Below the pieces are notes generated by a model. That model searched no databases and had not been told where the DNA came from. It was given only the letters and a program-made list of their open reading frames with translations. This document shows positions 1-64,000 of a stretch of DNA of 64,000 nucleotides, piece after piece. A program made the position numbers and the translations under genes. Every line of letters starts with the position of its first letter. Within the stretch, counting starts at the first letter, position 1. The stretch is from a virus (Duplodnaviria; Heunggongvirae; Uroviricota; Caudoviricetes): IMG/VR virus record IMGVR_UViG_3300028800_000066, positions 8,207 through 72,206 of that record, one strand, 5' to 3'.

Positions 1-27
1 AGATGCGATTGCCATTCTTGTCTCCTA

Positions 28-273
28 TTATTTCTTTCCTGTAAGATAAATTAAACATCCCAATGTGTATGCTTCAGATATCAAAACCAAAGCCATGTAA
101 CCAAAAGCGAAATATGCAAAGATAGAAAAGAAATGAAAGATTAAAGCCGTAGTTGCTAACACACTAAGTTTGTTAGTGATTTTCCCACTTCTTATTTTCT
201 CTATGATTTGTTTGAGATTGTATGTGAAAAATAGCGATAGTATTATAGAAAGCGTTGCAATAAGAAAAGTCAT
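28..273 (-). CDS. hypothetical small membrane protein (3 predicted TM helices)
   Basis: Hydrophobic segments visible in the track translation. Function unknown. Confidence 0.45.
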   Translation of the reverse strand: MTFLIATLSIILSLFFTYNLKQIIEKIRSGKITNKLSVLATTALIFHFFSIFAYFAFGYMALVLISEAYTLGCLIYLTGKK

Positions 274-277
274 TTAT

Positions 278-475
278 TTATCCTTTGTTGTTGTTATTTG
301 GGTCGAAAGCACTATCGAAAGAATCTTGGACTAAAGCTATCCTATTCTTTCTCAACTTTTCAACAATCTTCTTACTTTTAAACTCTAACTCTTTTGACTG
401 CCCACCTATATTACTTATAGATGAAAGCAAATCTCCCATACTGTTCGCTGTAGATTCTTTCATGATGTCTCCCAT
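278..475 (-). CDS. hypothetical protein
   Basis: ORF tightly packed between neighbours on the coding strand. Confidence 0.4.
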   Translation of the reverse strand: MGDIMKESTANSMGDLLSSISNIGGQSKELEFKSKKIVEKLRKNRIALVQDSFDSAFDPNNNNKG

Positions 476-1170
476 TATTGAAATAATTTAATTCCAATTA
501 ATTGCGTTACATCGTTCCAAGTGATTATATGCATTCCTAAAAGGATAAGTATCAATAAAATAGTAGCCACTAATAGAACTTTGTATACTCCACTTACTCC
601 GTCAATAACAGTTTTTAGAAAAGTCATAGATTTGGAAAACCAATTCTTATTCTTTTCTGTTTTTATTTGAGTCTCCGAATGAGCCTTGGCTTCCACAATT
701 TTTTCAGCCTTCTCGGCGGCTTTTATTTCTATGTCTCTTACAATTTCTTTCTGTGTTTCTCTTGTCTTCAAATATGAAACATCGCCCTGAATTGCCGTGA
801 TAGCATCCTTAAGTTTGTTCAATGTTTCACTAGCGTCCTCAATTGAACCCTTCTTCATCTCATTCACAACCGCAACAGTGCTTCCCAATGAATCATTAGA
901 AGATATGATTTGTTGTTTATGTATTTCTAATTTACTTGTCAAATCATTGACTGAACGTATTAAATCTTCCAACTTACTTTGTGTTGTCTTTTGGTCCTGA
1001 CTTTGTTTCTTATATAACTCAGTTAAAATAGCAACATTTTCAGAAATCTCGGATAGGATTTCATTGTTTTGAGTACCAACGCTGTCAGTATTATGCAAAG
1101 CCGCTTTAATTGAAGATATTAAATCGATTAGATAATCTACAGTTACAGAACTCTTTGCATCATCGCTCAT
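475..1170 (-). CDS. coiled-coil protein with C-terminal transmembrane anchor
   Basis: Heptad-like Q/E/K/L-rich sequence. C-terminal hydrophobic stretch VLLVATILLILILLGMHII. Confidence 0.55.
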   Translation of the reverse strand: MSDDAKSSVTVDYLIDLISSIKAALHNTDSVGTQNNEILSEISENVAILTELYKKQSQDQKTTQSKLEDLIRSVNDLTSKLEIHKQQIISSNDSLGSTVAVVNEMKKGSIEDASETLNKLKDAITAIQGDVSYLKTRETQKEIVRDIEIKAAEKAEKIVEAKAHSETQIKTEKNKNWFSKSMTFLKTVIDGVSGVYKVLLVATILLILILLGMHIITWNDVTQLIGIKLFQ

Positions 1171-1173
1171 GAA

Positions 1174-1530
1174 TTACTTCTTTCTGGGCTTCGCTTTCTT
1201 AGCTGGAGCCGCAACTGGGATTCTAGATATTTTCTTGGGAGCCTTCTTTGGCTCAGGTTGCTTAACAACAACCTCTTCAGCTTCGGAATCAAGCATGTCT
1301 GGAAGAATTGTTGTTCTTACATTACTCTCTATAACTTCCTCATCCGTCTTCTCGACAGGTTCTTCCACTATCTTTCTCTTTGAACCAGCCAATGCTGGCT
1401 TTCCACCTAACATTACAACAACTTGTGAACCACCAGTATTGTTGTCTATATCTGGGTCATAATGGTCATTATTATTATCAACAACCGCACCACCATTAGT
1501 TTGCTTCACCTTACTCTTATCTATACTCAT
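1174..1530 (-). CDS. Lys/Pro-rich basic protein
   Basis: C-terminal KKAPKKISRIPVAAPAKKAKPRKK. Histone-like or DNA-binding composition. Function is inference. Confidence 0.5.
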   Translation of the reverse strand: MSIDKSKVKQTNGGAVVDNNNDHYDPDIDNNTGGSQVVVMLGGKPALAGSKRKIVEEPVEKTDEEVIESNVRTTILPDMLDSEAEEVVVKQPEPKKAPKKISRIPVAAPAKKAKPRKK

Positions 1531-1541
1531 GATTTTCTCCT

Positions 1542-1859
1542 CTACTTTCCTTTTGGTTTCTTTTTGGGTCTCTCTTCCCCAAGAGCGAATGTTCTTATGC
1601 TACTTGGTGGAGTGTTGTCTTGCCTTGGTCTTGCATTTGGGATTGACTTCTTTGCTGGGACATAAACTGCTACATTATATTTATCAGATTTCATTTGTGA
1701 TTTTCTATTTTCAAAATCTTTTTCCTTATCAACAATATCATCGGCATGTTTCTTTCCGGTGGCTTCTTGAACACCGCCTACACCAGTGATACGATATCTA
1801 TCCCTAATAGCCTCGAAATTTTTTTTAACCCATTCTGGGTCACTTGAATTATTTTCCAC
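1542..1859 (-). CDS. basic hypothetical protein
   Basis: Lys/Arg-rich ORF on the coding strand. Confidence 0.45.
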   Translation of the reverse strand: MENNSSDPEWVKKNFEAIRDRYRITGVGGVQEATGKKHADDIVDKEKDFENRKSQMKSDKYNVAVYVPAKKSIPNARPRQDNTPPSSIRTFALGEERPKKKPKGK

Positions 1860-2061
1860 GGCGCATCCTTCTTGAAGCTTTTTTATAAACTATTTTTGCT
1901 ATACGTATTTTTCTAGATACGAAATGTTTTATGGAACCTCTAATGTAGAAAAAAATAAATAGGACTATTGCCATAATTCCACCGATTATCAGTAGCACAA
2001 ACATCAATGGGACTATTAATTTTTCTAGCGATTTGTATATAAATTCTCGCATGTATGGCAC
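1849..2061 (-). CDS. small membrane protein
   Basis: One strong TM segment (IVPLMFVLLIIGGIMAIVLFIFFYI). Confidence 0.4.
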   Translation of the reverse strand: MPYMREFIYKSLEKLIVPLMFVLLIIGGIMAIVLFIFFYIRGSIKHFVSRKIRIAKIVYKKASRRMRRGK

Positions 2062-2111
2062 CTTAATATAATAAAAAGTTATAAGGTTTTTACAGCTTTA
2101 GAACAAATTAG

Positions 2112-2146
2112 ACAAAAGAAAAGGCCCCTATCTTTCGATAGAGGCC
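2112..2146 (-). terminator. rho-independent terminator downstream of capsid gene
   Basis: Minus-strand RNA: GGCCUCUAUC-GAAA-GAUAGGGGCC (9/10 bp stem) followed by UUUUCUUUUG. Confidence 0.75.
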
Positions 2147-2179
2147 AATTTCTTTTTCTCTTTTTAGTATTTCTACTAA

Positions 2180-3157
2180 TTAGGCAGTGACGGTCAACTT
2201 CGATACGCCGCGTGGGTTTACAACTGCGATACCGATAATTTCGTTAACAACCCAGCCCAACTTCAACTGCTTTGGCTCATCAGCAGGCAATACTTCAATA
2301 TCCTGTCTGATTGGCATTACACCAACGAACTCTGGGTCGGCTGTAGCGTATACTGTGTTAGCAGGAACGACCTTAGAAACGATGATGTCTGCTGTCCAAA
2401 GGTGTCCATAAAGACCAGTCTGAAGAACTTCGCGCTGTGTTACTGGGTCGAAGTCAGTTGGCTGGAATGTACGGAATCCAGAGAATGTCAAGATGTTCAT
2501 GAACAATCTTGATGTTACCAAGTCCCACTTGTCAACCTGTGCTACAAGGTAGTTCAAGCCTGCCTTGGTAAGGGTGCCACCTGAAACTGATGTTGCTACG
2601 TTCTCAAGAGTTGAAGCGAAATCCAAAGCGGCGAAAATGTTGGTATCTTCCTGAGCCTGGATTTCCTGTCTTGCTCTCTGCTGAGCACGGTCAATGACGT
2701 TGAAACGGCGTCTCTTGACTTCGTAAATTCTAACTGTTGGGTTAGATACGATTTCGAATTCTGGAACTGAAATACGGTCTCCCTTGATTCTGCTTTCTGG
2801 AGCGGCACCGTTTGACGATACGACAATGGCTGATACATCAATGTCCTTATCGTAAACTGGTAATGCACCCTGAGGTAGTGGGTCAACGCGAAGAGCCTTA
2901 CGACCTACACCCTGATAGTCAAGGTTTCTACGGATTGGATTTGCCATTGCCTGAGCAAGAGCAACCTTTCCTCTTTCGCTCTGCATTGCTTTGACCAAGA
3001 GGGCTTCTCTTGCGTCATCGTTTACAGAGGCGTTTGTTGAAGGGGCGGCTGTTACACCATTCTGCATTGCCTGAGCGAATGCAACAATCTTGTTGATTGC
3101 ATCGGCTGAGGAAGCGGCGTTAAGCTCTCCCTTGGAGTTAAATAATTCGTTTGCCAT
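2180..3157 (-). CDS. putative major capsid protein (HK97-like fold, inferred)
   Basis: 325 aa. AGGAGA RBS 6 nt upstream of ATG. Last gene of the morphogenesis block. Strong terminator immediately downstream. Fold assignment not tested. Confidence 0.55.
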   Translation of the reverse strand: MANELFNSKGELNAASSADAINKIVAFAQAMQNGVTAAPSTNASVNDDAREALLVKAMQSERGKVALAQAMANPIRRNLDYQGVGRKALRVDPLPQGALPVYDKDIDVSAIVVSSNGAAPESRIKGDRISVPEFEIVSNPTVRIYEVKRRRFNVIDRAQQRARQEIQAQEDTNIFAALDFASTLENVATSVSGGTLTKAGLNYLVAQVDKWDLVTSRLFMNILTFSGFRTFQPTDFDPVTQREVLQTGLYGHLWTADIIVSKVVPANTVYATADPEFVGVMPIRQDIEVLPADEPKQLKLGWVVNEIIGIAVVNPRGVSKLTVTA

Positions 3158-3170
3158 TGTATGATTTCTC

Positions 3171-3386
3171 CTAGGAATTTTGTTTAGAGATGATTTCTCT
3201 ATCTCTTTTAGTTGTTTCTTTTATGCTATTTAACCTAATAGCAAAAGGATGAGTGCAAATTACTTTAGCTTTCTTGGTCTTAATTAATATTCTGGCTTTT
3301 GCTGATGATGTGGAGCACAAAGCCGTCATATCACCGTTATAAACCGGAATTTTTTCTAAAAAAATTGGCATTCTCAGCCACCTCAT
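3171..3386 (-). CDS. hypothetical small basic protein
   Basis: ORF between the putative decoration and capsid genes. Confidence 0.35.
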   Translation of the reverse strand: MRWLRMPIFLEKIPVYNGDMTALCSTSSAKARILIKTKKAKVICTHPFAIRLNSIKETTKRDREIISKQNS

Positions 3387-3402
3387 TATCTGGTGTTATT
3401 CA

Positions 3403-4068
3403 TTAAATTCCCGTCTTGAAGAAGTTTAAGAATGGATTTCCTGCTGTTGGAGCCTTGGTAACGTAAGCTACCTTGTCCTGACCAACGCGAGTTGTCAAAC
3501 GACCCTGCTGACCGTATGTATTATCAGCTACATAAAGGGCTGTACCTACTGTGTATGTGGAAACTAGAACGCCCGTAGACAATTCATATACGTCAGTGGA
3601 ATACTCACCTTCCTGCAACCAGATAGTGCATTTGCCAGAAGCCAATGTAGTATCATCACCAGCTTTACCTGGAATGATGTAGCTATACGAAACAGTGGTT
3701 GTTGTACCAGGAGCAAGTCCTGTAACTGCAATCGTGCCATTGACCTGGGAAGTCAAAGTGACCGTTCCTGATGGAGTAGCCAAGACGGCTGTGTTCGAAG
3801 CGGCAATAATATTAGCGTGAGCTAATGCTGTTGCGCCTGAAGCAACCACTTCGTTAACAGCCGTAGCTGAGAAAGAAGTTGTCTTGTTGTCATCAATGAT
3901 TCCGACTAAACCAGTTGTTCCAGATGTTGCCAACTGTACTTCTGGGTCGCCTGTGGTAGCGTTAGGAGTAATGAAGCCCATCATACCAGCTTCAGCAACT
4001 AATGCCGCACTTACATTGATGTCACCTTGAGGACCGGACAAATTGGTGTACAATAATTTAAATGACAT
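3403..4068 (-). CDS. putative virion structural protein (Thr/Gly/Ala-rich)
   Basis: Very strong RBS (AAAAGGGGGTGAAAAATATAAATG). Compositional bias typical of decoration or fibre proteins. Position just upstream of the capsid gene. Confidence 0.5.
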   Translation of the reverse strand: MSFKLLYTNLSGPQGDINVSAALVAEAGMMGFITPNATTGDPEVQLATSGTTGLVGIIDDNKTTSFSATAVNEVVASGATALAHANIIAASNTAVLATPSGTVTLTSQVNGTIAVTGLAPGTTTTVSYSYIIPGKAGDDTTLASGKCTIWLQEGEYSTDVYELSTGVLVSTYTVGTALYVADNTYGQQGRLTTRVGQDKVAYVTKAPTAGNPFLNFFKTGI

Positions 4069-4175
4069 TTATATTTTTCACCCCCTTTTTTGTATAAGAT
4101 AGCCTCGGCCTAGATGAGGCAAATTGTCCTCGATAACTCAATCAAGAATTACCGAGGATTTTTATAACTTATTTC

Positions 4176-6083
4176 TTAGTTCCAACCCAAGTTGCCAAGG
4201 GAGCTAAAGTCTTCTGAGCCCTCTGTAGCTACTCTTTCGTTCTGACCAACAACTGGAAGCTTCATTGAAGCGGTTACAGTCTTTCTGTCAGATGCTTCGG
4301 TTGCGAAGACTTTCTTTGCTGGCATGGACTCTACTGCTTCCTTGAATGCCATGAAAGCGTTGTCATCGAACTTAGCAATCTTGCTGAACAAATCTAACTT
4401 AGCATTGGCTTCGCAGAATCCCTTTGAAGCGGCAACTTCTGCCAATTCAAAAGCTCTCTTAACGCGGCCTTCTGTCTCAGCAACAGCGGCGGAAACCTTC
4501 TTGTCGTAGCTTGCTGTCAATTCGTCAGCAAACTTCTTTCCTTCTGGTCCCATCTGGTCGTACAACTCGTGGTAATAGCTCTTTGTTGCTTGGTCGGTGC
4601 CCTGACCGTTTTCAGAAGCCTTTGTTACCTTGCCTTTTGCTCCTGCAACTGCGATGGTTGAATTCAATTCGCCTGTTGGCATCTTGTCTGCAACCTTCAA
4701 GTCGTGGTTCTGTTGTTCAATCTGGGTTTCAAATCTGTCACCCTTGTTGTCAACTGGAAGACCAACTGTAAGATTTCCGATATCAGTTCCACCATTTGGA
4801 TGTGCGGAATCAATTTCTCCATTACCATCCTTTGGTGCTCCGTCAGGAATTACTCCATACTTCTGTTCCTCTGCCATTGCCTTCTTCTGCAAGTCGGCTC
4901 TCTTAGCTAAGAAGTTCTTGATTGAGGCAACGCTCAATTCTCCCTCTTCTGGAACAGCTACTTCTACTGCTGAAACTGGTGCTCCACCTTCTACTGGTGC
5001 GCCTTCTGCTCCTGGAACTCCACCCTCTTCTTCTACAACTTGGTCAACTTTGGCAATTGCTTCGGTGGCCTGTTCGATTAAGGATTCTGTGGACTGCAAT
5101 GTAGCATCTGCACCTGGAAGAACTTCATCAGCGGCGGCATCAAAAGCTTCCTGAGCAATTTTCATAATAGCAACCTTAGCTGAAGCGGAAATTGTCTTGT
5201 CGCGTAAACGAGCGGCAATTTCCCTGTTCTCTTCGATTGCACCTTCAATAGCCTCTTCGACTGCCTGAAGCTCACGTCCTGCTTCTGCGGCCTTCTCTGG
5301 AAGTAACTCAATCAATTTGGTCTCTGCCATTTCGATTTCGCCCTTCTTGGCTTCTAATTCTGAAACTGTTGCGTCTGCACGGCCTGCGTCTTCACCAGCG
5401 GCAACTTCTACTGCCTCACCAACTGGAAGCTCTTCCTGATGCATTGCTGGAGCCATTGCCATCTGAGCCTTCTTAACGCTTGCTGTTGCAACTGGAGCTA
5501 CTTCTACGGCTGGAGCGACTACAGGAGTTACTTCTTCAAGTGGCTTGCCTGTAAGCAATTCTGCAACCTTGTTAACTCCCATCTTACGGATACGGGCTAT
5601 AATTTCCTGACCGTATTCCTTCGATGCTGTCATGTTTGCATTCTCTTCATTCAACTCTGGGCCCCAAATCTGGTCCAAGTTTGCCTTCAACACTAATTCC
5701 TTCTTGCCGCTCTTCTTGTCAGTTGCAAAAACTGACCAATGTGAAGACTGTGGCTTTGCTGTGCGAGTAAATGCAACGGACAACTTGGCGTTTGCAACCT
5801 TCTCGTCCATTGGAATTCTCTGCATCTTCTGCTTAAGCTTGAACTCTTCGCCCTGTGGACCCATTACCTTCTTGGTCTCTGCGGCGGCTCCTTCGAACCA
5901 CTTCTGCTCCCAAGGACGCGAATCCTGTCCACCTGGAGCGGTTGTCTCCATTGGCTTGTGAGGATAGGCCATTTCTTTTGGATAGCCCAAAGTCTTTGGG
6001 TTATTGCTGGTGATTTCGCCTTCCTTGGTTGCCTCGTCAGCGCCCTGGAACCACGCTTTCTTTAACTTATCTCTTAGACTCAT
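4176..6083 (-). CDS. Ala/Glu-rich coiled-coil protein (scaffold-like) with N-terminal shared domain
   Basis: Start moved to Met13 (AAGGAGA RBS), which removes the overlap with the HNH gene. Long A/E-rich helical sequence. N-terminal 88-aa domain repeated in ORF 15412..16260. Confidence 0.55.
   Translation of the reverse strand: MSLRDKLKKAWFQGADEATKEGEITSNNPKTLGYPKEMAYPHKPMETTAPGGQDSRPWEQKWFEGAAAETKKVMGPQGEEFKLKQKMQRIPMDEKVANAKLSVAFTRTAKPQSSHWSVFATDKKSGKKELVLKANLDQIWGPELNEENANMTASKEYGQEIIARIRKMGVNKVAELLTGKPLEEVTPVVAPAVEVAPVATASVKKAQMAMAPAMHQEELPVGEAVEVAAGEDAGRADATVSELEAKKGEIEMAETKLIELLPEKAAEAGRELQAVEEAIEGAIEENREIAARLRDKTISASAKVAIMKIAQEAFDAAADEVLPGADATLQSTESLIEQATEAIAKVDQVVEEEGGVPGAEGAPVEGGAPVSAVEVAVPEEGELSVASIKNFLAKRADLQKKAMAEEQKYGVIPDGAPKDGNGEIDSAHPNGGTDIGNLTVGLPVDNKGDRFETQIEQQNHDLKVADKMPTGELNSTIAVAGAKGKVTKASENGQGTDQATKSYYHELYDQMGPEGKKFADELTASYDKKVSAAVAETEGRVKRAFELAEVAASKGFCEANAKLDLFSKIAKFDDNAFMAFKEAVESMPAKKVFATEASDRKTVTASMKLPVVGQNERVATEGSEDFSSLGNLGWN
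5799..6062. repeat. about 260-bp dispersed repeat (copy A), encoding the shared WFQG...PHKPMETTAPGGQDSRPWEQKWFEGAAAE domain
   Basis: Near-identical to 15493..15741, with a 56-bp perfect match cccattaccttcttggtctctgcggcggctccttcgaaccacttctgctcccaagg. The track gives identical spurious plus-strand translations in both places. Confidence 0.8.
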
Positions 6084-6105
6084 TGTTGTTCTCCTTGGGA
6101 TAGTG

Positions 6106-6849
6106 TTATCGAGTAACACGTTTATTTTTATTTTCAGTTATTCTTTTACATATATTTATAAAATCTTTTTCTATAAACTTGTTTTTCATAATGTTAACAG
6201 TTTTATGGACCCACTGAATGTTATCTTTTGTATATCCCTTGGAAGAATCAATTCTATCTAGTGATGCAGTAGTTGTGTTTTGCTCTTTTTGTGTTTTTGA
6301 AAAACTTATATCCATGTCGCTTAAAGCACATTTTCTATTTTGTTTTTCAAAAAGCTCCCAAGCATCTTGAATTGTGATTCTAAATTCCAATTTCCTAATT
6401 TTCGCGCCATGCTTTATAACATTCCAAAAACTTCCAGATATTCCTTCGTAACCGTTCCATTTATGCGAATGAATATTTGGTCCCGTTTTACAAAGACATC
6501 CACAACTTTTCGTTAGCCCCTGTAAAACACTGCCAACTTTTGTTTCAAAAATTTTCCCACAAAAACATTTTATTTGTACTTTTTGTCTTGTGTTTTTAAA
6601 TTCTGAAAGAAGTTTTAATTTTCTATTAGAAAACTTTTTTATAACTTCTTCTTGTTTTAATTTCTGTTTGCATCCACAACTTCTAGTCAAACCAGCGAAG
6701 ATGCTTTGAGGCAGTGTTTCAAATGTGTTACCACAAAAACACTGCACCTTAACTTTTTCTCTAGCTGATTTGTAATCTGACAAAAGTTTAAAATTTCTCT
6801 CAGAAAACCTTTGTTCAACATCGTTTAGAGTAATTGCATTACCATGCAT
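6106..6849 (-). CDS. HNH homing-endonuclease-like protein with duplicated zinc-ribbon
   Basis: Two internal repeats CFCG..F(E)T..(S)CGC. C-terminal SLDRIDSSKGYTKDNIQWV..N motif typical of phage HNH_3 endonucleases. Sits between structural genes with its own promoter. Confidence 0.55.
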   Translation of the reverse strand: MHGNAITLNDVEQRFSERNFKLLSDYKSAREKVKVQCFCGNTFETLPQSIFAGLTRSCGCKQKLKQEEVIKKFSNRKLKLLSEFKNTRQKVQIKCFCGKIFETKVGSVLQGLTKSCGCLCKTGPNIHSHKWNGYEGISGSFWNVIKHGAKIRKLEFRITIQDAWELFEKQNRKCALSDMDISFSKTQKEQNTTTASLDRIDSSKGYTKDNIQWVHKTVNIMKNKFIEKDFINICKRITENKNKRVTR

Positions 6850-7044
6850 CTTAGCTCTCCCTTTAGTAGATTGATATAAGAATTTACATATTTTTAATGT
6901 TTATTCTTACTTATACTAAAGAAAAAAATATAAGATTTTGCATGTTTTTTTCAATTTATTTCGGTGTGGTTAACAGGTTTTTAAGGTTTACAGTTTTTGA
7001 GTTGATACTCAATATTTGATTGACAAATTTGTTTTAACGGCTAT

Positions 7045-7076
7045 ATTATATCAAAAACACTATATTTTATATAGGT
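7045..7076 (-). promoter_or_regulatory. candidate extended -10 promoter (TGaTATAAT) for HNH gene
   Basis: rc reads TATATA-17-TGATATAAT in the 230-bp intergenic region upstream of ORF 6106..6849. Weak -35. Confidence 0.4.
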
Positions 7077-7078
7077 TT

Positions 7079-7504
7079 TTATTCGTAATGTGGCGTATTT
7101 TTTGTAGCAAACTCACCCTTATAATCTTCAATCATAACTTCGTGAGTTCCCTCTCCATTTACACTACTTAATTCATTAGATTCAAAAGGATATTTAATTT
7201 CAAGTTCAGCTTTTAATTTTTCAGCTTCCTCTTGATTGGCAACCGGAAAAGATAATTCCTCATCCCCACCGGATTCCTTAACGGCGATGGCATATCTGTC
7301 ATACCACCATCCACCTTCTTCTGGTCCACCATAACATCTCTCTACCCAATACACAGTTACATGCAAAGGATTCTCGCTGTGTGCATCTCGAAAATCTCGT
7401 GCGTCTTCTTGAGCTAACTGTTCCTCTTCCCAAGCGGCGGCATCATCCTGACCTTCGGTTGGGTCAAAAGCCTCATCATCGAATTGAGAAAATTTTAACT
7501 TCAT
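7079..7504 (-). CDS. acidic hypothetical protein
   Basis: 141-aa ORF on the coding strand. Confidence 0.5.
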   Translation of the reverse strand: MKLKFSQFDDEAFDPTEGQDDAAAWEEEQLAQEDARDFRDAHSENPLHVTVYWVERCYGGPEEGGWWYDRYAIAVKESGGDEELSFPVANQEEAEKLKAELEIKYPFESNELSSVNGEGTHEVMIEDYKGEFATKNTPHYE

Positions 7505-7506
7505 AA

Positions 7507-8949
7507 TTATGCCTTCTTTTGTAAATAATATTTAGTTGCGGCTCTGCTCAATTCCTCTTTAAACTTCAATTCTTTGCTGTTCAATGTTTCATCTTTTTCT
7601 TTCAATCTCTTTCCAAGTGGACCCGCTGGACCTTCCTTGGCACTCTTCTTATAAGCCTCTTCTTCTAAATCTCTTGAGGTCTTACCATCGGTGCCTTGAA
7701 TCTCCAACTTTTCATTTGGATAAATCATTTCCTTATTCTTTTTTCCTTCTTCGAATCTATCATTAATATATCCGGTCATGTTGGGGTCGAATACTTGGTT
7801 GTTCAAATAAGCTGTAGTTGTCTTTCCTTTGTCTGAAGATACAATCAATTCAGTTGTATCAACATTCTTGTTCAACAACTCAGCTACAGCATTCTCAATG
7901 CTTTTAATTCCACCAGCAGAAATCTGGTCTGCGGCGGAATCTTCAAGATTCAAATGCCAAGCCTGTTTATCTTGAGAATATGCTGTCCATTCGTAGTCTT
8001 TCTCGTTTAGAGTTACGCTACCGTTAGCCTTGTAATCTTTCCAGGTCTTACGATATGTTAACTGCTTGATGTCAATTTTAATTCTTAGCATACTTGATAC
8101 CACCTTTACGTTATCATTCTTGCGATTTGCTCTAATGTCAGTTGCACATTCTGTTCCCTTACACTGAGCATCTTCATGCATCTTCAACAAGTTTTCTGGA
8201 ATTAATGAATCGGCTAATTTTGTTTGTCTATCTCCATCAACAGCCTTCTTCAATGAAGCTATTTTCTCAAGAACATTAGCTTCTCTGAAAGCTGGTACAC
8301 CGACCCAAGATAATTCAATAAACTCAAGGTCGTGGTTGACTTCGTGAATGGGCCATGCCCCAAACTTATGTTCGGAATTATTTGTGTACATGCTCATTTT
8401 CATACCCTTGTAACCAGCGATGTGGTCACAATATTCACGGTCTGTTCTTGCGATGTTTCCGCAAACAGAACATTCCGACCAACCAACACGAGTTCCCATT
8501 GAAACGGAATTTACCATTCCAGTTTCAATATCTCGGGCCAACTGTGGATGAGACTTTTTATCTACGGCGATTAAACACTCGACACATCCATCATCTTCGT
8601 TCAAGAAGGCATCAACGACCAATCCTCTGATTGCATTTAAATCATCTGATTTGTGGTCCAGGAAATTACCCTTACCAATAAATGATTGATAGGATGCTCT
8701 TAATTCTTTCATTGGGAATCCATCACCATTCTGGTTTGGTCCCCAATTTTCCAAGCTTCCAATAGCTCTTGTTCTGATATACATAAAATCATGTGAAAGA
8801 GCTAAACTCTTTTTGAACTTAGCTACTTTTGTTTTGAACTGAGCAATAGCAATCTTCGAACCTTCTGAAGAGCCAGTTTGAGATTTTACGGTATCAAAAT
8901 CTTCAGCCTGCTCCAAGAATTGTGCTGTGGCAAATTTAGTAAAAGACAT
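7507..8949 (-). CDS. hypothetical morphogenesis-block protein (480 aa)
   Basis: Large ORF between the scaffold-like and capsid-proximal genes. Function not recognisable. Confidence 0.5.
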   Translation of the reverse strand: MSFTKFATAQFLEQAEDFDTVKSQTGSSEGSKIAIAQFKTKVAKFKKSLALSHDFMYIRTRAIGSLENWGPNQNGDGFPMKELRASYQSFIGKGNFLDHKSDDLNAIRGLVVDAFLNEDDGCVECLIAVDKKSHPQLARDIETGMVNSVSMGTRVGWSECSVCGNIARTDREYCDHIAGYKGMKMSMYTNNSEHKFGAWPIHEVNHDLEFIELSWVGVPAFREANVLEKIASLKKAVDGDRQTKLADSLIPENLLKMHEDAQCKGTECATDIRANRKNDNVKVVSSMLRIKIDIKQLTYRKTWKDYKANGSVTLNEKDYEWTAYSQDKQAWHLNLEDSAADQISAGGIKSIENAVAELLNKNVDTTELIVSSDKGKTTTAYLNNQVFDPNMTGYINDRFEEGKKNKEMIYPNEKLEIQGTDGKTSRDLEEEAYKKSAKEGPAGPLGKRLKEKDETLNSKELKFKEELSRAATKYYLQKKA

Positions 8950-8950
8950 G

Positions 8951-9835
8951 TTATTTCCCCTTTATGCTTTTTAGAGCTTGCAATCTAGATTCTCTCTTCA
9001 TCTTTGTGTTCATGATGAAGGCAGGAACTTTTCCTAAAGGTTTTGGAGTAGCTGGCTGTGGTTTGGTCTTCGAAATGGGTTGTGCGGCCCCTGCTTCCGG
9101 AGTGGCTGGAGAGCCAAGTGCTTCTTCTGCTAAAGCCGTATCATCTGTTTCATCTTTCTTATCCGCCTCATCAGCTTCTTCATGTTGGTCTTCAACCAAA
9201 TTAGGGAGTTCATCTTCTTTTCTTTTCTGATAGGCTTGAAGAGCCGGACTCAACTCATTCTTTTCTACAATAAGATAATCGCGTTCCATTGGAAAACCTT
9301 CTTTCCAAGTTTCCTGCATCTTATCTAAATCTTTTTCGGCTTCAATCTTTGATTTGTATCCACCGATTATATTTTCACCAATGCCTTGTTCTCTGTTCAC
9401 GCCAAACATTGGACCCTGAATTCCGTAAGTCTTTCCAGTCTTGGAATCTGTATATTTAATATAGCTCGACTTGTCATCGGCATCTTCAGGAGAAAGATGT
9501 TGCTCGTTCTGTAGTTTATCTGACATGTCAGTATCCAACTCAACAACGAACTGAGTCCACTCGTCACGAATATCCGCAGGCTGATTGTCTGGAGTAGCTA
9601 GAATGTTTTCAGCATTTTGTTCTTGGTCTGACATATTATCTGGATTGCCCTGACCTGGAGGTGGGGTGTTCACATTTCTGTTTGCCGTGTCTCCACCCAA
9701 ATCTTCTTCTGTTCCATCGCCAGCGGCAAAGTGCTTGATAAAATCATTATAAATTTCTACTTCAGAATTTTCTGGGAGCAAAAATCCTAGAGCATTTTTT
9801 AAGTGTGTATTTTCTCTCTCATAAAAATTAGACAT
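8951..9835 (-). CDS. acidic Pro/Gln/Asp-rich protein (scaffolding-like)
   Basis: Composition and position downstream of the putative portal. Start ATG overlaps the stop of the small Zn-ribbon ORF (ATGTCTAA). Confidence 0.5.
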   Translation of the reverse strand: MSNFYERENTHLKNALGFLLPENSEVEIYNDFIKHFAAGDGTEEDLGGDTANRNVNTPPPGQGNPDNMSDQEQNAENILATPDNQPADIRDEWTQFVVELDTDMSDKLQNEQHLSPEDADDKSSYIKYTDSKTGKTYGIQGPMFGVNREQGIGENIIGGYKSKIEAEKDLDKMQETWKEGFPMERDYLIVEKNELSPALQAYQKRKEDELPNLVEDQHEEADEADKKDETDDTALAEEALGSPATPEAGAAQPISKTKPQPATPKPLGKVPAFIMNTKMKRESRLQALKSIKGK

Positions 9836-10007
9836 TATTGTTCTCCGATATCGAATTTACGTACCCACACTTATGACATTCAATGTCACCATGTCTAGTC
9901 TTAAGCATATTTAATGTGGCCCCGCACTTTTCACATGTTTTATCAACGATGATTTCGACAATCTCGTTCATCTGTATGTTAGAAATTGCCTTTTTATAGA
10001 AAGCCAT
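9828..10007 (-). CDS. small zinc-ribbon protein (59 aa, missing from the 60-aa ORF track)
   Basis: MAFYKKAISN...CEKCG...CHKCG. GAGGA RBS 6 nt upstream. Translationally coupled to the downstream gene. Confidence 0.4.
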   Translation of the reverse strand: MAFYKKAISNIQMNEIVEIIVDKTCEKCGATLNMLKTRHGDIECHKCGYVNSISENNNV

Positions 10008-10049
10008 GTGTGTCCTCTGCTGTAGTAAATTAATATAAAAATTTGGTAT

Positions 10050-10457
10050 TTATTGATTGTAATTAACGTCTCTACCCCATTGTGTAGAGGCGGAACCGCC
10101 ACCTATACTGCCGGATTCATGGGCAGAAGGAACTGAAGTTGAACCTTCGTCAGTATTGAATAATCCAGTAGTTCTTGGAATTTCTCTGTCACCAAAGGCG
10201 TTTCCTTCGGCAAAATCGGCGGTTGAGAACCTAGCTTTACAATCTTGACAAATTGCCAAACCTTTATCCTTATTTATAAACAAATTAACGGATTTACAGC
10301 TAGGACAAAAATAATCATTCATAGGAGCGCCTGTATAAGCCGCCATCTCCTGTGAATTCCAAGGTGCGTCCGGAGTACTTGTATATGGACCACCCGATGG
10401 AACATTGGGTGCTTGACCGATATATCCCACTCTATCTCTAAAAGATAGTTTTATCAT
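10050..10457 (-). CDS. zinc-ribbon protein
   Basis: CPSCKS..CQDCKARF motif. Confidence 0.5.
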   Translation of the reverse strand: MIKLSFRDRVGYIGQAPNVPSGGPYTSTPDAPWNSQEMAAYTGAPMNDYFCPSCKSVNLFINKDKGLAICQDCKARFSTADFAEGNAFGDREIPRTTGLFNTDEGSTSVPSAHESGSIGGGSASTQWGRDVNYNQ

Positions 10458-10458
10458 A

Positions 10459-10908
10459 TTATAATCCGCGAATATCTATAGGCTGATTCTTTTCTTGCTT
10501 CTTGAAATATGGCTTGTTTTCTTTCTTATACTGTTCGAAGTGTTCTGGGAACTGTTGATAAATATCACGAATTTGAGTTCTGATTTTATCAATTTTTTCC
10601 TTATGCTTTGTTCTAATGTCTGCTGGCAAAGCATTCCAAAATCTATCAGAGATTTCTTTCTTCTGATATCTTTGTCCCAAATCCTTAAACAAATCTTCCA
10701 ATGCTAAATCATGAGCGCGTTGTAAGAACTTTAATCTAACCAAACGTTTATCCTCTACGGGTTTAGCGCCTGGACCCTTTTCTCTTAAAATTTGAGTCGG
10801 GGTCTCGTGTTCATACAATTGTTCTTGCTCTGGAGCAAAAACTGGAGCTTCAAAATTTTCAAATGCAGTTACGGTAAATCCTGATTTATCTCTAGATGAA
10901 AGTTTCAT
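10459..10908 (-). CDS. hypothetical protein
   Basis: Start moved to the internal Met preceded by AAGGAAAA. The track start overlapped the portal gene by 59 nt. Confidence 0.5.
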   Translation of the reverse strand: MKLSSRDKSGFTVTAFENFEAPVFAPEQEQLYEHETPTQILREKGPGAKPVEDKRLVRLKFLQRAHDLALEDLFKDLGQRYQKKEISDRFWNALPADIRTKHKEKIDKIRTQIRDIYQQFPEHFEQYKKENKPYFKKQEKNQPIDIRGL

Positions 10909-10924
10909 GATTTTTCCTTTTATA

Positions 10925-12574
10925 TTAAACTGCTGGTGCTTCTCCACCAGGGGCACCAGCGGCTTCGCCACCAATGTCACCAAGGGCGTCTAGACCTGTT
11001 GGTTCTGCGCCTTCAGCGCCTTCACCACCCATGTCTCCACCCATGTCTCCACCCATGTCTCCACCAAAATCTGGGCCACCGCCCTCTTCTGGAGCTTTCT
11101 TTTCTGGACCAGCCTTGCTTTGGTCCTTCTTAACGCTCTCTGAAACATTGATGTTATCAGGGCCAGTGTATGGAAGTTCCTGTTTGTAACCAATTTCCTT
11201 GAATATAGGAATTTCTCTGTTCATCTGGTCAACTTCTTCATCCAATGATAAATCAAGAGTCTTCAACAATGTTCCGACTGAAGCCTTACCTTCCTTGACC
11301 AAGTTTTCAATCGACTGCTGGTATTCACGATTATTCTTAAGATTAATCTTGTCCCAATTTACTTTAGGAATAATTAATTCAGTCTTGCCACCAACAATCT
11401 TTTCAAATCCCTGAAGTTTACAAATGGGTCTGAAAATTTTGATTTCAAGCCACTTCTCAATCAAAGTTCTGAATGATACATATCTCTGTTGTAATACTTC
11501 AAGGGCAACTGATGCATTAGCATAAGTTGGTCCCTCGGAGTGTGTGAAAGCCTTCGATGTGAACAAACCTGTCAACACACGGTCTTCAATTCTGTCCATC
11601 TCGCCGTCAAGAGGCAATATGACGCCTGTTGAGCCAACATATTGAACTTCAAGTCCTGGGTGAGTTACTAAAGTGAAATTTGGGTCATAAGTAGCTTGTT
11701 CTAACATCTCACGGAACGCCACAAGGTCATCGGATGTTGGACGATATGTACCGTCAGCAGTACCGACCTTGAAAATCTTAAGTGGTGTAATGTGGTTATC
11801 CGCGATTGAGAACTGTGCTTCACGGAGCTTGTCACGATACATCAAGTCCTTGAACACACGAGTTAATATAGAAGTACCACGAACATCATAAGGTGAGTTC
11901 TTACGAGCCAAATGCGATACGTATCTCTGACTTAGAGGAATATTCTTGCCAGCATAAACATAAGCAAGAACTTCTGGGTCAATCTGACCTCTAAGAGCTA
12001 CATCATCTGGATTTGTAGATGTGACCAAACGTTTTAATTCATCGTCTGGAATAAGTGAAATCATCGAAGTGGTAAGAACGTTTGATTTGACTTCGATATA
12101 ATCTGGATTCTGAATGATAATCTTTGACCATTCTCCTATGTTCAAATCCAATTCAGCATAAGGGAATACTTCACCGATAATGTTAAATTCTTTACCAATG
12201 TCATAGATTATAGATGAGAAATTCAACCTATCCAACATTTGATTAAAGAATTTTGTAATTGCTGGGTCGGATGACTTAACGCCGAAAGCTGAAAGTGGGT
12301 AAGTTGAGTGAAGGTCGAGAGCGTTACCAACCCAAGGGTCGGTTGCATAGTAATGTCTTGCCCAAGCATTAACTTCACGCCTGTCTCTCGGCAACATTAA
12401 ATTCGACTCTTCATAGAATGGCGAGAAGGGTCTCGGCGTAATTCTTACAACTTGTGAATTAGCCATACGAGTCATTCCACCTGTGGGAATCACTGAATTT
12501 CTATTCATAGAACCATTCTTGCTGATGGACCTTTGAATAGACCTACTGTTATCCATACTTATTCTGTTAAACAT
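10925..12574 (-). CDS. putative portal protein
   Basis: 549 aa, immediately downstream of the terminase region. C-terminal GGDMGGDMGGDMGG repeat tail. Assignment by position and size only. Confidence 0.5.
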   Translation of the reverse strand: MFNRISMDNSRSIQRSISKNGSMNRNSVIPTGGMTRMANSQVVRITPRPFSPFYEESNLMLPRDRREVNAWARHYYATDPWVGNALDLHSTYPLSAFGVKSSDPAITKFFNQMLDRLNFSSIIYDIGKEFNIIGEVFPYAELDLNIGEWSKIIIQNPDYIEVKSNVLTTSMISLIPDDELKRLVTSTNPDDVALRGQIDPEVLAYVYAGKNIPLSQRYVSHLARKNSPYDVRGTSILTRVFKDLMYRDKLREAQFSIADNHITPLKIFKVGTADGTYRPTSDDLVAFREMLEQATYDPNFTLVTHPGLEVQYVGSTGVILPLDGEMDRIEDRVLTGLFTSKAFTHSEGPTYANASVALEVLQQRYVSFRTLIEKWLEIKIFRPICKLQGFEKIVGGKTELIIPKVNWDKINLKNNREYQQSIENLVKEGKASVGTLLKTLDLSLDEEVDQMNREIPIFKEIGYKQELPYTGPDNINVSESVKKDQSKAGPEKKAPEEGGGPDFGGDMGGDMGGDMGGEGAEGAEPTGLDALGDIGGEAAGAPGGEAPAV

Positions 12575-12576
12575 CT

Positions 12577-13374
12577 TTACTCTCCAATCTTATCTATCAT
12601 ACGCAATATCGGGTCTTTACTAAACTCTACTAATAGTTCAGAACTTATAACTCTAAATTTTTCTACTGAGCTAATGCGTGTTTTCAAAGAACTTATTGCG
12701 CTTTTGTCTAGAATTTCTGAAGCTACTTGATATTCTTTAAAGTTTTTAATGTAATCGATGTAATAATTGATATTGGAAGTTGGTTTGGCGATTGATATTT
12801 TAGAGTGAGTCAAATACGTGTCGTAAACTTCCTGGTCATCAATGTTTAGCTTTGAAGCAATCTTCTTATAATCTAACTCACTAATAGAAGAATTGTGTTG
12901 AATCTTAGAGGTAATATCAAGTGCTGTAGAAAGCGTAATCGAATCTGAGTCTCCAGCAATTGAAGTCGTTATAAAATTGGAAACATATACACAATCTTTA
13001 GCAATCTCATTGGCTATGTGTTGTGTTACATTTTCAAGTGGGAGCTTAGCCAGATATGCATAACGTCCATCACAGAAATCCTCTAGTGTGGCGCAAACAT
13101 ATTTTCCACCCTTGGCACTGGAAAATTCGACTTGAAGGCCCTTATCTTTAATGGCCTTCTTCTGTTCAACAACAACTTCAAAACTCTCACCAGATTGGTC
13201 ATTTACTCCAATAGCGTTAGCCTTTCCATCTGTATCGTTTACCATGTTATTGTTGAAAGAATTTTGTTGATTTATACTTTGTTGGTCTTTCATCTGTTGA
13301 ACGAATTGATGCTGAGGAACCATTTCTCCAGCACCAGCCGTCACAAAATCATTTAACCAATTAGGGAGGGTCAT
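12577..13374 (-). CDS. hypothetical protein
   Basis: Start moved to Met22 with a perfect AAGGAG RBS. Removes the overlap with the terminase 3' end. Confidence 0.5.
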   Translation of the reverse strand: MTLPNWLNDFVTAGAGEMVPQHQFVQQMKDQQSINQQNSFNNNMVNDTDGKANAIGVNDQSGESFEVVVEQKKAIKDKGLQVEFSSAKGGKYVCATLEDFCDGRYAYLAKLPLENVTQHIANEIAKDCVYVSNFITTSIAGDSDSITLSTALDITSKIQHNSSISELDYKKIASKLNIDDQEVYDTYLTHSKISIAKPTSNINYYIDYIKNFKEYQVASEILDKSAISSLKTRISSVEKFRVISSELLVEFSKDPILRMIDKIGE

Positions 13375-13387
13375 TACGTACTCCTTA

Positions 13388-15133
13388 TTATCTTCTAAAT
13401 ATATTAGGGAACATTGGAGAATTAGTTGGACCACCAATGCGTGTTGGTTTACCTGAAAAACTTGATGTTACTATTTTTGGCAATCCCAAGTTCATTGATT
13501 GACCACCAAAATTTGGACCAAGGCCAGTTTCACCAAGCTGAACAACTGAGGCGATGTATGCATAATTCAAGCTATGCAAGGCGTCATTAGGTTCTTCATT
13601 TTTAAATTTTTCATAGCTCTTTAATATGTTGCCAGTTCTTTCTGAATACTTTAATTCCATATTACAAATCTGTTTGATGAACCAACTGACTTTTTCAGGT
13701 TCTCTAAATGGAATTATTAAATTACCTCGTTTGATAACTTCGACCAAATCTTCAATGAAAGAATTTCTATCGACGGACAACTGCCAAGTGTCGTTATCAT
13801 ATTTAAGTTTATTTTTAATATTGGTGGAGTAGAAGCAAGATTTTACCTTATTCTGCCAAGTCTTTTGTAGCTTCTGGCACTGTGGTCCACCAAATCCAAT
13901 GTCGGCAACAACTGACGAACAATTATATAATCTAATCATGTCCGATATATACTGAACTTGTTTTTCCCAATCTGGATTCATCAGTCTTTCTGTATTTTCT
14001 AATGTATATTGACCAGTAGCGCGGTCCTTGCTTAGGATGGTCATTACGGTGTAAGCGCCCTTGTCTTTAATATCATTTCTTCCACCCCAGTCAAGACCCA
14101 TGAAGGTTTGTTTTGGTGGCTGAACTGATTTGGAAAGAGACATGTTTCTATAAGGCTCAGCGCAACGATTGGCAACCTCTTCTTCGGTGAGCGGTCTTCC
14201 GGCTCCGGAATAGAATTCTCCGAGCACCTCGTTTTTGAATCTTTCTTCAGAGTATTCAATCTGTCTAAGATTGATTTGCTCTCTAGTGATTCTTGGAGAA
14301 AGAAGCTGAGATACATGGAAGCCCACACGCTCTGTACCAAACTTAGATGGAATCCACTTTCCGTCCTTCATGATAATGCGTTTGTCGCTCATCTTCTTAC
14401 ACTTGGGACATTCGACCATGAATCCAGTCTTAAAGTTATCTAATGTAATCTGAAAATAATGTGAACAAGAAGGACACTTTAAATGGAAATATCTTCTGTC
14501 AGATGACATCCACAAAGTATCAAATTTGGAACCCGCTAACTTTGGTGTACCAAATGAGAAATCAATTTTATAGTCAGAAGCATCAAGACATGAATTGGTG
14601 TTAGCAATAGCGTCTGAAGTCCAGTCCTGGAATTCATCTCTGGAAAGCATGTCGGCTGGAATACCACGCAAGGCGTCAGCCTGTCCCCATGCTGAGTAAA
14701 TATAATAATGATTTTCGTTTGCGAATTCGATGGACGATACCGTATCTGAACCAGTTTTGTTTTTCAACTTCTCAAGTTTCGGTATTCTATCAATTTTTTG
14801 ACTTGTTCTAATCGACTGTTGTAAACGGTCTTTCGAATAACGTGAAGCCTGTTCGCTTCTTGGAAAAGCGTGAAGAACTGTAAAGTCAGAATAATTCTTC
14901 AAGAAATATAATGATATGTTGAGGGCTGTTTCGGTCATTTCAACCTGACGGCCCTTACATATAACAATTGGCTTATGTTCAATCATCGAACCTATGCAAG
15001 CATATCTATACAAATCGACTAAGTATTCTCTGCCAGTACCGATGATTTTAAAATTCTTACCCTTTACTGTTCTATGTGTTTCAATAAAATAGATGGGGTC
15101 CAAATTAAGTGCTGTATCCAGTAAACTTTCCAT
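13388..15133 (-). CDS. terminase large subunit
   Basis: Walker-A-like CKGRQVEMTET. Large size. Adjacent to portal. Start moved to Met16 (GGAAGGG RBS). Confidence 0.7.
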   Translation of the reverse strand: MESLLDTALNLDPIYFIETHRTVKGKNFKIIGTGREYLVDLYRYACIGSMIEHKPIVICKGRQVEMTETALNISLYFLKNYSDFTVLHAFPRSEQASRYSKDRLQQSIRTSQKIDRIPKLEKLKNKTGSDTVSSIEFANENHYYIYSAWGQADALRGIPADMLSRDEFQDWTSDAIANTNSCLDASDYKIDFSFGTPKLAGSKFDTLWMSSDRRYFHLKCPSCSHYFQITLDNFKTGFMVECPKCKKMSDKRIIMKDGKWIPSKFGTERVGFHVSQLLSPRITREQINLRQIEYSEERFKNEVLGEFYSGAGRPLTEEEVANRCAEPYRNMSLSKSVQPPKQTFMGLDWGGRNDIKDKGAYTVMTILSKDRATGQYTLENTERLMNPDWEKQVQYISDMIRLYNCSSVVADIGFGGPQCQKLQKTWQNKVKSCFYSTNIKNKLKYDNDTWQLSVDRNSFIEDLVEVIKRGNLIIPFREPEKVSWFIKQICNMELKYSERTGNILKSYEKFKNEEPNDALHSLNYAYIASVVQLGETGLGPNFGGQSMNLGLPKIVTSSFSGKPTRIGGPTNSPMFPNIFRR

Positions 15134-15411
15134 ATACCCTTCCAAATCTATACTGCGCCACACTATAGTTAGTAGCATGACGCAGTATAATTTATTCTGT
15201 CATACTCATTATAACAAATCAAATGTCAATTTGTTATATTATTTTGACATTAATTATTGATGCTTGTGGAACTGTAAAGCTCTCATTGCGGCATGGGCAT
15301 CACCACAAGAATCGTGATGACTTAAAACCTTTCCGCTATGACTATCTAAAACCACCCATTTTCCGCCGCGATTCTTAATAAATTCAGTCTCGTGGCATGG
15401 ACCATCAGCTT

Positions 15412-16260
15412 TTATTGTTTTTTTTTACCAGCAAGAGCCTTGAGTTCATTTAATCTTCTGGCTGATGCATTAGCTGGCTTCTCGCCCTTTGGAATTCTCT
15501 GCATTTCAACCTTCAATTCAAACTCCTTGCCCTTTGGTCCCATTACCTTCTTGGTCTCTGCGGCGGCTCCTTCGAACCACTTCTGCTCCCAAGGGCGGCT
15601 ATCCTGACCACCTGGGGCGGTTGTCTCCATTGGCTTGTGAGGATAGGCCATTTCTTTTTGATAGCCCAACTTGGATGGGTCATTAGCTGTAATCTCGCCC
15701 TCTTTGGTTGGCTCTGTATTTCCCTGGAACCAAGCCTTCTTGTCGGCCTTAAGAGAAGCTTCCTCTTTCTTCTTCTCTTCGGTCTTGGCTTCGCCATCGC
15801 CTTCCTTCTTCTTGCCCTCTCTCTCTTCCTTCTTCTTATCCAAATAAGCTTTGAATCCTGGATTCATTCCACCAGCAGTCTTGGTCTCGGTAGAAGCGGC
15901 TGTGACACCTTCTGGGCTTTCCTTAACAAGTTTGTGGCCTGGAACTTCCTTATTGCCAGGAATTTCATCGGCTACTGAACAAGTTGAACAAGCTGGAGTT
16001 GCTGGCTCTGCTGTGGCTTTGACCAAAGCTAAAGCGGCGGTTTTGATAACTCCAATTTCGGAAGCGGTAAGACCAGTTCTCTGGCTCAAATCGGCAAGAG
16101 CAGAATCAAGTGATGGGAAATAATCCTCACCAACTGCCTCCAAAACGTCATGTGCATATTCATCGGTCAAGGATGCGGCTAACTTGGTATTGTTTGTTAG
16201 CTCGTTAATCCAAGATTTCTTTGACCATGCTTCCTGATTTTCTGATATAATTTTAGACAT
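15412..16260 (-). CDS. hypothetical protein with C-terminal copy of the shared WFQG/PHKPMETTAPGGQDSRPW domain (terminase-proximal)
   Basis: C-terminal 88 aa nearly identical to the N-terminus of ORF 4176..6083. Lys/Glu-rich linker. Position upstream of TerL would fit a small-terminase or DNA-binding role (inference). Confidence 0.5.
   Translation of the reverse strand: MSKIISENQEAWSKKSWINELTNNTKLAASLTDEYAHDVLEAVGEDYFPSLDSALADLSQRTGLTASEIGVIKTAALALVKATAEPATPACSTCSVADEIPGNKEVPGHKLVKESPEGVTAASTETKTAGGMNPGFKAYLDKKKEEREGKKKEGDGEAKTEEKKKEEASLKADKKAWFQGNTEPTKEGEITANDPSKLGYQKEMAYPHKPMETTAPGGQDSRPWEQKWFEGAAAETKKVMGPKGKEFELKVEMQRIPKGEKPANASARRLNELKALAGKKKQ
15493..15741. repeat. about 250-bp dispersed repeat (copy B)
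   Basis: See 5799..6062. Confidence 0.8.
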
Positions 16261-16738
16261 TGTGTTTCTCCTCTTTATGATTTTGAGCTACTGCTCTTAA
16301 ATTTGGTTCTTCTTGCGTAACTGGTGCTTGTTCGACTTGCGGTTGAGCCGTACCATCCAAGAAATTAAGTGGGTTTGGGTTGGCAACTTGCGTCTTATAC
16401 TTTTCTTCCACTAATTTTCTAGTATTATCATCGTACTGTGTTGCTCCCATGAATTGTCTTAGGTGGTGGAACAATCTAGCCGATATGATATCCTGTTTAA
16501 ATCCCAACTCTAACAGAATTCCTGCAAACATCTTTCTTCTTGGCGATTTCCATGTTTCCTTAATTAAATCAACTAGCGCCATTTCTGCTTCATTTGGGTC
16601 AGTATGTTTCGCCTTAATTTCCTCAATAGCCTTTTGAGCTTTCTTCATTTGATGTTTACTTCTTAAAGCCATTAACAAATAAGGGTCAACACCTAGTTCT
16701 GCTATGTATACTTTTCTAAATTCATAAGGATTAATCAT
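16253..16738 (-). CDS. hypothetical protein
   Basis: ORF, coding strand. Confidence 0.5.
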   Translation of the reverse strand: MINPYEFRKVYIAELGVDPYLLMALRSKHQMKKAQKAIEEIKAKHTDPNEAEMALVDLIKETWKSPRRKMFAGILLELGFKQDIISARLFHHLRQFMGATQYDDNTRKLVEEKYKTQVANPNPLNFLDGTAQPQVEQAPVTQEEPNLRAVAQNHKEEKHNV

Positions 16739-17061
16739 TTATTGTCCTCTTTTATAGCATCAGCGAGACCGTCTAAATCGATTGCATATGATAAAGCGTG
16801 ATGTTTCTTAAAGTGATTTATTATGTCAATTCTTTCAGAGAATGTATCACCCTCAAGCTTATCGATGATAAATAGAGGGTTAAGTTTTTTGTTATCTTTT
16901 CTGAAATAGAAGGTCATTAAAAAATTCTTCTTATCAGTCAAAGAACTTGCATATTCAGGTTTCAAGTATTTATAGCCATCGAAACTCGCTTTTGCTTGTT
17001 CTATATATACAACATATTTCTTCTCAAAATCAGAACTTTCGTTTAAAAAGTCCTTAGACAT
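16735..17061 (-). CDS. hypothetical protein
   Basis: ORF, coding strand. Confidence 0.45.
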   Translation of the reverse strand: MSKDFLNESSDFEKKYVVYIEQAKASFDGYKYLKPEYASSLTDKKNFLMTFYFRKDNKKLNPLFIIDKLEGDTFSERIDIINHFKKHHALSYAIDLDGLADAIKEDNK

Positions 17062-17063
17062 AA

Positions 17064-18752
17064 TTAAATTCCTTGCTGAGTAGGTTCGGCTTCTTCAATT
17101 CCTTCAGGGGATATCGCCTGTTCACTGGAATCGCCAACGCCTTCTTCCACGTTGATTTCTGGATTAGCTATTTCTTCTTCCAATTTTTCTTCTTTCTTCT
17201 CTAGCTTCTCCTTGCCTTTTGTTGCTTCCTTAATTTTGTTCAACTCTCCATCAATCATATTTCTTACCTTATCGTATTTTGCGATTCCATTAAGGTCAAT
17301 CTTGATGTTTGGATTGAAAACAACTGCTTCCAATTCCTTCTTAAGTTGATTATAATATTCCTCTGCTTTGTTGATTGAGAGCATGTTCTGGATTTCCCAC
17401 TGTGGTCCTTCCTTAGCCATTTGCATAAGTTCAGAAGGAGATGGGGTTACTTCTACATTAACCTGTCCAGCATCGCCACCCATGTCATCACCCTCTTCAA
17501 CTGTTAAATCCTCAGCTCCGGCTTCTGGAACTTCTGGTTCTTCAACTGTCAAATCTGGGGCGGGAGCGGCTTCAGCAGGAGCGGCGGCTCCAGCTTCGGC
17601 TGGAAGTGACTCAAGGCCACCAGCATCCTGGGCAGTTCTAATAGATGCCGTGACTGGTCCATGTTGTTCATGCTCAAGTGCTCTGTATTCTGGCATATAT
17701 TTTTGAATCATTGGCTCAAGCTTGTGCCAATCAATGTTTGGAAAATGGTTTCCGCTAATCTTGTGGAAAATGTTTTCCAATGGAACGGAACCGTTATTCT
17801 TTTTATAAGATTCAATTGCCTTCTGTAAAGCCTTCTGTAAGAACGATAATTCTTCCTGGGAAATTCTTGTTCCGAGAGCGGCTGTTACAATTTTGGCAAA
17901 CGAAGCTTCGTGCTTTTGTGGATAAGGAATTCCAGCCAAACCGAAACCTTCCTCCAAGTCAGCAATTTCTTCATCATGTCTCTGGTCTTCGTGTTCATCA
18001 CCAGCATCACCAGTCCAAATAGCGGTCTTCATGCTTGCGCCTACTGGATTCAATCCCTTTGGCTCAACATGGGCTAGTGGAGCGTAATCTGGAATATACT
18101 TTTGGATTAGTGGAGTAATAGCGTTCCAATTTACATTCTCAAATCCGTTTCCGGCAACTTCATGGAAAATTTCTTCAAATGGCTTTTTTGCACCAGACTG
18201 TTCTCTCTGCTTGTAAACTTCTACAGCCTTCTTAAATGCTTTCTGAAAAAAAGTTTCTGGAATATCAAATCCCTCATCAGCACCCAAAGCTGTAATTACA
18301 TTCTGAGCAGTATTCATTGAAGCAATGACTGGCTCAAGTTCTGGATTTACAGAAATAATCTCTTCGTCAGTTGCAAAGGCTCTGAGTTTTTCAACTTGGT
18401 CAAATAATTCAAAATTACTTTGGTCATCGGCAGTTACGGTTCTACCCTTTTGAGAAGCATAATAGTTGGTTCCCTGATTGGTGTCTAAGCCTTCAGTTCC
18501 AATTCCTTCTCCCCATCCATTTGACCAATAATTCTTGAAATCTCCATTCTGAACCATACCAAAATCTTGAAGAACGGACATAACCAAGAAAATATCTTTC
18601 TTATTTAACTCGGCAACTTTAATAGCTTCTCGAACAGCATTTCTCAATGAGATGCCATCCGAAACTACCCTAGTGATAATTTTTGCGGCCAATGCCTCTT
18701 GGAGGCTGGTGTTCCTAGGATAATAAGCTGTTTTGATAAGATTTTTAGACAT
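17064..18752 (-). CDS. hypothetical protein with internal tandem domain duplication
   Basis: Two about 75-aa repeats (FQKAFKKAVEVYKQ...IQKYIPDY vs LQKALQKAIESYKK...IQKYMPEY). Acidic Glu-rich C-terminus. Confidence 0.55.
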   Translation of the reverse strand: MSKNLIKTAYYPRNTSLQEALAAKIITRVVSDGISLRNAVREAIKVAELNKKDIFLVMSVLQDFGMVQNGDFKNYWSNGWGEGIGTEGLDTNQGTNYYASQKGRTVTADDQSNFELFDQVEKLRAFATDEEIISVNPELEPVIASMNTAQNVITALGADEGFDIPETFFQKAFKKAVEVYKQREQSGAKKPFEEIFHEVAGNGFENVNWNAITPLIQKYIPDYAPLAHVEPKGLNPVGASMKTAIWTGDAGDEHEDQRHDEEIADLEEGFGLAGIPYPQKHEASFAKIVTAALGTRISQEELSFLQKALQKAIESYKKNNGSVPLENIFHKISGNHFPNIDWHKLEPMIQKYMPEYRALEHEQHGPVTASIRTAQDAGGLESLPAEAGAAAPAEAAPAPDLTVEEPEVPEAGAEDLTVEEGDDMGGDAGQVNVEVTPSPSELMQMAKEGPQWEIQNMLSINKAEEYYNQLKKELEAVVFNPNIKIDLNGIAKYDKVRNMIDGELNKIKEATKGKEKLEKKEEKLEEEIANPEINVEEGVGDSSEQAISPEGIEEAEPTQQGI

Positions 18753-18763
18753 TTCAAGCTCCT

Positions 18764-19621
18764 TTAATTATTGGGAAGGTTTGGGTCAGGATTGACTTCA
18801 ACTTCCACAATATGTTCTTGCGTATTTTCATTCGTATCATCTCTTACATCAGCTTCCACATCTTCTGGAGTCGGTAGAGATGTTGTTATATTAATTGTTG
18901 TATCAGAACCGTTATTTATTTCAATCTTAAGTCCAGAACTTACGCCAGCACTTACATCAGCTTTGGCGGCTTCCTCTCTCATGATTTCCCAAAATCTTGC
19001 AACCTTGGAAGCATCAATTTCCATCAAAATTCTTTTTATTGCATTCTTAACAATATCACTTTCTTGTTGAGCCTGATTTATATTGATGGTTGTGTTTCCA
19101 ATTGCTTCTTTCTTGGCCCTATCTAGGGAATCTGTATAAGCTTTAATGAATGAATTACTAGCACTTTCGGCACGACCAAGAAGCTTTTCCAACACTTCAT
19201 AATTTCTTGGGATGAAAACTGCTCTTCCCTGGTCATCTACTGTCTGCTCCTTTATAAGCTTGACAGCATTCTCGGTCTCTGTTATAATTTGCTTGAAGGA
19301 GTTCACTACATTATCAACTTCTTCTTTTTGTTTGTTCTTAGCATCTATAAAATCCTTGGCGGCTGTGAAAGTCGTTAGGACATTAGCATCATGAGTTTTA
19401 CCAAGAGCTAGGAATTCATTTCTTTTTTGATTAATAGTAAGTCTATCTAGACCAAGAATGTTCTTTCTATAATACTGCAAAGAAACCTTAGAGGTCTGTT
19501 CTCTCTTGTCTTTTCTAGTTTGTCTTAACCAAGCGGCAACTTCTTCGGCGGTATGTCCATTATTGAACATTTCATCGATTTGCGGCTTTGCTGGATGTGA
19601 AATTACTGACTCGCCTAACAT
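18764..19621 (-). CDS. coiled-coil hypothetical protein
   Basis: ORF, coding strand. Confidence 0.5.
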   Translation of the reverse strand: MLGESVISHPAKPQIDEMFNNGHTAEEVAAWLRQTRKDKREQTSKVSLQYYRKNILGLDRLTINQKRNEFLALGKTHDANVLTTFTAAKDFIDAKNKQKEEVDNVVNSFKQIITETENAVKLIKEQTVDDQGRAVFIPRNYEVLEKLLGRAESASNSFIKAYTDSLDRAKKEAIGNTTININQAQQESDIVKNAIKRILMEIDASKVARFWEIMREEAAKADVSAGVSSGLKIEINNGSDTTINITTSLPTPEDVEADVRDDTNENTQEHIVEVEVNPDPNLPNN

Positions 19622-19636
19622 ATAATTACCTCTTCT

Positions 19637-19897
19637 TTACTTTGGGCCCTGTTCCATCTTTTCAATGACGGTTTTGATAACCTTTTTAGTTTCTGAATCC
19701 ACTGGATAGTTTCTGTCCTTAAACTGAGCGGCAATACCTGATTCATCCTTAAAACCTAATCCATACATTTCTTCTGCCAAATTTGCGGCATTGAAATTGT
19801 TCTGGAAGGTTCTAGAATATTCAGCATTAAAACTTTCTGGGTCATATTTTCCTTCCATGACCTCTTCTGTATCTCTCGATGATAGTTTGATTTTCAT
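19637..19897 (-). CDS. hypothetical protein
   Basis: ORF. Confidence 0.4.
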   Translation of the reverse strand: MKIKLSSRDTEEVMEGKYDPESFNAEYSRTFQNNFNAANLAEEMYGLGFKDESGIAAQFKDRNYPVDSETKKVIKTVIEKMEQGPK

Positions 19898-19908
19898 ATT
19901 ATCCTCTG

Positions 19909-20400
19909 TTATCTTTCTTCTATTTTAAGATGACACTTTTTACATTCTGAAATTGTTCTACCACGTCTGTCTTCATATTGGTCCCAATCGTGCTGGCAAT
20001 GCTGTTGTTCCCAAGTTCTTTCCTGAGGTTCGTCGCCTCTTTGTGGTCCACGATATTTGGGTTTGTAAGATGGTTTGTAGGCTGGCTTAACAATCGGAGC
20101 GGTTTTGTTTAAATCTGCTTCATTTACATAAACCTTTTGGTCTCCATCTAAAACAACCAAGAACAATCTTCCTTTTTCTATTGTTGAATTTCCTTGAGTA
20201 TCTATAACCGTTATATCTTTCGGAAACTTGCTCGGGCCTTCCCAAATCACCTTACCTTTGGTTCCGGCCTTGATTTCAATTCCCTTAGTGATTAGGTCTC
20301 TATTGAATTCAACGATATCGAACTTGTTGATACGGTTGTCTGCACGGATTTCAGCGGATTGTTTGTTGAGAGATGCCAAAATTTTCTTTCTGTAATCCAT
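19909..20400 (-). CDS. hypothetical protein (C-terminal CxxC)
   Basis: ORF. Confidence 0.45.
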   Translation of the reverse strand: MDYRKKILASLNKQSAEIRADNRINKFDIVEFNRDLITKGIEIKAGTKGKVIWEGPSKFPKDITVIDTQGNSTIEKGRLFLVVLDGDQKVYVNEADLNKTAPIVKPAYKPSYKPKYRGPQRGDEPQERTWEQQHCQHDWDQYEDRRGRTISECKKCHLKIEER

Positions 20401-20412
20401 GTTTAACTCCGT

Positions 20413-20679
20413 TTATTTGATTGAGATTCCTATATCATATCTGTCTTTGGAAGTTTGATTTGCTATAGAACTTTTTGCTTTATAAATTTCTCTTCCTTTA
20501 GGGCATTGATACTGATTATCTCCAGTCTTCTGTAATTTAACTCCGGTATGAACTGGACAGTTTGCCGAAATTATATCAACGCCTCCCCAATCAGGGTCAA
20601 GTTGTGGTTGATTACGTTCCAAATCACTTGTGTTGACAAAGAGATTCATAGCGATTTTCTTTCTATAATTAGCCATCAT
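20413..20679 (-). CDS. zinc-ribbon protein
   Basis: Start moved to ATGATG preceded by AAGGAG. CPVHTG...CPKG. Confidence 0.45.
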   Translation of the reverse strand: MMANYRKKIAMNLFVNTSDLERNQPQLDPDWGGVDIISANCPVHTGVKLQKTGDNQYQCPKGREIYKAKSSIANQTSKDRYDIGISIK

Positions 20680-20686
20680 AGGCTCC

Positions 20687-21472
20687 TTATCTCTTTGTTC
20701 TATTTGGGTCAGGACTGATTTCGTTAACTGGCTTGAAACCATCCTTCTCATCTACTGGTTCACCTGAACTATAAGTATCAAAAGCTGAGAATCCAGAGGT
20801 TTGTTCTGAAACAGAACCAATAGCCGATGTGACTTTACCGCACTTTGGGCATCTCCAAACTTCGCTCTCTCTTTCAATCTTCATCGCTCTCTTTTGGTCA
20901 AATCCAAGAAGTTCTTTCCAAACTCCAACACAAGTTGGTTCACCACAATAACGGCCATAAGCGGCATAGTCTTCTTCGATAGAGTAGACTTTGTTTAGTC
21001 TTTTCTCTTTCTGCTCTGCAATCTTTTTGAAGTTCATTTTTGTCTCCATCTTGCCTTGAATTATTTCGTTCATTTCCATCGCTGGATTATTTCTGTGAAC
21101 GACTTTTGTAGGAAATTTAGGTGTTGCATCTGGTGTTTGTAAGTGGTCCCAATTTTCTTGAACTGGATTATACTTTTTAGCATCAGACCTATCAATCATT
21201 TCGCCCTCACCATTCCAAGGAGCCCCACCGCCATCACTTCTATCTCTGCCTGGATAAGGTGAACCTGGAACTTGTGAATTATCCCAAAGAGCCTGTCTTA
21301 TTGGACGTTTATCTCTGGCGCTAAATGGAATCCAACCGCTTCCGGTATCATGATAACTATCCTGAATCTGGTCACTATCGCTTTCTTTTTGAACTCCAAA
21401 ATCATCAGCGAATGGATTCTTTTTGCCCGAACCTTGGTTTGGGCGCGGACTTTGATACTTGTTCTCGTCCAT
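20687..21472 (-). CDS. hypothetical protein (C-terminal zinc ribbon WRCPKCG)
   Basis: ORF with AGAGG RBS. Confidence 0.5.
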   Translation of the reverse strand: MDENKYQSPRPNQGSGKKNPFADDFGVQKESDSDQIQDSYHDTGSGWIPFSARDKRPIRQALWDNSQVPGSPYPGRDRSDGGGAPWNGEGEMIDRSDAKKYNPVQENWDHLQTPDATPKFPTKVVHRNNPAMEMNEIIQGKMETKMNFKKIAEQKEKRLNKVYSIEEDYAAYGRYCGEPTCVGVWKELLGFDQKRAMKIERESEVWRCPKCGKVTSAIGSVSEQTSGFSAFDTYSSGEPVDEKDGFKPVNEISPDPNRTKR

Positions 21473-21833
21473 GTTTGATAACCTCTTTCGCCAAATTAGC
21501 TCTGTGAATTTTTATAGCATTATCAACTACAGCTTTTTGTATTCCGAGGAATTTGGCGACTTGCTCGGCTTTGTCAGCATCTTTTGGATACTTACTTATA
21601 AGTTTTTCCATTCTCGCTTTGTTATCTTCGTCTCTTATTTCGTCTTGAGAAAGTCGCTCAATTTTATTAAAATCTGCTATTATTAAGTTCTGCATATCGG
21701 CAACTATAAGTTTGATGTTCTTAACATTCTTATCATTGCTCTTAAGAGTATGTAAATAATATTTTAAACCATCTACTTGGCTTCTAAGTTTACTTATGCT
21801 CGTGACGAGAGATTTTAGCTCTTGATAATTCAT
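21405..21833 (-). CDS. hypothetical protein
   Basis: ORF. Overlaps the downstream gene by 68 nt in another frame, so one of the two boundaries is uncertain. Confidence 0.4.
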   Translation of the reverse strand: MNYQELKSLVTSISKLRSQVDGLKYYLHTLKSNDKNVKNIKLIVADMQNLIIADFNKIERLSQDEIRDEDNKARMEKLISKYPKDADKAEQVAKFLGIQKAVVDNAIKIHRANLAKEVIKHGREQVSKSAPKPRFGQKESIR

Positions 21834-22266
21834 TTAAGTATGCTCTTCTGAGAATTTTGTTTTTATATGAAGAAGAATTTTTCTTGTTGAATAGCCAAGG
21901 CATCCATCTTCTATACCAGGGGTTTTTCTCCAGTCCAGTTTGAGGTTGTTCCTGTCCGGTCTGTGTTTGCTCTGGTTCTATCGTTTCAGTAGTAGGAGTT
22001 GTTTGAGTTGTCGGAGTCTGTTCTAGTTGCTTTGTTTTACCATAAGGGTCAAACTTACATCTGCAATTTGGATGACTTGTTCTGTATAATGGATTATCAT
22101 ATGTCAGCAATTCATCTATTGAATATATATTTCCATTGAATTGTTCACAAGCTGGGTCAGCCTCTATGTTGGCTACAAACACAACTGTTTCATATCCCAT
22201 TGACTTGAATCTATTCAGGTCATTTTTACTTAAATCGGGTCTAGTGATTCCTGCTGATTTGTTCAT
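21790..22266 (-). CDS. hypothetical Cys-containing protein
   Basis: ORF. Confidence 0.45.
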   Translation of the reverse strand: MNKSAGITRPDLSKNDLNRFKSMGYETVVFVANIEADPACEQFNGNIYSIDELLTYDNPLYRTSHPNCRCKFDPYGKTKQLEQTPTTQTTPTTETIEPEQTQTGQEQPQTGLEKNPWYRRWMPWLFNKKNSSSYKNKILRRAYLNELSRAKISRHEHK

Positions 22267-22285
22267 TATATCATATTCTCCCGAT

Positions 22286-23371
22286 TTATTTATTAAATGG
22301 TTCGTATAACTTTTTTTCCTTTGGTTGTGACTGAGCTTCTTTTTCTTCTCTCTTTTTGAAGAAGTGAGCTATGGCCGTTACAATAGCAGATAATCCCATA
22401 GACTTAACAACCAACATCATTGCATGAGCCTCTCTTAACTTGTCGGCATTGGTTAGATGAGTATAATATCTAGCATTAAAATCCGAAGTTCCTGCGGCAC
22501 CCAGAGCTATCATGAACGAGACAACCCATAAGAAAGCGGCAACGCCACCAATTTTATTGCTCATTTGAGCTGTAGCCGGAGCCATTGGAGGAGTTGGAAA
22601 GTTTGAATCAAAATTAGAAATGAAATCAAAGATGCTTTTTACGGCATCTGAAATGCTATCAAATCCTGAAAGGAAATGATATAAATTGTTAACTTTTTGT
22701 GATGGAGATAAATTGTCTACTTCTTCAACAACCTCTGAAACGTCAGCCGTCTTTGTTAAATCGGCTTTAATGATTCTAGCAATACGCTTTCTCCTATTTA
22801 AAGAAGCTTGCATACCAGGAAGTGGTGGAAGTTGAGCATTCTGTCCCATATTCGGAATCTTAGTTGGGTCAATTCCCAACTTTTTTCCGACTTCTTCAAC
22901 AAGTTGCTGTCTGCGCTTGTTGGATTCTTCTCTATAAATTTTTACAGCAAAAGAAGTTGTGGCCTGTTGTGCAACATTAGGGTCAGCCTTTAAGGTGTTT
23001 ACCATGTAATCTCTAATGGCTGGAATTTGTGTTGTATTCAATTGTTTCATGAGTTGTGGAATCATTGTTATGGCGGCATTGAAGTCAATATTAGCATATG
23101 CCGCAGGAGCAACTGGTGCGCCTGGAGCTACTGGAGCCTGAGGTGCCGCAGGAGCGCCAGCAACAGGCTGTGTTGCACCAACAGGAGCTTGAGCTACTGG
23201 AGCGGGTTGTTGCTGTGCCAATATTAATTTAATCTGTTCAATGGCAGATTTACGTTTCTTTACTCTCTTAGGCAATTTTTTTCCTTTTGGGGTGTGAGCT
23301 TCCCACTCAGCCGCCATTTCTGGCTTATTCGCCCACATCCATGCACGTTGTTTTTGGGATACAAATGGCAT
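22286..23371 (-). CDS. hypothetical protein with Ala/Pro-rich linker and C-terminal TM helices
   Basis: QPAPVAQAPVGATQPVAGAPAAPQAPVAPGAPVAPAAYA linker. Two hydrophobic C-terminal segments. Confidence 0.5.
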   Translation of the reverse strand: MPFVSQKQRAWMWANKPEMAAEWEAHTPKGKKLPKRVKKRKSAIEQIKLILAQQQPAPVAQAPVGATQPVAGAPAAPQAPVAPGAPVAPAAYANIDFNAAITMIPQLMKQLNTTQIPAIRDYMVNTLKADPNVAQQATTSFAVKIYREESNKRRQQLVEEVGKKLGIDPTKIPNMGQNAQLPPLPGMQASLNRRKRIARIIKADLTKTADVSEVVEEVDNLSPSQKVNNLYHFLSGFDSISDAVKSIFDFISNFDSNFPTPPMAPATAQMSNKIGGVAAFLWVVSFMIALGAAGTSDFNARYYTHLTNADKLREAHAMMLVVKSMGLSAIVTAIAHFFKKREEKEAQSQPKEKKLYEPFNK

Positions 23372-23373
23372 AA

Positions 23374-24825
23374 TTAATCCTGAAAACCTACATTGGCATT
23401 AGTGAAGAATCCGTAAACGGACTCCTTCTTTTTTTCAATTGAAGCTTCTCTTACAAATTGAATATAATTATCAGAAGCGGCCTTTAGTGCTCTATCGCCA
23501 AATCTTTCGGAGATGATATCCAAATATGAAGCGGCTTTTGTGAATTTTTCTTCATTGATGCTGGCTCTAATCTCGTCAACAATCTCACCATATGTTGCAT
23601 CGTGCTTTAAGTAAGCCAAGAACGCATCGCTGAATGCCTGTGTTGGGTCCGATGATGTTTCTGGTCTTGTTTCAACATTCTGGCTTGCGAAATAGCTCGA
23701 AACGTTGGTGGGAGTCAAATCTTGCTTAGTGTTATCAGAAGTGAAGAACGCTGGAGCTTCCAATGAATTGTTAGCTATAACAACCGGAATTGTGATGGTC
23801 TTCAATCCATTACGTGTATTCTGAGATGCGTTAAAAGCAAAAACTCCCTCAACCTTTTCGTCAGATGGTTCAATCTCATTACCATCTAACCCCAAAGCTC
23901 CGGAGTAAGAAATCTGAAGATTCACATTCATGGAACCTTGTCCATTAGCATGTTTTACTTTCTTTTCAATTAAGTTTCTAGCTTGTACGATAGCGTTGTT
24001 TATAGCGGTTTCAACATGACCTACATTGGATGTCAAAGAATCATCAAGGGGAACTGAATATGCAAGAGAGATATTGCTATTCTCTGTAACATCCGATGAA
24101 CCTTCTTTAATATCTTGACGTTCAGATATAATTGTACTCTCACCTAAAGCTCCAAATCCAGTGTGTTCAGTTTCGGATGCCTTCAAGACAGGAGAAAAAC
24201 TTGAGGCAAACGTTCTTAACTGTTCGGCTGTAAATGGAAGTCCCTTAGTGTGACCAGTTGCATAGAAAATCTCTGGGCTATTGATGTGTCCGTTAACTAT
24301 ATTAACAGGAACAGAAACGGTAGCTTGACCCTTGCCAGTGTTGAACGCCAAAGTCCACAAAGCTACGCCAGAATTGGCACCAGCTTGTGGTACGTTAACA
24401 TACTGCCCAAAATGATATTGTGGGTTAGTTACATTTCCGGAAGCCACTCTCTTGATGAGATTGAAGGAAGCGTCTTTGATTAATTCTTCCTGTGACTTTG
24501 GTTCGACATCAACGGGAGAGGGTCTAAAATCCTCATCATATCCAGCAACTCTAAATGGAGAACCCTCAGAGAAGCTTGTCTGTTCGTTCTTATCGAACAC
24601 TTCTTCAAGCTTGTCTTTAAAGTCAGACTGTGGATTCAAATTATAAACACTACTCCAAGTCTTCTTGATATCATCAGAGCTTACGATGAGTTCAGGATTC
24701 TTCTCCATCTTCTTCTCGTAAACTTCATGCATGATTCTAGAAACTTGGTCGTATCTGTTCTCTGAAGCTATCACACCTAGTCTTGAGACTAAATCAGAGA
24801 TAGCGAATCTTTTATTGATACTCAT
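23374..24825 (-). CDS. hypothetical protein (483 aa)
   Basis: ORF. Confidence 0.5.
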   Translation of the reverse strand: MSINKRFAISDLVSRLGVIASENRYDQVSRIMHEVYEKKMEKNPELIVSSDDIKKTWSSVYNLNPQSDFKDKLEEVFDKNEQTSFSEGSPFRVAGYDEDFRPSPVDVEPKSQEELIKDASFNLIKRVASGNVTNPQYHFGQYVNVPQAGANSGVALWTLAFNTGKGQATVSVPVNIVNGHINSPEIFYATGHTKGLPFTAEQLRTFASSFSPVLKASETEHTGFGALGESTIISERQDIKEGSSDVTENSNISLAYSVPLDDSLTSNVGHVETAINNAIVQARNLIEKKVKHANGQGSMNVNLQISYSGALGLDGNEIEPSDEKVEGVFAFNASQNTRNGLKTITIPVVIANNSLEAPAFFTSDNTKQDLTPTNVSSYFASQNVETRPETSSDPTQAFSDAFLAYLKHDATYGEIVDEIRASINEEKFTKAASYLDIISERFGDRALKAASDNYIQFVREASIEKKKESVYGFFTNANVGFQD

Positions 24826-24845
24826 TTGTGTTCTCCAATTTTATA

Positions 24846-25181
24846 TTATTCGCTGTCTGCTCTGACGATGTACTCAGAACCATCAGCATCTTTCTGTAAA
24901 AGCCAAACTCCACTCTTGTTAGTGTCAACTGGCTTCCAAACATCGAAGTATGCGTGTCTTAATCCAAAAGAATTAGCCTTAGTGGAAGCAACCTTATTAG
25001 GTATGATTCCCTTTTCAGTAAAATCTTTAGTCTGAACTTCAGCGGGAGACATTTCATCTCTTGCATCTAATTCCAAAGCGGCTTCGATATCTGATAGATT
25101 CATGTTTCCAGAACCATCATCGTGTCTAGATATTCTCATATTCATGTTGGTATTCTCCTGATTTCGGTATTTGTTTTGCAA
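24846..25181 (-). CDS. hypothetical protein
   Basis: ORF. Confidence 0.45.
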   Translation of the reverse strand: MQNKYRNQENTNMNMRISRHDDGSGNMNLSDIEAALELDARDEMSPAEVQTKDFTEKGIIPNKVASTKANSFGLRHAYFDVWKPVDTNKSGVWLLQKDADGSEYIVRADSE

Positions 25182-25213
25182 AAACCATATATTAAGCCTT
25201 TACAAAGATATTA

Positions 25214-25248
25214 GATTTATATTAAATTTTTGCTATTTTTAACAATTT
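25214..25248 (-). promoter_or_regulatory. candidate sigma70-type promoter TTGTTA-17/18-(A)TATAA
   Basis: rc of 25240-45 = TTGTTA, with ATATAA 17 nt downstream, upstream of ORF 24846..25181. Confidence 0.4.
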
Positions 25249-25265
25249 GTGACTGAGCAGTTTTG

Positions 25266-25304
25266 GACAACAAAAAGCCCCAGTCACCGCTAGGCAACTG
25301 AGGC
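25266..25304 (-). terminator. rho-independent terminator
   Basis: Minus-strand RNA CCUCAGUUGCC-UAGC-GGUGACUGGGG (11-bp stem including G-U pairs) followed by CUUUUUGUUG, downstream of ORF 25326..25721. Confidence 0.7.
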
Positions 25305-25325
25305 TGAATTTGTTTAAGTATTTGT

Positions 25326-25721
25326 TTAACTTAGCTTTATTTCTTTCAAAACTTCTTGAATCTTAGGGTCTTTAGCGCAGGCTTTTCGTAATCTTGCGAA
25401 TGCTATGTTCAATCTGGAATGCACAGCTTCTTGAGTTATAGACAAAATCGAACCCATATGTTCTTGTTTTTTGGATATTAAATACAAATCTATAACTTCT
25501 TGTTGTCGTTTTGTAAGGCAAGTATTGAATTTTTCCCTTATCAATCCTAGCAATTTCGCCTGCAACTCATCCAATTTCTTTCTTCTGTCTTCTTCTTCCA
25601 TCGGGTCTTTGGCTGTTTTATTCTTAAAACTATCCTGCATATCTTGAGGTGGCATCAGCTTCACCCTGTAGGTCCATTGCTGATTGTCATGTTCCTCTTT
25701 AGACATTTCTCTTCTTGGCAT
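25326..25721 (-). CDS. sigma-70 region-4-like HTH protein (small sigma or anti-sigma-like regulator)
   Basis: C-terminal LSITQEAVHSRLNIAFARLRKA resembles the sigma70 region 4.2 HTH. Confidence 0.5.
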   Translation of the reverse strand: MPRREMSKEEHDNQQWTYRVKLMPPQDMQDSFKNKTAKDPMEEEDRRKKLDELQAKLLGLIREKFNTCLTKRQQEVIDLYLISKKQEHMGSILSITQEAVHSRLNIAFARLRKACAKDPKIQEVLKEIKLS

Positions 25722-26547
25722 GTTGGTTTACCGCCTTTGGCAAAATTTGTCTTCGTTGTGCTTGTAGTTTTGAATCTTCACTTTGTTCTTTAACAGTCTT
25801 TAGAAATTCTTCCTTTCCATATTTTCTTATAAATTCATCAGGGTCTTTCGCACCCTTGAGTACAATCAAAAAAACCTCAACTTCTTTATTGAGCCTTATA
25901 TTTAGAACATTGTTCTTTTCACCAACAAAGAAGTTGGCGCTTCTTTTATTAAAACTAGCCATCGCTTTCCTACCACCCTCATCGTTATCAAATATTAGAT
26001 ATATTCTTGAGGTATATCTTGAAAGCAAATTGTAGTGTTCTTTTGTAAAAGCTGTTCCCTGGCAACCAACAGTATTTTCTAATCCCACTGTATGGGCAGT
26101 GATTACATCAGCATTTCCCTCATACACATAAGCTTTGTTTAACTCACGAATCATTCTTATGGCAAAATTCAATCCGTAAAGATATCTACCTTTATCATAG
26201 GCAGTATTAAAATACTTCGGTTTGTCATCTGCAAGAGTTCTTCCGGTAACAGCAATTAATTTACCATGAGTGTTCCAGACAGGAAAAATCACTCTGTTAT
26301 AAAGAAAGGTATTTCCCTTCTCATTCATAACACGAGCGTCTAGCAAGTCATCTTTGTCATATCCGCGCTTTAACAAAGCGGCAAACAATTGTGAATTTTT
26401 ACCTTGGGGAAAGAATCCCAGCCGCCATTTAGCAATAATTGTTGAATCCCAACCGCGACTGAGATAATAGTCTTTCGCTGTCTGTGTTAAATTTTTATCA
26501 GTAAATTCTACGACAGCATCAAATACGCTTTTCGTAATTAATGGCAT
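25699..26547 (-). CDS. DNA primase (TOPRIM domain, DnaG-like)
   Basis: EGNADVITAHTVG...IYLIFDNDEGGRKA (TOPRIM E...DxD motifs). Confidence 0.6.
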   Translation of the reverse strand: MPLITKSVFDAVVEFTDKNLTQTAKDYYLSRGWDSTIIAKWRLGFFPQGKNSQLFAALLKRGYDKDDLLDARVMNEKGNTFLYNRVIFPVWNTHGKLIAVTGRTLADDKPKYFNTAYDKGRYLYGLNFAIRMIRELNKAYVYEGNADVITAHTVGLENTVGCQGTAFTKEHYNLLSRYTSRIYLIFDNDEGGRKAMASFNKRSANFFVGEKNNVLNIRLNKEVEVFLIVLKGAKDPDEFIRKYGKEEFLKTVKEQSEDSKLQAQRRQILPKAVNQHAKKRNV

Positions 26548-27128
26548 TACCCTATTTCGATGTGAATGAATGTTGATGGGATAAACTTACAAAAATATTT
26601 GTCGGAATCTTTGTTATAATGGAAGAAGATATTGTTTTTAGAAGCCTTCTCTGCATTCACATAAACAACAACATTTCTGCCACTAGGCAATTTGGAACGA
26701 TTGTCTACCAAGCCAAATTGAACTGCACTAAATTGAAGTCCGCCTTTAGACACATTGAAAAAATCATTTTTATCAATGCATCCAAACAAATCTTTGGGTG
26801 TCTTCTCGATTCTTTCAAAAGATTCTGGAACATTCAGGTTTAAAATGACAGTGTGACCAAACTTCGCCTTGACCTTCATTCCATCGAAATAGAATAAATT
26901 CGCCGCATACTTTTTGGTCACACTAATCAATTCATCTTGAGTAAGCTTAAGCTTAAAGCGTTTATCGATGGACGATAAAACCTTAGTAGTTTCGGCGTAT
27001 CCATCTTGGTCCAGGGTAAGACCAGCAACTTTAGGCTTATGCCTTAATACGAACACCATAAAGCGACAAATGTTTTTGTATTTATCGACTAAGCTCTCTG
27101 TGGTGCCAATCTGTTTATTTTTATCCAC
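26547..27128 (-). CDS. hypothetical protein
   Basis: ORF. Confidence 0.5.
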   Translation of the reverse strand: MDKNKQIGTTESLVDKYKNICRFMVFVLRHKPKVAGLTLDQDGYAETTKVLSSIDKRFKLKLTQDELISVTKKYAANLFYFDGMKVKAKFGHTVILNLNVPESFERIEKTPKDLFGCIDKNDFFNVSKGGLQFSAVQFGLVDNRSKLPSGRNVVVYVNAEKASKNNIFFHYNKDSDKYFCKFIPSTFIHIEIG

Positions 27129-27142
27129 TTGTTATCCTCTTA

Positions 27143-27757
27143 TTATACTGCAACAGAGCTTGCATTCAAATACTTTTCCCAAGACGGATGAACTTTCTTC
27201 TTGGTCATTTTCCTCTTCTGCAAAGAACTGTTTGTCGGAACAACAGGCTTTCTCAAAAGTTTGAAACCAACTTCGGCCAAAGTCTTGTCACCCTTCTTCG
27301 AGTTACACTCGGAACAGGCGGCAACGCAGTTTTCAAAGTTAGTCTTACCACCCAAAGACTGCGGGTGAACGTGGTCGATGGTTATCTTTTTCTTCTTGTT
27401 AACCACAACACCATGCTCGGCCTTGAAGCCGCAATATTGACATGTGTAGTCATCCCTATAAAAGACGTTAATCTTTGAATACTTAACGGCTCTGTGTTTG
27501 GGCATGACGTTAGAATCCAACAAACGGATGATGGCCGGAATCTTCCAGACATACTTTCTGTTTGAGTTAGCGACCTCTCTATCATAAGCGATAGGAGTAA
27601 ATTCTTCCGTATCAGTATGCCATTCGTGCAACATTTCAGCGTCTCCCTCATAAAGATGAGAGATAGCATCCTGCCACTTAAGGATACCAACAACGTGGTA
27701 TGAAGAGTTTAAGACTAGAGTTCTTTCACCGCTCATGATACAATTCCTTTTTGTCAA
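27143..27757 (-). CDS. HNH endonuclease
   Basis: CQYCGF...IDHVHPQSLGGKTNFENCVAACSECNSKKG. Confidence 0.7.
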   Translation of the reverse strand: MTKRNCIMSGERTLVLNSSYHVVGILKWQDAISHLYEGDAEMLHEWHTDTEEFTPIAYDREVANSNRKYVWKIPAIIRLLDSNVMPKHRAVKYSKINVFYRDDYTCQYCGFKAEHGVVVNKKKKITIDHVHPQSLGGKTNFENCVAACSECNSKKGDKTLAEVGFKLLRKPVVPTNSSLQKRKMTKKKVHPSWEKYLNASSVAV

Positions 27758-27782
27758 TCCGTAATGGATTGAATATATCTAC

Positions 27783-27811
27783 ATTATAGCAAATTTCTGG
27801 CAATTTGTCAA
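27783..27811 (-). promoter_or_regulatory. consensus sigma70 promoter P5 (TTGACA-17-TATAAT)
   Basis: rc: GGTTGACAaattgccagaaatttgcTATAATgt, 25 nt upstream of the HNH gene start. Confidence 0.7.
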
Positions 27812-27833
27812 CCTTTTTTCGAAATATTTGCTA

Positions 27834-28613
27834 CTATTTCACCTTACGCAACTTTCTTGTTTTCTTCTTAATAAATTTAAGCTTTGGTTTAACTTGTACA
27901 ACCACCTCACCATCTTCATAGGTAATTGTAGTTTTGTTTCCCTCTATAATCACAGTTCTAATATCTTCACCAAAAATTTGCTTGGCGGCGATGTCTCTAA
28001 ACACAATTCTGCGAGTCAGACCGGATTTCTTAATTTGTTCTTCTTTATCTTTCTGCTCAAGGAATTGTTCCCATTGGTCCTGTAGGTCTTCCTCGGAAAT
28101 ATTTTTAATGAAATTGATGTCTTTTGGGGAGACCTTTACATTAAAACATTCAGAAAGATATATAGCCGCCGCTCTTTTGAGCACGGATTGGGTCAAATCT
28201 TTGTCGGAAACCACGACTTCGACCATATATGGTTTGTAACCAAATTCATTTTTGCTAGCTAACAAATAATGGTCTTGATGAATTTCCGGATTTTCGGGGT
28301 CATCGTAAAGAAATCGGAGAATTGGATTTTTATTTCTCTTGAATGCGGTGAGATTTTTAAATCCACCGAAACTCCAAGATACTTCATCCTTCTTCTCTTG
28401 TTCGTCCCATTCCTGTCTATCGAATAATTCTAGAAGCTCTTTGTAATCTTCTATTACTCTGTCTTTGGTTATGATTGTAGGGCAACGCTTAATAAGCTTG
28501 CCGTGATATCTAAAATAGATTGTGAGGTCAGTCCATTTTACTACTTGATTGTATTTTTTATCCCTGGGGAAAAGAACTGCTATATTATCTGCAAAAATAT
28601 TAACTGGGTGCAT
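27834..28613 (-). CDS. hypothetical protein
   Basis: ORF. Confidence 0.5.
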   Translation of the reverse strand: MHPVNIFADNIAVLFPRDKKYNQVVKWTDLTIYFRYHGKLIKRCPTIITKDRVIEDYKELLELFDRQEWDEQEKKDEVSWSFGGFKNLTAFKRNKNPILRFLYDDPENPEIHQDHYLLASKNEFGYKPYMVEVVVSDKDLTQSVLKRAAAIYLSECFNVKVSPKDINFIKNISEEDLQDQWEQFLEQKDKEEQIKKSGLTRRIVFRDIAAKQIFGEDIRTVIIEGNKTTITYEDGEVVVQVKPKLKFIKKKTRKLRKVK

Positions 28614-28628
28614 GTAGGAAAACCATCC

Positions 28629-29174
28629 TTATTTAGAATTGTATTCGTATTTTGCAACTCCTTCCGGTTTAGTGAGGGAATAATTTCCCTCTCTGGCAAT
28701 CTTTTCCATTATTTCTTTTACTAGGGCCAAAATTGGTGTGTTATCTGCGTTAGATAATCTCGCATTTTCATTTGAAACTAACAGGGTATTCAATTCATTG
28801 TTATAATTTTCTGGAACTACATACGCTAAATCCAAATATTCTTTAATAGTATTGTGGATTGTAAAGCTTCGAGTCACCAATTTTAATGAATGAGCAATGG
28901 AAGCAACCTTTAGTTGCGAAAGAAAGTCGTAACTATTGGCACCCTGGATAGAGTTACTTTCAACTCTAATTGGCATAAATTCAACAGATGATGTGATGGA
29001 AGATGAAATTTCAGTATCTACGCCAGTCATCACTTGGATAGGTAAAATTATCCATTTGCCAACAAATTCGTTATAATGCTTTGGATTTCCAGAGTTTTCA
29101 CATTTGAGTGCTATTTCTGGAGTGACGTATGAACCACCACAGACTTCACATACATATGTTTTTACTTCTTTCAT
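28629..29174 (-). CDS. hypothetical protein (N-terminal CxxC...C)
   Basis: ORF. Confidence 0.5.
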   Translation of the reverse strand: MKEVKTYVCEVCGGSYVTPEIALKCENSGNPKHYNEFVGKWIILPIQVMTGVDTEISSSITSSVEFMPIRVESNSIQGANSYDFLSQLKVASIAHSLKLVTRSFTIHNTIKEYLDLAYVVPENYNNELNTLLVSNENARLSNADNTPILALVKEIMEKIAREGNYSLTKPEGVAKYEYNSK

Positions 29175-29177
29175 AAT

Positions 29178-29369
29178 TTAAGCCTCTGCAACTTTCTTGA
29201 AATTCTTCAAAAAATATTCATACGCGCTCTCATTGACTCTATTTTCACCTTCATAACTCCAGTATACGGTGAAGCTATAGACATCAACTCTTTGAACAAT
29301 AACGTCAGGACGATTAATAATGTTAATTAATCTCCACTTTTGTCCATTCTTAATCTGCGTCTCGTCCAT
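29178..29369 (-). CDS. hypothetical small protein
   Basis: ORF. Confidence 0.35.
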   Translation of the reverse strand: MDETQIKNGQKWRLINIINRPDVIVQRVDVYSFTVYWSYEGENRVNESAYEYFLKNFKKVAEA

Positions 29370-30234
29370 TTACTTTAGCGTCTCGGAAATCATAGCCACC
29401 TTCGCGTCTTAGCTTCAAAAAGGCTCTACGCAACTTCTCAAGCGCCCTCTCTTCAATTTGCCTTACACGTTCAGAAGTAGTCCCAACAACCTCTACAATA
29501 TCCTTCAAGGTCATTAGATTATCTGAATCACTGAAATATCTAAGGACAATAATTTCACGTTCCCTATCATTAAGCTTTTCGTAAATGATTCCCAAAAGTT
29601 GTTCCCGATTTATCTTGTTGATAACAACCTGTTCCGGAGTCGGCTGAGTGTCACGAATGACATTCAACAATAAAGGCTTTCCATCCGACTTGTCACCATT
29701 AGCTTCCTGATGAATGCTGATGACCTTAATTTCAGTCATCACATTGTCGTTATCAATATACTTTCTCTTAAAAGTCTCGCTCTGGAAAAGTTTGTTCTTC
29801 AAGAATTCTGAATTGCTTGATTCGTCATCAAGGTCCAGAATCTCTCTGTATTTCTTATAGGAATAGTTCATGAATTGAACGTTCCTGGGTACAGTCACAA
29901 CAGACCTCTGGCAACCTTCAAAAATGTATTTGTAAACCCAATAGAAAAGATAGGTAGAAAAGGCAGTATCCTTTTCCAAATCAAACCTGTCTAATGCATC
30001 GAAGAATCCAAGAACACCATTCTGAAAGCAATCATCGGGGTCAGTATACATCTTAGAAAATTTCATAGAAATCTTCTTGATATAGCGAATATTGTTAAGG
30101 AAGATTTTCTCCCTTAAAACAAGCTTCTTCTCTTCATCAACTTCAGCCTTGTAAGCTCTGATTAATTCTCTGACTTCATCCTTGGAAATGAAATCTTGAG
30201 AAAGCTGGTCGTGAAGTATTTTGTTTTCTGACAT
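29350..30234 (-). CDS. sigma-70 family RNA polymerase sigma factor
   Basis: Region 2 (DDCFQNGVLGFFDALDRFD...YLFYWV) and region 4 (REREIIVLRYF...LKDIVEVVGTTSERVRQIEERALEKLRR). Start moved to MSENK (GAGGA RBS). Confidence 0.65.
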   Translation of the reverse strand: MSENKILHDQLSQDFISKDEVRELIRAYKAEVDEEKKLVLREKIFLNNIRYIKKISMKFSKMYTDPDDCFQNGVLGFFDALDRFDLEKDTAFSTYLFYWVYKYIFEGCQRSVVTVPRNVQFMNYSYKKYREILDLDDESSNSEFLKNKLFQSETFKRKYIDNDNVMTEIKVISIHQEANGDKSDGKPLLLNVIRDTQPTPEQVVINKINREQLLGIIYEKLNDREREIIVLRYFSDSDNLMTLKDIVEVVGTTSERVRQIEERALEKLRRAFLKLRREGGYDFRDAKVNGRDAD

Positions 30235-30241
30235 TCTATCC

Positions 30242-30661
30242 TCAGAAGGTAGAGTCGTGTCTGTTTGAGAATTTCTTTCCATCTTTATAACCCAGCGCAT
30301 ACATTTGGAGTGTATTCTCGGCTAGTGATTCGAAAATATAATAGTCGTAATCACCATTGCTTGCCAATTCATACGCCTTGTCATAGAATGCCAAAACGGT
30401 AGCATCTACAGCAAGGTCGTTAGTTCCTCTGTATGTATCAATCTTTTCTTTAATCTGTGTGGCGTGATTTTTGATGTCTCTTTGATTTTCTAGCTCAACA
30501 TCTTTTGCGATGGAGTAGATTATCTTATCTTCTCTATACTTAGCATGATTCAATTGGATTTGCATGTATCCCACATATCCAACCAAAAAAGTGAGTAAGA
30601 GTATTGTGGGTGTTATAGTTTTCTTCCATTTCCTGAGCACTAGCTTGAGTCTGTAAAGCAT
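30242..30661 (-). CDS. hypothetical membrane-anchored protein
   Basis: N-terminal TM helix. Confidence 0.4.
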   Translation of the reverse strand: MLYRLKLVLRKWKKTITPTILLLTFLVGYVGYMQIQLNHAKYREDKIIYSIAKDVELENQRDIKNHATQIKEKIDTYRGTNDLAVDATVLAFYDKAYELASNGDYDYYIFESLAENTLQMYALGYKDGKKFSNRHDSTF

Positions 30662-30725
30662 GACAACGTACCGCCTATACTTTATTTTCTTCTATCTTCC
30701 TTAGTCATGCCCCTAGAAGAATTGA

Positions 30726-30995
30726 CTACGCCTTTTTAGAAACCCAATTAATAAATCCAACAACCTTCTCGTGGGTTAACAGTTTTTCTAAGGTGTTATA
30801 ATTTTGAGCTAATTCTTTTTCAGTCATGAAGTCATGAATAGCATCATGGCAATCTCTGCAAATCTCAATTGTTTTAGACTTCATTTCCTTATTAGAATAT
30901 CTTTTCTTGAAGTAACTCTTGCTCCACATTGATTTGCAAATCAAGTGGTGCGTAGTGAGTGCTCTTTCTCTTTTACATAATTGACAAGCTAACAT
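30726..30995 (-). CDS. small HNH/zinc-binding protein
   Basis: C..C...HHLI...CRDCHDAIH pattern. Confidence 0.45.
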   Translation of the reverse strand: MLACQLCKRERALTTHHLICKSMWSKSYFKKRYSNKEMKSKTIEICRDCHDAIHDFMTEKELAQNYNTLEKLLTHEKVVGFINWVSKKA

Positions 30996-31010
30996 TATTT
31001 ACCTTAATTG

Positions 31011-31359
31011 TGGAGGCGGTGGGAATCGAACCCACGTCCAAACAACTTTCCAAATTCAATCTACGTGTGTGTTCGGTTTTGCAGTCCGACAACTGTATTC
31101 GTTTTGTCCGTTTCGTTTTCATCTTAGCAGGGCAGAGTTATAACTGTCAGACTAATAAACTCTTACACTGAGCATCCTAAAGCGGCTCTGAAATTCACAC
31201 CTATAGGAGTCGGTGGTCAGAGTAGTCGCTATTAAGCGGCTAGTAGTTCCATTTCTTCGGCATTTCAATTTGTCTGCAAAGGTTTTTAGAGGGCCTTCAC
31301 GACAACTCCCTCACACGCATGAATGTTGTACTGTTATCTGTCGAAACCAAGTCGCCCCC
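31011..31359 (-). ncRNA. ssrA: tmRNA (SsrA)
   Basis: 5' GGGGGCGACUUGGUUUCGACAG. 3' tRNA-like end GGACGUGGGUUCGAUUCCCACCGCCUCCA. Internal tag reading frame ...GCC GAA GAA AUG GAA CUA CUA GCC GCU UAA UAG (AEEMELLAA). Confidence 0.8.
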
Positions 31360-31387
31360 AAGAGGGTATTACCTTTCTTTCACTTCG

Positions 31388-31461
31388 AGCAAGCGGTGGG
31401 ATTCGAACCCACGAATAACGGTTTTGCAGACCGTCCCCTTAGACCACTTGGGTACGCTTGC
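31388..31461 (-). tRNA. tRNA-Cys (GCA)
   Basis: Cloverleaf with GGTTCGAATCC T-arm (read from rc). Anticodon loop CTGCAAA. Confidence 0.8.
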
Positions 31462-31496
31462 ATTTGGGGGAGTTTCCTCCCCCAAGTATTTCTTTA

Positions 31497-32426
31497 CTAC
31501 TCGTCCTTATCCTCGGCCTTAGCGGCGGCGGGAGCCGCCTTGTGACCGTGGCTGATGAGTGAATCGGTATTAATCAAGATGTTACCAGCCTGACCGCCAG
31601 AAACCATCAGAGGATAAACACCATCCCACTTCTCAACCTTTTTGCTCTCAATCAACTCGCGGGTCAAGGAAGCCGACAACTCGCGGTTAGCCATAGCCTG
31701 AGCCTTAGCGCGAATCAGGACAGCCTGAGCTTCACCGTTAGCAACAGCCACAGCCTTTTCGGCCTCGGCCTTTGACTGAGCAACCTCGTTTTCAATCTGC
31801 TGAGCCTTTTGGACGGCGGCATTCTTAGCATTCAAGGCCGCAGTCACACTCTCGGGCAGACGGAAAGCACCAATCAGAGAAAGGTCATCCACGACAATAC
31901 CTTCGGGGGCAACCTGGGCACGAACATCCTTGGTGACGGCGGTAATAAACTCCACCTTCTTGGGCCCGTAAATCTCGCTGACCTGATACTTAGTAGCTTC
32001 CATGTTCATGGCATTACGGACGAAATTGTGCAACTGCTTATCACGAATCTCATCGTTGCCTTCACGGAATTTCTGGAACAGGTCAGAAATCTTCGCCACA
32101 TCGTAATGATAAGTAATGGCGATATCGCAATTCACGACCTGACCCTCAGCCGTCTGAATATTAAAACTCTCATTCGTAGGGCTACCTTCGCTGGGATTGG
32201 CGGTCCAGCTATAATTCTGCTGGAAAGTGGGGAACGGATAAAGTTCCTCATTCACACCGATGTAATAACGCCCAGGCGTAAGAACCTCATTCGAAACACC
32301 CTTCGAACCGCCAGTCAGATAAACCTTCACACCAACATAACCAGCGGCGACCTTCGTGCAACCAGTGGAAAACGCCATCGACATGACGACGAAAGCCACC
32401 AGCATCAAGCTAGTATATTTACGCAT
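31497..32426 (-). CDS. SPFH/band-7 (HflC/prohibitin-like) lipoprotein
   Basis: Lipobox LAFSTGC. SPFH-like core, Ala-rich coiled coil. GC about 50 percent, far above the rest of the window. Confidence 0.75.
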   Translation of the reverse strand: MRKYTSLMLVAFVVMSMAFSTGCTKVAAGYVGVKVYLTGGSKGVSNEVLTPGRYYIGVNEELYPFPTFQQNYSWTANPSEGSPTNESFNIQTAEGQVVNCDIAITYHYDVAKISDLFQKFREGNDEIRDKQLHNFVRNAMNMEATKYQVSEIYGPKKVEFITAVTKDVRAQVAPEGIVVDDLSLIGAFRLPESVTAALNAKNAAVQKAQQIENEVAQSKAEAEKAVAVANGEAQAVLIRAKAQAMANRELSASLTRELIESKKVEKWDGVYPLMVSGGQAGNILINTDSLISHGHKAAPAAAKAEDKDE

Positions 32427-32452
32427 TTCTTGTACCTGTGAGTGAGAGAGAA

Positions 32453-32686
32453 TTAAACTTTCTTTTCCTGACCGTTCTGATTCTGCGTTTCTTGTTCTTT
32501 CTTATGAGCAACATACAGGCCATTCAACCACAACACGGCCCACAGCAACAGACCAAGGATAATAGCAATACCAACACACACCAAAAGAGTGTCTGCCGCG
32601 CTAATCAACCAAGGAAGCACCACGCCGAAAAGGATGCCCAATCCGACCAAGAGTGCGAACACTTTCACAATCGTAGAATTCTTCAT
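32453..32686 (-). CDS. small integral membrane protein paired with SPFH gene
   Basis: Two TM helices. Also GC-rich. Co-oriented directly downstream of the SPFH gene. Confidence 0.5.
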   Translation of the reverse strand: MKNSTIVKVFALLVGLGILFGVVLPWLISAADTLLVCVGIAIILGLLLWAVLWLNGLYVAHKKEQETQNQNGQEKKV

Positions 32687-32740
32687 CGTACCCTCATGAG
32701 TTATCTAACTGTTGAATTATACCACACTTCGGCTTGTTTG

Positions 32741-33259
32741 TCAAGACCACCAGCTTTGAACCTTTTGTCTCACATCGTGGAACACTTTATCGTAATCCGC
32801 TTTTTCTCGTTCTTCCATCAATTTCAGGATTCTGTCTCTTTCTTTTTCGGCTTTCTTGTTAATGGGTTTCCATTTATTCCCATACTTTTTATCGTATGCA
32901 TCCCATTCCTGTCTACAATAATCGTTGTCATGTTTTAATCTATGTATGGCATCCCTAACTTCTTGAATCTCTTTGGCGTAAATAGGACCAGACAAAGTTT
33001 CATCCGTTTCGCTCACCTGATGATTCGGGTCATTCTGTAAGACGTTCTGTGTTCTAGAAAGTTGATAATCCATAACTTCCAGAACATCAGTGCCCTCCCA
33101 ATCTCTAAGACTCCACAGAGTAGGAATCCAACGAATGATGCTCCATACCTTCTGACATGGAATTTCAACCATATCTTCGAATGGTTCATAAATGAAAGCA
33201 TCTAACCATCCATAGGTTTCTATTCTATATTTCTTATGAGCAATCCATCTTTGGAACAT
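32741..33259 (-). CDS. hypothetical protein
   Basis: ORF. Confidence 0.5.
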   Translation of the reverse strand: MFQRWIAHKKYRIETYGWLDAFIYEPFEDMVEIPCQKVWSIIRWIPTLWSLRDWEGTDVLEVMDYQLSRTQNVLQNDPNHQVSETDETLSGPIYAKEIQEVRDAIHRLKHDNDYCRQEWDAYDKKYGNKWKPINKKAEKERDRILKLMEEREKADYDKVFHDVRQKVQSWWS

Positions 33260-33267
33260 TTATTCCT

Positions 33268-33507
<240 letters not shown>

Positions 33508-33508
33508 T

Positions 33509-33582
33509 TGGAGCTTCCTCTGAGAATCGAACTCAGGCTTCCCATTTACGAGACGGGCGTTCTACCACTGAACTAAGAAAGC
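33509..33582 (-). tRNA. tRNA-Thr (CGT), CCA encoded
   Basis: Anticodon loop CTCGTAA. Full cloverleaf. 3' CCA present. Confidence 0.8.
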
Positions 33583-33767
33583 GATTCATGAACTTTATTT
33601 AATGGAGCACTTTCACTTGTAAATTTACAACCTTCCTCAAAGCAAGAGTGTCTCGTCCAAAAACCAGAACCGTCAAATCTAGCCTGAAAGTATAAATTAC
33701 CATTACCACATATCGGACATTTTTGGTCGCTCATTCCCTCTGTGCTGAATCCTGTATAGGCAACCAT
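33573..33767 (-). CDS. small zinc-ribbon protein
   Basis: CPICGNG...HSCFEEGC. Confidence 0.4.
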   Translation of the reverse strand: MVAYTGFSTEGMSDQKCPICGNGNLYFQARFDGSGFWTRHSCFEEGCKFTSESAPLNKVHESLS

Positions 33768-33970
33768 CAGACTTCCTTTTTCAAAAACTTTCCATTTATA
33801 TCTCTTCCAGGCATAGCTGGCTTTGTAATGGTTCTAATCGTACCACCACGGGCAAGAAACGCTTCAATGGTTTCACCAACATGGACGGTTTGTTTTTCCT
33901 GAGCAATAGCCAGATAACGTCCATCACGTCTTGCATTCAATTCTTTTCTAGCGATAACAGAAGCTTTCAT
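33767..33970 (-). CDS. hypothetical small protein
   Basis: ORF. Confidence 0.4.
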   Translation of the reverse strand: MKASVIARKELNARRDGRYLAIAQEKQTVHVGETIEAFLARGGTIRTITKPAMPGRDINGKFLKKEV

Positions 33971-34230
33971 TCTTTTTCTCTAAAAGCGAGTTCATCAAAA
34001 TCAAATTCTAAATCATCAACCACTATCCTGCAACCTTCACTTACATGGTTTTTTACCCTGATAAGGAAATCTTCAAATTTTATTTCTGTACTATTAGCTG
34101 AATCCACAACTCGTTTATTCTTCCAAGCGATAAAATCAAATCCCTTGTATTGATGGGAATCGGAGAGGATATCTACGAAAACATCGCCTTCTTTTGCAAT
34201 AGATGAAAGCTTCACAATCTCCACAGACAC
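33967..34230 (-). CDS. hypothetical small protein
   Basis: ORF. Confidence 0.4.
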   Translation of the reverse strand: MSVEIVKLSSIAKEGDVFVDILSDSHQYKGFDFIAWKNKRVVDSANSTEIKFEDFLIRVKNHVSEGCRIVVDDLEFDFDELAFREKE

Positions 34231-34238
34231 CTCTCACA

Positions 34239-34517
34239 TTATTCTATTGTATCAAGTTTCGCCTTATTTGTCAAGACAATTTTTTCAGGCTTATCAGCAT
34301 TACCCATTAAATTATCCCAACAATGCCTATGCATGGCACCTTTTGGATTTTTGGAGTTCTTGAAAATAAGTCTGAATGATTCTGCCAGTTTTCTTCCTCT
34401 ATGATAGTTTCCATACGCTTCGTCCGTTAGTTTTACGTTTACGCAATAAACCGCTTCACCAACTGTAAGATTTCTCTTGCAATATATGCATTTTTCTACA
34501 ACCGTTTTATCCGACAT
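34239..34517 (-). CDS. hypothetical Cys/His-containing small protein
   Basis: ORF. Confidence 0.45.
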   Translation of the reverse strand: MSDKTVVEKCIYCKRNLTVGEAVYCVNVKLTDEAYGNYHRGRKLAESFRLIFKNSKNPKGAMHRHCWDNLMGNADKPEKIVLTNKAKLDTIE

Positions 34518-34611
34518 GCAATCCTCTAATACAATACAAATAAATAAAATTTAAGCGTGATTCTAAACAAATTACATTATTATTTAGACGTATTATACAG
34601 AAAATCGTCAC

Positions 34612-35007
34612 TTACAAATCAAAACTCCAGAAATCTGAATTACCATAATCTGGAGAAAATTTGTATTCCTTAATCATCTTTAAAATTGAAGCATTCACGG
34701 GTTCACAAACAAGTTCACCCGATATCTTCCCACTAAATTTATCAGCAAGCAACTCCTTCAATAATCTGTGAGCATATCCTTTGTTTCTATGTTCGGGATG
34801 GGTGATTATACTAAACTCACATTCATCCTCTTCCTTATCTAACCAAAGACAAGCTACAAGTTGTTTTCTATCGAGAATACCAAAATAAGGCTTTTGACCA
34901 TCCCTTATTCTTATATCGTCCTGACTGTCATCAAGTTTAAACAACTGTTCTGTATATTTTAAATTGTTATAAACTCCAGACAATCGAATAACTTTAATCT
35001 TCGGCAT
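34612..35007 (-). CDS. GNAT family N-acetyltransferase
   Basis: HPEHRNKGYAHRLL (motif A-like R/Q-x-x-G-x-A). Confidence 0.6.
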   Translation of the reverse strand: MPKIKVIRLSGVYNNLKYTEQLFKLDDSQDDIRIRDGQKPYFGILDRKQLVACLWLDKEEDECEFSIITHPEHRNKGYAHRLLKELLADKFSGKISGELVCEPVNASILKMIKEYKFSPDYGNSDFWSFDL

Positions 35008-36307
35008 CTTTTTTCTTTCTGCTTTCTAAAATTTTAATCGAATCTCTAACCTTGATGCAGGCTTCAAAGTCTCGCTTCTCAATCAAACCATTAAGCTTTC
35101 TGGTCAATTTATCTATTGCACGGTCCTTTGATTTTCTCCTAGGCAAGCTCGGGTCAAAATCAAAAAGTTCGAAGCTCCCTAGATTTCTATAAGTGGTCTT
35201 TCCAGACACGACCCACCACATGTTGTTGATGTTATGATAGGCGTATCCGCAACTTAATCTATAGTCAGGTCCAGCATAGTAATATTTCAAGTCACCATTC
35301 TTTAATTCTTTCTTATTCTTATCTTTGTTATTATATTCTGCCACCTTATCATTTGTAGTTTTAATGGCATTAACTTTTTCTTCCTTGGTCTTATATGCAT
35401 CCAACTCTGGCTGACCGTGGCAATCAATCTTATTAACAATCTTTTCTTTGATATCTAAGGAATTAAGATAGTCAGTGATTATTTTAAGTGCAAGCTGGCA
35501 TCTTATCCGAAGAAGATATGGCATGTTCTTTAATTTATTAAAACCATATTTCCCTTCACCAATTTTTCTTCCATCGAAAGCCACAACGTTCTGAAAGAAT
35601 TCGAATTCAATTCTAGCAGGATGATATTCTGCATTAAATTCCAGCGTCTTCCAAATTCCATAACGGTGAGAACGACTTAATGACTTATAGTTTTTCTCAA
35701 CATCTTGGTCATGAGTGACATTAAACCCATGTTTCTTAAGAATAGTTATGATGTTTAAGAATAACCTACGGTTGCCCCACGGTTCCTTTGTCCAGATGTA
35801 AATAGAAGAATCATTGATACCCCAATAACCTTCTTTTTTAGCTTTCGTAGGTGATGGGTATTCGTCTTTATTGTTGTCTCTTTTTTCTAATTTTTCTTGC
35901 TTTTTAGTTTCAAAAGCGATTTCTTTTTCAGTGTATTCTGTGCCATCAACCTTAAGTGGTACGGTCTTGGTTTCTGAACAGTTTGGACAAATATAATAAT
36001 TTTTCTTCAAGCCTTTTAACCATCCACGCTCATGGTCCCATGCGTCCCAGGTATATTTCTTTTCGAATGCATGTTTGCCCAACGAACAAGGCATCATACT
36101 GGATGAAAATATAAATGGTTCTTCATCTCCATCGGCGTGAGCTTCCACCATAAAATCTTTTTCACAGTGAGGACACTTATATTTTTCCTCAACATCATTG
36201 TTGCCAAAGTCACCACCAGCGTCCTCAATCTCTTCATCGCAGTACGGGCACATTAGAGTTTCAGTGTCGCTATACCCATTGTTAATTTTATGAGGTTTGG
36301 TTTTCAT
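34994..36307 (-). CDS. hypothetical protein with N-terminal zinc ribbons
   Basis: CPYCDEE...CPHCEKDF...CPNCSE. Confidence 0.5.
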   Translation of the reverse strand: MKTKPHKINNGYSDTETLMCPYCDEEIEDAGGDFGNNDVEEKYKCPHCEKDFMVEAHADGDEEPFIFSSSMMPCSLGKHAFEKKYTWDAWDHERGWLKGLKKNYYICPNCSETKTVPLKVDGTEYTEKEIAFETKKQEKLEKRDNNKDEYPSPTKAKKEGYWGINDSSIYIWTKEPWGNRRLFLNIITILKKHGFNVTHDQDVEKNYKSLSRSHRYGIWKTLEFNAEYHPARIEFEFFQNVVAFDGRKIGEGKYGFNKLKNMPYLLRIRCQLALKIITDYLNSLDIKEKIVNKIDCHGQPELDAYKTKEEKVNAIKTTNDKVAEYNNKDKNKKELKNGDLKYYYAGPDYRLSCGYAYHNINNMWWVVSGKTTYRNLGSFELFDFDPSLPRRKSKDRAIDKLTRKLNGLIEKRDFEACIKVRDSIKILESRKKKDAED

Positions 36308-36768
36308 CCCAGCTCCGACTTGATAGTTTTAATCATGTCTTCGAATGTGTGAACAAGAGTGATTCCGTACTTATCACAAACAAATTCAACATTGCCTTTA
36401 CGCCAGAATCCTTCGGGGCAACAAACAATCAAACCTTCATGGTCATGAAACAATCCCAACTCCATCAAAGTGATTGGAGCCTTTGTGTTAGGGTCGAAAT
36501 ACATAAGGATATAATCAGCATCCTCTTGACCCTTTAATTCCCAGTCAACCTGTTCAACGAACTTGGGACTATCCATAGTTTGTTTCCAACTTGCATCCCA
36601 AGCATCACGGCGAGGATTTAGAAGAACAATATTATATTCTTCTAGTTCTTTGGCGACTCTAGTTTGCCATTTCTCGGCTGTGTCCATTTCAATTGAACCA
36701 GCCAGGAAAACCCTAGGCATGTCTTCTGGAAACCACTTATAATCTTTCGGCGGTTTAATTTCATTCAT
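36304..36768 (-). CDS. nucleoside 2-deoxyribosyltransferase-like (Rcl/DNPH1-like) protein
   Basis: N-terminal VFLAGSI and ITLMELG motifs, characteristic of the NDT-like fold. Confidence 0.5.
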   Translation of the reverse strand: MNEIKPPKDYKWFPEDMPRVFLAGSIEMDTAEKWQTRVAKELEEYNIVLLNPRRDAWDASWKQTMDSPKFVEQVDWELKGQEDADYILMYFDPNTKAPITLMELGLFHDHEGLIVCCPEGFWRKGNVEFVCDKYGITLVHTFEDMIKTIKSELG

Positions 36769-37397
36769 TATTTTTCCATAAGTGCATGGTGTTTCCAGAA
36801 CTCTACAGCATTTAAATACTCTTTAACATTCAAAGGCTGACCATTGCCGCCAAACCTGATACCCATCTGGTTATTAATCATTGTGGTAGGAGAAATAGGG
36901 GAACGCTTCTCCAACTCAACGTTGATACAGACAATGCCCCAATCAGACTCAATCGGAGTTCCCTCTTTCTTAAGCTGTTCTTTGTTATAAAGGATGACAT
37001 CGACGTGGTGTGATTTCACGCCTTTAACGGGAGCGCCCTTGGGAAACCAACGCTTCAAATAAGGGATTTCATCTTTGGTTCTGGCAACGTAATCAGTCTT
37101 AAGATACTTTTCATTCTTAGAAGTAATCTTAACAATACGACATTCAAGCTGATTGTAAGGTTTGTTGTGCAATGGAACAATTCGACTGAAAGGGTACATG
37201 CCCTTGGGACAATCCTTGGGATATAAATTAAGGATTGCCGTAGCACCCTCCACAATTTCAGGGAGCAAATCAACAATCCTTCCGCCAATCTGAGTCTTTA
37301 CAAACTCAGTAGCTTCGATAGTTTGAATAGGTTTGTGTCTTTTAGTTTTGCGGGCTTTATCGAAAAAAGCCTCCAAGTCTTTACGCCAGTCTTTCAT
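36768..37397 (-). CDS. hypothetical protein
   Basis: ORF. Confidence 0.5.
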   Translation of the reverse strand: MKDWRKDLEAFFDKARKTKRHKPIQTIEATEFVKTQIGGRIVDLLPEIVEGATAILNLYPKDCPKGMYPFSRIVPLHNKPYNQLECRIVKITSKNEKYLKTDYVARTKDEIPYLKRWFPKGAPVKGVKSHHVDVILYNKEQLKKEGTPIESDWGIVCINVELEKRSPISPTTMINNQMGIRFGGNGQPLNVKEYLNAVEFWKHHALMEK

Positions 37398-37420
37398 TTA
37401 TCACCAGAAGAATGTTGTGT

Positions 37421-37493
37421 GCCGTGGGCGGGACTTGAACCCGCAAATTATGCATTCTGAGTGCATTGCCTATGCCATTCGGCTACCACGGCA
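37421..37493 (-). tRNA. tRNA with anticodon CAG (Leu codon CUG) but type-I short variable arm
   Basis: Clean cloverleaf gccgtgg|ta|gcc-gaatggcata-ggc|a|atgca-CTCAGAA-tgcat|aattt|gcggg-ttcaagt-cccgc|ccacggc|a. A73 discriminator. Confidence 0.6.
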
Positions 37494-37757
37494 TTACTTC
37501 AATTCAAAAATCAAAGGTGAACCACCAACAACTTCGTCCACCTTCTGCTTAACACTTTGCGTGTTTTTTACCTTGATACCATAAATCCTGTCGATATGTA
37601 TAAACAAGAAGTATGCATGAACATGAATCACAATATCTTGCAACGATTCGTCATAATGCACATCTTCAACCCAAACTTCACTAGGTTTCTCTTTATAAAC
37701 AGTGGCACCATAGCTAACGGAAGCCAGAACCAAAAGTCCAATAAGTAATTTAATCAT
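37494..37757 (-). CDS. small secreted/periplasmic protein
   Basis: N-terminal signal-like hydrophobic segment. Confidence 0.4.
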   Translation of the reverse strand: MIKLLIGLLVLASVSYGATVYKEKPSEVWVEDVHYDESLQDIVIHVHAYFLFIHIDRIYGIKVKNTQSVKQKVDEVVGGSPLIFELK

Positions 37758-37957
37758 TGCTTCTTTTTAAGTATAAAGTGTCCATCACCAATCGTGTCTT
37801 GTTGCACCTCAAACCCCATATCTTGACTTCTGGAAACAAAATCATCATATGAGAATTTCCAATTGTACATAACCCAATAGTAGCGAGAAATTACAGGCAT
37901 CTTTCGGTTGCCAATGTATTGGACAACTTCATCCAGTTCGTGCGGCATATCACTCAT
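37754..37957 (-). CDS. hypothetical small protein
   Basis: ORF. Confidence 0.4.
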   Translation of the reverse strand: MSDMPHELDEVVQYIGNRKMPVISRYYWVMYNWKFSYDDFVSRSQDMGFEVQQDTIGDGHFILKKKQ

Positions 37958-37968
37958 GTTTCCTCCAA

Positions 37969-38055
37969 TGGTGGGGACGGAGAGACTCGAACTCTCAAGC
38001 CCTTTCGGGCACTGGCTTCTAAGACCAGCGTGTATACCAATTTCACCACGTCCCC
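37969..38055 (-). tRNA. tRNA-Leu (TAG), type II, CCA encoded
   Basis: Loop CTTAGAA. Long variable arm tgcccgaaagggct. Confidence 0.8.
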
Positions 38056-38059
38056 AATA

Positions 38060-38347
38060 TTATAAATACTTAGTAAAATCTAATCTTCCTTGATACAATT
38101 CTGCTACAGTTTGCTTCCAAGGTTGGTCGATATCGCCAAGGTATTGTTCTAAAAGTCCAGACACTTCCGCCCACAATCCATTGTTCATTGTTAAATTCTC
38201 AACATTACATTGAGATTCAATCTTACGCAACTCGATTAAGAATTTATCCTTATTAGGAAATTCTTGTGTTCGGGATACGTTACGAATCGCTTCGATTGTC
38301 AGATTCAACGGGCGCATGTTTCTTTTCCATTTCTTCAAAGATTGCAT
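38060..38347 (-). CDS. hypothetical protein (overlaps next ORF)
   Basis: ORF. Conflicts with 38280..38579 over 68 nt. Confidence 0.35.
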   Translation of the reverse strand: MQSLKKWKRNMRPLNLTIEAIRNVSRTQEFPNKDKFLIELRKIESQCNVENLTMNNGLWAEVSGLLEQYLGDIDQPWKQTVAELYQGRLDFTKYL

Positions 38348-38579
38348 AGTCTAATACTGGCTTGCTTACAGCTTCTAACATTTTTTCAATATCATACTTT
38401 AAATCAGAAACCTCTTCTCCCGTCATTTCTACAGAGTTTTCAGAGATTCCGTTGGGATTTCCATCCTTATCATACCATACTGTGTGAATGGCAAAATAAG
38501 TATAACCATCAGGATAAATCTTGTTTAATGATTCAGCGACGGGTTTGTTACGCTTGATTAGTCTGTAATTCCATCCCAT
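38280..38579 (-). CDS. hypothetical protein
   Basis: ORF. Confidence 0.35.
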   Translation of the reverse strand: MGWNYRLIKRNKPVAESLNKIYPDGYTYFAIHTVWYDKDGNPNGISENSVEMTGEEVSDLKYDIEKMLEAVSKPVLDYAIFEEMEKKHAPVESDNRSDS

Positions 38580-39687
38580 TTTTTCCTCGTTTGAAATTAC
38601 CGACCTTATAGGCCAATTGTAATTTCCGAACTTCTTCCTGTTCCTCTTTGCTGAAACTCAATCCAGCTTTCACAGCGTAACGTAATTGATTGTTGAAAAG
38701 ATTTCCGCACGTACTTTCTGAAATGCTTAAAGTTTTTGCGATTTCAGGATAACTGAATCCCTTTAGAATCATTTCTCTAGCTGAGCGAATAATCTCAATC
38801 GAGAATTTTTGTTGAGCCTTAGAAAGATTATCCAAATTCGTGTCACTAATCCTTCTCTTAGCAAGAGAAATGTTGGCTCTTGCTTCTTCCGAGAAAACGC
38901 GGCCATTATTGTTTCTTCCATTACAAGACAAGTTCTCATCCAGATTTTCTGTGTGCATGAGAATACGCAATCTACGGAAAGCTATAAAAGTGATTTGACG
39001 AGCACGTTCAGTTGTCAATCCCATCACAACAGCCATTTGCTTATAGGTTTTGTGATTAAAATAGTATTCTCGGATTGCCATGCGTTCCTTGATGGTTAAC
39101 TTATTGTTGATTACCTTGATAAGCTTCGTCCGTAAATCTTTATCATCTAACTCTTCTGCCAAGTTATCTTCAATCTCAACAGTCTCATTATCCGGAATCA
39201 CATCGTTATAAGAACGATTAGTCCCATCATCAGAAAGCAAGGGAGCGTTTAGATAAATCAACCTATCATTCATGTGAGCCCTGGCTTCTTCCTTATGATT
39301 CTCATAATCACCAGTAGGAATTTTCAGGATGTGATTAGCTCTCATGCAATGTTGCATCTTCTGATTAATCCAGTATGCGGAATAAGTCAAGAATTTAAAC
39401 TTACGATTAACTTTAAACTTTTCAAGACTATGCATAAATCCGATAACGCCAGCATTAAAGAAATCATCAACTTCGATACTGGGATTAATCCGGTGAAAAC
39501 GATGTGCTTGTTTACGAATAAAACGAATATGATTCTGGAAAATTAATTCTCTGAATCTATATTTGTCATCTTCGTTCTTAGCACTTTTATATTGTTTAAT
39601 CAATTTAAGAATCTCTGGATACTTTAAAACCTTCTGCTTAAGCAGAAAAATCATTTCAGGAGATTCTTTACTGGTATCAAACGACAT
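38548..39687 (-). CDS. sigma-70 family sigma factor with extra C-terminal HTH
   Basis: Region 2-like FNAGVIGFMHSLEKF...YSAYWINQ. Region 4-like ERMAIREYYF...MAVVMGLTTERARQI. Additional SYPEIAKTLSISESTC HTH. Confidence 0.6.
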   Translation of the reverse strand: MSFDTSKESPEMIFLLKQKVLKYPEILKLIKQYKSAKNEDDKYRFRELIFQNHIRFIRKQAHRFHRINPSIEVDDFFNAGVIGFMHSLEKFKVNRKFKFLTYSAYWINQKMQHCMRANHILKIPTGDYENHKEEARAHMNDRLIYLNAPLLSDDGTNRSYNDVIPDNETVEIEDNLAEELDDKDLRTKLIKVINNKLTIKERMAIREYYFNHKTYKQMAVVMGLTTERARQITFIAFRRLRILMHTENLDENLSCNGRNNNGRVFSEEARANISLAKRRISDTNLDNLSKAQQKFSIEIIRSAREMILKGFSYPEIAKTLSISESTCGNLFNNQLRYAVKAGLSFSKEEQEEVRKLQLAYKVGNFKRGKNGMELQTNQA

Positions 39688-39802
39688 TTTTCACCAAAGA
39701 AAACTTTATCATCTACACATAAGTCATTATACCACATAAAGGTAAAAAAGTCAAGCCCTCTAACGGATTGTTAGAAGGCTTAACAGTTTTCCAACACTCT
39801 TG

Positions 39803-39875
39803 AGCTGGCGGAGGGAATCGAACCCACGACATCCTCATTACAAGTGAGGTGCTCTACCAACTGAGCTACGCCAGC
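39803..39875 (-). tRNA. tRNA-Thr (TGT)
   Basis: Loop CTTGTAA. Standard cloverleaf. Confidence 0.8.
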
Positions 39876-39889
39876 ATTGAAAATTTCTG

Positions 39890-39969
39890 AGCTATCTGAG
39901 AGAATCGAACTCTCGCTGGTTTCCCGCCCGATTACAAATCGGGTGCCATTCCACTCGGCTCAAGATAGC
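39890..39969 (-). tRNA. type-II (long variable arm) tRNA with anticodon loop TTTGTAA (TGT by canonical numbering), identity uncertain
   Basis: gctatct|tg|agcc..ggca|cccga-TTTGTAA-tcggg|cgggaaaccagc|gagag-ttcgatt-ctctc|agatagc|t. Confidence 0.5.
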
Positions 39970-39986
39970 ATTTCTTACTATGAAAC

Positions 39987-40060
39987 TGGAGCGGGGTGCG
40001 GGAATTGAACCCGCGCATCATCCTTGGCAAGGACGTAGGCTACCATTACATCAACCCCGC
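39987..40060 (-). tRNA. tRNA-Gly (GCC), CCA encoded
   Basis: Loop TTGCCAA. Confidence 0.75.
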
Positions 40061-40061
40061 A

Positions 40062-40259
40062 TTATTGTTTCTTAAACTTTTTATTGAACTCTTTGATAAC
40101 ATCTTTCATTACTATTTCAGAACTTTTTTGAAATAAAACAGATATCAAACTAATTCTTCCAACGTTATAATCGTGTATCTTTAAAAATCTTCTAGTTTTG
40201 GTTTCATAGATGGATGTATAAGCAACCGCCTTAACCATTTGTTCATATGAGATTTCCAT
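40062..40259 (-). CDS. hypothetical small protein
   Basis: ORF. Confidence 0.35.
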   Translation of the reverse strand: MEISYEQMVKAVAYTSIYETKTRRFLKIHDYNVGRISLISVLFQKSSEIVMKDVIKEFNKKFKKQ

Positions 40260-40354
40260 AAATACCTCTGAGCACCTTTGGGAAATCTAACGTCTTCTGT
40301 ATTTTCTTCCATGACCTTTGTTTAAACTTCCGAAGGAATGCAATTTGTTATCGG

Positions 40355-40425
40355 AGCTTGGTAGGAGAATTGAACTCCTGAATGTTCAATACCAATGAAC
40401 TATGATACCACTTCATCAACCAAGC
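40355..40425 (-). tRNA. tRNA-Thr (GGT)
   Basis: Loop TTGGTAT. Confidence 0.75.
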
Positions 40426-40459
40426 AAGACCGTGTAATGCCACTATACTAAGGGTGCAT

Positions 40460-40666
40460 TTAAATTCTGTTCGCGTTAAACTTTCCTTGAACATAACTTG
40501 CTAAAAATTTACCTTTTGACGCACTTCTTTCGAAAGCTGTGACTAAATGTTCTGGTACACCATTATAAATATAAGTTGCACCGTTATTGTATTGAACGAA
40601 CAAATCTCCAGATTCGTATTTATATTTCAACACGCTAGAAGAACCGTGAACTGCTTTCCATTCCAT
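40460..40666 (-). CDS. hypothetical small protein
   Basis: ORF. Confidence 0.4.
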   Translation of the reverse strand: MEWKAVHGSSSVLKYKYESGDLFVQYNNGATYIYNGVPEHLVTAFERSASKGKFLASYVQGKFNANRI

Positions 40667-40854
40667 TATCTCGTCTTCCCAGGTTCGTGATAGTAGTAGC
40701 TAAAACCGCCATCTTCATCCTTTGGTGCAACTGCGTGAATCACTCGCATACCATTGGAGTCATAGGTCGCAACGCAACCAGTTTGACTAACCGCAAGAAG
40801 GAACAAACCTAGGAGAAGGAACAGCTTTATCTTTTTCATATATTTTGCTCTCAT
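40666..40854 (-). CDS. small lipoprotein
   Basis: LLAVSQTGC lipobox. Confidence 0.4.
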   Translation of the reverse strand: MRAKYMKKIKLFLLLGLFLLAVSQTGCVATYDSNGMRVIHAVAPKDEDGGFSYYYHEPGKTR

Positions 40855-41110
40855 AATAATCTGGATGCCAGCATTTCTTGTTAACTCGCCTTCCTTTTTT
40901 ATCTATATAAGATATAATGTCGGGACAAGTTCCGTGTCCAGCCTGTTTTACTTTACCTTGAAGATTTAACTTCGCAAGTGCTTTCAAAACCAAAGGTTCT
41001 TTGGTCTTAAACTTTTTTGTGAGAAATTCTTTCCTCACACTTGAATTATTGCGAAGTTCTTTTTCAATTTTTTCACAAAGAACTTCAACTGGGTCAAGTT
41101 TCTTTTTCAT
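40787..41110 (-). CDS. hypothetical basic protein
   Basis: ORF. Overlaps the downstream ORF. Confidence 0.4.
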   Translation of the reverse strand: MKKKLDPVEVLCEKIEKELRNNSSVRKEFLTKKFKTKEPLVLKALAKLNLQGKVKQAGHGTCPDIISYIDKKGRRVNKKCWHPDYYESKIYEKDKAVPSPRFVPSCG

Positions 41111-41112
41111 AG

Positions 41113-41183
41113 AGCGAGATGAGGGAATCGAACCCTCGCATTCTGCTTGGAAGGCAGACAGGCTACCATTACATCAATCTCGC
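41113..41183 (-). tRNA. tRNA-Gly (TCC)
   Basis: Loop CTTCCAA. Confidence 0.75.
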
Positions 41184-41296
41184 ATTGCGGCCAAACGCTT
41201 CCTTTTCGGAAGTAAGGGTTCCCCTCTGGATTATTCGCGGAAACCCTCGTGGTATTCCAGCACCACATTTCATTCGGCATAAAGTATTTCGCTGGA

Positions 41297-41370
41297 TGGA
41301 GCGGGATGCGAGAATCGAACTCGCGTATCAAGTTTGGAAAACTCGTGTTCTGCCACTGAACTAATCCCGC
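41297..41370 (-). tRNA. tRNA-Gly (TCC), second copy, CCA encoded
   Basis: Loop TTTCCAA. Body sequence differs from the first copy. Confidence 0.75.
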
Positions 41371-41470
41371 ATTACCCATTTTCTTCCAACAGTATGGGTG
41401 ACTGGTTATAGAACCAAACTGGGCTTAAGGAGTTAACAGCTTCTCAATTATTCCAAGTCTGGTGGGAAGA

Positions 41471-42325
41471 TTATTCAAGATGTTCAACTACACTTCTCAA
41501 GATTTTAGCGGTGGTCTGTCTCAAAGTTCTGTGATGTTTAACCACGCCATAACCATGATACTCTTTATTCATTTCAATCAAAAGCTTGTGAGCGGCTTCC
41601 CTATCTGGACCATGAGGAAGTTGAGTCTTTGTATAAAGTTCATCACAAAGAGCTTCGAGCCTTTTTGCTTCTTCTAGAAAACGTTCCTTGCTCCATTCAC
41701 CCTTTTTGACGGTTAGAACAAGCTGGTTTTCTTTTAGAGGAAGCGTGATTTTGCCAGTTGACAAAAGCTCATTAGCCTCAAGATACAATCTAAGAGCGTG
41801 AGAAGCCATCTTAGTATCATATCCAAACTTCTGAATCAATTCTTGTCTTCCACTTCCATTATCTTCGCCACGCTGTAGTCTCTGGACCTGAGTGTGGCTA
41901 TAACCTTTAAAGCTGTGATAGCTTTTCTTGGACAAGAAGATTTCTTTGTTATCAAAAAGCTTCTGCCCTAGAGGATGTACGTATAACCTGCAATTCTCCG
42001 GAACAAATAATGTTTCTAAAGTATTCGGATTGTTATTTAGAAGCAATTCCATAAACTTTGGAAGTGCATACAATGTGCAATCCATATCAGCGGAAGTATT
42101 CTTCTTTCCAGAACCCGTATCGTTGGTTCTGAATTCTACCTGTTCGATGTTCTTCAATCCCAAAAGATACTCTTCGTCAGGCATGAATACACCAACAAAG
42201 TCCTGGTCGCTCTTGCCTGGGATATTGGTTCCATACATGACCGACCCAACACGTAGGAATAGCAAGCAGTTTTCGACTGCCATCTTCCTCTCGACTGTGT
42301 TTTGTAGAAGTTCTGTATGTTTCAT
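41471..42325 (-). CDS. Pol-beta superfamily nucleotidyltransferase
   Basis: GSVMYGTNIPGKSDQDFVGVF (GS...[DE]xD nucleotidyltransferase signature). Driven by consensus promoter P1. Confidence 0.55.
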   Translation of the reverse strand: MKHTELLQNTVERKMAVENCLLFLRVGSVMYGTNIPGKSDQDFVGVFMPDEEYLLGLKNIEQVEFRTNDTGSGKKNTSADMDCTLYALPKFMELLLNNNPNTLETLFVPENCRLYVHPLGQKLFDNKEIFLSKKSYHSFKGYSHTQVQRLQRGEDNGSGRQELIQKFGYDTKMASHALRLYLEANELLSTGKITLPLKENQLVLTVKKGEWSKERFLEEAKRLEALCDELYTKTQLPHGPDREAAHKLLIEMNKEYHGYGVVKHHRTLRQTTAKILRSVVEHLE

Positions 42326-42354
42326 TGTTACACCAAAAACATGATTGTAAAGCT

Positions 42355-42383
42355 ATTATATCACAAATCTAAAAATTTGTCAA
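42355..42383 (-). promoter_or_regulatory. consensus sigma70 promoter P1 (TTGACA-17-TGaTATAAT)
   Basis: rc: gcTTGACAaatttttagatttgTGaTATAATagc. Confidence 0.75.
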
Positions 42384-42398
42384 GCTTATTCTTAGCAT

Positions 42399-42800
42399 CT
42401 AAGCCTCAACAGTTTCAAGTCTGCCACGAACCATTAGAGCTACTTTGTTAAGTTTTTCTAGTTGTTTAATTTCTTTTTCATTAATCAAACCCAAAGAAAG
42501 GTTCGCGCCACCCTTACGGAATGTGAATGTTCCAGTAAAGACGCCTTTCTCTATAAGCAATTCCTTTATAATGTTAAGCATTTCGGAAGCGCGAACTTCA
42601 TATTGTGTTCCATTGGTCTGTGAAACAACATGAAAACCAGCCGCACTTCTTCCTCTGTAAACTCCCTCAACCTTTAAAGTATCTTCGAAAAAGAAATTGT
42701 CTCTTTCAGTTCTGTTATTATAACTATCCCATCGTTGCATGTTTCCGTCATCACCAAACGGGATTTTGTATGTGGTCTTGTTGGGAGCGATGATTTTCAT
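42399..42800 (-). CDS. hypothetical protein
   Basis: ORF. Confidence 0.5.
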   Translation of the reverse strand: MKIIAPNKTTYKIPFGDDGNMQRWDSYNNRTERDNFFFEDTLKVEGVYRGRSAAGFHVVSQTNGTQYEVRASEMLNIIKELLIEKGVFTGTFTFRKGGANLSLGLINEKEIKQLEKLNKVALMVRGRLETVEA

Positions 42801-42907
42801 ATTGTGTTTTGCTTCCGTAAGTCAATGTTTGTGTGTGACAGTTGGGACACAGAATTCTTAAATTTTCTTTTCTGTGGTCATCATGTTTTCCATTTATTCA
42901 ATTTCGG

Positions 42908-42979
42908 CAGGAGCGGTAGGAATCGAACCCACGTATTTCCTTTTGGAGAGGAATATAATAGCCGCTATATGACGCTCCT
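42908..42979 (-). tRNA. tRNA-Trp (CCA)
   Basis: Loop CTCCAAA. AT-rich D-arm. Confidence 0.7.
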
Positions 42980-43081
42980 ATTTATATAATAACATAACTC
43001 CTAAAACTGGTAATAATTTTGGATTAATTTTATTAATTCCTTTAGTTGCTAACCCTTACAATATACCCCTATACTAACGGT

Positions 43082-43267
43082 TTATCTATATTCCATTTCT
43101 TCTGGAGGAACAGTTAAAAGAACATCACCATAAACCAAAACATATTGCTGTGTTGCTCCTATATATCCATCTACTAGCCAGGAGTGGTCATATACGGCAT
43201 ACTTATCTTTAATCCAGACATAATCGCCAGTTTTAAATTCTGGTCTGCCGTATATGACTATTCCCAT
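43082..43267 (-). CDS. hypothetical small protein
   Basis: ORF. Confidence 0.35.
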   Translation of the reverse strand: MGIVIYGRPEFKTGDYVWIKDKYAVYDHSWLVDGYIGATQQYVLVYGDVLLTVPPEEMEYR

Positions 43268-43270
43268 ATT

Positions 43271-43567
43271 TTATCTCTTCGGACAATCACACCATTCTGT
43301 GTTGATGCTGTCATAATCCCATCTTGAAATTACCTTTCCATCGCCACGCATGTCGCAAACGGTATAATATTTTACACCACTATGGTCTTCTACACTCATA
43401 ATCCACCAGGGCTTAATGTGACCATGTTTCACAGCCCACATATATAAACACTGTGTCTTACCTTTGCTCGTTCTTGTCAACGCTCCACTTGCACAACCAA
43501 AACCATCGTCGGCATGTAGAAACGTTGTGGCTAACATCAGCCCAATTACCATCATTATTTTTTTCAT
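43271..43567 (-). CDS. small secreted Cys-rich protein
   Basis: Signal peptide MKKIMMVIGLMLATTFLHA. Confidence 0.45.
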   Translation of the reverse strand: MKKIMMVIGLMLATTFLHADDGFGCASGALTRTSKGKTQCLYMWAVKHGHIKPWWIMSVEDHSGVKYYTVCDMRGDGKVISRWDYDSINTEWCDCPKR

Positions 43568-43717
43568 CTTGAACCTCTTTAGTAGGATTTCCAGACAATA
43601 CTGGATGACTACGTAAGAGCAAGATTTGTGCCAATCTTAACTATGTGACTAATGGACTTTCACAATCGATACATTGCAAAATCCATTGCGATTACAAAAG
43701 TGTATGTTAATTTGCAG

Positions 43718-43802
43718 TGGGGAGAGAGGGACTTGAACCCTCACGAAGCTTGCGCCTCAACAGATTTTAAGTCTGGTGTGTCTGCCATTCCACCATCCCC
43801 CC
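43718..43802 (-). tRNA. tRNA-Leu (TAA), type II
   Basis: Loop CTTAAAA. Variable arm tgaggcgcaagcttcgt. Confidence 0.7.
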
Positions 43803-43807
43803 CAAAA

Positions 43808-44107
43808 CTATCCGTTTATTGTCTGCATCCTTACTCTATCATCGACTTCTTTTATTCTGTCGATTTCATATTCACTGGGCTGATTAAAATATGCCGTACC
43901 ATCTTCCAAAAATCTCAATTGAATATAACCTGTTCCATTTGAATATCCAATTGAATATTCGCTAACTTTTGGGGTATTAAAAATAATCCTCTCCTGCCAT
44001 CCAGCCTTTAACATAAGGCGGCGAACAATATCCATGTTTGGCATCAGTTCATCAATTCCATCCCACATCTTTGGGAGTGCATTGATTTTATCGAGTAATT
44101 CTTTCAC
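43808..44107 (-). CDS. hypothetical protein
   Basis: ORF. Confidence 0.45.
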   Translation of the reverse strand: MKELLDKINALPKMWDGIDELMPNMDIVRRLMLKAGWQERIIFNTPKVSEYSIGYSNGTGYIQLRFLEDGTAYFNQPSEYEIDRIKEVDDRVRMQTING

Positions 44108-44276
44108 GATTTCCCCAACTTAAGAGCGGACTCAATCCTCTTTCTTGTCATCCTTGATTCCCATTCGCCCTTGCTAAACATTTCAATTGTTTCTAATCTT
44201 TGATGAGCATATTTTAAAGCTGTATCTTTTTCTCGAACAGCGTTTTCCAACAAAGCGATTCTTTCTTTGTCATCCA

Positions 44277-44687
44277 TTAGCTGACATCCTGCAATCTACT
44301 AGTCTTGGATTCAAGAGTCTTTTCCAATTTCTTCTTTCCTACTTCTGAATTAATTCCCTTAAGCTTGTCAATTTCGGCTTGAAGTCTAGCCACATCACCA
44401 AGCTTACGCTTTAATTCTTTTTCCTTAGCCTTCTCTTCTTTAATTCGAAGAGCATCTAAATACTCTTGATACTTTCTGAGTCTTTCATTAAACTCTGCGT
44501 CTGTCTCTGGTCTATCAACAACTACTTCAACTCTTCCATATCCATCGTGTGAAAAAGTCAAGTCATCTAGACCACGCACGTTGGCGGCAGTTATTGCTTC
44601 CATTACATCAATAACCCTTCTTCCATTGATGCCTGGAAAAGCAACTATAACTTGTCTTACTCTATTCTTCTTCTTTGGTTCCTTCAT
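44277..44687 (-). CDS. hypothetical coiled-coil protein
   Basis: ORF. Confidence 0.5.
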   Translation of the reverse strand: MKEPKKKNRVRQVIVAFPGINGRRVIDVMEAITAANVRGLDDLTFSHDGYGRVEVVVDRPETDAEFNERLRKYQEYLDALRIKEEKAKEKELKRKLGDVARLQAEIDKLKGINSEVGKKKLEKTLESKTSRLQDVS

Positions 44688-44700
44688 GATTACCTCTCGG

Positions 44701-44788
44701 TAGTCGTGTAGGGAATCGAACCCTAGTTAGGCTGTCATCTACAGCTAGGAGTTTATAAGGCTCCCTCGGTGCCACACCTCGCACGACC
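44701..44788 (-). tRNA. 88-nt type-II tRNA with anticodon loop CTTATAA (TAT, Ile AUA, by canonical fold), identity uncertain
   Basis: Good acceptor and T arms. 22-nt variable arm with gctgt/acagc stem. AC stem has a C-A mismatch. A73. Confidence 0.5.
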
Positions 44789-44792
44789 ATGA

Positions 44793-45869
44793 TTACTGTT
44801 CTCGTTCTCTTTGTCTTTCAATGAAATTAAAAATATCTGTATTCTCTCTAAACGCTGGATTACTTCCTATCATCTCACGAAATTCCTGTTCACTTCCCAT
44901 GAACGTATATTCACATTCCATATCTTCCGACATTTCAAAGTTATGCATATTGTATAGCATTTTACTGTATTCTAATCCACCATCATCCCAACGACCCTCT
45001 CTATCCCAACCTCCCCTAGGTATGATTGAGACACAAATAAATTCATCAAAGTCTTCTCTATATTGTTCCTCATTGTCTCTGGCTCTTGCCCAATAATATC
45101 TGTGTTCTGGAGTATAACCTTCTGAAGCTATACTTGTTCCATATAATTCGGCAAGATATCTTGTAAAGCCACCACTTGAATCAAATAAAGGATGAGCGTT
45201 GAGAAGTCTTTCAGCTTCTTCTCTTGAAGCTGTTGTATAAAATTCGTGGTCCCCATCTTGTGCAAAACCAAGTTCTTGCAAAGCATTTCTTAGTGTTTGC
45301 CCAATTTCTGCATATGTTCTATAATTCATGTCATTAGTATAGCGCGTATCTATATAACCAGTTGTTTCAAATACGTTCTTCTCAGCAAATGCAAAATAAG
45401 ATACATTTGTACCATCATTCAAACGTTCTTGCGAAGCGTTTTCATCATACGTAAACAAATATCTAGCCGTAGCCTTTGAAGACCTTAGAGCGGCATTGGC
45501 TGTAGCTACTTTGCTATGAACTATAACCGCTTTTTCCCAATCAGGATATTTTGCTTTCAAGTCTTCCACTTCTTTACAAACACCAGTGGAATGTAATTCT
45601 TTAATCTTTTCAGCTAACTCTTTACCGATTCCCTTTATGGAAGTCAGTTTATCGTTCTTCAAAAACTCTTCCAAAGAAACCGTAAGAACAATTTCAGCGG
45701 CAGTTTTAACAGCCTTGATTCTGAAATGGTTAGACTTATCTAGTTTCAATAGCTTAGCAAAATCTAAAAAGGTTGCATGAGCTAGGGTGCTTAGACCAGT
45801 GCTAACTTCGTCTAAGGCGATATCATTTAATCTGCCACGTTGAACTGGAACTTTTTCTACTTTAGCCAT
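44793..45869 (-). CDS. hypothetical protein with N-terminal helix-hairpin-helix
   Basis: LTSIKGIGKELAEKI HhH motif. Rest unknown. Confidence 0.5.
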   Translation of the reverse strand: MAKVEKVPVQRGRLNDIALDEVSTGLSTLAHATFLDFAKLLKLDKSNHFRIKAVKTAAEIVLTVSLEEFLKNDKLTSIKGIGKELAEKIKELHSTGVCKEVEDLKAKYPDWEKAVIVHSKVATANAALRSSKATARYLFTYDENASQERLNDGTNVSYFAFAEKNVFETTGYIDTRYTNDMNYRTYAEIGQTLRNALQELGFAQDGDHEFYTTASREEAERLLNAHPLFDSSGGFTRYLAELYGTSIASEGYTPEHRYYWARARDNEEQYREDFDEFICVSIIPRGGWDREGRWDDGGLEYSKMLYNMHNFEMSEDMECEYTFMGSEQEFREMIGSNPAFRENTDIFNFIERQREREQ

Positions 45870-45870
45870 G

Positions 45871-45942
45871 TGCCCCTGCCAGGAGTTGAACCCGAAACTT
45901 CTCTTTAGGAAAAAGACGTGATATCCGTTTCACCACAAGGAC
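45871..45942 (-). tRNA. tRNA-Arg (CCT)
   Basis: Loop TTCCTAA. Paralog of the 46181 gene. Confidence 0.65.
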
Positions 45943-45972
45943 ATTCGGGCTTCTCGTCCCGAAGGAATTAAT

Positions 45973-46130
45973 TATCTGGAAACCGTAACTTCTGCCTTAG
46001 CATCTTCTTCCATTTGTCTCAAAGTTGCGTGAGCATTCTTAATCAACTCAGCATCCTTTGCTTCATGCTTGTGGCTGTGGGCCTTGCCACTCACTAACTC
46101 TGCCTGTAACTGTCTTGCATCTAGACACAT
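45973..46130 (-). CDS. small ORF (52 aa) between the two Arg tRNAs
   Basis: GGAG RBS 8 nt upstream of ATG. MCLDARQLQAELVSGKAHSHKHEAKDAELIKNAHATLRQMEEDAKAEVTVSR. Below the track cutoff. Confidence 0.35.
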
Positions 46131-46180
46131 ACTTTACTCCCCGATTACGCAAATTACACCAAACGAAATGTTCAGTGTTG

Positions 46181-46252
46181 TGCCTCTACTAGGAATCGAA
46201 CCTAGAACTTCTTTTTAGAAGAAAGATGTGATTTTCCGTTTCACCATAGAGA
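46181..46252 (-). tRNA. tRNA-Arg (TCT)
   Basis: Loop CTTCTAA. Confidence 0.7.
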
Positions 46253-46361
46253 CTTTTCGAAATTGCATTTTCATAGCAAAATTCTATTTTAATACCTAGA
46301 GTTCGAAATCTAATTATTAGGAGATTACAGCATGAAATGCATAAAAAGAGCAGTAACTAAG

Positions 46362-46444
46362 TGGGTTAGGAGAGACTCGAACTCTCAAGCCCTTTCGGGC
46401 ACTAGCTTCTTAGACTAGCGTGTATGCCATTCCACCACTAACCC
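46362..46444 (-). tRNA. tRNA-Leu-like type II with anticodon loop CTAAGAA (AAG)
   Basis: Paralog of tRNA-Leu(TAG) at 37969 (same D, variable and T arms). Position 34 is A instead of T. Confidence 0.55.
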
Positions 46445-46457
46445 ATATTTAAATCTG

Positions 46458-46541
46458 TGGCCCAAGTGGGACTCGAACCCACACTCCCCGAAAGGAACCA
46501 GATTTTAAGTCTAGCGCGTCTACCAATTACGCCATCGGGCC
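46458..46541 (-). tRNA. tRNA-Leu (TAA), second copy
   Basis: Loop CTTAAAA. Variable arm ttcctttcggggagt. Confidence 0.7.
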
Positions 46542-46554
46542 ATTTATAAACTTG

Positions 46555-46642
46555 TGACCAAGGAGAGATTCGAACTCTCACGCCCATTACAGGCAACGGT
46601 ATCTAAAGCCGTCATGTCTACCTATTTTTTCATCACTCGGCC
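46555..46642 (-). tRNA. type-II tRNA, probable Leu (TAG) with oversized D-loop
   Basis: Acceptor ggccgag/cttggtc (2 G-U). AC stem acggc/accgt with loop TTTAGAT. Variable arm tgcctgtaatgggcgt. Fold less certain than the others. Confidence 0.45.
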
Positions 46643-46664
46643 ATGCTTGTTGCTTTTTATATTG

Positions 46665-46748
46665 TGGGCCAGGAGGGACTTGAACCCCCACTCCCCGAAG
46701 GGAACCACATTTTGAGTGTGGCGTGTCTGCCAGTTCCACCACTAGCCC
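46665..46748 (-). tRNA. tRNA-Leu (CAA), type II
   Basis: Loop CTCAAAA. Variable arm ttcccttcggggagt. Confidence 0.75.
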
Positions 46749-46761
46749 GTTATTACTTTCG

Positions 46762-46837
46762 TGACCTCCCTCGGATTCGAACCGAGACGTAAACTAGGTT
46801 TGAGCTAGTTCCCTCTACCAAATTGGGGTAGGAGGCC
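46762..46837 (-). tRNA. tRNA with anticodon CAA (Leu UUG) but type-I short variable arm
   Basis: ggcctcc|ta|ccc..ggg|a|actag-CTCAAAC-ctagt|ttacgt|ctcgg-ttcgaat-ccgag|ggaggtc|a. A73. Confidence 0.55.
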
Positions 46838-47359
46838 GTTAACGGTTTAATCCGGTTACATCACCGTAAGTTTTATAAATCACCGGAACTTATCCCAGTC
46901 ATTAATTCGTCCACTCGTCAGACTGGGAATTGAGAGTGAGACTATTCGGCTTAGTATTTTCGTCTAATTAAATACAAATTAATTGACGAACTAGCCAAAC
47001 TTTTTATCTTTTTTATACTGCCACCCACGGTCTGCGCCTTACGGAACTATCCTTTCGGACGTTTCGCAAACTACGTGGGTTAATTAATCGGCGGGATTTG
47101 GTTATCTCTGGTAGTGGAATACGGTCCACTAAGCACAGTTATCGGTCCTGCCCCTTGCGGGTTCTCGCCAAACTTAAATCCAAGTGTGGTGCGAACCTGT
47201 CTGCCATATCCGCTCACCTATTTTCGGGTTCTATCCCTTACCGCAGACTCGACTTGGATTTAATGCGCTTTCAGCCTTGCAGTTTTGTCTCTCGACAATA
47301 CCTCGGTCCATTCCATTTCGTAGATGAAATGAGGTTTCGACTTAGTGCTGAAACTTTAA
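46838..47359 (-). ncRNA. about 520-nt non-coding, highly structured element embedded in a tRNA operon (candidate large ncRNA)
   Basis: No ORF of 60 aa or more on either strand. Flanked directly by tRNAs. Long-range complements, e.g. UUAAAUCCAAGU...ACUUGGAUUUAA, GUCUGC...GCAGAC, GGUAAGGG, and two AGAACCCG motifs. Confidence 0.45.
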
Positions 47360-47436
47360 TGGTGGTTCCGGAGGGATTCGAACCCCCTACCCTTCGGGTA
47401 GAAACCGAATGCTCTATCCAGATGAGCTACGGAACC
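47360..47436 (-). tRNA. tRNA-Arg (TCT), second copy, CCA encoded
   Basis: Loop TTTCTAC. Confidence 0.7.
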
Positions 47437-47533
47437 ATATTTTTATCTAGGTCACATTGACTTGTGTTAACCTTGGAAAAGATGGAAGCCCAACCCTATC
47501 GACAATCGGTAACTTCTCCAAGACCTAGATTCG

Positions 47534-47562
47534 ATTACTTAGGTATTATATCACATTCCCAT
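47534..47562 (-). promoter_or_regulatory. consensus sigma70 promoter P2 (TTGACA-17-TGaTATAAT) for tRNA/ncRNA array
   Basis: rc: ggcTTGACAaatttatgggaatgTGaTATAATacc. First genes downstream are tRNA-Arg 47436 and the 520-nt element. Confidence 0.75.
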
Positions 47563-47595
47563 AAATTTGTCAAGCCCTTTTATCGTTTCATAATG

Positions 47596-47669
47596 TGAAC
47601 CAGATGGGACTCGAACCCATATAACTCCCTTACGTTATCCCGCTTCGGAGGCGAGAACGGTACTGGTCC
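47596..47669 (-). pseudogene. tRNA-like element (74 nt) without a D-arm; possible tRNA pseudogene or tRNA mimic
   Basis: Good acceptor ggaccag/ctggttc and T-arm atggg-ttcgagt-cccat. The internal region folds as ctcgc-CTCCGAA-gcggg (anticodon-like CCG) enclosed by cgtt/aacg, so there is no room for a D-arm. Confidence 0.35.
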
Positions 47670-47670
47670 A

Positions 47671-47826
47671 TCACTTTTTCTTTCTAGCTTCTTTCAATCT
47701 CTTTTTTCTATCTTCGATTGCTTCTTGTAATTTCTTAGCGAATTCATCATTTCTTGGTCTGTTTCTGGATTCTGGTCTTACATTGATTTCACTTGGAATT
47801 GGTTTAATTGGCTCAATTTTATCCAT
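47671..47826 (-). CDS. small Lys/Arg-rich ORF (51 aa)
   Basis: MDKIEPIKPIPSEINVRPESRNRPRNDEFAKKLQEAIEDRKKRLKEARKKK. Immediately downstream of the kinase gene. Confidence 0.35.
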   Translation of the reverse strand: MDKIEPIKPIPSEINVRPESRNRPRNDEFAKKLQEAIEDRKKRLKEARKKK

Positions 47827-48420
47827 TTAATTAGTACCAGTCCTTAAATTATTTAGCCACTCTTGTAGCTTTTTATCAATCACTTCTTCATCGCCATCAT
47901 TAACTAGGACAAGATTGCAACGACTAATCTCTTCATGAGTTATAAAAACGGAATCAACCTGGGCTTCTGCAACTTCTCTTGATATATTTCTTCCATGAAT
48001 CAGTCTTTCTAACCTAACTTCTCTAGGTGCAGTCACTAGAAGGATGTTATCAAACAACTTCTCAGCACCAGATTCGAACAATACAGGTATATCAAAGAAT
48101 AACATTTTATTTTCGACTGCCTTATGTCGTTCAATTACTTTTCTGATTTCATCCAAAATTCCAGGGAACATCAGGTCGTTAAGTTTCTTCAATTCCGTTC
48201 TGTTATTAAAAACTAAGATAGCTAACTTTTTCGTATCAAGACCGCCATCTTCTTTAAGATATTCTTTCCCAAACAAGTCAATAATTCTGGAAACAAACTT
48301 ATGTCGAATATTTCTAGCCAAATCATCTACATCATAAACACAATAACCATTTTGTCTTAAGCTTTGTGATATTTTAGATTTTCCAGAACCACTAGGTCCA
48401 GTAATCCCGATGACTTTCAT
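47827..48420 (-). CDS. coaE: P-loop kinase, dephospho-CoA kinase (CoaE)-like
   Basis: MKVIGITGPSGSGKS Walker A. DVD and LN..HP motifs align with CoaE. Could equally be a polynucleotide or nucleotide kinase of the same fold. Confidence 0.6.
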   Translation of the reverse strand: MKVIGITGPSGSGKSKISQSLRQNGYCVYDVDDLARNIRHKFVSRIIDLFGKEYLKEDGGLDTKKLAILVFNNRTELKKLNDLMFPGILDEIRKVIERHKAVENKMLFFDIPVLFESGAEKLFDNILLVTAPREVRLERLIHGRNISREVAEAQVDSVFITHEEISRCNLVLVNDGDEEVIDKKLQEWLNNLRTGTN

Positions 48421-48460
48421 TTTGTTCTCTTAGAAAATTTTTATTAACAATATTTTATTG

Positions 48461-48534
48461 TGTCACCAGAGGGAGTCGAACCCACAACCTTCGGTTTCGT
48501 AGACCGACACTCTATCCAGTTGAGCTATGATGAC
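48461..48534 (-). tRNA. tRNA-Arg (ACG)
   Basis: Loop CTACGAA. Confidence 0.8.
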
Positions 48535-48539
48535 ATGTA

Positions 48540-48923
48540 TTAATAATTGCTTTTATTTGTTTTTATTTTTGCACTCTCCGGAATCTCATAATTTCCAGAT
48601 TTTAATTCTTCATCTGACAACCAAGTATCAAAAGAAGTTGTTGTGTTTTCTTTCTTTTCTCTATCAAATTTCAGCAACATAACAGCATATTTTTTCTTTC
48701 CCACGTTAGCTTTCTTTTCTTTCTCATCATTAATCGTGTCTTCTATAAATTTTTCAACATCTTCTGCATATTTTTTACCAGCTATTAGCATTTGAAGAAA
48801 TTCGTTCATTTCTTTCATTAACCAATCTTTATATTCTTTTTCCAAAGTCTTGTCAAACTTATAAGACCTCATTAATTCTTTAAATTCGTTTACGTGTTTT
48901 TGGAGTTCTTCTGACGTTTTCAT
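48540..48923 (-). CDS. hypothetical protein
   Basis: Start moved to MKTSEEL. The track ORF ran through the tRNA-Arg gene. Confidence 0.5.
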   Translation of the reverse strand: MKTSEELQKHVNEFKELMRSYKFDKTLEKEYKDWLMKEMNEFLQMLIAGKKYAEDVEKFIEDTINDEKEKKANVGKKKYAVMLLKFDREKKENTTTSFDTWLSDEELKSGNYEIPESAKIKTNKSNY

Positions 48924-48939
48924 TATATTCCATAGTTTG

Positions 48940-49015
48940 TGGGACTGAGAGGACTCGAACCTCCAACTGCTCGACTTCGTAGGTCGGCTCTCTATTCCAA
49001 TTGAGTTACAGTCCC
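48940..49015 (-). tRNA. tRNA-Arg (ACG), second copy
   Basis: Loop CTACGAA. Different body. Confidence 0.7.
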
Positions 49016-49209
49016 ATTTTGTGAAACAATGCAAAAAGTACTGGTACGATTACAAATGTTGCTAAAGCTTTAAGTCCAGGCAGGAATACGAAGAAGAATC
49101 CACCAATCAGCAAAGTAGGAAAAGTATAGATAAACATTTCCAAGAGATGTTTCTTAAATGTTTTCTTTTCCTGTGCCGGAATTACGACTTCTGGTTTCTT
49201 CTTAGGCAT
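49006..49209 (-). CDS. small membrane protein
   Basis: Two TM helices. Confidence 0.35.
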   Translation of the reverse strand: MPKKKPEVVIPAQEKKTFKKHLLEMFIYTFPTLLIGGFFFVFLPGLKALATFVIVPVLFALFHKMGL

Positions 49210-49444
49210 TCATTACCTCAAGTCTGTGAAACCCTTCGTTCTTTAAGGCGTCAATAAACAAATCTGACGGTTTATCAGTTGATTTCCAAGTAATCCAGGG
49301 TGCTTCATCGGAATCAATATCTTTATATCTCATCGTCCAATCTTCTTTTTCTTTTACACTTGGAAACGGCATATAAGTACCCTTCGGAGCATATTCAGGG
49401 AAACAAATCCAACAAGGATTTCCAACACATCCATGCGCGGCCAT
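49202..49444 (-). CDS. hypothetical Cys-containing small protein
   Basis: ORF. Confidence 0.4.
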   Translation of the reverse strand: MAAHGCVGNPCWICFPEYAPKGTYMPFPSVKEKEDWTMRYKDIDSDEAPWITWKSTDKPSDLFIDALKNEGFHRLEVMNA

Positions 49445-49783
49445 TTATTCTCCCTGTGATTCCTTTAAATCTTGAGCCATATCTTGCAAAGCTTTAATGT
49501 TTCTCTGCAATCTATTCAACATTTCTTTTTCTGCCCAAGCTTTGGCTTCCACCAACTTTATCTTACAATATTCTTCTGTCTTAAACTTAAAGACTCTTGA
49601 AATTTTTTTTCCACGTTGCTTATCTTCAATCCAAGCTTCAATTCGATTATCATCATAACGAGGAATTCCAACGTGTGCGACAAGCATATCATCAAACAAT
49701 CTGTAGATGAAATACCCTTCCTTGGGTCGCCATGCCCCGTAATTTCCAGAACAATCTCGCCATCTAAGATGGTAACTCGCCAT
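49445..49783 (-). CDS. hypothetical protein
   Basis: ORF. Confidence 0.45.
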   Translation of the reverse strand: MASYHLRWRDCSGNYGAWRPKEGYFIYRLFDDMLVAHVGIPRYDDNRIEAWIEDKQRGKKISRVFKFKTEEYCKIKLVEAKAWAEKEMLNRLQRNIKALQDMAQDLKESQGE

Positions 49784-50136
49784 TATACTCCCTCGGGGAT
49801 TACAAATCCAGTCGTAGCATGAACAGTCTTGGGTTGATTGGCTTCAAGCATATCATTGACCAATTTCTCTTCTGCCGCTCTGGCCTTGACTTCTTTTCCA
49901 GTCTCACGCCAAATCTCCGTGATTGACTGACCTTCTTTGTTGTAATTCCAGCCCTTCTCGCTGACTTCCATACCAGCCTTTTTCATACCCTCTTCGGCCA
50001 GAATCACGGGAACGAACAACGCCGCTCCAAGAGCGAATTTCATAGTCTCCTTGATATTCATCGTATCCTCTGAGTTATTTGTGTCTCTTAACAAGTTTTT
50101 GGAGCTTTGCATTTGCCAGGAGTTTCCTGGCTTCAT
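49783..50136 (-). CDS. hypothetical protein
   Basis: ORF. Confidence 0.45.
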   Translation of the reverse strand: MKPGNSWQMQSSKNLLRDTNNSEDTMNIKETMKFALGAALFVPVILAEEGMKKAGMEVSEKGWNYNKEGQSITEIWRETGKEVKARAAEEKLVNDMLEANQPKTVHATTGFVIPEGV

Positions 50137-50169
50137 TTAACTTGGATTTTTTTTCTTTTACTTTTTTCA

Positions 50170-50556
50170 TTACCAATCCAATGTTCCAGCATTAACACAG
50201 GCTACACCAAAAACAGCGCCAACAGCTACATCCAATAACTCTGCCTTGAAATGAGTTTTGTCGTTTTTATGTAAAGCTTCCATCATTTCACGATGTTCTT
50301 CATCTACTACACCAGCGATTTCGTGAGTTGAAGCAAATGTTCCATAACCTTTTTGTTTAAGTCTACGATTAAGTTCTAATCTGAATTCCATAACAGCTTG
50401 TTCAATTTGTTCTTGCGTAATTTCCAGTCTAGCATTAGCCATTTGTTCTCCACGCGCAGGAACTTCCATGTCCGAATCCAGTCCCGCCATAAGGGCATCA
50501 ATTTCGCTCTGACTTAATATATCGTCCACTCTATGCTCTGAGAAGATTTCGCTCAA
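50170..50556 (-). CDS. MazG-like all-alpha NTP pyrophosphohydrolase (putative)
   Basis: ASTHEIAGVVDEEHREMMEAL...ELLDVAVGAVF acidic helix pattern. Confidence 0.45.
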   Translation of the reverse strand: MSEIFSEHRVDDILSQSEIDALMAGLDSDMEVPARGEQMANARLEITQEQIEQAVMEFRLELNRRLKQKGYGTFASTHEIAGVVDEEHREMMEALHKNDKTHFKAELLDVAVGAVFGVACVNAGTLDW

Positions 50557-51550
50557 CGGCTTGACCGTGCATCCAATGTTTCACGGTCTGGATGTGATTC
50601 TTTCTCACATATTTAGCCGCAGACTTTCTAAAATCACCGTATGAAAACTTGTCAGCAATTCTGATTACATATCCTTCTTTGCTCTGCCAATTTTCTTTGT
50701 TGTACAAAGCTTTAATTTTTGTCTCATCATAGATTCCATCATACAAAACTGGAACGCTTTGGATGTTCAAAAGATTAAACCAAGAAGCCGTATCATCCCA
50801 ATCCAGGCATTCGTTCTTTTCATTCCAAACCGAGAATCCCATGAAATAGGTGGGGAGATTATCGTAGCCAATTGAGTGTTTGGCCCAAAGATTCTCACCG
50901 CAGACTCTCCAACCTTCGGGGATATCGTTAGCGATTGCCGCCCAAAAGTTCTTTACCCAATTTCTAGAAACATGAGTGTCACTGTTTATACTTCTTGCAT
51001 GGATGTGGTCACGATACATTGTCGTGTTTTCTCCATCCATTTTTTCTGTAACAATAACTCTTTTACCTTCAAAACTTTTCATGTTCTCAATCATGCGGTC
51101 ATCATCGTTCATGTTTTCCGACCAAGGAACATGGTATGTTCTAGGATATTTTACATAACTGGTAAACTGTCCGAGAACATCAGCTAAAATCTTTTGGACG
51201 CTCAAATCGTAAAACAACTCACCTTTAAGTCTTTGACCATTGGGAAGAATAATGTTTCCCCATTTATCGTAAGTCTGGTCGTGATAGAAATGTTCTGGAA
51301 GAACTGGTTTAGTAATTCCGCACTTCTCACGAACTTGTTCCACAGAAATATTGGTCTTTTCACATTCAATGTGATGTTCTTCGCAAACCGAAGCGCCATT
51401 GTTTAGAAAATAACCGCCATTTCCCCAAATCCTACGTTCAATTATATGGTGTGCATCTGCCGCTGGTTCTCCACAAAATACGCACTTATGACCATCTCTT
51501 TTGAAGACGCCCTCACGGAATTCATCACGAGTGAGCAATTTGGATTCCAT
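50531..51550 (-). CDS. HNH nuclease fused to ATP-dependent RNA ligase-like nucleotidyltransferase
   Basis: N-terminal CVFCGEPAADAHHII...CEEHH. Ligase motif I TEKMDGEN (KxDGxN), motif IV EGYVIR, motif V AAKYVRK. Confidence 0.55.
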   Translation of the reverse strand: MESKLLTRDEFREGVFKRDGHKCVFCGEPAADAHHIIERRIWGNGGYFLNNGASVCEEHHIECEKTNISVEQVREKCGITKPVLPEHFYHDQTYDKWGNIILPNGQRLKGELFYDLSVQKILADVLGQFTSYVKYPRTYHVPWSENMNDDDRMIENMKSFEGKRVIVTEKMDGENTTMYRDHIHARSINSDTHVSRNWVKNFWAAIANDIPEGWRVCGENLWAKHSIGYDNLPTYFMGFSVWNEKNECLDWDDTASWFNLLNIQSVPVLYDGIYDETKIKALYNKENWQSKEGYVIRIADKFSYGDFRKSAAKYVRKNHIQTVKHWMHGQAVERNLLRA

Positions 51551-51553
51551 GAT

Positions 51554-52024
51554 TTAATCCACACTATCAAGATTTGACTTAGGAGCTAATGCTATCTGTT
51601 GGGCGACAGGCTCGACCATTGTTTGTTTTCCGGCCACATTGTCTCTAACCACTCTGCTAGCACTACGCTTCTGTTGAAAATATTGAACATCTGGTACACT
51701 TTTTTCCAATATGTTCTTGAGATAAATAATCCAATAACCTTTTCTGTAAACATTATAATGAGTTTTAGAGTTAAGTTCATTATCTCTATATCTGTTATAG
51801 ACTCGAATATTTTCCGTCCCAGTCTTTACGAAGATTTCGTAATTATAATCATCGTTGTCTTTATGTTCAAAATCAACAATTATATAAGCATCTTCGTAAG
51901 TTAAATTTGTTCCTCTTGGAGATGAATTGACGTTCAAAAGATTTAAGATATCATCCTTAATGCTTTCCGGTCCTACGAGAAAGACCCTGAATTTTGTCAA
52001 CAAATTCCTAAACCAATTCAACAT
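51554..52024 (-). CDS. hypothetical protein adjacent to RNA ligase
   Basis: ORF. Confidence 0.45.
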   Translation of the reverse strand: MLNWFRNLLTKFRVFLVGPESIKDDILNLLNVNSSPRGTNLTYEDAYIIVDFEHKDNDDYNYEIFVKTGTENIRVYNRYRDNELNSKTHYNVYRKGYWIIYLKNILEKSVPDVQYFQQKRSASRVVRDNVAGKQTMVEPVAQQIALAPKSNLDSVD

Positions 52025-52026
52025 CT

Positions 52027-52308
52027 TTAATCCAGAGAATCAAGTGACTTTCTCTTGCCCCAGTTGCTACTGACAAATGTTCGATATTCTGGTGTTTCTT
52101 CTATAATTTGAAATTCTGTATGATTGATGGAGACTATTCTGGCCGAGCCGCCAATTACAGCATTTATTTCTTTTAGACTTAGCGCGTGTCCGAAACCAGC
52201 TTGGACTAATCTTGCGGCCTGAGCGTGATTGCCCGCTTCATACAATTCTCTGGCTGTATTTGTTATAAATTCGCCAGAGATTGAAAAACCCATTGTGAGT
52301 TTTTGCAC
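52027..52308 (-). CDS. hypothetical protein
   Basis: ORF. Confidence 0.4.
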   Translation of the reverse strand: MQKLTMGFSISGEFITNTARELYEAGNHAQAARLVQAGFGHALSLKEINAVIGGSARIVSINHTEFQIIEETPEYRTFVSSNWGKRKSLDSLD

Positions 52309-52321
52309 ACTTACCTCGGAT

Positions 52322-52396
52322 TGGCTCCGAAACTAGGACTCGAACCTAGAACCTCGGTGTTAACAGCACCTTGCTCCACCATTGAGCTATTTCGGA
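52322..52396 (-). tRNA. tRNA-Asn (GTT), CCA encoded
   Basis: Loop CTGTTAA. Confidence 0.8.
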
Positions 52397-52403
52397 ATGC
52401 AAC

Positions 52404-52763
52404 TTACCTAATGCGCTTACCCGTATTCTTTTCAACTCTTACTGCTCTATCATCCCACAATTCAATTAAACCGTGGTCTTTTATATTAGTCACTTCCAAT
52501 TTCTGACCAATATGTTTCTCGCACCAATCTTCAATTCTCTTTCTAATTTCAGAAATACTTTCTTCGTTTCTAGCTGGTTCGGCAACTCTAGCCGTAAAAA
52601 TCTTTACGGTTTTTCCAGAAGCCAGCCAAAGTTTAACTCGTCTCACCATAGCTGGAATTGGCTCACCAATTTCTTTTTTATAACCTTCATAGTAAGCGAG
52701 TGTCCCGTCTAAATCAACACCATACCAACCTTGTTTACGCTCTACCATTATCAAATCCCTCAT
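52404..52763 (-). CDS. HAD-family phosphatase (polynucleotide 3'-phosphatase-like)
   Basis: GVDLDGTLA (DxDGT motif I). KIFTAR (motif II region). 119 aa. Confidence 0.55.
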   Translation of the reverse strand: MRDLIMVERKQGWYGVDLDGTLAYYEGYKKEIGEPIPAMVRRVKLWLASGKTVKIFTARVAEPARNEESISEIRKRIEDWCEKHIGQKLEVTNIKDHGLIELWDDRAVRVEKNTGKRIR

Positions 52764-52935
52764 ATATACAGTCGTAATTATTTTCTATATAACTTTTAGT
52801 TACTTTAATATTGTCTAACATTGTGTCGCCGTGATAAATCATAACTTGAGCTTCATCGCCACAATCTTCAATCACAGTCAATATGCATTTTTCAAATGTT
52901 CTGCTTTTCCATTTAGCATTGAATCCGAAACGCAT
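52735..52935 (-). CDS. hypothetical small protein
   Basis: ORF overlapping the phosphatase 5' end. Confidence 0.3.
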   Translation of the reverse strand: MRFGFNAKWKSRTFEKCILTVIEDCGDEAQVMIYHGDTMLDNIKVTKSYIENNYDCIYEGFDNGRA

Positions 52936-52957
52936 TTCTATCCTTGAGTTAAATTTG

Positions 52958-53029
52958 CTGGCTCTCTAAGAATCGAACTTAGACTCATTCGGGTAACAAC
53001 CGAAGGTTTTACCATTAAACTAAGAGCCA
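52958..53029 (-). tRNA. tRNA-Asn (GTT), second copy
   Basis: Loop TTGTTAC. Confidence 0.7.
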
Positions 53030-53143
53030 ATGATGCCGACTTTCATATCTTAGACGGCAAGCCAGCATTATAACTCAGTAAGCCTACGCTCACATTGTAT
53101 CTGGTCTTTAATTTTTAAAGATTGTACTGTATTATGAAACTGT

Positions 53144-53217
53144 TGGCTCCCGACCAAGGAATCGAACCTCAATTCTGGCATTAACAGTGCCGCGTCCTAC
53201 CATTGAACGAGTCGGAA
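53144..53217 (-). tRNA. tRNA-Asn (GTT), third copy, CCA encoded
   Basis: Loop CTGTTAA. Body differs from copies 1 and 2. Confidence 0.65.
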
Positions 53218-53244
53218 ATGCTTACTACTTCTACATTACAACTG

Positions 53245-53273
53245 ATTATATCACATTTCGCTCTATTTGTCAA
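53245..53273 (-). promoter_or_regulatory. consensus sigma70 promoter P3 (TTGACA-17-TGaTATAAT) for Asn tRNA array
   Basis: rc: ggcTTGACAaatagagcgaaatgTGaTATAATcag. Confidence 0.75.
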
Positions 53274-53281
53274 GCCAAAAG

Positions 53282-53318
53282 AAAACCCCTCCGAACTTTT
53301 TTTAAGGTCCGGAGGGGT
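53282..53318 (-). terminator. rho-independent terminator abutting promoter P3
   Basis: CCCCUCCG-GACCUUAAAAAAAGUU-CGGAGGGG followed by UUUUCUUUUGG. The U-tail overlaps the -35 of P3. Confidence 0.7.
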
Positions 53319-53492
53319 TAATTTAGTGGTTGATGATTGCAGTTTAAACCATTAAACTAGACCCTCTTAGACAATAGATTTCTATTACCCAACCAGAGGT
53401 TAGATATTGTTCGTCCATTGGTTAAAGAGGTTAAAGTCTTCATGATTAAACCTTCCGTCTATTTGTGTAGACAAAGTAGTGCATCTACTTCA
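53319..53492 (-). ncRNA. candidate about 200-nt small transcript between ext -10 promoter and terminator (sRNA or 32-aa micro-ORF)
   Basis: Bounded by the TGaTATAAT element (53498-53506) and the terminator 53282-53318. Contains hairpins GUAG-AUGCA-CUAC and AGGUUUAA...UUUAACCU. Also a possible 32-aa ORF with GGAAGG RBS. Confidence 0.35.
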
Positions 53493-53497
53493 TTACT

Positions 53498-53526
53498 ATT
53501 ATATCAAAAATTATAAAATTTTACCA
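53498..53526 (-). promoter_or_regulatory. candidate extended -10 promoter (TGaTATAAT)
   Basis: rc: TGGTAA-17-TGaTATAAT downstream of ORF 53544..53927. Weak -35. Confidence 0.4.
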
Positions 53527-53543
53527 CTTTTTAATACAAATTT

Positions 53544-53927
53544 TTATTCAAAATCTGACAATGGCATATTGAATTTTGACGAGCAAAAGCTGTTTGCGGC
53601 CTGGACTGAATTATTATATTCCAACAGTAAATCAGGTGGTTGAATGTCTTTTAATTCAGAAACAACGCGCTTATAAATATCTGAAGCTAGTCTATCTCTT
53701 TCCGCAAGTATTCCGCGTAACATTGTAGCTTCGCCACGAAGATTATCGAACTCTGGATAATATTTTTCTTTAACAATTCTCAAATTATCAGAGTGTTCAT
53801 CTTCCAATTTTTTCCTAGCATCTACATAAACTTCGATAATTTTCTCTTTTTCCTGTTCATAAAGCTTGTCAGCTTCCTTTTGTTTCTTATCTAATTCCTG
53901 AAGCTTTTTAGAAGTCGGAAACATCAT
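53544..53927 (-). CDS. hypothetical coiled-coil protein
   Basis: ORF. Confidence 0.45.
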   Translation of the reverse strand: MMFPTSKKLQELDKKQKEADKLYEQEKEKIIEVYVDARKKLEDEHSDNLRIVKEKYYPEFDNLRGEATMLRGILAERDRLASDIYKRVVSELKDIQPPDLLLEYNNSVQAANSFCSSKFNMPLSDFE

Positions 53928-54017
53928 TTTTTATCCTAAGAAAAGAAAACAACCTATTCAAGTTTTCAGTTGTTTGAGTGGCACTGCGAAGCTTACGTCT
54001 TGAACCACTGACTTATA

Positions 54018-55721
54018 TTAACCCTTGATGAAGTCACTCATCACGGCTGGGGCAGATGAATCGAATCCTACCACGTCTAACATTCCAGCATCGTTAGGGT
54101 CTGCAATCGTGAAATCATTCGTAACCATACCAACCACAACTGACTTGGCATTGTTACTAGACTGCTTGCGATATTCTGCAAGAGCCTGATGTGGGTGAAT
54201 TCTTCCAGCATAAGTCTCGTTATCGGTGTAGACAAAGAAAGCATCTACATCTAACTTATTCTGCTTTGCATAAACCATCGGCAAAGAGCAATCAGTTCCA
54301 CGGAAAGGAAGATTATTGATGACTGAGATTACATCATCCAATCTCTTCTTTCCAGAAATGTTCAAGTCAATGAACTCTGTCGAGAATCCCTTGATATAGA
54401 CGTTCTTCTCAACCTTTGCAGTAACCATTGCCATAGCCGCGCTTACCACTCTTGGCGTAAGACCTGGAATACCAGAAATTGAACCGCCGTCCATTGAACC
54501 AGACACGTCCAAGGCCAACATGATGTTCTTTCCAGTTGGCTCAACATTATCAAATGCTGTGTAGAAAGCAGAATCCAATGCGTCCACAACTGTCTGGACC
54601 GGAGTCCAGGAATTTCCACCACGCTCACCGTGACCCTGCTGATAAACCTTCAAGGCCGACAATAACTGAATCGGATGCACTCTCGCCTTCTTCAAAGCCT
54701 CTACATTAGCAAGCTTTTCAGCGACAAGCTTTGAACCCTGTGAAAGCGGTGCAATCAATCCAACTCTTGTCATTGTTGCAATATTACGAATCATTGCAGT
54801 CAATGGCATGTGCGGAAGTAATGCATCCCACACTTCAATGGTGTTAAGTAACTCTGTAGGAACAGCTTCACGAGGAAGTTCGTGTTCTCTAATCAATCCA
54901 ACAATTTCAGAAGCAGTCGTTGCCCTCTGAGCCTGTTCGAAAGCATTAATCATCGGGTGGATATTGACGATAAGCTTTCCTTCATTGTCATAGTGCGACT
55001 TTACCCATGACTGAATCTGCTCGTGCTTCTCGGAATACTTCACCTTTGCCGAATCGTTCTTGGCAGAGACAGGGGCATCCTTACCAGCCTTATACTTATT
55101 CCACGCAACCCACTGATAGATATCATTACGTGCGGCATCAGCGGTCTTCAAGTGAGCAAGACGCAACGCATCACGATGTTCAAAACCTTCACGATTACGA
55201 TACTTAATAACCTGTAATGCAAGGCCATCCAAGTTCTTCTCGTTATACCAACGCTGAACTGCCTTACGCAATCCAGTACCAGTTCCCTTGCCAATGGTGT
55301 CCGCAATCGACAAGAACTGGAACAAATGTGTGGCGATTCTGCATACCTTTGAAAGGTTCTGATATGCATACGCACGAGTAGCCGCATCACCATGCTTTAC
55401 GACAAGCGCAAGAGCAAACACAGCGGGGTCATTCTTTGGAGCGCGACCATTGTGAGAAATTTCCACAATAGTATCAACAGTCTTGCGACCATTTTCCTTC
55501 ACGCACTCCAAGATGCACTTCGCACTGTCCTGTGTCATCTTGTGCTCGGATGCATAATACGAGCCACCCTCGTTTCCAAGAATCAAGAAACGGTTTAAAC
55601 GGGTCCAGTTGTCTACCTTGAATGTAAAGCCACCCGCGCTGTTTGGAACCTGATTGCTTCCGAATACCTTCTCGGACTGGGGTGTAACCTTAGTTGAAAC
55701 GTGCGAAGCATAGTTTGACAT
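54018..55721 (-). CDS. vWA-domain protein with Ro60/TROVE-like architecture (Rsr-like, inferred)
   Basis: C-terminal vWA MIDAS LALDVSGSMDG...T...D. About 400-aa helical N-terminal module. 567 aa matches the Ro60 size and domain order. GGAAGAGGAG RBS. Own consensus promoter. Confidence 0.5.
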   Translation of the reverse strand: MSNYASHVSTKVTPQSEKVFGSNQVPNSAGGFTFKVDNWTRLNRFLILGNEGGSYYASEHKMTQDSAKCILECVKENGRKTVDTIVEISHNGRAPKNDPAVFALALVVKHGDAATRAYAYQNLSKVCRIATHLFQFLSIADTIGKGTGTGLRKAVQRWYNEKNLDGLALQVIKYRNREGFEHRDALRLAHLKTADAARNDIYQWVAWNKYKAGKDAPVSAKNDSAKVKYSEKHEQIQSWVKSHYDNEGKLIVNIHPMINAFEQAQRATTASEIVGLIREHELPREAVPTELLNTIEVWDALLPHMPLTAMIRNIATMTRVGLIAPLSQGSKLVAEKLANVEALKKARVHPIQLLSALKVYQQGHGERGGNSWTPVQTVVDALDSAFYTAFDNVEPTGKNIMLALDVSGSMDGGSISGIPGLTPRVVSAAMAMVTAKVEKNVYIKGFSTEFIDLNISGKKRLDDVISVINNLPFRGTDCSLPMVYAKQNKLDVDAFFVYTDNETYAGRIHPHQALAEYRKQSSNNAKSVVVGMVTNDFTIADPNDAGMLDVVGFDSSAPAVMSDFIKG

Positions 55722-55788
55722 GGTGTTCTCCTCTTCCCTTTACGGGGGTTATAAGATTAATGCAAGTCGTCCCACAACGACTAAGAGC

Positions 55789-55817
55789 ATTATATCCTTT
55801 TTAATCTAATTTATCAA
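55789..55817 (-). promoter_or_regulatory. sigma70 promoter P6 (TTGATA-17-TATAAT) for the Ro60-like gene
   Basis: rc: TTGATAaattagattaaaaaggaTATAAT. A 5'-UTR hairpin GUCGU-UGUGGG-ACGAC follows. Confidence 0.65.
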
Positions 55818-56502
55818 GAACTTTTTGCGATTTGTTTTCAATTACTGGTTCTGTTAATTCATTTGATTTTACATCATTTTTAATTTCTGTAACGGGGTCT
55901 CCAATTGGTTCTGGAACAGTTGGAGTTTGCGTCACGATACTTATTCCAGATACGCTTGTACTAGCACTATCTCTTCTGATTCTTGCTAAAAACTCTTGAT
56001 ATGTTTCTGACAGTGATTCTGATGGTCTTACAGCAGAAACTACTGGACCAGGAGGCGGCGGTGGAGGTGTAGGTTCTGGAACTCTTAGCAACCTATTTAA
56101 TCTTTCTCGCGCTCTCTCTTCGTCCCTAGTTAAAACATTTCTAGCTTCTCTAACTTTTTGCTGATATTCTCTAATAACTTCTTGATATCTAGTTTCTAAT
56201 TGATTCAACAATTCGGTATCAGTAAGTCTTCTATATCTGATTTTGAATGTGTCATTAGAAATCTCATCGCTATTGCGGCTAGAATCTGTATAATCAAGAA
56301 TATCACCACCATACGTTCTTCCAGGTATATGGTCTGAAATATTCTGAATTTGTTCTACCGTTCTAACTCTAGGTCCGTCATAATTAACAGGATTTTTTAC
56401 TACTCTACAATATTCGAAACGATTATTTACATTATAAAACCAACGACCAATCTTTGGCTTATTACTATTTCTAGTTAAGAAGTTCCACAATCCCATATTC
56501 AA
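55801..56502 (-). CDS. hypothetical protein with poly-Pro segment
   Basis: EPTPPPPPPGPV. Confidence 0.5.
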   Translation of the reverse strand: MNMGLWNFLTRNSNKPKIGRWFYNVNNRFEYCRVVKNPVNYDGPRVRTVEQIQNISDHIPGRTYGGDILDYTDSSRNSDEISNDTFKIRYRRLTDTELLNQLETRYQEVIREYQQKVREARNVLTRDEERARERLNRLLRVPEPTPPPPPPGPVVSAVRPSESLSETYQEFLARIRRDSASTSVSGISIVTQTPTVPEPIGDPVTEIKNDVKSNELTEPVIENKSQKVLDKLD

Positions 56503-56519
56503 ACCTGAGAATTATTTTG

Positions 56520-56591
56520 TCGGGATAGCTGGATTTGAACCAGCGGCCCCCTGCTCCCAAAGCAGGTGCGCTACCCCTGCGCCATATCCCG
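56520..56591 (-). tRNA. tRNA-Pro (TGG)
   Basis: Loop TTTGGGA. Confidence 0.8.
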
Positions 56592-56610
56592 ATAGGTAAT
56601 TTAATTTTTG

Positions 56611-56683
56611 TGGAGCAGAGGGGAGTCGAACCCCTGACCCCTTACATGCCATGCAAGTGCTCTGCCAACTGAGCTACTGCCCC
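56611..56683 (-). tRNA. tRNA-Ala (GGC)
   Basis: Loop ATGGCAT. G3:U70 wobble in the acceptor stem (Ala identity element). Confidence 0.8.
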
Positions 56684-56845
56684 ATTATATCTACTGATAT
56701 TTCGTAAACCTTCCAAACATCTTTGCCATGTTGCTTATTTAAATCTTCACATTTATTTTTAGCTTCATCTATATCAAAAAACATTTTATCATCGTATGAC
56801 TTTGTTAACTTTGGTTTGTTGGCAACTATCCAAGCCTGAAACACA

Positions 56846-57043
56846 TTAGCCTCTATTGTTTATATAATCTTTAAATGCTTGTATGCCTAAAATGACAATA
56901 ACCAACATTACAGAACCACTAATCGTGAGTAGAAACCAATTCCCAAGACTTAAAAATAACAAAACTTTAGGTAATGATACAATATATAAAATCATTCCAA
57001 GAGCTACAAAAAATCCAATCAATCGAACAATATCATTTTTCAT
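56846..57043 (-). CDS. small membrane protein
   Basis: Two TM helices. Confidence 0.4.
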   Translation of the reverse strand: MKNDIVRLIGFFVALGMILYIVSLPKVLLFLSLGNWFLLTISGSVMLVIVILGIQAFKDYINNRG

Positions 57044-57182
57044 AAATCATCCGAGATGAATTCCGTTTTTTTATCCATAAAATCATGGAAGGGGCAAAAT
57101 TACGTCTAAACCCACTTTTAAGGAATAAGCTGACCAGTCATTTAAAGTTTAAAGCGGAACTGAACGACTAAAATAAACGCTG

Positions 57183-57255
57183 TGGAGCTTCGGGGATTCG
57201 AACCCCGCACATCTACCTTGCAAAGGTAGCACTCTACCAAATGAGTTAAAGCCCC
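57183..57255 (-). tRNA. tRNA-Ala (TGC)
   Basis: Loop TTTGCAA. G3:U70 present. Confidence 0.8.
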
Positions 57256-57256
57256 A

Positions 57257-57760
57257 TTATTTCTTTGAATCGTTTTCTCTTATCTGTTCAATCGTAAAAC
57301 CATTGTTTATATAAACAACAAAATCAATCTTATATGTATCTGAAACTCTATTCAAAATACCTTCAACAACATTCCAATTTCCTCCAGCTAATCCGCATCC
57401 AATCAATGGAAGAGCAAGAGTCTTTAGGCTCTTTGAAAGCATATCAAGACAAACACCTGACAGGCTTTTTTCTAAAGCTCCGTAATCTAAATCCATTCTT
57501 CCAACATTTCTTCCCCTATAATCAAACTGGGAATAAATATTGTATCCAAATTTTCCATCAGGCAATTGCAAGTAAGTATAAGCGCCCAATTTCTGCTGTG
57601 GAGTAAATGGACTTTTACAATCCGCAATTTCATACATCGCAGGCCATTTAGCTCTTACCGCTTTCGCAACACCACTACCCATTGTAGATTGGCAATTACA
57701 CCCGTGACCGAATGCATCTTCTGTGAAAGCAAGTAAATCACCAGTCTTATAAGTAATCAT
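57257..57760 (-). CDS. macro-domain protein (ADP-ribose binding/hydrolase-like)
   Basis: GDLLAFTEDAFGHGCNCQSTMGSGVAKAV and later IGCGLAGG resemble MacroD-type motifs (GD..x..DA..N..x..G.GV.. / G.G..G). Confidence 0.55.
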   Translation of the reverse strand: MITYKTGDLLAFTEDAFGHGCNCQSTMGSGVAKAVRAKWPAMYEIADCKSPFTPQQKLGAYTYLQLPDGKFGYNIYSQFDYRGRNVGRMDLDYGALEKSLSGVCLDMLSKSLKTLALPLIGCGLAGGNWNVVEGILNRVSDTYKIDFVVYINNGFTIEQIRENDSKK

Positions 57761-57966
57761 CTTAATCCGGAAGGGTGTTGTCCGTTTTTATTCTTTGCAT
57801 TCACAAAAGCAGACATCTTACGAAGCATTTGAGCGTGTTCATCCAGTTCTTTGTTGGCTCTAGCAATAAAAGCTTTCTTAACCTTTGGGTCTTGGATTTC
57901 TTTTGCTTGAGCGTCAACCTTTTTCTTTTCTGCTTTTAGGTCAAATGGCGATGCGTATTCTGTCAT
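57757..57966 (-). CDS. hypothetical small protein
   Basis: ORF. Confidence 0.4.
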   Translation of the reverse strand: MTEYASPFDLKAEKKKVDAQAKEIQDPKVKKAFIARANKELDEHAQMLRKMSAFVNAKNKNGQHPSGLR

Positions 57967-58295
57967 GACTTACTCGCAATTACGGCATCCATTAAATCTT
58001 TAAATCTTGCTTCACCCTGGGCTCCAACAATCATTTCAAACTGCTTTCCATCTTTGAAAGCAATCAAAGTAGGAATCGACATAACTTCGTATTTTTCTGC
58101 AAGACCATTGTTGTTATCAATGTTGACTTTAACAATCTTAATCTTGCCTTCGTATTCTTTTTGAAGTTTGTCTAAGATAGGGGCGACCATTCTGCAAGGT
58201 CCGCACCACTCTGCCCAAAAATCAACTAAAACAGGTAATGATGAATCTAAAACCGTTGTCTTAAAATTTTCTTCATTAACATTTACCAAATCCAT
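57963..58295 (-). CDS. trxA: thioredoxin
   Basis: WAEWCGPCR active site. 110 aa. Confidence 0.85.
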   Translation of the reverse strand: MDLVNVNEENFKTTVLDSSLPVLVDFWAEWCGPCRMVAPILDKLQKEYEGKIKIVKVNIDNNNGLAEKYEVMSIPTLIAFKDGKQFEMIVGAQGEARFKDLMDAVIASKS

Positions 58296-58337
58296 TTTAT
58301 ACCATCCTTTGATTGTTCTGGCCCCGCACCCATCGTT

Positions 58338-58604
58338 CTAATCTACACTCTCAAGTGTTTTTGATTTATTCTCTGGCACTTGTGGAGTTTTAGTTTTTCT
58401 ATATTTTTCCTCTATTTCTAAACTTATTCCCTCGTCTCTTAGTGAACAATTTTCTGGAGGACGAGTATATGCCTCATTCGGTAATCTTATTTCGTCCGAT
58501 TTACCAAGATATTTCTGTAATGAACAGAAGAAATAATCTTGGGGTATTTGTCTTTTCTTGAACGGACACTCGTTACAATACCTGATTGTCTCAAGTGCTA
58601 TCAT
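58338..58604 (-). CDS. hypothetical Cys-containing small protein
   Basis: ORF. Confidence 0.4.
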   Translation of the reverse strand: MIALETIRYCNECPFKKRQIPQDYFFCSLQKYLGKSDEIRLPNEAYTRPPENCSLRDEGISLEIEEKYRKTKTPQVPENKSKTLESVD

Positions 58605-58629
58605 GCTTTATCCATTATATCAAATTGAA

Positions 58630-58884
58630 TTAATTTTCTGAAATCTTTTTATATCGCATACGGACTGGAACATCAATTCCTAGTCCATATATCTTGATGG
58701 AACGGTGAGCAACTTCGATAAATTTGTTAACATCGTCAGGTTTGATGAATTCCAAATGGACATTGTAATGACCATCAACCTTTTTACGACTGTAGATAAT
58801 CTTGGAGTAGGGGAATTCTTGGCTTAAGATTTCCCCAATTTTTTTCATACTCTCCTTGACATTATTATCGATATTGCTCACCAT
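58630..58884 (-). CDS. hypothetical protein
   Basis: Start moved to MVSNID. The track ORF ran through the tRNA-Asp gene. Confidence 0.4.
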   Translation of the reverse strand: MVSNIDNNVKESMKKIGEILSQEFPYSKIIYSRKKVDGHYNVHLEFIKPDDVNKFIEVAHRSIKIYGLGIDVPVRMRYKKISEN

Positions 58885-58905
58885 GACTAGTTCCACTTTC
58901 TTCCT

Positions 58906-58979
58906 CGTATTTTTATTTGCTACTGCGGAATTGATGGGATTTGAACCCACGGTCTCCTCAGTGACAGTGAGGCGCATTA
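58906..58979 (-). tRNA. tRNA-Asp (GTC)
   Basis: Loop CTGTCAC. G73. Confidence 0.8.
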
Positions 58980-58996
58980 GGCCGCTATGCTACAAC

Positions 58997-59068
58997 TCCA
59001 TGCCTTCTTTCTTTCGCCCCTCCAGCGAGACTCGAACTCGCTCTTACGCATAGACAGTGCGGTTTGCT
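58997..59068 (-). tRNA. tRNA-Asp-like (GTC), second, less canonical copy
   Basis: Loop CTGTCTA (pyrimidine at position 37). G-U pairs in the acceptor. G73. Confidence 0.5.
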
Positions 59069-59105
59069 AACCCTTACAACATGGAGAGATATTTTAATTA
59101 TTTCG

Positions 59106-59176
59106 TGGCCCCAAGGGGAATCGGACCCCTGCCCTTACATTGAGAATGTATTGTCCTGCCACTAGACTATGGGGCC
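59106..59176 (-). tRNA. tRNA-Glu (CTC), alternative anticodon reading possible
   Basis: With a 4-bp AC stem plus A-A, the 7-nt loop is TTCTCAA (CTC). A 6-bp stem/5-nt loop alternative exists. T-loop is TCCGATT. Confidence 0.55.
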
Positions 59177-59739
59177 ATTCTTGCTAAACGTTTTTTTAGT
59201 AACTCTCGACTTCTAGTAATTCGACTTCTGGCAGTAGTTTCTGAAACTCCCAAAATTTCCGCCGCATCCCGATAAGACCTGAAACCATCTTCTTCCATGA
59301 AAGCGTAAAAACATTTTCTATGTTTAGATGGAAGATTTTCAATTTCAGTCTTAACAAGCACCAACATATCTTGACTACTCAAACGTTTATCTATATCAAA
59401 TTTTCTGTCGTGAAGAAATTCTTGTGCGGTAAATCCGCTTTCTGCTCTGTCTTCATAAACCGCACCGCCATCAAGAGAAATTGTAAATCCTTTTCTCTTG
59501 AAAGATTGTTCTGCTCTAAAAAAGTTTGAGCAAGCGTTCTTGGTGATTGAATAAAGCCAAGTTTCCAGCTTGCTATCGTTTCTAAAAGTGTCTAGGCTTT
59601 TGTAGAAATTTAAAAATATATCATGAGCTAATTCTTCGGATTGCTCACGACTTGTATATCTTCTACAGTAACCCTTCACAAACTTTAATTTTCTCTTATA
59701 CATGTCGTTAAAGAGTTCTTCTTTTTCCATTTGTTCCAT
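59167..59739 (-). CDS. ECF-type (sigma-70 family) sigma factor
   Basis: Region 2 AHDIFLNFYKSLDTF...ETWLYSITKN. Region 4 YRDAAEILGVSETTARSRITRSRELLKKRL. Confidence 0.65.
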   Translation of the reverse strand: MEQMEKEELFNDMYKRKLKFVKGYCRRYTSREQSEELAHDIFLNFYKSLDTFRNDSKLETWLYSITKNACSNFFRAEQSFKRKGFTISLDGGAVYEDRAESGFTAQEFLHDRKFDIDKRLSSQDMLVLVKTEIENLPSKHRKCFYAFMEEDGFRSYRDAAEILGVSETTARSRITRSRELLKKRLARMAP

Positions 59740-59740
59740 G

Positions 59741-60253
59741 TCAACTCTTTTTACGATTTATGTTATTCCTAATATATTTAAGTGCTCTGGAAGATTTCTG
59801 TCTCACATTATCGTTAGAACACTTTAAGATTTTAGAAATCTCAACCAAAGTCTTATCTTCTACAAATCTCAAGGTCATTATCTTGATGCTTTCTTTGTCA
59901 AGATTTTTAATTATCGCAAAAATCTTATCTGTCTGTTTTTTTATTTCCAATTCTTCTTCCGAAGCCACTCTGTTTTTGAAATAGAATTCTGGCTCTTCAA
60001 TGAGAACCGTTGTCTGATTATATTTAGAACGAAGAAAGTCCAGACAGTGATTCCTTGCTATCGAGCAAATCCAGGTCTTAATCGAACTTTCTTCCGCTCT
60101 AAACCTAGAGATATTGATAAAAGCCTTTATAAAAACTTCCTGCGTTAAATCTTCCAAATCTCTTGAACGTGGTCCAACAAATCTGGCGCAGAAAGATTTT
60201 ACTAACCGATAATTCTGAGTGTATACTATTTCAAATTTCTCTTGCGTATACAA
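59741..60253 (-). CDS. ECF-type sigma factor (second, adjacent)
   Basis: LTQEVFIKAFINISRF...KTWICSIARN. KTLVEISKILKCSNDNVRQKSSRALKYIR. Confidence 0.65.
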   Translation of the reverse strand: MYTQEKFEIVYTQNYRLVKSFCARFVGPRSRDLEDLTQEVFIKAFINISRFRAEESSIKTWICSIARNHCLDFLRSKYNQTTVLIEEPEFYFKNRVASEEELEIKKQTDKIFAIIKNLDKESIKIMTLRFVEDKTLVEISKILKCSNDNVRQKSSRALKYIRNNINRKKS

Positions 60254-60272
60254 ATAAAACCTATGGTTAAGT

Positions 60273-60347
60273 TGGAGGCCCTGGAGGGAATCGAACCCTC
60301 TTTCCCTGATTGAAAGCCAGATGAACTAGCCAATGTTCGACAGGGCC
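60273..60347 (-). tRNA. tRNA-Glu (TTC), CCA encoded
   Basis: Loop CTTTCAA. Confidence 0.75.
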
Positions 60348-60729
60348 AAAGTATTCAGCCAGTTCCTCGGATGCGCTAACATCGTCACCGTCCCTGGCCG
60401 TGCTGATTTAGTTAATTAGCGTCAGTTGATGCGATAACCAGCAATAAAACGCATCTTCCCTAGCCGCTTCTGCCTACTTCCACACAAAAACCAACGTAGA
60501 GGCGGCACCGTCAGTCTTTTAGCATTGTGTGAAAAAGCTCTCCATAATCAATTACATGGTGATTCTTGGTGGTGCAAGAATCTTTTTAGAATGCTGGACT
60601 TATTACTAGAGGTCCACAATCTAGTTCCGGTCAAGCCTCGCACTTGACTTCTCTCTGGCTCTGCCAGCCGCTTTGATTTAATAAGCTACGGATTCACTCT
60701 ATTATCTTACCACAGACCACGTAATCTTG
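60348..60729 (-). other. GC-rich about 380-nt non-coding structured region (candidate large ncRNA, 3' part)
   Basis: No ORF. GC visibly higher than flanking genes. Many local hairpins (GAUUCUUG-CACCACC-AAGAAUC, CUAG-AUUGUGGACCU-CUAG, UGCGCUAA...UUAGCGUCA). Confidence 0.4.
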
Positions 60730-60802
60730 TAGTGCCTAGGGGAATCGAACCCCTGTATGCGCCTTGAAAGGGCGCTGTCCTGGACCGCTAGACGAAGGCA
60801 CC
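60730..60802 (-). tRNA. tRNA-Glu (TTC), enterobacterial-like sequence
   Basis: Loop CTTTCAA. About 85 percent identical by eye to the E. coli tRNA-Glu body as recalled from memory (cttcgtctag.ggcccaggaca.cgccctttca.ggcg.taacaggggttcgaatcccctagg); recall-based, not checked against a database. Confidence 0.7.
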
Positions 60803-61072
60803 ATGCATCCTTATCTTAGTCTTAGGATGTTTATTTCATTGGCGCACCAGACGTTTTATTAGTCGCTTATTAAATAGACTTTCGTCTATACGGTTCACGA
60901 GGCCGCTTTTCGTCAACTAATAAAATCTTAAGACCAAATATATATTCAATGCATCACTTCATGGGGGCGTTTCATGTCCCCTACCTACACACTGGACTTT
61001 GCCAGTTTTCAGTCCTTTCGGGTACGTTCCATCCGTACTGCTCTTCTATGATGATTGAATAGCTCTTACAAT
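60803..61072 (-). other. about 270-nt non-coding structured region between cspA and tRNA-Glu (candidate ncRNA 5' part or cspA 3' UTR)
   Basis: No ORF. Hairpins GUACG-GAUGGAA-CGUAC and GGACU-(13 nt)-AGUCC. No canonical terminator. Confidence 0.35.
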
Positions 61073-61354
61073 TTACTTAACGTTTGCGGCTTGGTCGCCC
61101 TTCTGACCCGCGACAATCTCAAACGTAACTTCCTGACCCTCTTTCAAGGTCTTAAAACCACTCGCCTGGATGGCAGAGAAGTGAACGAATACATCAGCCC
61201 TACCCTCACACTCGATAAAGCCGAAACCCTTCTTATCGTTGAACCACTTCACCTTGCCATTGTGTACATTAGCCATTACACTTACTCCTTCTTTTCTAGT
61301 AAAAATCTTTTTAGCGAAATGCCAAAAAGAAGTTGTTGCAGATTTTTCCTTCAC
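61073..61354 (-). CDS. cspA: cold-shock protein CspA family
   Basis: [30 protein letters not shown] (RNP1/RNP2 motifs). Confidence 0.9.
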
Positions 61355-61376
61355 TTAATACCGCCTTTATTCCTTG

Positions 61377-61451
61377 TGTCCTCGGTGGGAGTCGAACCCA
61401 CAACCCTCCGATTAAGAGTCGGATGCTCTAAACCAGTTGAGCTACGAAGAC
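61377..61451 (-). tRNA. tRNA-Lys (CTT)
   Basis: Loop CTCTTAA. Confidence 0.75.
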
Positions 61452-61554
61452 ATAAAACTTTAATGGTAATGGTCGATTCTGGTAGGCCCATTACATCTAC
61501 CTTCCCCGACCTCCAAATGGTCGGCGTCCTAAGGGATTTTAGACGAAAAATCGG

Positions 61555-61630
61555 TGGGAATGGTGGGATTCGAACCCGACACCGAACTGGTTAAGAGCCA
61601 GCCATGCTATACCGTTAACACTACATTCCC
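61555..61630 (-). tRNA. tRNA-Lys-like (CTT), irregular D and T stems (possible pseudogene)
   Basis: Acceptor gggaatg/cattccc perfect. AC arm gctgg-CTCTTAA-ccagt. T-stem has only 3 clean pairs. Confidence 0.4.
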
Positions 61631-61635
61631 ATATC

Positions 61636-61941
61636 TTAAATGTAACTCCATCCTGCTGGAAGTTTAGTTGCTCTAATCATATCTAGATTACTAAACTCAA
61701 GAACACCAATTGGATTCGGTAACAACTCTTGAATTCTGTGATTCTCAAAACTGTAATGGTCCCAACTTATTGTCACCGAACTTTCTTGGACCGACAAAAT
61801 AATTCCAAGACATCCATTCGGAACATTTACAGTTCTTGTTTCTATATTTCTTCCAGACAAAGTTGCCGTTATTCCTTCTCTATCAGCCCACACAGCCGCA
61901 TGTGTTCTTTGTGATAAAATGTCAAACTCTTGTCTGGTCAT
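61636..61941 (-). CDS. hypothetical protein
   Basis: ORF. Confidence 0.45.
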   Translation of the reverse strand: MTRQEFDILSQRTHAAVWADREGITATLSGRNIETRTVNVPNGCLGIILSVQESSVTISWDHYSFENHRIQELLPNPIGVLEFSNLDMIRATKLPAGWSYI

Positions 61942-61961
61942 TTAATTTCAACACTTTCTTG

Positions 61962-62033
61962 TGCCCTCGGAGGGATTCGAACCCCCAACTCTGTGATTAA
62001 AAGTCACTTACGCTACCATTGCGTCACGAAGGC
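61962..62033 (-). tRNA. tRNA-Lys (TTT)
   Basis: Loop CTTTTAA. Confidence 0.75.
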
Positions 62034-62047
62034 GTTTTGTTTCTTCG

Positions 62048-62119
62048 TGGTCCCGTAGGGTATCGAACCCTCTTCTACGGCTTAAAAGGCCGTGGCTCAT
62101 CCACTAAAGCTTCGGGACC
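62048..62119 (-). tRNA. tRNA-Lys (TTT), second copy
   Basis: Loop CTTTTAA. Different body. A8 instead of U8. Confidence 0.65.
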
Positions 62120-62219
62120 ATGTGAGTCCGTCAGCTTAAAATGAATTAAGCCGCAGACTCCAATCGTTTAAGAGGTTTTCGAAACATGTTCATGTCAATC
62201 TCCAATTGATTACTTAGGT

Positions 62220-62248
62220 ATTATACCACATCCCAAGATGTTTGTCAA
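62220..62248 (-). promoter_or_regulatory. consensus sigma70 promoter P4 (TTGACA-17-TATAAT) for Lys tRNA array
   Basis: rc: gcTTGACAaacatcttgggatgtggTATAATacc. Confidence 0.7.
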
Positions 62249-62258
62249 GCACTTTTTG

Positions 62259-62344
62259 CGGAAGATAGAGGAATCGAACCCCTGCGCCAAGTTAATGTGC
62301 GACTGTTTTCGAAACAGCTCAGCCTGCCAACAGCAAAATCTTCC
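62259..62344 (-). tRNA. type-II tRNA, probable Ser (CGA), irregular D region
   Basis: Acceptor ggaagat/atcttcc. AC gctgt-TTCGAAA-acagt. Long variable arm. T-arm agggg-ttcgatt-cctct. Confidence 0.5.
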
Positions 62345-62354
62345 ATTTGTCCAA

Positions 62355-62990
62355 TTACGCTTTTTCCTCGAACTTTGTGTAAATATCCTGTAATTCCCTA
62401 GACATTTGTGTATAATGTTTACCGATTAAACCTTTCTTTCTTAACCATTTCAAATCGTTTGAAAGATAGGCATTCATTTCATCAATCAATTGTTTCTTGG
62501 AATAACCCTTCTTTATCAAGAAGGCGCTTAATTCTTTAACGTCTTTATCTTTAAAATAATTCTTAATTACTTTTCTATATTCAGGAACCATTGAAAAAGA
62601 AGCGTGTGTTACTTCATGATTGATTGTTTCTTTTTCAGTTCTATCTCTCATGAATGTTCCGATAATGTAAAATTCTCCCTTTACATTACGAAACAAATCC
62701 AAGAACTGTTGTTCTTTATTGCTAAGAGGATTGAACTTTCCTTCATAGAATGGTTTTAAATCTTTTGAAGGAACATTATATCCAGTCCAATCTTCATAGT
62801 ACGTGAATCTCTTTTTGTTTTGAGTCTTCATATACCATTTCTTAAATTGCGCTAACGTAAAAACTTTACCTGAAAATTCTGGTGATTCAAAATATTCTTC
62901 GAACCTCAACAAAGTGGAAGTCAAATCGTATCTTGTCTCAAATCTGACATGATACACGTAAGAGTTGATTTTGGTGAGTTCAATTTTCAT
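62355..62990 (-). CDS. hypothetical protein (partner of small RNA-ligase-like gene)
   Basis: ORF translationally coupled to the upstream ligase-like gene. Confidence 0.5.
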   Translation of the reverse strand: MKIELTKINSYVYHVRFETRYDLTSTLLRFEEYFESPEFSGKVFTLAQFKKWYMKTQNKKRFTYYEDWTGYNVPSKDLKPFYEGKFNPLSNKEQQFLDLFRNVKGEFYIIGTFMRDRTEKETINHEVTHASFSMVPEYRKVIKNYFKDKDVKELSAFLIKKGYSKKQLIDEMNAYLSNDLKWLRKKGLIGKHYTQMSRELQDIYTKFEEKA

Positions 62991-63610
62991 GCTAATTGTT
63001 CGAAGAGTTTCTCGTCACCTTTGCATAGCGTTTTTAATTTCTGCATCCAAGCTTCACTCTTTATCTTGAACATTATGGTTTGGCGGTGTTTATCTAACTC
63101 GTTGGACTTGCAAACTACACCTTCAAAAGTTACGCCGATAGCAGTTCCATCCTTTACAGATGAAATAAATTCATGATTCAAGTTTCCTTGATAAATAAAA
63201 TTAGAGATATCAAGATGTCCAGCAATCCTTAAAAACTCTCTCGGACCAATCACGCCCTTTTTGAAAACATCAATATCAAAAAGTTTTACATCGTGTGTCT
63301 CGTTCTTTTCGTGTCTACCAGCGAAAGAACTAGGTCCATAATATTCAAAGAACGCAGTTGCTCTTTCAAATCTTTCTCTTCTAAATATGTCACTAAGTTG
63401 TTGCTCATACTTGGCTTTAATCAATTGGATTGATTCACCAAGTAATTCATCCGTATGGTCTATAAGATGATGTCTGCTTCCGAACTTAGAAAGACCATTC
63501 TTCCTATCCCACTCCGCTCTTATATTGGAACCATCTAATTTATCAAAAGCGTAGATATAAATATTTTGTGTCTGCTTTGATATTGTAGGATATTGTTTCA
63601 TGACCTTCAC
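62987..63610 (-). CDS. small nucleotidyltransferase, RNA/DNA ligase-like (KxDG family)
   Basis: Motif I FDKLDGSN. Motif IV FEGVVCK. Motif V MFKIKSE. Second ligase-like gene in the window. Confidence 0.5.
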   Translation of the reverse strand: MKVMKQYPTISKQTQNIYIYAFDKLDGSNIRAEWDRKNGLSKFGSRHHLIDHTDELLGESIQLIKAKYEQQLSDIFRRERFERATAFFEYYGPSSFAGRHEKNETHDVKLFDIDVFKKGVIGPREFLRIAGHLDISNFIYQGNLNHEFISSVKDGTAIGVTFEGVVCKSNELDKHRQTIMFKIKSEAWMQKLKTLCKGDEKLFEQLA

Positions 63611-63876
63611 TAAGTTTTTGACTGAATCTTTTTTATCAATCCATCAATTGCATCATCCAAATCTTCTGACTCACAACTTATTCCAGAAATTTTATCTGTT
63701 ACTCTATAACCATCTGACCAAGTTTCATAATTATGGTATGGTCTTGTGTTAAATAATTCAAATCCATTCAACAATTCAATTGTGACTCTTACACTTGGCG
63801 TGTCCATCCCGACAGGAAAAGCACGTCTTAATTTCTGGTCTAAAACATTTAAAGAATCAAATGACTTATTAGACAT
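63610..63876 (-). CDS. hypothetical small protein
   Basis: ORF. Confidence 0.4.
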   Translation of the reverse strand: MSNKSFDSLNVLDQKLRRAFPVGMDTPSVRVTIELLNGFELFNTRPYHNYETWSDGYRVTDKISGISCESEDLDDAIDGLIKKIQSKT

Positions 63877-63897
63877 TTTATTCCTAGAGTTATGATG

Positions 63898-63985
63898 CGG
63901 AGGGTGAGAGACTCGAACTCTCGAAGCCCTTTAACAGGCTTTCCGACTTTCCAGGTCGGTGCAGTAGCCACTGTGCCAACCCTCC
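63898..63985 (-). tRNA. tRNA-Ser (GGA), type II
   Basis: Loop CTGGAAA. Variable arm aaagcctgttaaagggcttc. Confidence 0.75.
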
Positions 63986-64000
63986 ATGACCAGATTACTC

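Follow-up and report, generated by a model that had tools for sequence, protein, structure and literature searches.

Within a 64,000-nucleotide stretch of a giant-phage genome (IMG/VR record IMGVR_UViG_3300028800_000066; hereafter the window), we identified a minus-strand unit of ~215-220 nt that runs from a promoter to a terminator, lies upstream of tRNA-Asn genes and is conserved in 14 related giant-phage contigs. Computation established the promoter and terminator sequences, a maintained short open reading frame (ORF), three competing RNA helices and lineage-specific complementarity within them. We propose – as an evenly balanced judgement – that this giant phage carries, in the unit, a ribosome-mediated transcription attenuator like those of trp, thr and his.

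A promoter-to-terminator unit conserved among giant phages

A reading of the window made from the sequence alone had described an extended -10 element (TGaTATAAT) and a canonical terminator that bracket ~200 nt one gene downstream of a Ro60-like gene. We found both elements, at 53506-53498 and 53319-53277, and the sole gene between Ro60 and the unit is a 127-residue ORF. The unit's boundaries and neighbours are as follows:

55721-54018, minus strand: Ro60 gene (TROVE and vWA_Ro60 domains, E = 1e-60 and 1e-43, Pfam)
53927-53544, minus strand: 127-residue ORF between Ro60 and the unit
53507..53545, minus strand: conserved A/T-rich block AAAAATTTGTATTAAAAAGTGGTAAAATTTTATAATTTT, 5' of the leader -10 (alignment of relatives)
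53506-53498, minus strand: extended -10 of the leader promoter, TGATATAAT
53277..53319, minus strand: intrinsic terminator (helix 3:4), a 13-bp G+C-rich stem (53319-53284) and U-tract
53273-53245, minus strand: promoter P3, TTGACA-17-TGaTATAAT, a 12/12 match to the sigma-70 consensus, which drives the tRNA-Asn genes
53217-53144 and 53029-52957, minus strand: two tRNA-Asn(GUU) genes, the first genes downstream of the unit (ARAGORN, Rfam)
52396-52322, minus strand: third tRNA-Asn gene (ARAGORN, Rfam)

In the alignment, TGATATAAT or a near variant occupies the equivalent position in 14 relatives, and the leader transcription start is predicted at ~53494-53491 on the minus strand. The A/T-rich block, whose motif TTTGTATTAAAA occurs a single time in the window, may serve the leader promoter as an UP-like element or a factor site. 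At the other end of the unit, the terminator stem (AACCCCUCCGGACC..GGUUCGGAGGGGUU, 53319-53284) folds with an energy of -22.3 kcal/mol and is directly followed by the U-tract UUUUCUUUU at 53285-53277. A terminator hairpin with a U-tract is present in all 15 sequences, and the stems covary. Our scan for consensus promoters and terminators listed neither the leader promoter, which has a poor -35 (~3/6, read by eye), nor the terminator, which has a loop of 10 nt against a scanner maximum of 8; both are nevertheless conserved among relatives.

On the same strand as Ro60, the unit follows that gene at a distance of 0.5-0.7 kb in the window and 0-2.6 kb in relatives. All 12 close Ro60 relatives that were fetched (identity 63-86%) have this arrangement, and the unit recurs in three further metagenome contigs. 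No strong terminator was found between Ro60 or the 127-residue ORF and the leader; the spacer between these two genes contains only a weak hairpin (z = 0.3). A long-pattern search returned four matches in JGI metagenomes, none in IMG/VR and none in GTDB genomes, and the 23 short-pattern matches in IMG/VR were judged to be chance because none fits the family profile.

The first tRNA downstream of the unit is tRNA-Asn at every locus. Where contigs extend, Arg tRNAs (including ACG and UCU) follow tRNA-Asn. In the window, a Pnk-like ORF and an RNA ligase lie further downstream. The linkage between the unit and tRNA-Asn may simply reflect that these related genomes are collinear. P3 follows the terminator in all 15 sequences and is one of nine minus-strand TTGAC-N18-20-TAYAAT sites in the window, most of which read TTGACAAA...TGnTATAAT; no similar leader-terminator unit was found in front of the window's other consensus promoters and tRNA clusters. 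The terminator U-tract had been read as overlapping the P3 -35. We found that the -35 begins 3 nt past the U-tract, which bears out the terminator-promoter tandem.

A maintained reading frame and competing helices

The sequence-only reading had also pointed to a possible 32-residue micro-ORF with a GGAAGG ribosome-binding site. The ORF and its ribosome-binding site were upheld, but the ORF has 28 codons (33 open codons when the frame is counted from the preceding stop). Its elements are as follows:

53456-53451, minus strand: Shine-Dalgarno (SD) sequence GGAAGG, 7 nt 5' of the AUG
53443-53357, minus strand: leader micro-ORF of 28 codons and a TAG stop, MKTLTSLTNGRTISNLWLGNRNLLSKRV (identified from its openness in relatives and from stop counts)
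53408..53419, minus strand: candidate control codons AAU GGA CGA ACA (Asn-Gly-Arg), nominated by conservation and masked folds

The micro-ORF is open in 15 of 15 sequences, with no stops in frame versus 53 and 58 in the other two frames, and its indels among relatives are 3-nt indels that preserve the frame. A purine-rich GGA/AGG block stands 6-10 nt ahead of the ATG in every sequence (15/15). The encoded peptide is 26-33 residues long, polar and basic, and has no transmembrane-like stretch. Its core, N-R-R-T..W-L-G-N-G-N-L-L-S, is kept despite synonymous changes, and the residues W..G.G.LLS are maintained with synonymous changes in two contigs, L014 and L015. Judged by comparison among relatives, the micro-ORF is a maintained reading frame, and the W..G.G.LLS core is under purifying selection.

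Most relatives carry AAU AGA CGA ACA (Asn-Arg-Arg) where the window has AAU GGA CGA ACA. CGA makes up 58 per 1000 codons in the leaders versus 1.8 per 1000 in long ORFs of the window (~30-fold enrichment). The first half of the leader is rich in Thr (22%), Asn (19%) and Arg (13%) relative to backgrounds of 5.7, 5.9 and 4.7% (2.7-3.9-fold) – a richness that could be a by-product of RNA pairing constraints. The leader contains no clean run of any single regulatory codon; it has mixed Thr/Asn/Arg codons and one rare CGA.

We found that the interval folds at -69 kcal/mol (z = -5.8), with none of 200 shuffles as stable. Several hairpins had been proposed within it, and minimum-free-energy folds contain them. 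The RNA elements, numbered by region, are as follows:

53491-53473, minus strand: 5'-terminal hairpin 1, GAAGUAG-AUGCA-CUACUUU (minimum-free-energy folds)
53472-53457, minus strand: 5'-terminal hairpin 2, GUCUA-CACAAA-UAGAC (minimum-free-energy folds)
53425..53452, minus strand: region 1, the SD-proximal sequence, AUG and codons 1-7, GGUUUAAUCAUGAAGACUUUAACCUCUU; its partner is region 2
53372..53420, minus strand: apical part of the ORF hairpin, consisting of P1 (CAAUGGA/UCUAUUG), an internal loop and P2 (AUCUAACC-UCU-GGUUGGGU)
53347..53372, minus strand: region 2, GUCUAAGAGGGUCUAGUUUAAUGGUU, the final four codons with the stop and the 10 nt after it; 5' strand of the antiterminator
53307..53331, minus strand: region 3, AACCACUAAAUUAACCCCUCCGGAC, the conserved tail and the terminator 5' arm; 3' strand of the antiterminator

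The 5' stems covary, with compensatory changes in relatives such as GAAGCAG/CUGCUUU and GAAACGG/CCGUUUC. Pairs of the ORF hairpin are mostly invariant, with G-C to G-U changes and a few double changes (RNAalifold, 14 sequences).

Beyond these local hairpins, we identified three mutually exclusive helices, alternative pairings that the sequence-only reading had missed and that give the unit its resemblance to an attenuator: 1:2, between the start region and the ORF 3' end (-17 to -38 kcal/mol across sequences); 2:3, between the ORF 3' end and the terminator 5' arm (-11 to -24 kcal/mol); and 3:4, the terminator (-15 to -25 kcal/mol). Helix 2:3 of the window spans 53373-53304, with an energy of -20.1 kcal/mol. 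The full-length minimum-free-energy fold combines 1:2 with 3:4 in nearly all sequences. When the terminator 3' arm was omitted and a ribosome footprint placed on N-R-R, the ORF 3' end took up 7-15 nt of the terminator 5' arm in every one of the 15 sequences; once the footprint was moved to the stop codon, only 0-8 nt of the arm paired (12 in L039). In such a model, region 1 and the P1 5' arm would lie under a ribosome whose A site is at the control codons, and region 2 under one that has reached the stop codon.

Helices 1:2 and 2:3 each track, by computation, their partners across lineages. Each lineage's own 1:2 duplexes sum to -82 versus a cross-lineage mean of -55, and none of 265 derangements reaches the observed value. 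For 2:3, own duplexes sum to -73 to -80 versus -52 to -56 (0/265 in each of three representative sets). Against composition shuffles the 2:3 duplex has a mean z of -2.7, with weak z-scores in the subclade of L008, L005 and L041. On a covariance-model-guided, structure-fitted alignment – a kind of alignment that leans towards structure, on which all 2:3 pair counts rest – 79% of 2:3 cells are paired (slid controls, <=58%), 14 cells change on both sides versus 6.0 in shuffles, two-sided changes occur in 8 pairs and covariation scores 0.311 versus 0.219 (0/500). RNAalifold recovered neither 1:2 nor 2:3 from plain MAFFT alignments of all lineages because registers shift; a 2:3 consensus was obtained from four close sequences and via the covariance model. 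Pairing of the stop region with the tail, taken by itself, was no better for own than for cross-lineage combinations and is sensible solely within the longer 2:3 helix. By thermodynamic prediction, both an antiterminator (2:3), incompatible with the terminator, and an anti-antiterminator (1:2), incompatible with 2:3, are conserved.

Proposed attenuation and the alternatives to it

We infer that translation of the leader controls termination, and the codons sensed and the purpose of read-through given below are likewise proposals. Transcription would begin at the extended -10 promoter or enter from the Ro60 operon, and a ribosome would load at GGAAGG-AUG and translate the 28-codon leader. If there is no stall or no translation, region 1 would pair with region 2, or region 2 would be covered by a ribosome standing at the stop codon; with region 2 occupied, region 3 would pair with region 4 and RNA polymerase would terminate at 53284-53277. 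A stall in the first half of the leader would instead cover region 1, allowing 2:3 to form and sequester the terminator 5' arm. Polymerase would then read into the tRNA-Asn genes and, beyond them, into the Pnk-like ORF and the RNA ligase. The best-placed stall site would be the conserved AAU-AGA-CGA (AAU-GGA-CGA in the window), in which CGA is a codon very rare in this phage. Given the purifying selection on the peptide core, the nascent or free peptide probably contributes as well, for instance if it slows the ribosome or acts in trans.

The unit shares much with the attenuators of amino-acid operons and pheST (trpL, thrL, hisL, pheL, ilvL and pheM). A short ORF with an SD sequence lies just downstream of a promoter and is followed by an intrinsic terminator; helices 1:2, 2:3 (antiterminator) and 3:4 (intrinsic terminator and U-tract) exclude one another, and their energies fall in the classical order; and the stop codon is positioned so that a terminating ribosome would cover region 2. 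Leaders of 26-33 codons are within the range known for classical attenuators. There are also differences. Classical attenuators are bacterial and precede biosynthetic enzymes, whereas the unit is borne by a giant phage and precedes tRNA and RNA-repair genes. It matches none of the Rfam Trp, Thr, His, Phe and Leu_leader families at gathering score: rnk_leader reached 23.2 bits (threshold 50) and His_leader 19.9 bits (threshold 49) at E = 0.9-4.8, and the only appearances of His_leader, rnk_leader and Phe_leader, at E = 0.9-9.5, fall far short of gathering scores.

Three further differences count against the attenuator proposal itself. The chief one is that the downstream genes, instead of depending on read-through, have their own consensus promoter (P3, 12/12) after the terminator; tRNA-Asn expression is therefore independent of read-through, and read-through could even interfere with P3. 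The unit also lacks a homopolymeric codon run, and the absence of a clean single-codon run counts against an attenuator. So does the conservation of W..G.G.LLS at the amino-acid level, which is not expected of a leader that purely counts codons. That the window's other tRNA clusters lack such a leader also weighs against the proposal. Short leaders with conserved amino acids recall the nascent-peptide sensors TnaC, SpeFL, SecM and ErmCL, and by this analogy the invariant Trp and the R-R-T stretch suggest that the nascent chain may matter. Those sensors mostly use Rho-dependent termination or unmasking of an SD sequence, not a 2:3/3:4 switch, and the unit differs from them in its variable spacing between the Trp and the C-terminus (8-16 residues) and in having a sequence that suggests no ligand.

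It is possible, though less likely than attenuation, that the unit is a stand-alone micro-protein gene whose 26-33-residue peptide is the sole relevant product, acting for instance with Ro60, the tRNA-repair enzymes or the ribosome. On that account the hairpins would stabilize the mRNA or control its translation, and the terminator would do no more than insulate the unit from the tRNA promoter. The reading frame maintained in 15 of 15 sequences, the core residues that survive synonymous changes in L014 and L015, the unit's possession of its own promoter and terminator, the strong independent promoter that serves the tRNAs and the annotation of the ORF by a gene caller in two contigs (only 2 of 15) all fit such a gene. 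It leaves unexplained, however, why complementarity between the ORF 3' end and the terminator 5' arm is kept through lineage-specific changes and why the start region is complementary to the ORF 3' end. The peptide also matches no Pfam or PHROGs family, and we found no close DNA or peptide relatives of the unit among GenBank phages.

The sequence-only reading had offered a small RNA or a Y-like RNA as candidates, alongside a micro-ORF. We consider it improbable that the unit is a noncoding Y-like RNA or other small RNA, bound by Ro60 or base-pairing via its tail (UCAUCAACCACUAAA), with an incidental ORF. Like YrlA (RF02553; Chen et al. 2014, PMC4201824), which is encoded on the same strand as Ro60 and within 4 kb of it, the unit lies on the Ro60 strand (within 0.7 kb), is strongly structured and contains GACGAA; its synonymous-site identity is also somewhat raised (0.68 versus 0.49 in Ro60). 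It differs from YrlA in lacking a T/AS/D module, a covariance-model match and a stem joining its 5' and 3' ends, and in being protein-coding. Its stop statistics are incompatible with an incidental frame.

Our Rfam scans detected neither Y_RNA (RF00019) nor YrlA, with cut-offs of E <= 10 for 52900-56600 and E <= 5 for the entire window, and no Y RNA or YrlA in the unit at gathering and permissive E-values across the window and 13 related loci. A tRNA-like domain (T-arm, closed acceptor-like stem and D-arm) is missing from the unit; a D-arm-like sequence around the window's stop codon (UAGUUUAAUGGU) is not conserved in relatives. The YrlA model does, however, detect a T-arm/stem/D-arm module in L015, where positions 30-81 match 2331-2383 (E = 0.002), providing a positive control. 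L015 likely carries a true Y-like RNA, and its module stands upstream of the same micro-ORF; the Y RNA and the leader are therefore distinct entities. Neither the window nor any other locus contains the repeat motif found in the L015 Y-like region. Another YrlA match, at L008 3307-3373, proved to be the junction of two tandem tRNA-Asn genes.

In YrlA-type RNAs, the motif GNCGAAN0-1G near the 5' end is the proposed Ro60 contact. The unit's counterpart, GACGAACA, has no final G and falls within ORF codons 10-12, at a distance of 70 nt from the 5' end. The GACGAA string belongs to conserved Arg codons and is lost in three relatives: it is GACGCA in L014 (a synonymous change that keeps the amino acids) and GACUAA in L013, and is absent in L015. 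GACGAA does resemble the GNCGAAN0-1G of YrlA RNAs (PMC4201824). The tail pairs no better with tRNA-Asn than with other tRNAs, and, considered as an antisense to tRNA-Asn, it is better paired by other tRNAs (-16 versus -10 kcal/mol). We reject the Y-like reading for want of a Y_RNA or YrlA match and a tRNA-like module, and a plain small RNA is not needed: the conserved 'single-stranded' tail is accounted for as the 3' strand of the antiterminator hairpin.

A small-RNA role need not be separate from attenuation. The rnTrpL/peTrpL system of Sinorhizobium, in which termination at the attenuator yields a discrete small RNA accompanied by a conserved leader peptide, each with functions of its own, sets a precedent for attenuator RNAs that act in trans and for one unit serving as cis-regulator, small RNA and micro-protein together (PMC6614838). 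It has no sequence or structural homology to the unit, for which a trans function is hypothetical.

A type I toxin-antitoxin-like arrangement, in which 5'/3' pairing would keep the mRNA of a toxic small peptide translationally closed, is very hard to credit: the small ORF does lie inside a long hairpin with its AUG paired, but the peptide is polar and basic without a transmembrane-like stretch, the SD sequence stays unpaired, no plus-strand promoter-like site was found in the unit (consensus scan only) and no antisense RNA candidate was seen.

Implications for giant phages

Leader-peptide attenuation is textbook knowledge for bacterial amino-acid operons. To our knowledge there is no account of it in a phage or ahead of tRNA genes, and the literature searched yielded none.

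If the unit is an attenuator, it is conceivable, though unlikely, that the phage uses stalling in the leader to sense its own tRNA supply. Failed decoding of Asn or Arg codons would stall the ribosome at AAU-AGA-CGA, let the antiterminator form and permit read-through into the replacement tRNA-Asn, Pnk-like and RNA-ligase genes – a counter-defence switch in a Ro60 RNA-repair island. Decoding might fail through host anticodon nucleases that cut Asn or Arg tRNAs or, alternatively, through a host tRNA pool unable to serve A/T-rich phage genes. Read-through transcripts would come from the leader promoter and the Ro60 operon, and the conserved peptide and the terminated RNA may also act in trans, possibly on Ro60.

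Even a conservative reading yields a clean Y-RNA negative in the window, a likely true Y-like RNA in L015 and a new conserved micro-protein family that gene callers missed in all but 2 of 15 contigs. If the attenuator proposal is true, a giant phage would gauge the decoding capacity of the infected cell via a 28-codon ORF and couple that measurement to a tRNA and RNA-repair module beside Ro60, which would offer a testable handle on the reasons for tRNA arrays in large phages and on the role of phage Ro60 modules.

The Ro60-linked leader unit and its neighbourhood

The window (G+C ~39%) comes from a large phage genome and includes a terminase large subunit gene (15178-13388), a sigma-70-like gene (39687-38548), and 41 tRNA genes plus a tmRNA, every one on the minus strand. 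The unit examined here – ~215 nt of the minus strand, bracketed by an extended -10 element (53506-53498) and a terminator (53319-53277), with a 28-codon leader micro-ORF inside – is located in a stretch of RNA-metabolism genes. In minus-strand reading order, its surroundings are:

57760-57257 (-), macro/phosphatase-like ORF (phrog_335, E = 2e-46)
55721-54018 (-), Ro60, with TROVE and vWA_Ro60 domains
53928-54017 (-), spacer between Ro60 and ORF127, with only a weak A/U-rich hairpin, then UUUUCUUUUCUU (z = 0.3 versus shuffles)
after Ro60 and before the unit (-), ORF127, a 127-aa ORF
after the unit (-), two tRNA-Asn genes
after the tRNA-Asn pair (-), 66-aa ORF
52404-52763 (-), 119-aa ORF, weakly matching PHROGs for polynucleotide kinase/phosphatase (E = 9e-7)
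after the 119-aa ORF (-), a third tRNA-Asn gene, then two small ORFs
50531-51550 (-), RNA ligase (PF09414, E = 2e-32)

The 119-aa ORF, the RNA ligase, and the macro/phosphatase-like ORF are interleaved with tRNA-Asn genes and Ro60; as a set they suggest a module for heal-and-seal RNA repair. TROVE proteins are combined with RNA ligases and end-healing enzymes in jumbo phages (PMC7824862). R2K ATP-grasp genes are additionally present in two relatives (L004 and L011). Ro60 transcripts probably run on through ORF127 into the leader unit.

GenBank phages contained no DNA match, near or distant, and their 360 Ro60 matches all fall below 60% identity. A large protein collection supplied Ro60 homologues at 63-86% identity: in every contig retrieved for these, the unit follows Ro60 in the same orientation. 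Most relatives carry a 121-139-aa ORF in between; in L007 the unit directly follows Ro60, in L014 Cpn60 and sigma genes are inserted, and in L015 a 370-nt structured insert precedes the unit. A long DNA pattern identified three further copies in JGI metagenomes, one on a contig that also carries the Ro60 end, and none in IMG/VR or GTDB genomes. Two more distant Ro60 loci (L001 and L002, 47-48% identity) lack the unit. The relatives are all metagenomic contigs of a single clade.

The sequence-only reading had described an extended -10, a terminator, and an abutting promoter, all of which we found where it placed them (the abutting promoter fits the consensus), and its structured interval was borne out by a fold z of -5.8. 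The micro-ORF that it proposed exists, with 28 codons rather than 32. A simple promoter/terminator scanner passed over the upstream promoter, whose -35 is weak, and the terminator, whose loop is 10 nt; both are kept in relatives. Nine TTGAC-N18-20-TAYAAT sites occur on the minus strand (62248, 53273, 47573, 42383, 39754, 34274, 32744, 27811, and 20600); the majority are near-identical (TTGACAAA...TGnTATAAT) and several immediately precede tRNA clusters. By sequence, this set resembles a family of early phage promoters that host sigma-70 would read, whereas the promoter of the leader (53545-53498) is of another type.

Atypical tRNAs and a possible cold-shock leader

tRNA-Asn normally has a short variable loop. 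The window's three tRNA-Asn(GUU) copies have the usual length (73-75 nt), and in many relatives the first copy after the unit spans 82-94 nt (L003:4424-4506, L008:3250-3336, L011:2988-3081, L012:7288-7378, L014:7868-7955, L015:2649-2730, L039:1836-1920, and L040:442-524). In L015, Rfam alignment places the extra bases in a long variable arm, which is unusual for this tRNA. Rfam also detected 107-116-nt tRNA genes that ARAGORN missed (L009:7783-7898, L005:7702-7808, and L011:3500-3608), which may carry short intervening sequences. The L009 gene has a ~35-nt hairpin insert (AGUCAA..UUGACA) in its anticodon loop; removing it by eye yields CUGUUAA, that is, tRNA-Asn(GUU). Atypical members of the window's own array are a tRNA-like gene between two tRNA-Leu genes (46555-46642 (-), Rfam only, 37.1 bits) and a 90-nt tRNA-Ile(UAU) call (44699-44788 (-)).

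Elsewhere, 61122-61195 (-) partially matches the cspA thermoregulator 5' UTR (RF01766 model positions 245-318; 50.9 bits, E = 5e-10, below the gathering score of 78). This sequence match suggests that a gene for a cold-shock protein lies here behind a cspA-like leader. L009 encodes a CSD protein in the equivalent position.

A leader micro-ORF and three predicted alternative helices

All 15 sequences (the window and 14 relatives) have an ATG 6-10 nt past a purine-rich block, followed by an open frame of 26-33 codons. The frame contains no stop in 456 codons, versus 53 and 58 in the other two frames, and ORF-internal indels are multiples of three. Gene callers called the micro-ORF in only two contigs, and the peptide has no Pfam or PHROG match. 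Its core comprises N-R-R-T, 2-5 variable residues, and W-L-G-N-G-N-L-L-S, of which the two most distant members retain W, G, G, L, L, and S via different codons. Overall the peptide evolves faster than Ro60 (37-70% versus 62-86% identity to the window). At synonymous sites, conservation is somewhat higher in the leader (codon identity at identical residues, main clade only, of 0.68 versus 0.49 in Ro60), which points to added RNA-level constraint.

All statements about the unit come from its sequence and from thermodynamic prediction. For nearly all sequences, minimum-free-energy folding of the full length places the entire ORF in one long irregular hairpin – an outer pairing, then inner helices P1 and P2 – followed by the terminator (3:4). 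The hairpin base (1:2) joins the SD-proximal/AUG/codon 1-7 stretch to the last codons and stop region. The outer arms vary in sequence among lineages and keep their complementarity: for six lineage representatives, own 5' and 3' segments sum to -82 kcal/mol versus an average of -55 for mismatched lineages, and 0 of 265 derangements reach the -82.

When the terminator 3' arm was withheld, the ORF 3' end (conserved GUCU to ~10 nt past the stop) paired with the conserved tail and terminator 5' arm (2:3). This pairing persisted when a ribosome footprint covered the N-R-R codons and was much reduced with one on the stop codon. Predicted energies are -11 to -24 kcal/mol for 2:3, -15 to -25 for the terminator, and -17 to -38 for the ORF hairpin. 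The 2:3 pairing is lineage-specific (L040, AAGGUCUUAGU/ACUAAGACCUU; L014, AAAGGG+AAAUGU/ACAUUU+CCCUUU; L015, AGAGGGUU/AACCCUCU). In three representative sets of 265 derangements each, none matched it, and its mean z against composition shuffles is -2.7. A covariance model from four close sequences recovered the hairpin in other lineages. Across the ten strongest matches, the model-guided alignment has 79% of its cells paired and changes on both sides in 8 of 17 pairs, and its covariation score is higher than in each of 500 shuffles and in every slid control; a separate pair count was made on 12 rows. Because this alignment is fitted to structure, we give the alignment-free tests more weight. 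The tail UCAUCAACCACUAAAYUAA, considered as an sRNA seed, is instead the upper 3' strand of the 2:3 hairpin.

Proposed attenuation, a possible micro-protein, and Y-like RNAs

The unit has the anatomy of a ribosome-mediated attenuator: promoter, translated leader with its stop codon in region 2, and helices 1:2, 2:3, and 3:4 whose energies follow the classical order. The leader codons conserved best, AAU-AGA-CGA-ACA, sit a short way 3' of region 1, and a ribosome paused there would uncover region 2. The window's long ORFs hardly use CGA (1.8 per 1000 codons), yet it occurs in 12 of 14 leaders. Thr, Asn, and Arg are abundant in the first half of the leader, and Asn(GUU) is the first tRNA downstream in every locus (in L009, after the by-eye insert removal), followed by Arg tRNAs. 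On these grounds we favor, at about even odds, an attenuator that would sense decoding of Asn and Arg codons. Against it, a consensus promoter separates the terminator from the tRNAs in 15 of 15 sequences, the leader lacks a clean regulatory codon run, the window's other tRNA clusters have no comparable leader, and synteny cannot be separated from function in these related, collinear contigs. The peptide core is, moreover, under selection as a peptide; that the unit encodes a stand-alone micro-protein is possible but, in our judgment, rather doubtful. As we read them, attenuator and micro-protein are not exclusive, and rnTrpL/peTrpL (PMC6614838) offers a comparison in which both coexist.

The Y-like RNA also raised by the sequence-only reading does not hold for the unit, in which an Rfam scan matched no Y RNA or YrlA model, the tRNA-like module is absent, and the GNCGAA-like string, a candidate Ro60 motif, is a pair of Arg codons drifting synonymously. 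The scan of the window yielded no YrlA-like module. The YrlA model does detect one in the L015 insert (~370 nt, L015:2095-2465, contig ERZ18625109 scaffold_11244), which separates the homologous promoter from the homologous micro-ORF. There, a permuted tRNA-like module (T-arm AGAGGUUUGAUUCCUCU, closed stem UCUGAU-UUUCG-GAUCAGA, D-arm UAGCUCAGUGGCAGAGC) matches YrlA positions 30-81 (26.7 bits, E = 0.002, below the gathering score) and is followed by GGGCGAAAG, fitting GNCGAAN0-1G. Upstream is a duplicated box, GAGCCGAUGGnnGUnnGUUAUCUU (the GAGCCGAUGG box), absent from the window and all other loci. Judged by sequence, the insert is probably one or two phage Y RNAs. Its position between promoter and micro-ORF indicates that the Y-like RNA and the leader are distinct, and that they can share one transcription unit.

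What the first reader, a model, noticed from the sequence alone, without database searches (positions are those of the whole stretch)
54018..55721. Ro60/Rsr-like (TROVE plus vWA) protein with its own strong promoter, inside an RNA island
The C-terminal MIDAS motif (DxSGSMDG) is clear. Size and helical N-terminal module match Ro60 orthologues. Bacterial Rsr works with Y RNAs (tRNA-like ncRNAs) and is often encoded next to RNA ligase RtcB. Here the neighbours are RNA ligase, phosphatase, many tRNAs and unexplained structured RNAs, which argues that the Ro-Y RNA module was co-opted.
Basis: partly seen in the sequence, partly recalled or inferred. Interest (0 to 1): 0.7.

Follow-up and report, generated by a model that had tools for sequence, protein, structure and literature searches.

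The report
Jumbo-phage Ro60 with novel partner RNA
A giant phage encodes a genuine Ro60/Rsr RNA-quality-control protein (already known in phages), and directly behind the gene lies a previously undescribed, evolutionarily conserved two-hairpin "kissing" RNA that may be its Y-RNA-like partner.

Summary
The ORF at 54018-55721 (minus strand, 567 aa) is a real Ro60/Rsr orthologue. It has TROVE and Ro60-type vWA domains, an intact MIDAS motif, a ring fold (TM 0.86-0.91 to human Ro60) and conserved RNA-contact residues. Its promoter is conserved in relatives. It sits in a jumbo-phage island with 41 tRNAs, a tmRNA, an ATP-dependent RNA ligase, a PNK/phosphatase-like protein and a macro-domain protein. 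Phage Ro60 is already known: about 360 annotated phages, jumbo phages noted in 2021, and phiLo Ro60 with its Y-like RNAs solved in 2025.

- 53220-53543 is a small protein gene (28 codons) with its own promoter and terminator.
- 47596-47680 is an atypical tRNA-Arg.
- 46838-47359 is an unexplained structured region.
- No YrlA-type RNA is present, and the positive control works.

The 77 nt right after the rsr stop codon (54014-53938) form a conserved RNA. Two hairpins are joined by a 7-bp loop-loop helix, and 18 of 20 pairs show compensatory changes across 12 copies. It occurs only directly 3' of rsr, in 10 related phage contigs, in one or two copies. I read it as a non-canonical Y-RNA analogue (about 0.5). 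The main rival is a cis-acting 3'-end element of the rsr mRNA.

The parts
55789..55817 (-). rsr promoter, TTGATA-17-TATAAT
   Evidence: 11 of 12 consensus positions. The equivalent TTGAxA-17-TATAAT is conserved in 9 of 12 clade loci.
55722..55788 (-). rsr 5' UTR. It has a conserved stem-loop (55781-55766, GUGGG loop) and a second small hairpin (55748-55736) abutting the Shine-Dalgarno GAGGAG.
   Evidence: Alignment of 8 loci (A4). The loop is conserved and the stems differ between loci while staying complementary. Function unknown.
54018..55721 (-). rsr: Ro60/Rsr orthologue, 567 aa. TROVE ring (aa ~26-356) plus Ro60-type vWA with MIDAS (aa 400-565). Clade-specific helical-hairpin insertion at aa ~196-250.
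   Evidence: Pfam PF05731 2.5e-43 and PF25045 1.6e-60. PDB Ro60 and Rsr at 1e-116 to 1e-122. AF2 pLDDT 84, Foldseek TM 0.86/0.91 to 9nep. K173, R177, H190 and D405/S407/S409 invariant.
53938..54014 (-). rsr-3' structured RNA module (candidate non-canonical Y-RNA analogue). P1 54009-54005 pairs with 53981-53977. The loop-loop (kissing) helix 54004-53998 pairs with 53963-53957. P3 53975-53968 pairs with 53954-53947. U-rich tail 53946-53938.
   Evidence: 12 aligned copies (13 identified) from 10 loci: 92% of cells paired, 18 of 20 pairs with changes on both sides, covariation 0.68 against 0.26 shuffled and at most 0.19 for slid registers. Own-loop versus other-loop permutation test 0 of 20,000. 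Covariance model finds one copy in the window and copies only directly 3' of rsr elsewhere. 12 G-U pairs fix the strand.
53544..53927 (-). Conserved hypothetical 127-aa ORF between the module and the small-ORF unit
   Evidence: ORF list. Syntenic 103-139-aa ORFs in L003, L004, L005, L008, L009, L145 and L147. No Pfam or PHROG match. Absent between rsr and the small-ORF unit in L007, L010 and L011.
53277..53506 (-). Extended -10 TGATATAAT at 53506-53498; 28-aa ORF at 53443..53357 (MKTLTSLTNGRTISNLWLGNRNLLSKRV); terminator hairpin 53317-53286 plus T-run.
   Evidence: Full-length conservation in 8 other loci. ORF open in all 9 with in-frame indels and synonymous changes. RNAalifold supports only the terminator.
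53245..53273 (-). Perfect TTGACA-17-TATAAT promoter driving the tRNA-Asn genes (53217-53144 and 53029-52957)
   Evidence: 12 of 12 consensus positions with a TG extension. Invariant in all 9 aligned loci. tRNAs.

Best explanation
SHOWN. The gene encodes a bona fide Ro60/Rsr ring protein carried by a jumbo phage. It is transcribed from its own conserved sigma-70-type promoter, inside a tRNA / tmRNA / RNA-ligase / phosphatase island. The 77 nt that begin 4 nt after its stop codon (helix P1 from 9 nt) form a conserved RNA with two hairpins, P1 and P3. The first 7 nt of the P1 loop pair with the middle of the P3 loop, giving an intramolecular kissing helix. A U-rich tail follows. All three helices covary. 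The element occurs only at this position, once or twice in tandem, in the rsr clade with at least 65% identity.

INFERRED (about 0.5). This RNA is co-transcribed with rsr, as yrlB and yrlA are in the Salmonella rsr-yrlBA-rtcBA operon. It is the phage's Ro60 ligand, acting as a Y-RNA analogue. Stacking of P1 on the kissing helix would give a continuous 5' strand, RG-U-CC-RA (GGUCCGA in one copy). That strand would face a discontinuous strand, ..UYGG / RCC.., resembling the bulged GGUC[C]GA/UUGACC helix that Ro60 recognises. P3, then a Y-R-A-A-R bulge, then the kissing helix gives a stem-bulge-stem with a CGAA-like motif.

INFERRED FURTHER. By analogy with D. radiodurans and phage phiLo, the RNP would gate the Rsr cavity and couple Rsr to a host 3'-5' exoribonuclease such as PNPase. 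None was found among the large ORFs scanned in the window. During infection this would triage damaged or misfolded tRNA and rRNA alongside the phage tRNA-repair enzymes, or blunt host RNA decay.
For: Protein identity: Pfam, NCBIfam, PHROG and PDB hits. Ring fold at TM 0.86-0.91. Residues equivalent to Ro60 K170, R174 and H187, and the MIDAS motif, are invariant.

RNA element:
- It is conserved in 10 independent loci, with 13 copies.
- Covariation is strong in all three helices.
- G-U pairs fit only the rsr-sense strand.
- Unpaired nucleotides are invariant (A81, U91, A92; C63 in 11 of 12), which suggests specific recognition.
- Linkage is exclusive: one copy in 64 kb, none elsewhere in 226 kb of related or unrelated rsr loci, none in IMG/VR, and only a chance hit in 596 Gb of genomes.
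- Tandem short and long paralogues recall YrlA/YrlB and Yrl1/Yrl2.
- Y RNAs directly downstream of rsr in one operon have precedent.
- Same strand and within 4 kb is the rule for bacterial Y RNAs.

No canonical Y RNA is available instead, and the positive control works. Context: RNA ligase, PNK-like and macro-domain genes. Jumbo-phage TROVE proteins have been associated with RNA repair.
Against: - There are no binding or expression data.
- The canonical motifs are not conserved. GNCGAAN0-1G is absent from the window's copy (UGAAA at the equivalent place), and CGAAG appears in only 5 of 13 copies. GGUCCGA is exact in only one copy, and its 3' half simply covaries as a helix.
- There is no 5'/3' terminal stem and no tRNA-like domain.
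- The position (3' UTR, ending in a hairpin plus U-run) is exactly where a terminator or mRNA-stabilising element would be, and exclusive linkage to rsr fits that reading equally well.
- The window's copy alone does not fold better than shuffles (z = 0.3-0.4).
- Three clade members (L007, L012, L146) lack the element right after rsr.
- The 12 aligned copies are related sequences, so shuffle statistics overstate independence.
Confidence: 0.5

Rival explanations
1. The rsr-3' element is a cis-acting 3'-end module of the rsr mRNA. It would be a structured terminator or exonuclease-resistant cap that sets rsr transcript stability or read-through into the next gene, and not a trans-acting Rsr ligand. 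Rsr itself is still a Ro60 orthologue.
For: It starts 4 nt after the stop codon (helix P1 from 9 nt), has no promoter of its own, and ends in a hairpin plus U-run. Linkage to rsr is what one expects of a gene's own 3' UTR. Canonical Y-RNA motifs are not conserved.
Against: P3 is A/U-rich with a 13-16-nt loop, and the terminator scan did not call it. A plain terminator needs neither a second hairpin, nor a covarying 7-bp loop-loop helix, nor invariant unpaired bases. Tandem duplication with divergent short and long paralogues is unusual for terminators. The neighbouring small-ORF unit ends in an ordinary GC-rich terminator.
Confidence: 0.3
2. The phage Rsr works without a dedicated phage-encoded partner RNA. 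It would bind host Y RNAs, phage tRNAs or tmRNA precursors, or misfolded RNAs directly through its cavity. The 3' element would have some unrelated role.
For: No canonical Y RNA or YrlA in the window. Three clade members lack the element next to rsr. Y-RNA-free Rsr acts in rRNA maturation in D. radiodurans. The cavity residue H190 is conserved.
Against: The Y-RNA-contact residues K173 and R177 are invariant. Almost every studied Ro60, including phage ones, has an adjacent partner RNA. A conserved structured RNA sits exactly where partner RNAs lie in Salmonella.
Confidence: 0.15
3. One reading: a structured RNA containing GACGAA and a D-arm-like hairpin.
For: It is on the same strand and within 500 nt of rsr, contains GACGAA, folds with z = -5.6, and is conserved in 8 other loci. 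AGACGA and UUGUCU are invariant and complementary.
Against: A 28-32-codon ORF (42 in L003, from an upstream in-frame ATG), with ATG and Shine-Dalgarno, is open in all 9 loci. All internal indels are 3 nt, and changes in the W-L-G-N..L-L-S core are synonymous, including CTA to TTA. No helix inside it covaries, and the covariation term is unfavourable. There is no YrlA hit. It has its own promoter and terminator, and its position tracks tRNA-Asn.
Confidence: 0.04

Closest known systems
Cellular Ro60/Rsr (X. laevis and human Ro60, PDB 1YVP, 9NEN, 9NEP; D. radiodurans Rsr, 2NVO)
   Same: Full-length homology at 37-39% identity (E 1e-116 to 1e-122). TROVE ring plus vWA/MIDAS. Residues equivalent to K170, R174 and H187 conserved. 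Fold TM 0.86-0.91.
   Different: Encoded by a phage. Carries a clade-specific, roughly 40-aa Lys-rich helical-hairpin insertion (aa ~196-250). Scores below NCBIfam's Rsr equivalog cut-off (519 against 900). Not next to RtcB.
Phage Ro60 homologues: cluster C mycobacteriophages (Bxz1, Rizal) and other actinophages, some jumbo phages, and Thermus phage phiLo Ro60 with Yrl1 and Yrl2
   Same: A phage-borne Ro60 gene with an adjacent, co-oriented structured RNA in one or two copies, in tRNA-rich genomes. The expected mechanism is a Ro60 / Y-like RNA / host PNPase complex.
   Different: At most 44% identity to any annotated phage Ro60, and 16% to phiLo. Rizal has a YrlA tRNA-like RNA upstream, and phiLo has stem-CGAA-bulge-stem RNAs upstream. 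Here the RNA is downstream and has two hairpins with a kissing helix and no conserved CGAA.
Salmonella rsr-yrlBA-rtcBA operon (YrlA and YrlB)
   Same: Partner RNAs lie immediately 3' of rsr and are co-transcribed, in two copies, in an RNA-repair context.
   Different: YrlA has a 5'/3' stem, GNCGAAN0-1G and a tRNA-like T/AS/D domain, and none of these is present here. The ligase here is ATP-dependent Rnl-type (PF09414), not RtcB.
Canonical Y-like hairpins next to a distant phage-type rsr (locus L138, 46% identity)
   Same: Same strand, directly downstream of rsr, in two copies.
   Different: The L138 hairpins fold as classical 5'-GGU[A]CGA...UUGACC-3' bulged stems. In the window's clade the equivalent helix could exist only as a composite of P1 and the kissing helix.

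Membership tests
Ro60/Rsr (TROVE plus vWA) | TROVE domain (PF05731) above Pfam's gathering score | tested here: met
   149.3 bits against a cut-off of 23, aa 26-356
Ro60/Rsr (TROVE plus vWA) | Ro60-type C-terminal vWA domain with a MIDAS motif (DxSxS) | tested here: met
   PF25045 204 bits, aa 400-565. DVSGSMDG at aa 405-412, with D405, S407 and S409 invariant in 17 sequences.
Ro60/Rsr (TROVE plus vWA) | Closed ring fold superposable on solved Ro60 structures | tested here: met
   AF2 pLDDT 84, pTM 0.82. Foldseek TM 0.86/0.91 to 9nep_A and 0.83/0.89 to 1yvp over about 560 columns.
Ro60/Rsr (TROVE plus vWA) | Conservation of the residues whose mutation abolishes Y-RNA binding (K170, R174) or cavity RNA binding (H187) in vertebrate Ro60. 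The residue roles come from my own knowledge of the literature. | tested here: met
   The HMMER alignment to human Ro60 maps them to K173, R177 and H190. All three are invariant in alignment A3.
Ro60/Rsr (TROVE plus vWA) | NCBIfam NF041674 'RNA-binding protein Rsr' equivalog cut-off | tested here: not met
   519 bits against a cut-off of 900, in two stretches split by the clade-specific insertion. It is a family member by Pfam and structure, but outside NCBI's strict bacterial equivalog.
Ro60/Rsr (TROVE plus vWA) | Binds Y RNA or misfolded RNA | not testable with these tools
   Needs EMSA or RIP-seq.
YrlA-type bacterial/phage Y RNA (Rfam RF02553) | Encoded within about 4 kb of rsr on the same strand | tested here: met
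   The module starts 4 nt after the rsr stop codon (helix P1 from 9 nt), on the same strand.
YrlA-type bacterial/phage Y RNA (Rfam RF02553) | tRNA-like domain (T, acceptor-like and D stem-loops) | tested here: not met
   No RF02553 hit at E<=10 over 51500-57500 or E<=5 over the whole window. The positive control, phage Rizal, gives 36 bits, E 1.7e-5.
YrlA-type bacterial/phage Y RNA (Rfam RF02553) | GNCGAAN0-1G motif near the 5' end | tested here: not met
   Absent from the window's module. The 5' strand consensus is RGUCCRA. CGAAG occurs at the P3/loop junction in 5 of 13 copies only.
Generic Y RNA (Ro-binding stem-bulge-stem formed by the 5' and 3' ends) | Terminal stem made by the RNA's 5' and 3' ends, carrying a bulged GGUCCGA/CGAA helix | tested here: inconclusive
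   There is no terminal 5'/3' stem. A composite helix (P1 stacked on the kissing helix) and a P3 / YRAAR / kissing-helix stem-bulge-stem would resemble it. The resemblance is an inference.
Intrinsic (Rho-independent) terminator | Short G+C-rich hairpin with a small loop, followed by a U-run | tested here: inconclusive
   A U-rich tail is present. However, P3 is A/U-rich with a 13-nt loop in this window (12-16 nt across copies), and the consensus scan did not call it. P1 and the kissing helix are not terminator features.

The most novel reading that the evidence does not exclude
The rsr-3' element is a new structural class of Ro60-associated RNA. It would be a Y-RNA analogue built from two hairpins locked by a loop-loop helix, with no tRNA-like domain and no terminal bulged stem. 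Its composite helix would imitate the Ro-binding site, and it would have co-evolved with a Ro60 clade carrying a Lys-rich helical insertion. That would show Ro60 recognises an RNA shape that very different topologies can produce. It would also show that jumbo phages have re-invented the partner RNA.
Probability: 0.4. Interest if true: 0.65.

Novelty: new variant of a known kind. Interest (0 to 1): 0.5.

Why it matters
Ro60/Y-RNA particles are conserved from bacteria to humans, where they are a lupus and Sjogren autoantigen, yet what defines a Y RNA is still debated. Phage Ro60 function during infection is essentially untested. The protein itself adds only another phage member.

The RNA is more useful. 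It is short and supported by covariation, it is strictly tied to rsr, and it lacks every canonical Y-RNA hallmark. That makes it a clean, testable case. If Rsr binds it, the recognition rules for Ro60 ligands widen, and homology searches for Y RNAs (Rfam YrlA or CGAA-based) are shown to miss whole classes. If Rsr does not bind it, it is an unusual pseudoknotted 3'-end element worth understanding for phage mRNA stability.

The analysis also removes three false Y-RNA candidates and identifies a conserved micro-protein gene that looked like a structured RNA.

Tried and rejected
1. Rfam Y_RNA and YrlA scans of the flanks and the whole window found nothing. The result was validated with a positive control.
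2. I first treated the 53218-53543 block as the Y RNA because of its promoter, terminator, z = -5.6 and GACGAA. I rejected that after the alignment showed codon-periodic variation and in-frame indels.
3. A scan for canonical stem-CGAA-stem elements in all non-coding gaps within 5 kb either side of rsr found none.
4. Other gaps (53030-53143, 57044-57181) are not conserved and fold unremarkably.
5. A loose DNA pattern for the module in IMG/VR gave 120 chance hits, none with rsr. A stricter pattern gave 0 hits in IMG/VR and one chance hit inside a Flavobacteriaceae ORF.
6. A megablast of the locus against known phages found no match.
7. I looked for a phage-encoded exoribonuclease partner among 10 large ORFs and found none; the set included a terminase, sigma factors and an SPFH protein. 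Smaller ORFs were not scanned.
8. The small peptide has no PHROG family.
9. The single-sequence folding energy of the module is not significant, so the case rests on comparative evidence only.
Full report
OBSERVATION. The window holds an ATG-initiated ORF of 567 aa at 54018..55721 on the minus strand. It lies in a dense RNA-gene region: 41 tRNA genes, all on the minus strand, and a tmRNA at 31008-31359. A large terminase at 13388-15178 shows the window is phage DNA. The nearest characterised relatives of the neighbouring RNA ligase are jumbo phages: Ralstonia RsoM2USA, Salicola SCTP-2 and the Caulobacter CcrBL9 group, at 61-64% identity. No known phage matches the locus at the DNA level. A promoter-like site, TTGATA-17-TATAAT (11 of 12), lies at 55817-55789. 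The equivalent TTGAxA-17-TATAAT is conserved in 9 of 12 related loci.

THE PROTEIN. Pfam gives TROVE (149 bits, cut-off 23) and the Ro60-type vWA domain (204 bits, cut-off 27.7). PHROG 850, 'RNA-binding protein', matches at 5e-87. Sequence search of the PDB gives human Ro60 at 2.5e-122, D. radiodurans Rsr at 3.6e-117 and Xenopus Ro60 at 3.9e-116, over the full length in two segments. An AlphaFold2 model (pLDDT 84, pTM 0.82) superposes on Ro60 structures over about 560 columns, with TM 0.86/0.91 to 9nep and 0.83/0.89 to 1yvp. The only solved phage Ro60, phiLo, is much more distant at 16% identity.

In a 17-sequence alignment the MIDAS residues D405, S407 and S409 are invariant. So are K173, R177 and H190. 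The alignment to human Ro60 maps these three to K170, R174 and H187. From my own knowledge of the Ro60 literature, K170 and R174 are the Y-RNA-contact residues and H187 is a cavity residue used in mutants.

Two departures are worth noting. First, a clade-specific, Lys-rich insertion of about 40 aa is predicted as a helical hairpin (H196-212 and H223-243). Second, the score is below NCBIfam's strict Rsr equivalog cut-off, 519 against 900.

IS PHAGE Ro60 NEW? No. tblastn finds Ro-like proteins in 360 phage records. Most are actinophages, with a few from Agrobacterium, Sinorhizobium, Vibrio and Escherichia phages, and all are at most 44% identical to this one. Chen et al. 2014 reported YrlA-like RNAs next to Ro in 22 phages. 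Iyer et al. 2021 noted TROVE proteins in a subset of jumbo phages as part of RNA-repair systems. The Thermus phage phiLo Ro60 was solved in 2025 with two adjacent Y-like RNAs and shown to form a complex with host PNPase.

The protein database shows this gene belongs to a tight clade, P0001-P0014 at 63-100% identity. Below that, identity falls to about 53% for general bacterial Ro60s. The clade's contigs are all tRNA-rich and phage-like, with Cpn10/Cpn60, thioredoxin, macro, CoaE, R2K and RNA-ligase genes.

CONTEXT.
- RNA ligase PF09414 at 50531-51550. This is an ATP-dependent Rnl-type ligase with HNH-like N-terminal hits, not RtcB.
- A 119-aa HAD-like, polynucleotide-kinase/phosphatase-like protein at 52404-52763.
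- A macro-domain protein at 57257-57760.
- CoaE and a sigma factor.

(a) 53220-53543. I first took this for an sRNA. It has an extended -10 (TGATATAAT, 53506-53498), about 210 nt that fold with z = -5.6, a GACGAA motif, and a clear terminator (53317-53286 plus a T-run). It is followed by a perfect TTGACA-17-TATAAT promoter (53273-53245) for tRNA-Asn. The block is conserved full-length in 8 related loci. The alignment (A1), however, shows invariant positions with a three-base period (TGG TT. GG. AA.) and internal indels of exactly 3 nt.

Reading from the conserved ATG gives an ORF in all 9 loci, preceded by a Shine-Dalgarno sequence, with the core N-R-R-T..W-L-G-N-x-N-L-L-S. It is 28-32 codons in 8 of the 9 loci; the first in-frame ATG in L003 gives 42, and L003 also has the conserved ATG. 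Changes in the core are synonymous (TTG/TTA, GGT/GGG, AAT/AAC, CTA/TTA). GACGAA is the pair of codons AGA-CGA. RNAalifold finds covariation only in the terminator, and the one helix inside the ORF never varies. I conclude it is a small protein gene, not a Y RNA. A residual puzzle is that AGA-CGA-ACA and CUA-UUG-UCU are invariant at synonymous sites and are mutually complementary.

(b) 47596-47680 is an 86-nt atypical tRNA-Arg(CCG). It scores 32 bits on Rfam's tRNA model, above the gathering score of 29. Relatives carry a normal 73-75-nt tRNA-Arg(CCG) in the same neighbourhood.

(c) 46838-47359 is 522 nt and folds with z = -4.15. It has no Rfam match and no similarity in known phages beyond the flanking tRNA. 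It is unexplained, and nothing marks it as a Y RNA.

No Y_RNA or YrlA hit appears in the window at permissive thresholds or in 20 related loci. This negative result is meaningful because the same scan finds the YrlA tRNA-like domain about 190 nt upstream of the Ro gene of mycobacteriophage Rizal (36 bits, E 1.7e-5). A custom scan found no stem-CGAA-stem candidate in any non-coding gap within 5 kb of rsr.

WHAT IS THERE INSTEAD. I compared the short intergenic region right after the rsr stop codon across loci. It holds a shared module, present once or twice in tandem. The window's copy is 54014-53938, 77 nt. There are 13 copies in 10 independent loci.

Its anatomy is as follows:
- P1, 5-6 bp (54009-54005 pairing with 53981-53977), closes a variable loop.
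- The first 7 nt of that loop (54004-53998, UUCAAGA) pair with the centre of the loop of the second hairpin.
- That second hairpin is P3 (53975-53968 pairing with 53954-53947), and the pairing partner in its loop is 53963-53957.
- A U-rich tail follows.

The loop-loop pairing changes in a compensatory way between copies: UUCAAG/CUUGAA, UCCAAGA/UCUUGGA, UCCGAA/UUCGGA, UCUAG/CUAGA, UCUUUA/UAAAGA, CCAAUA/UAUUGG and others, 11 distinct combinations in all. Each 5' segment pairs better with its own loop than with other copies' loops. The summed score is 78 against 57 +/- 3.5 for permuted assignments, and 0 of 20,000 permutations reach it.

On a 12-copy MAFFT alignment (A2) the three-helix structure gives:
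- 92% of cells paired, against 71% in shuffles;
- 18 of 20 pairs with changes on both sides;
- a covariation score of 0.68, against 0.26 shuffled and at most 0.19 for every slid register;
- support for each helix on its own.

Twelve G-U pairs place the structure on the rsr-sense RNA strand. Several unpaired positions are invariant: A81, U91 and A92, with C63 in 11 of 12.

A covariance model built from P1 and P3 finds exactly one copy in the 64-kb window. Elsewhere it finds copies only directly 3' of rsr. It finds none in loci whose Rsr is at most 63% identical, nor in L007 (75% identical), nor in unrelated Ro60 loci. The P3 motif occurs once in the window. A specific pattern finds nothing in IMG/VR, and only a chance match inside an ORF in 596 Gb of species-representative genomes.

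There are caveats. The copies are related sequences, so the shuffle statistics overstate independence. The window's copy alone does not fold better than shuffles. One member, L147, lacks an obvious P1.

HOW IT MOST LIKELY WORKS.
Shown: a Ro60 orthologue with conserved RNA-contact residues, and a structurally constrained RNA co-transcribed at its 3' end.

Inferred, at about 0.5: the RNA is the Ro60 ligand of this clade. The reasons are:
- Y RNAs are normally encoded on the same strand within 4 kb of rsr.
- In Salmonella two of them lie immediately downstream of rsr in the same operon.
- Partner RNAs often come in pairs, such as YrlA/YrlB and Yrl1/Yrl2. This module likewise occurs as tandem short and long paralogues.
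- No canonical Y RNA exists here.
- The conserved loop-loop helix and invariant unpaired bases go beyond what a terminator needs.

Structurally, stacking P1 on the kissing helix would give a continuous 5' strand RG-U-CC-RA (exactly GGUCCGA in L004). It would lie opposite ..UYGG + RCC.., which recalls the bulged GGUC[C]GA/UUGACC helix recognised by Ro60. That canonical helix is seen in the hairpins next to a distant rsr in L138. P3, then a Y-R-A-A-R bulge (CGAAG in 5 of 13 copies), then the kissing helix gives a stem-bulge-stem like that described for phiLo Yrls. These resemblances are inference, not tests.

Downstream function is by analogy. The RNP would gate the Rsr cavity and tether Rsr to a host exoribonuclease such as PNPase. 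None was found among the large ORFs of the window that I scanned. The role would be to triage damaged or misfolded tRNA and rRNA alongside the phage ligase and phosphatase, or to damp host RNA decay as proposed for phiLo.

The main rival, at about 0.3, is a cis-acting terminator or stability cap of the rsr mRNA. Position, the U-tail and the lack of canonical motifs fit it equally well.

NOVELTY AND VERDICT. The protein is a new member of a known kind (phage Ro60). The idea of a phage-borne Ro plus RNA module in an RNA-repair setting is already published. What appears new is the RNA: a covariation-supported, rsr-locked, two-hairpin kissing structure. It fails the tested defining features of YrlA-type Y RNAs (tRNA-like domain and GNCGAA motif absent) and has no terminal stem. 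Its fit to the generic stem-bulge-stem is inconclusive. I therefore rate the finding as a new variant of a known kind, with interest 0.5. The most novel reading is that this is a new structural class of Ro60 ligand (probability about 0.4), which direct binding assays could test.

Noticed in passing
window 53277-53506 (-): A conserved micro-protein gene with its own promoter and terminator, encoding 28 aa (MKTLTSLTNGRTISNLWLGNRNLLSKRV). The peptide is Asn-rich, and the gene always sits immediately upstream of the tRNA-Asn genes. Codons AGA-CGA-ACA and CUA-UUG-UCU are invariant even at synonymous sites and are mutually complementary. No PHROG match.
   Followed up: yes
window 46838-47359 (-): A 522-nt non-coding, relatively GC-rich region between tRNA-Arg(tct) and a doubtful tRNA-Leu call. 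It folds with z = -4.15, has no Rfam family, and has no similarity in known phages. It may be a large structured RNA. ARAGORN's tRNA-Leu(caa) at 46761-46837 is not confirmed by Rfam, so the structured region may extend into it.
   Followed up: partly
window 47595-47680 (-): An atypical 86-nt tRNA-Arg(CCG) with a poor D-arm and a long extra arm, scoring only 32 bits on Rfam's tRNA model. Related phages carry a normal 73-75-nt tRNA-Arg(CCG).
   Followed up: partly
window 55722-55788 (-): The rsr 5' UTR carries a conserved stem-loop (55781-55766) with a GUGGG loop. Its stems differ between relatives but stay complementary. A second small hairpin (55748-55736) abuts the ribosome-binding site. This may be a translational or stability control element.
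   Followed up: partly
L138 ~1850-2100 (downstream of a 46%-identical rsr): Two canonical Y-RNA-like hairpins (5'-GGU[A]CGA...UUGACC-3') flank a tRNA-like segment that ARAGORN does not call. Rfam's gathering-threshold scan reported no Y-RNA family in this locus; only that threshold was run here.
   Followed up: partly
L003 4424-4506, L004 8673-8757, L007 2682-2764, L008 3250-3336, L010 2988-3081, L011 7342-7432, L012 7868-7955; L146 ~2100-2750: Related phages carry unusually long (82-94 nt) tRNA-Asn(GUU) genes right after the small-ORF unit. In L146 the 800-nt gap after rsr holds a promoter and a structured RNA with duplicated tRNA-Asn-like halves, which may be an intron-containing tRNA.
   Followed up: no
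window 31008-31359 (-) and 61122-61195 (-): A phage-encoded tmRNA (117 bits). Also a partial match to the cspA thermoregulator (51 bits, below the gathering score of 78), inside the 93-aa minus-strand ORF 61073..61354 (its product was not scanned); a relative encodes a cold-shock-domain protein in this neighbourhood (L009).
   Followed up: no
window 54018-55721 (-), aa ~196-250: A clade-specific, Lys-rich insertion of about 40 aa in the Ro60 ring, predicted as a helical hairpin. It is absent from bacterial and eukaryotic Ro60, and could be an added RNA-contact surface matching the unusual RNA.
   Followed up: partly
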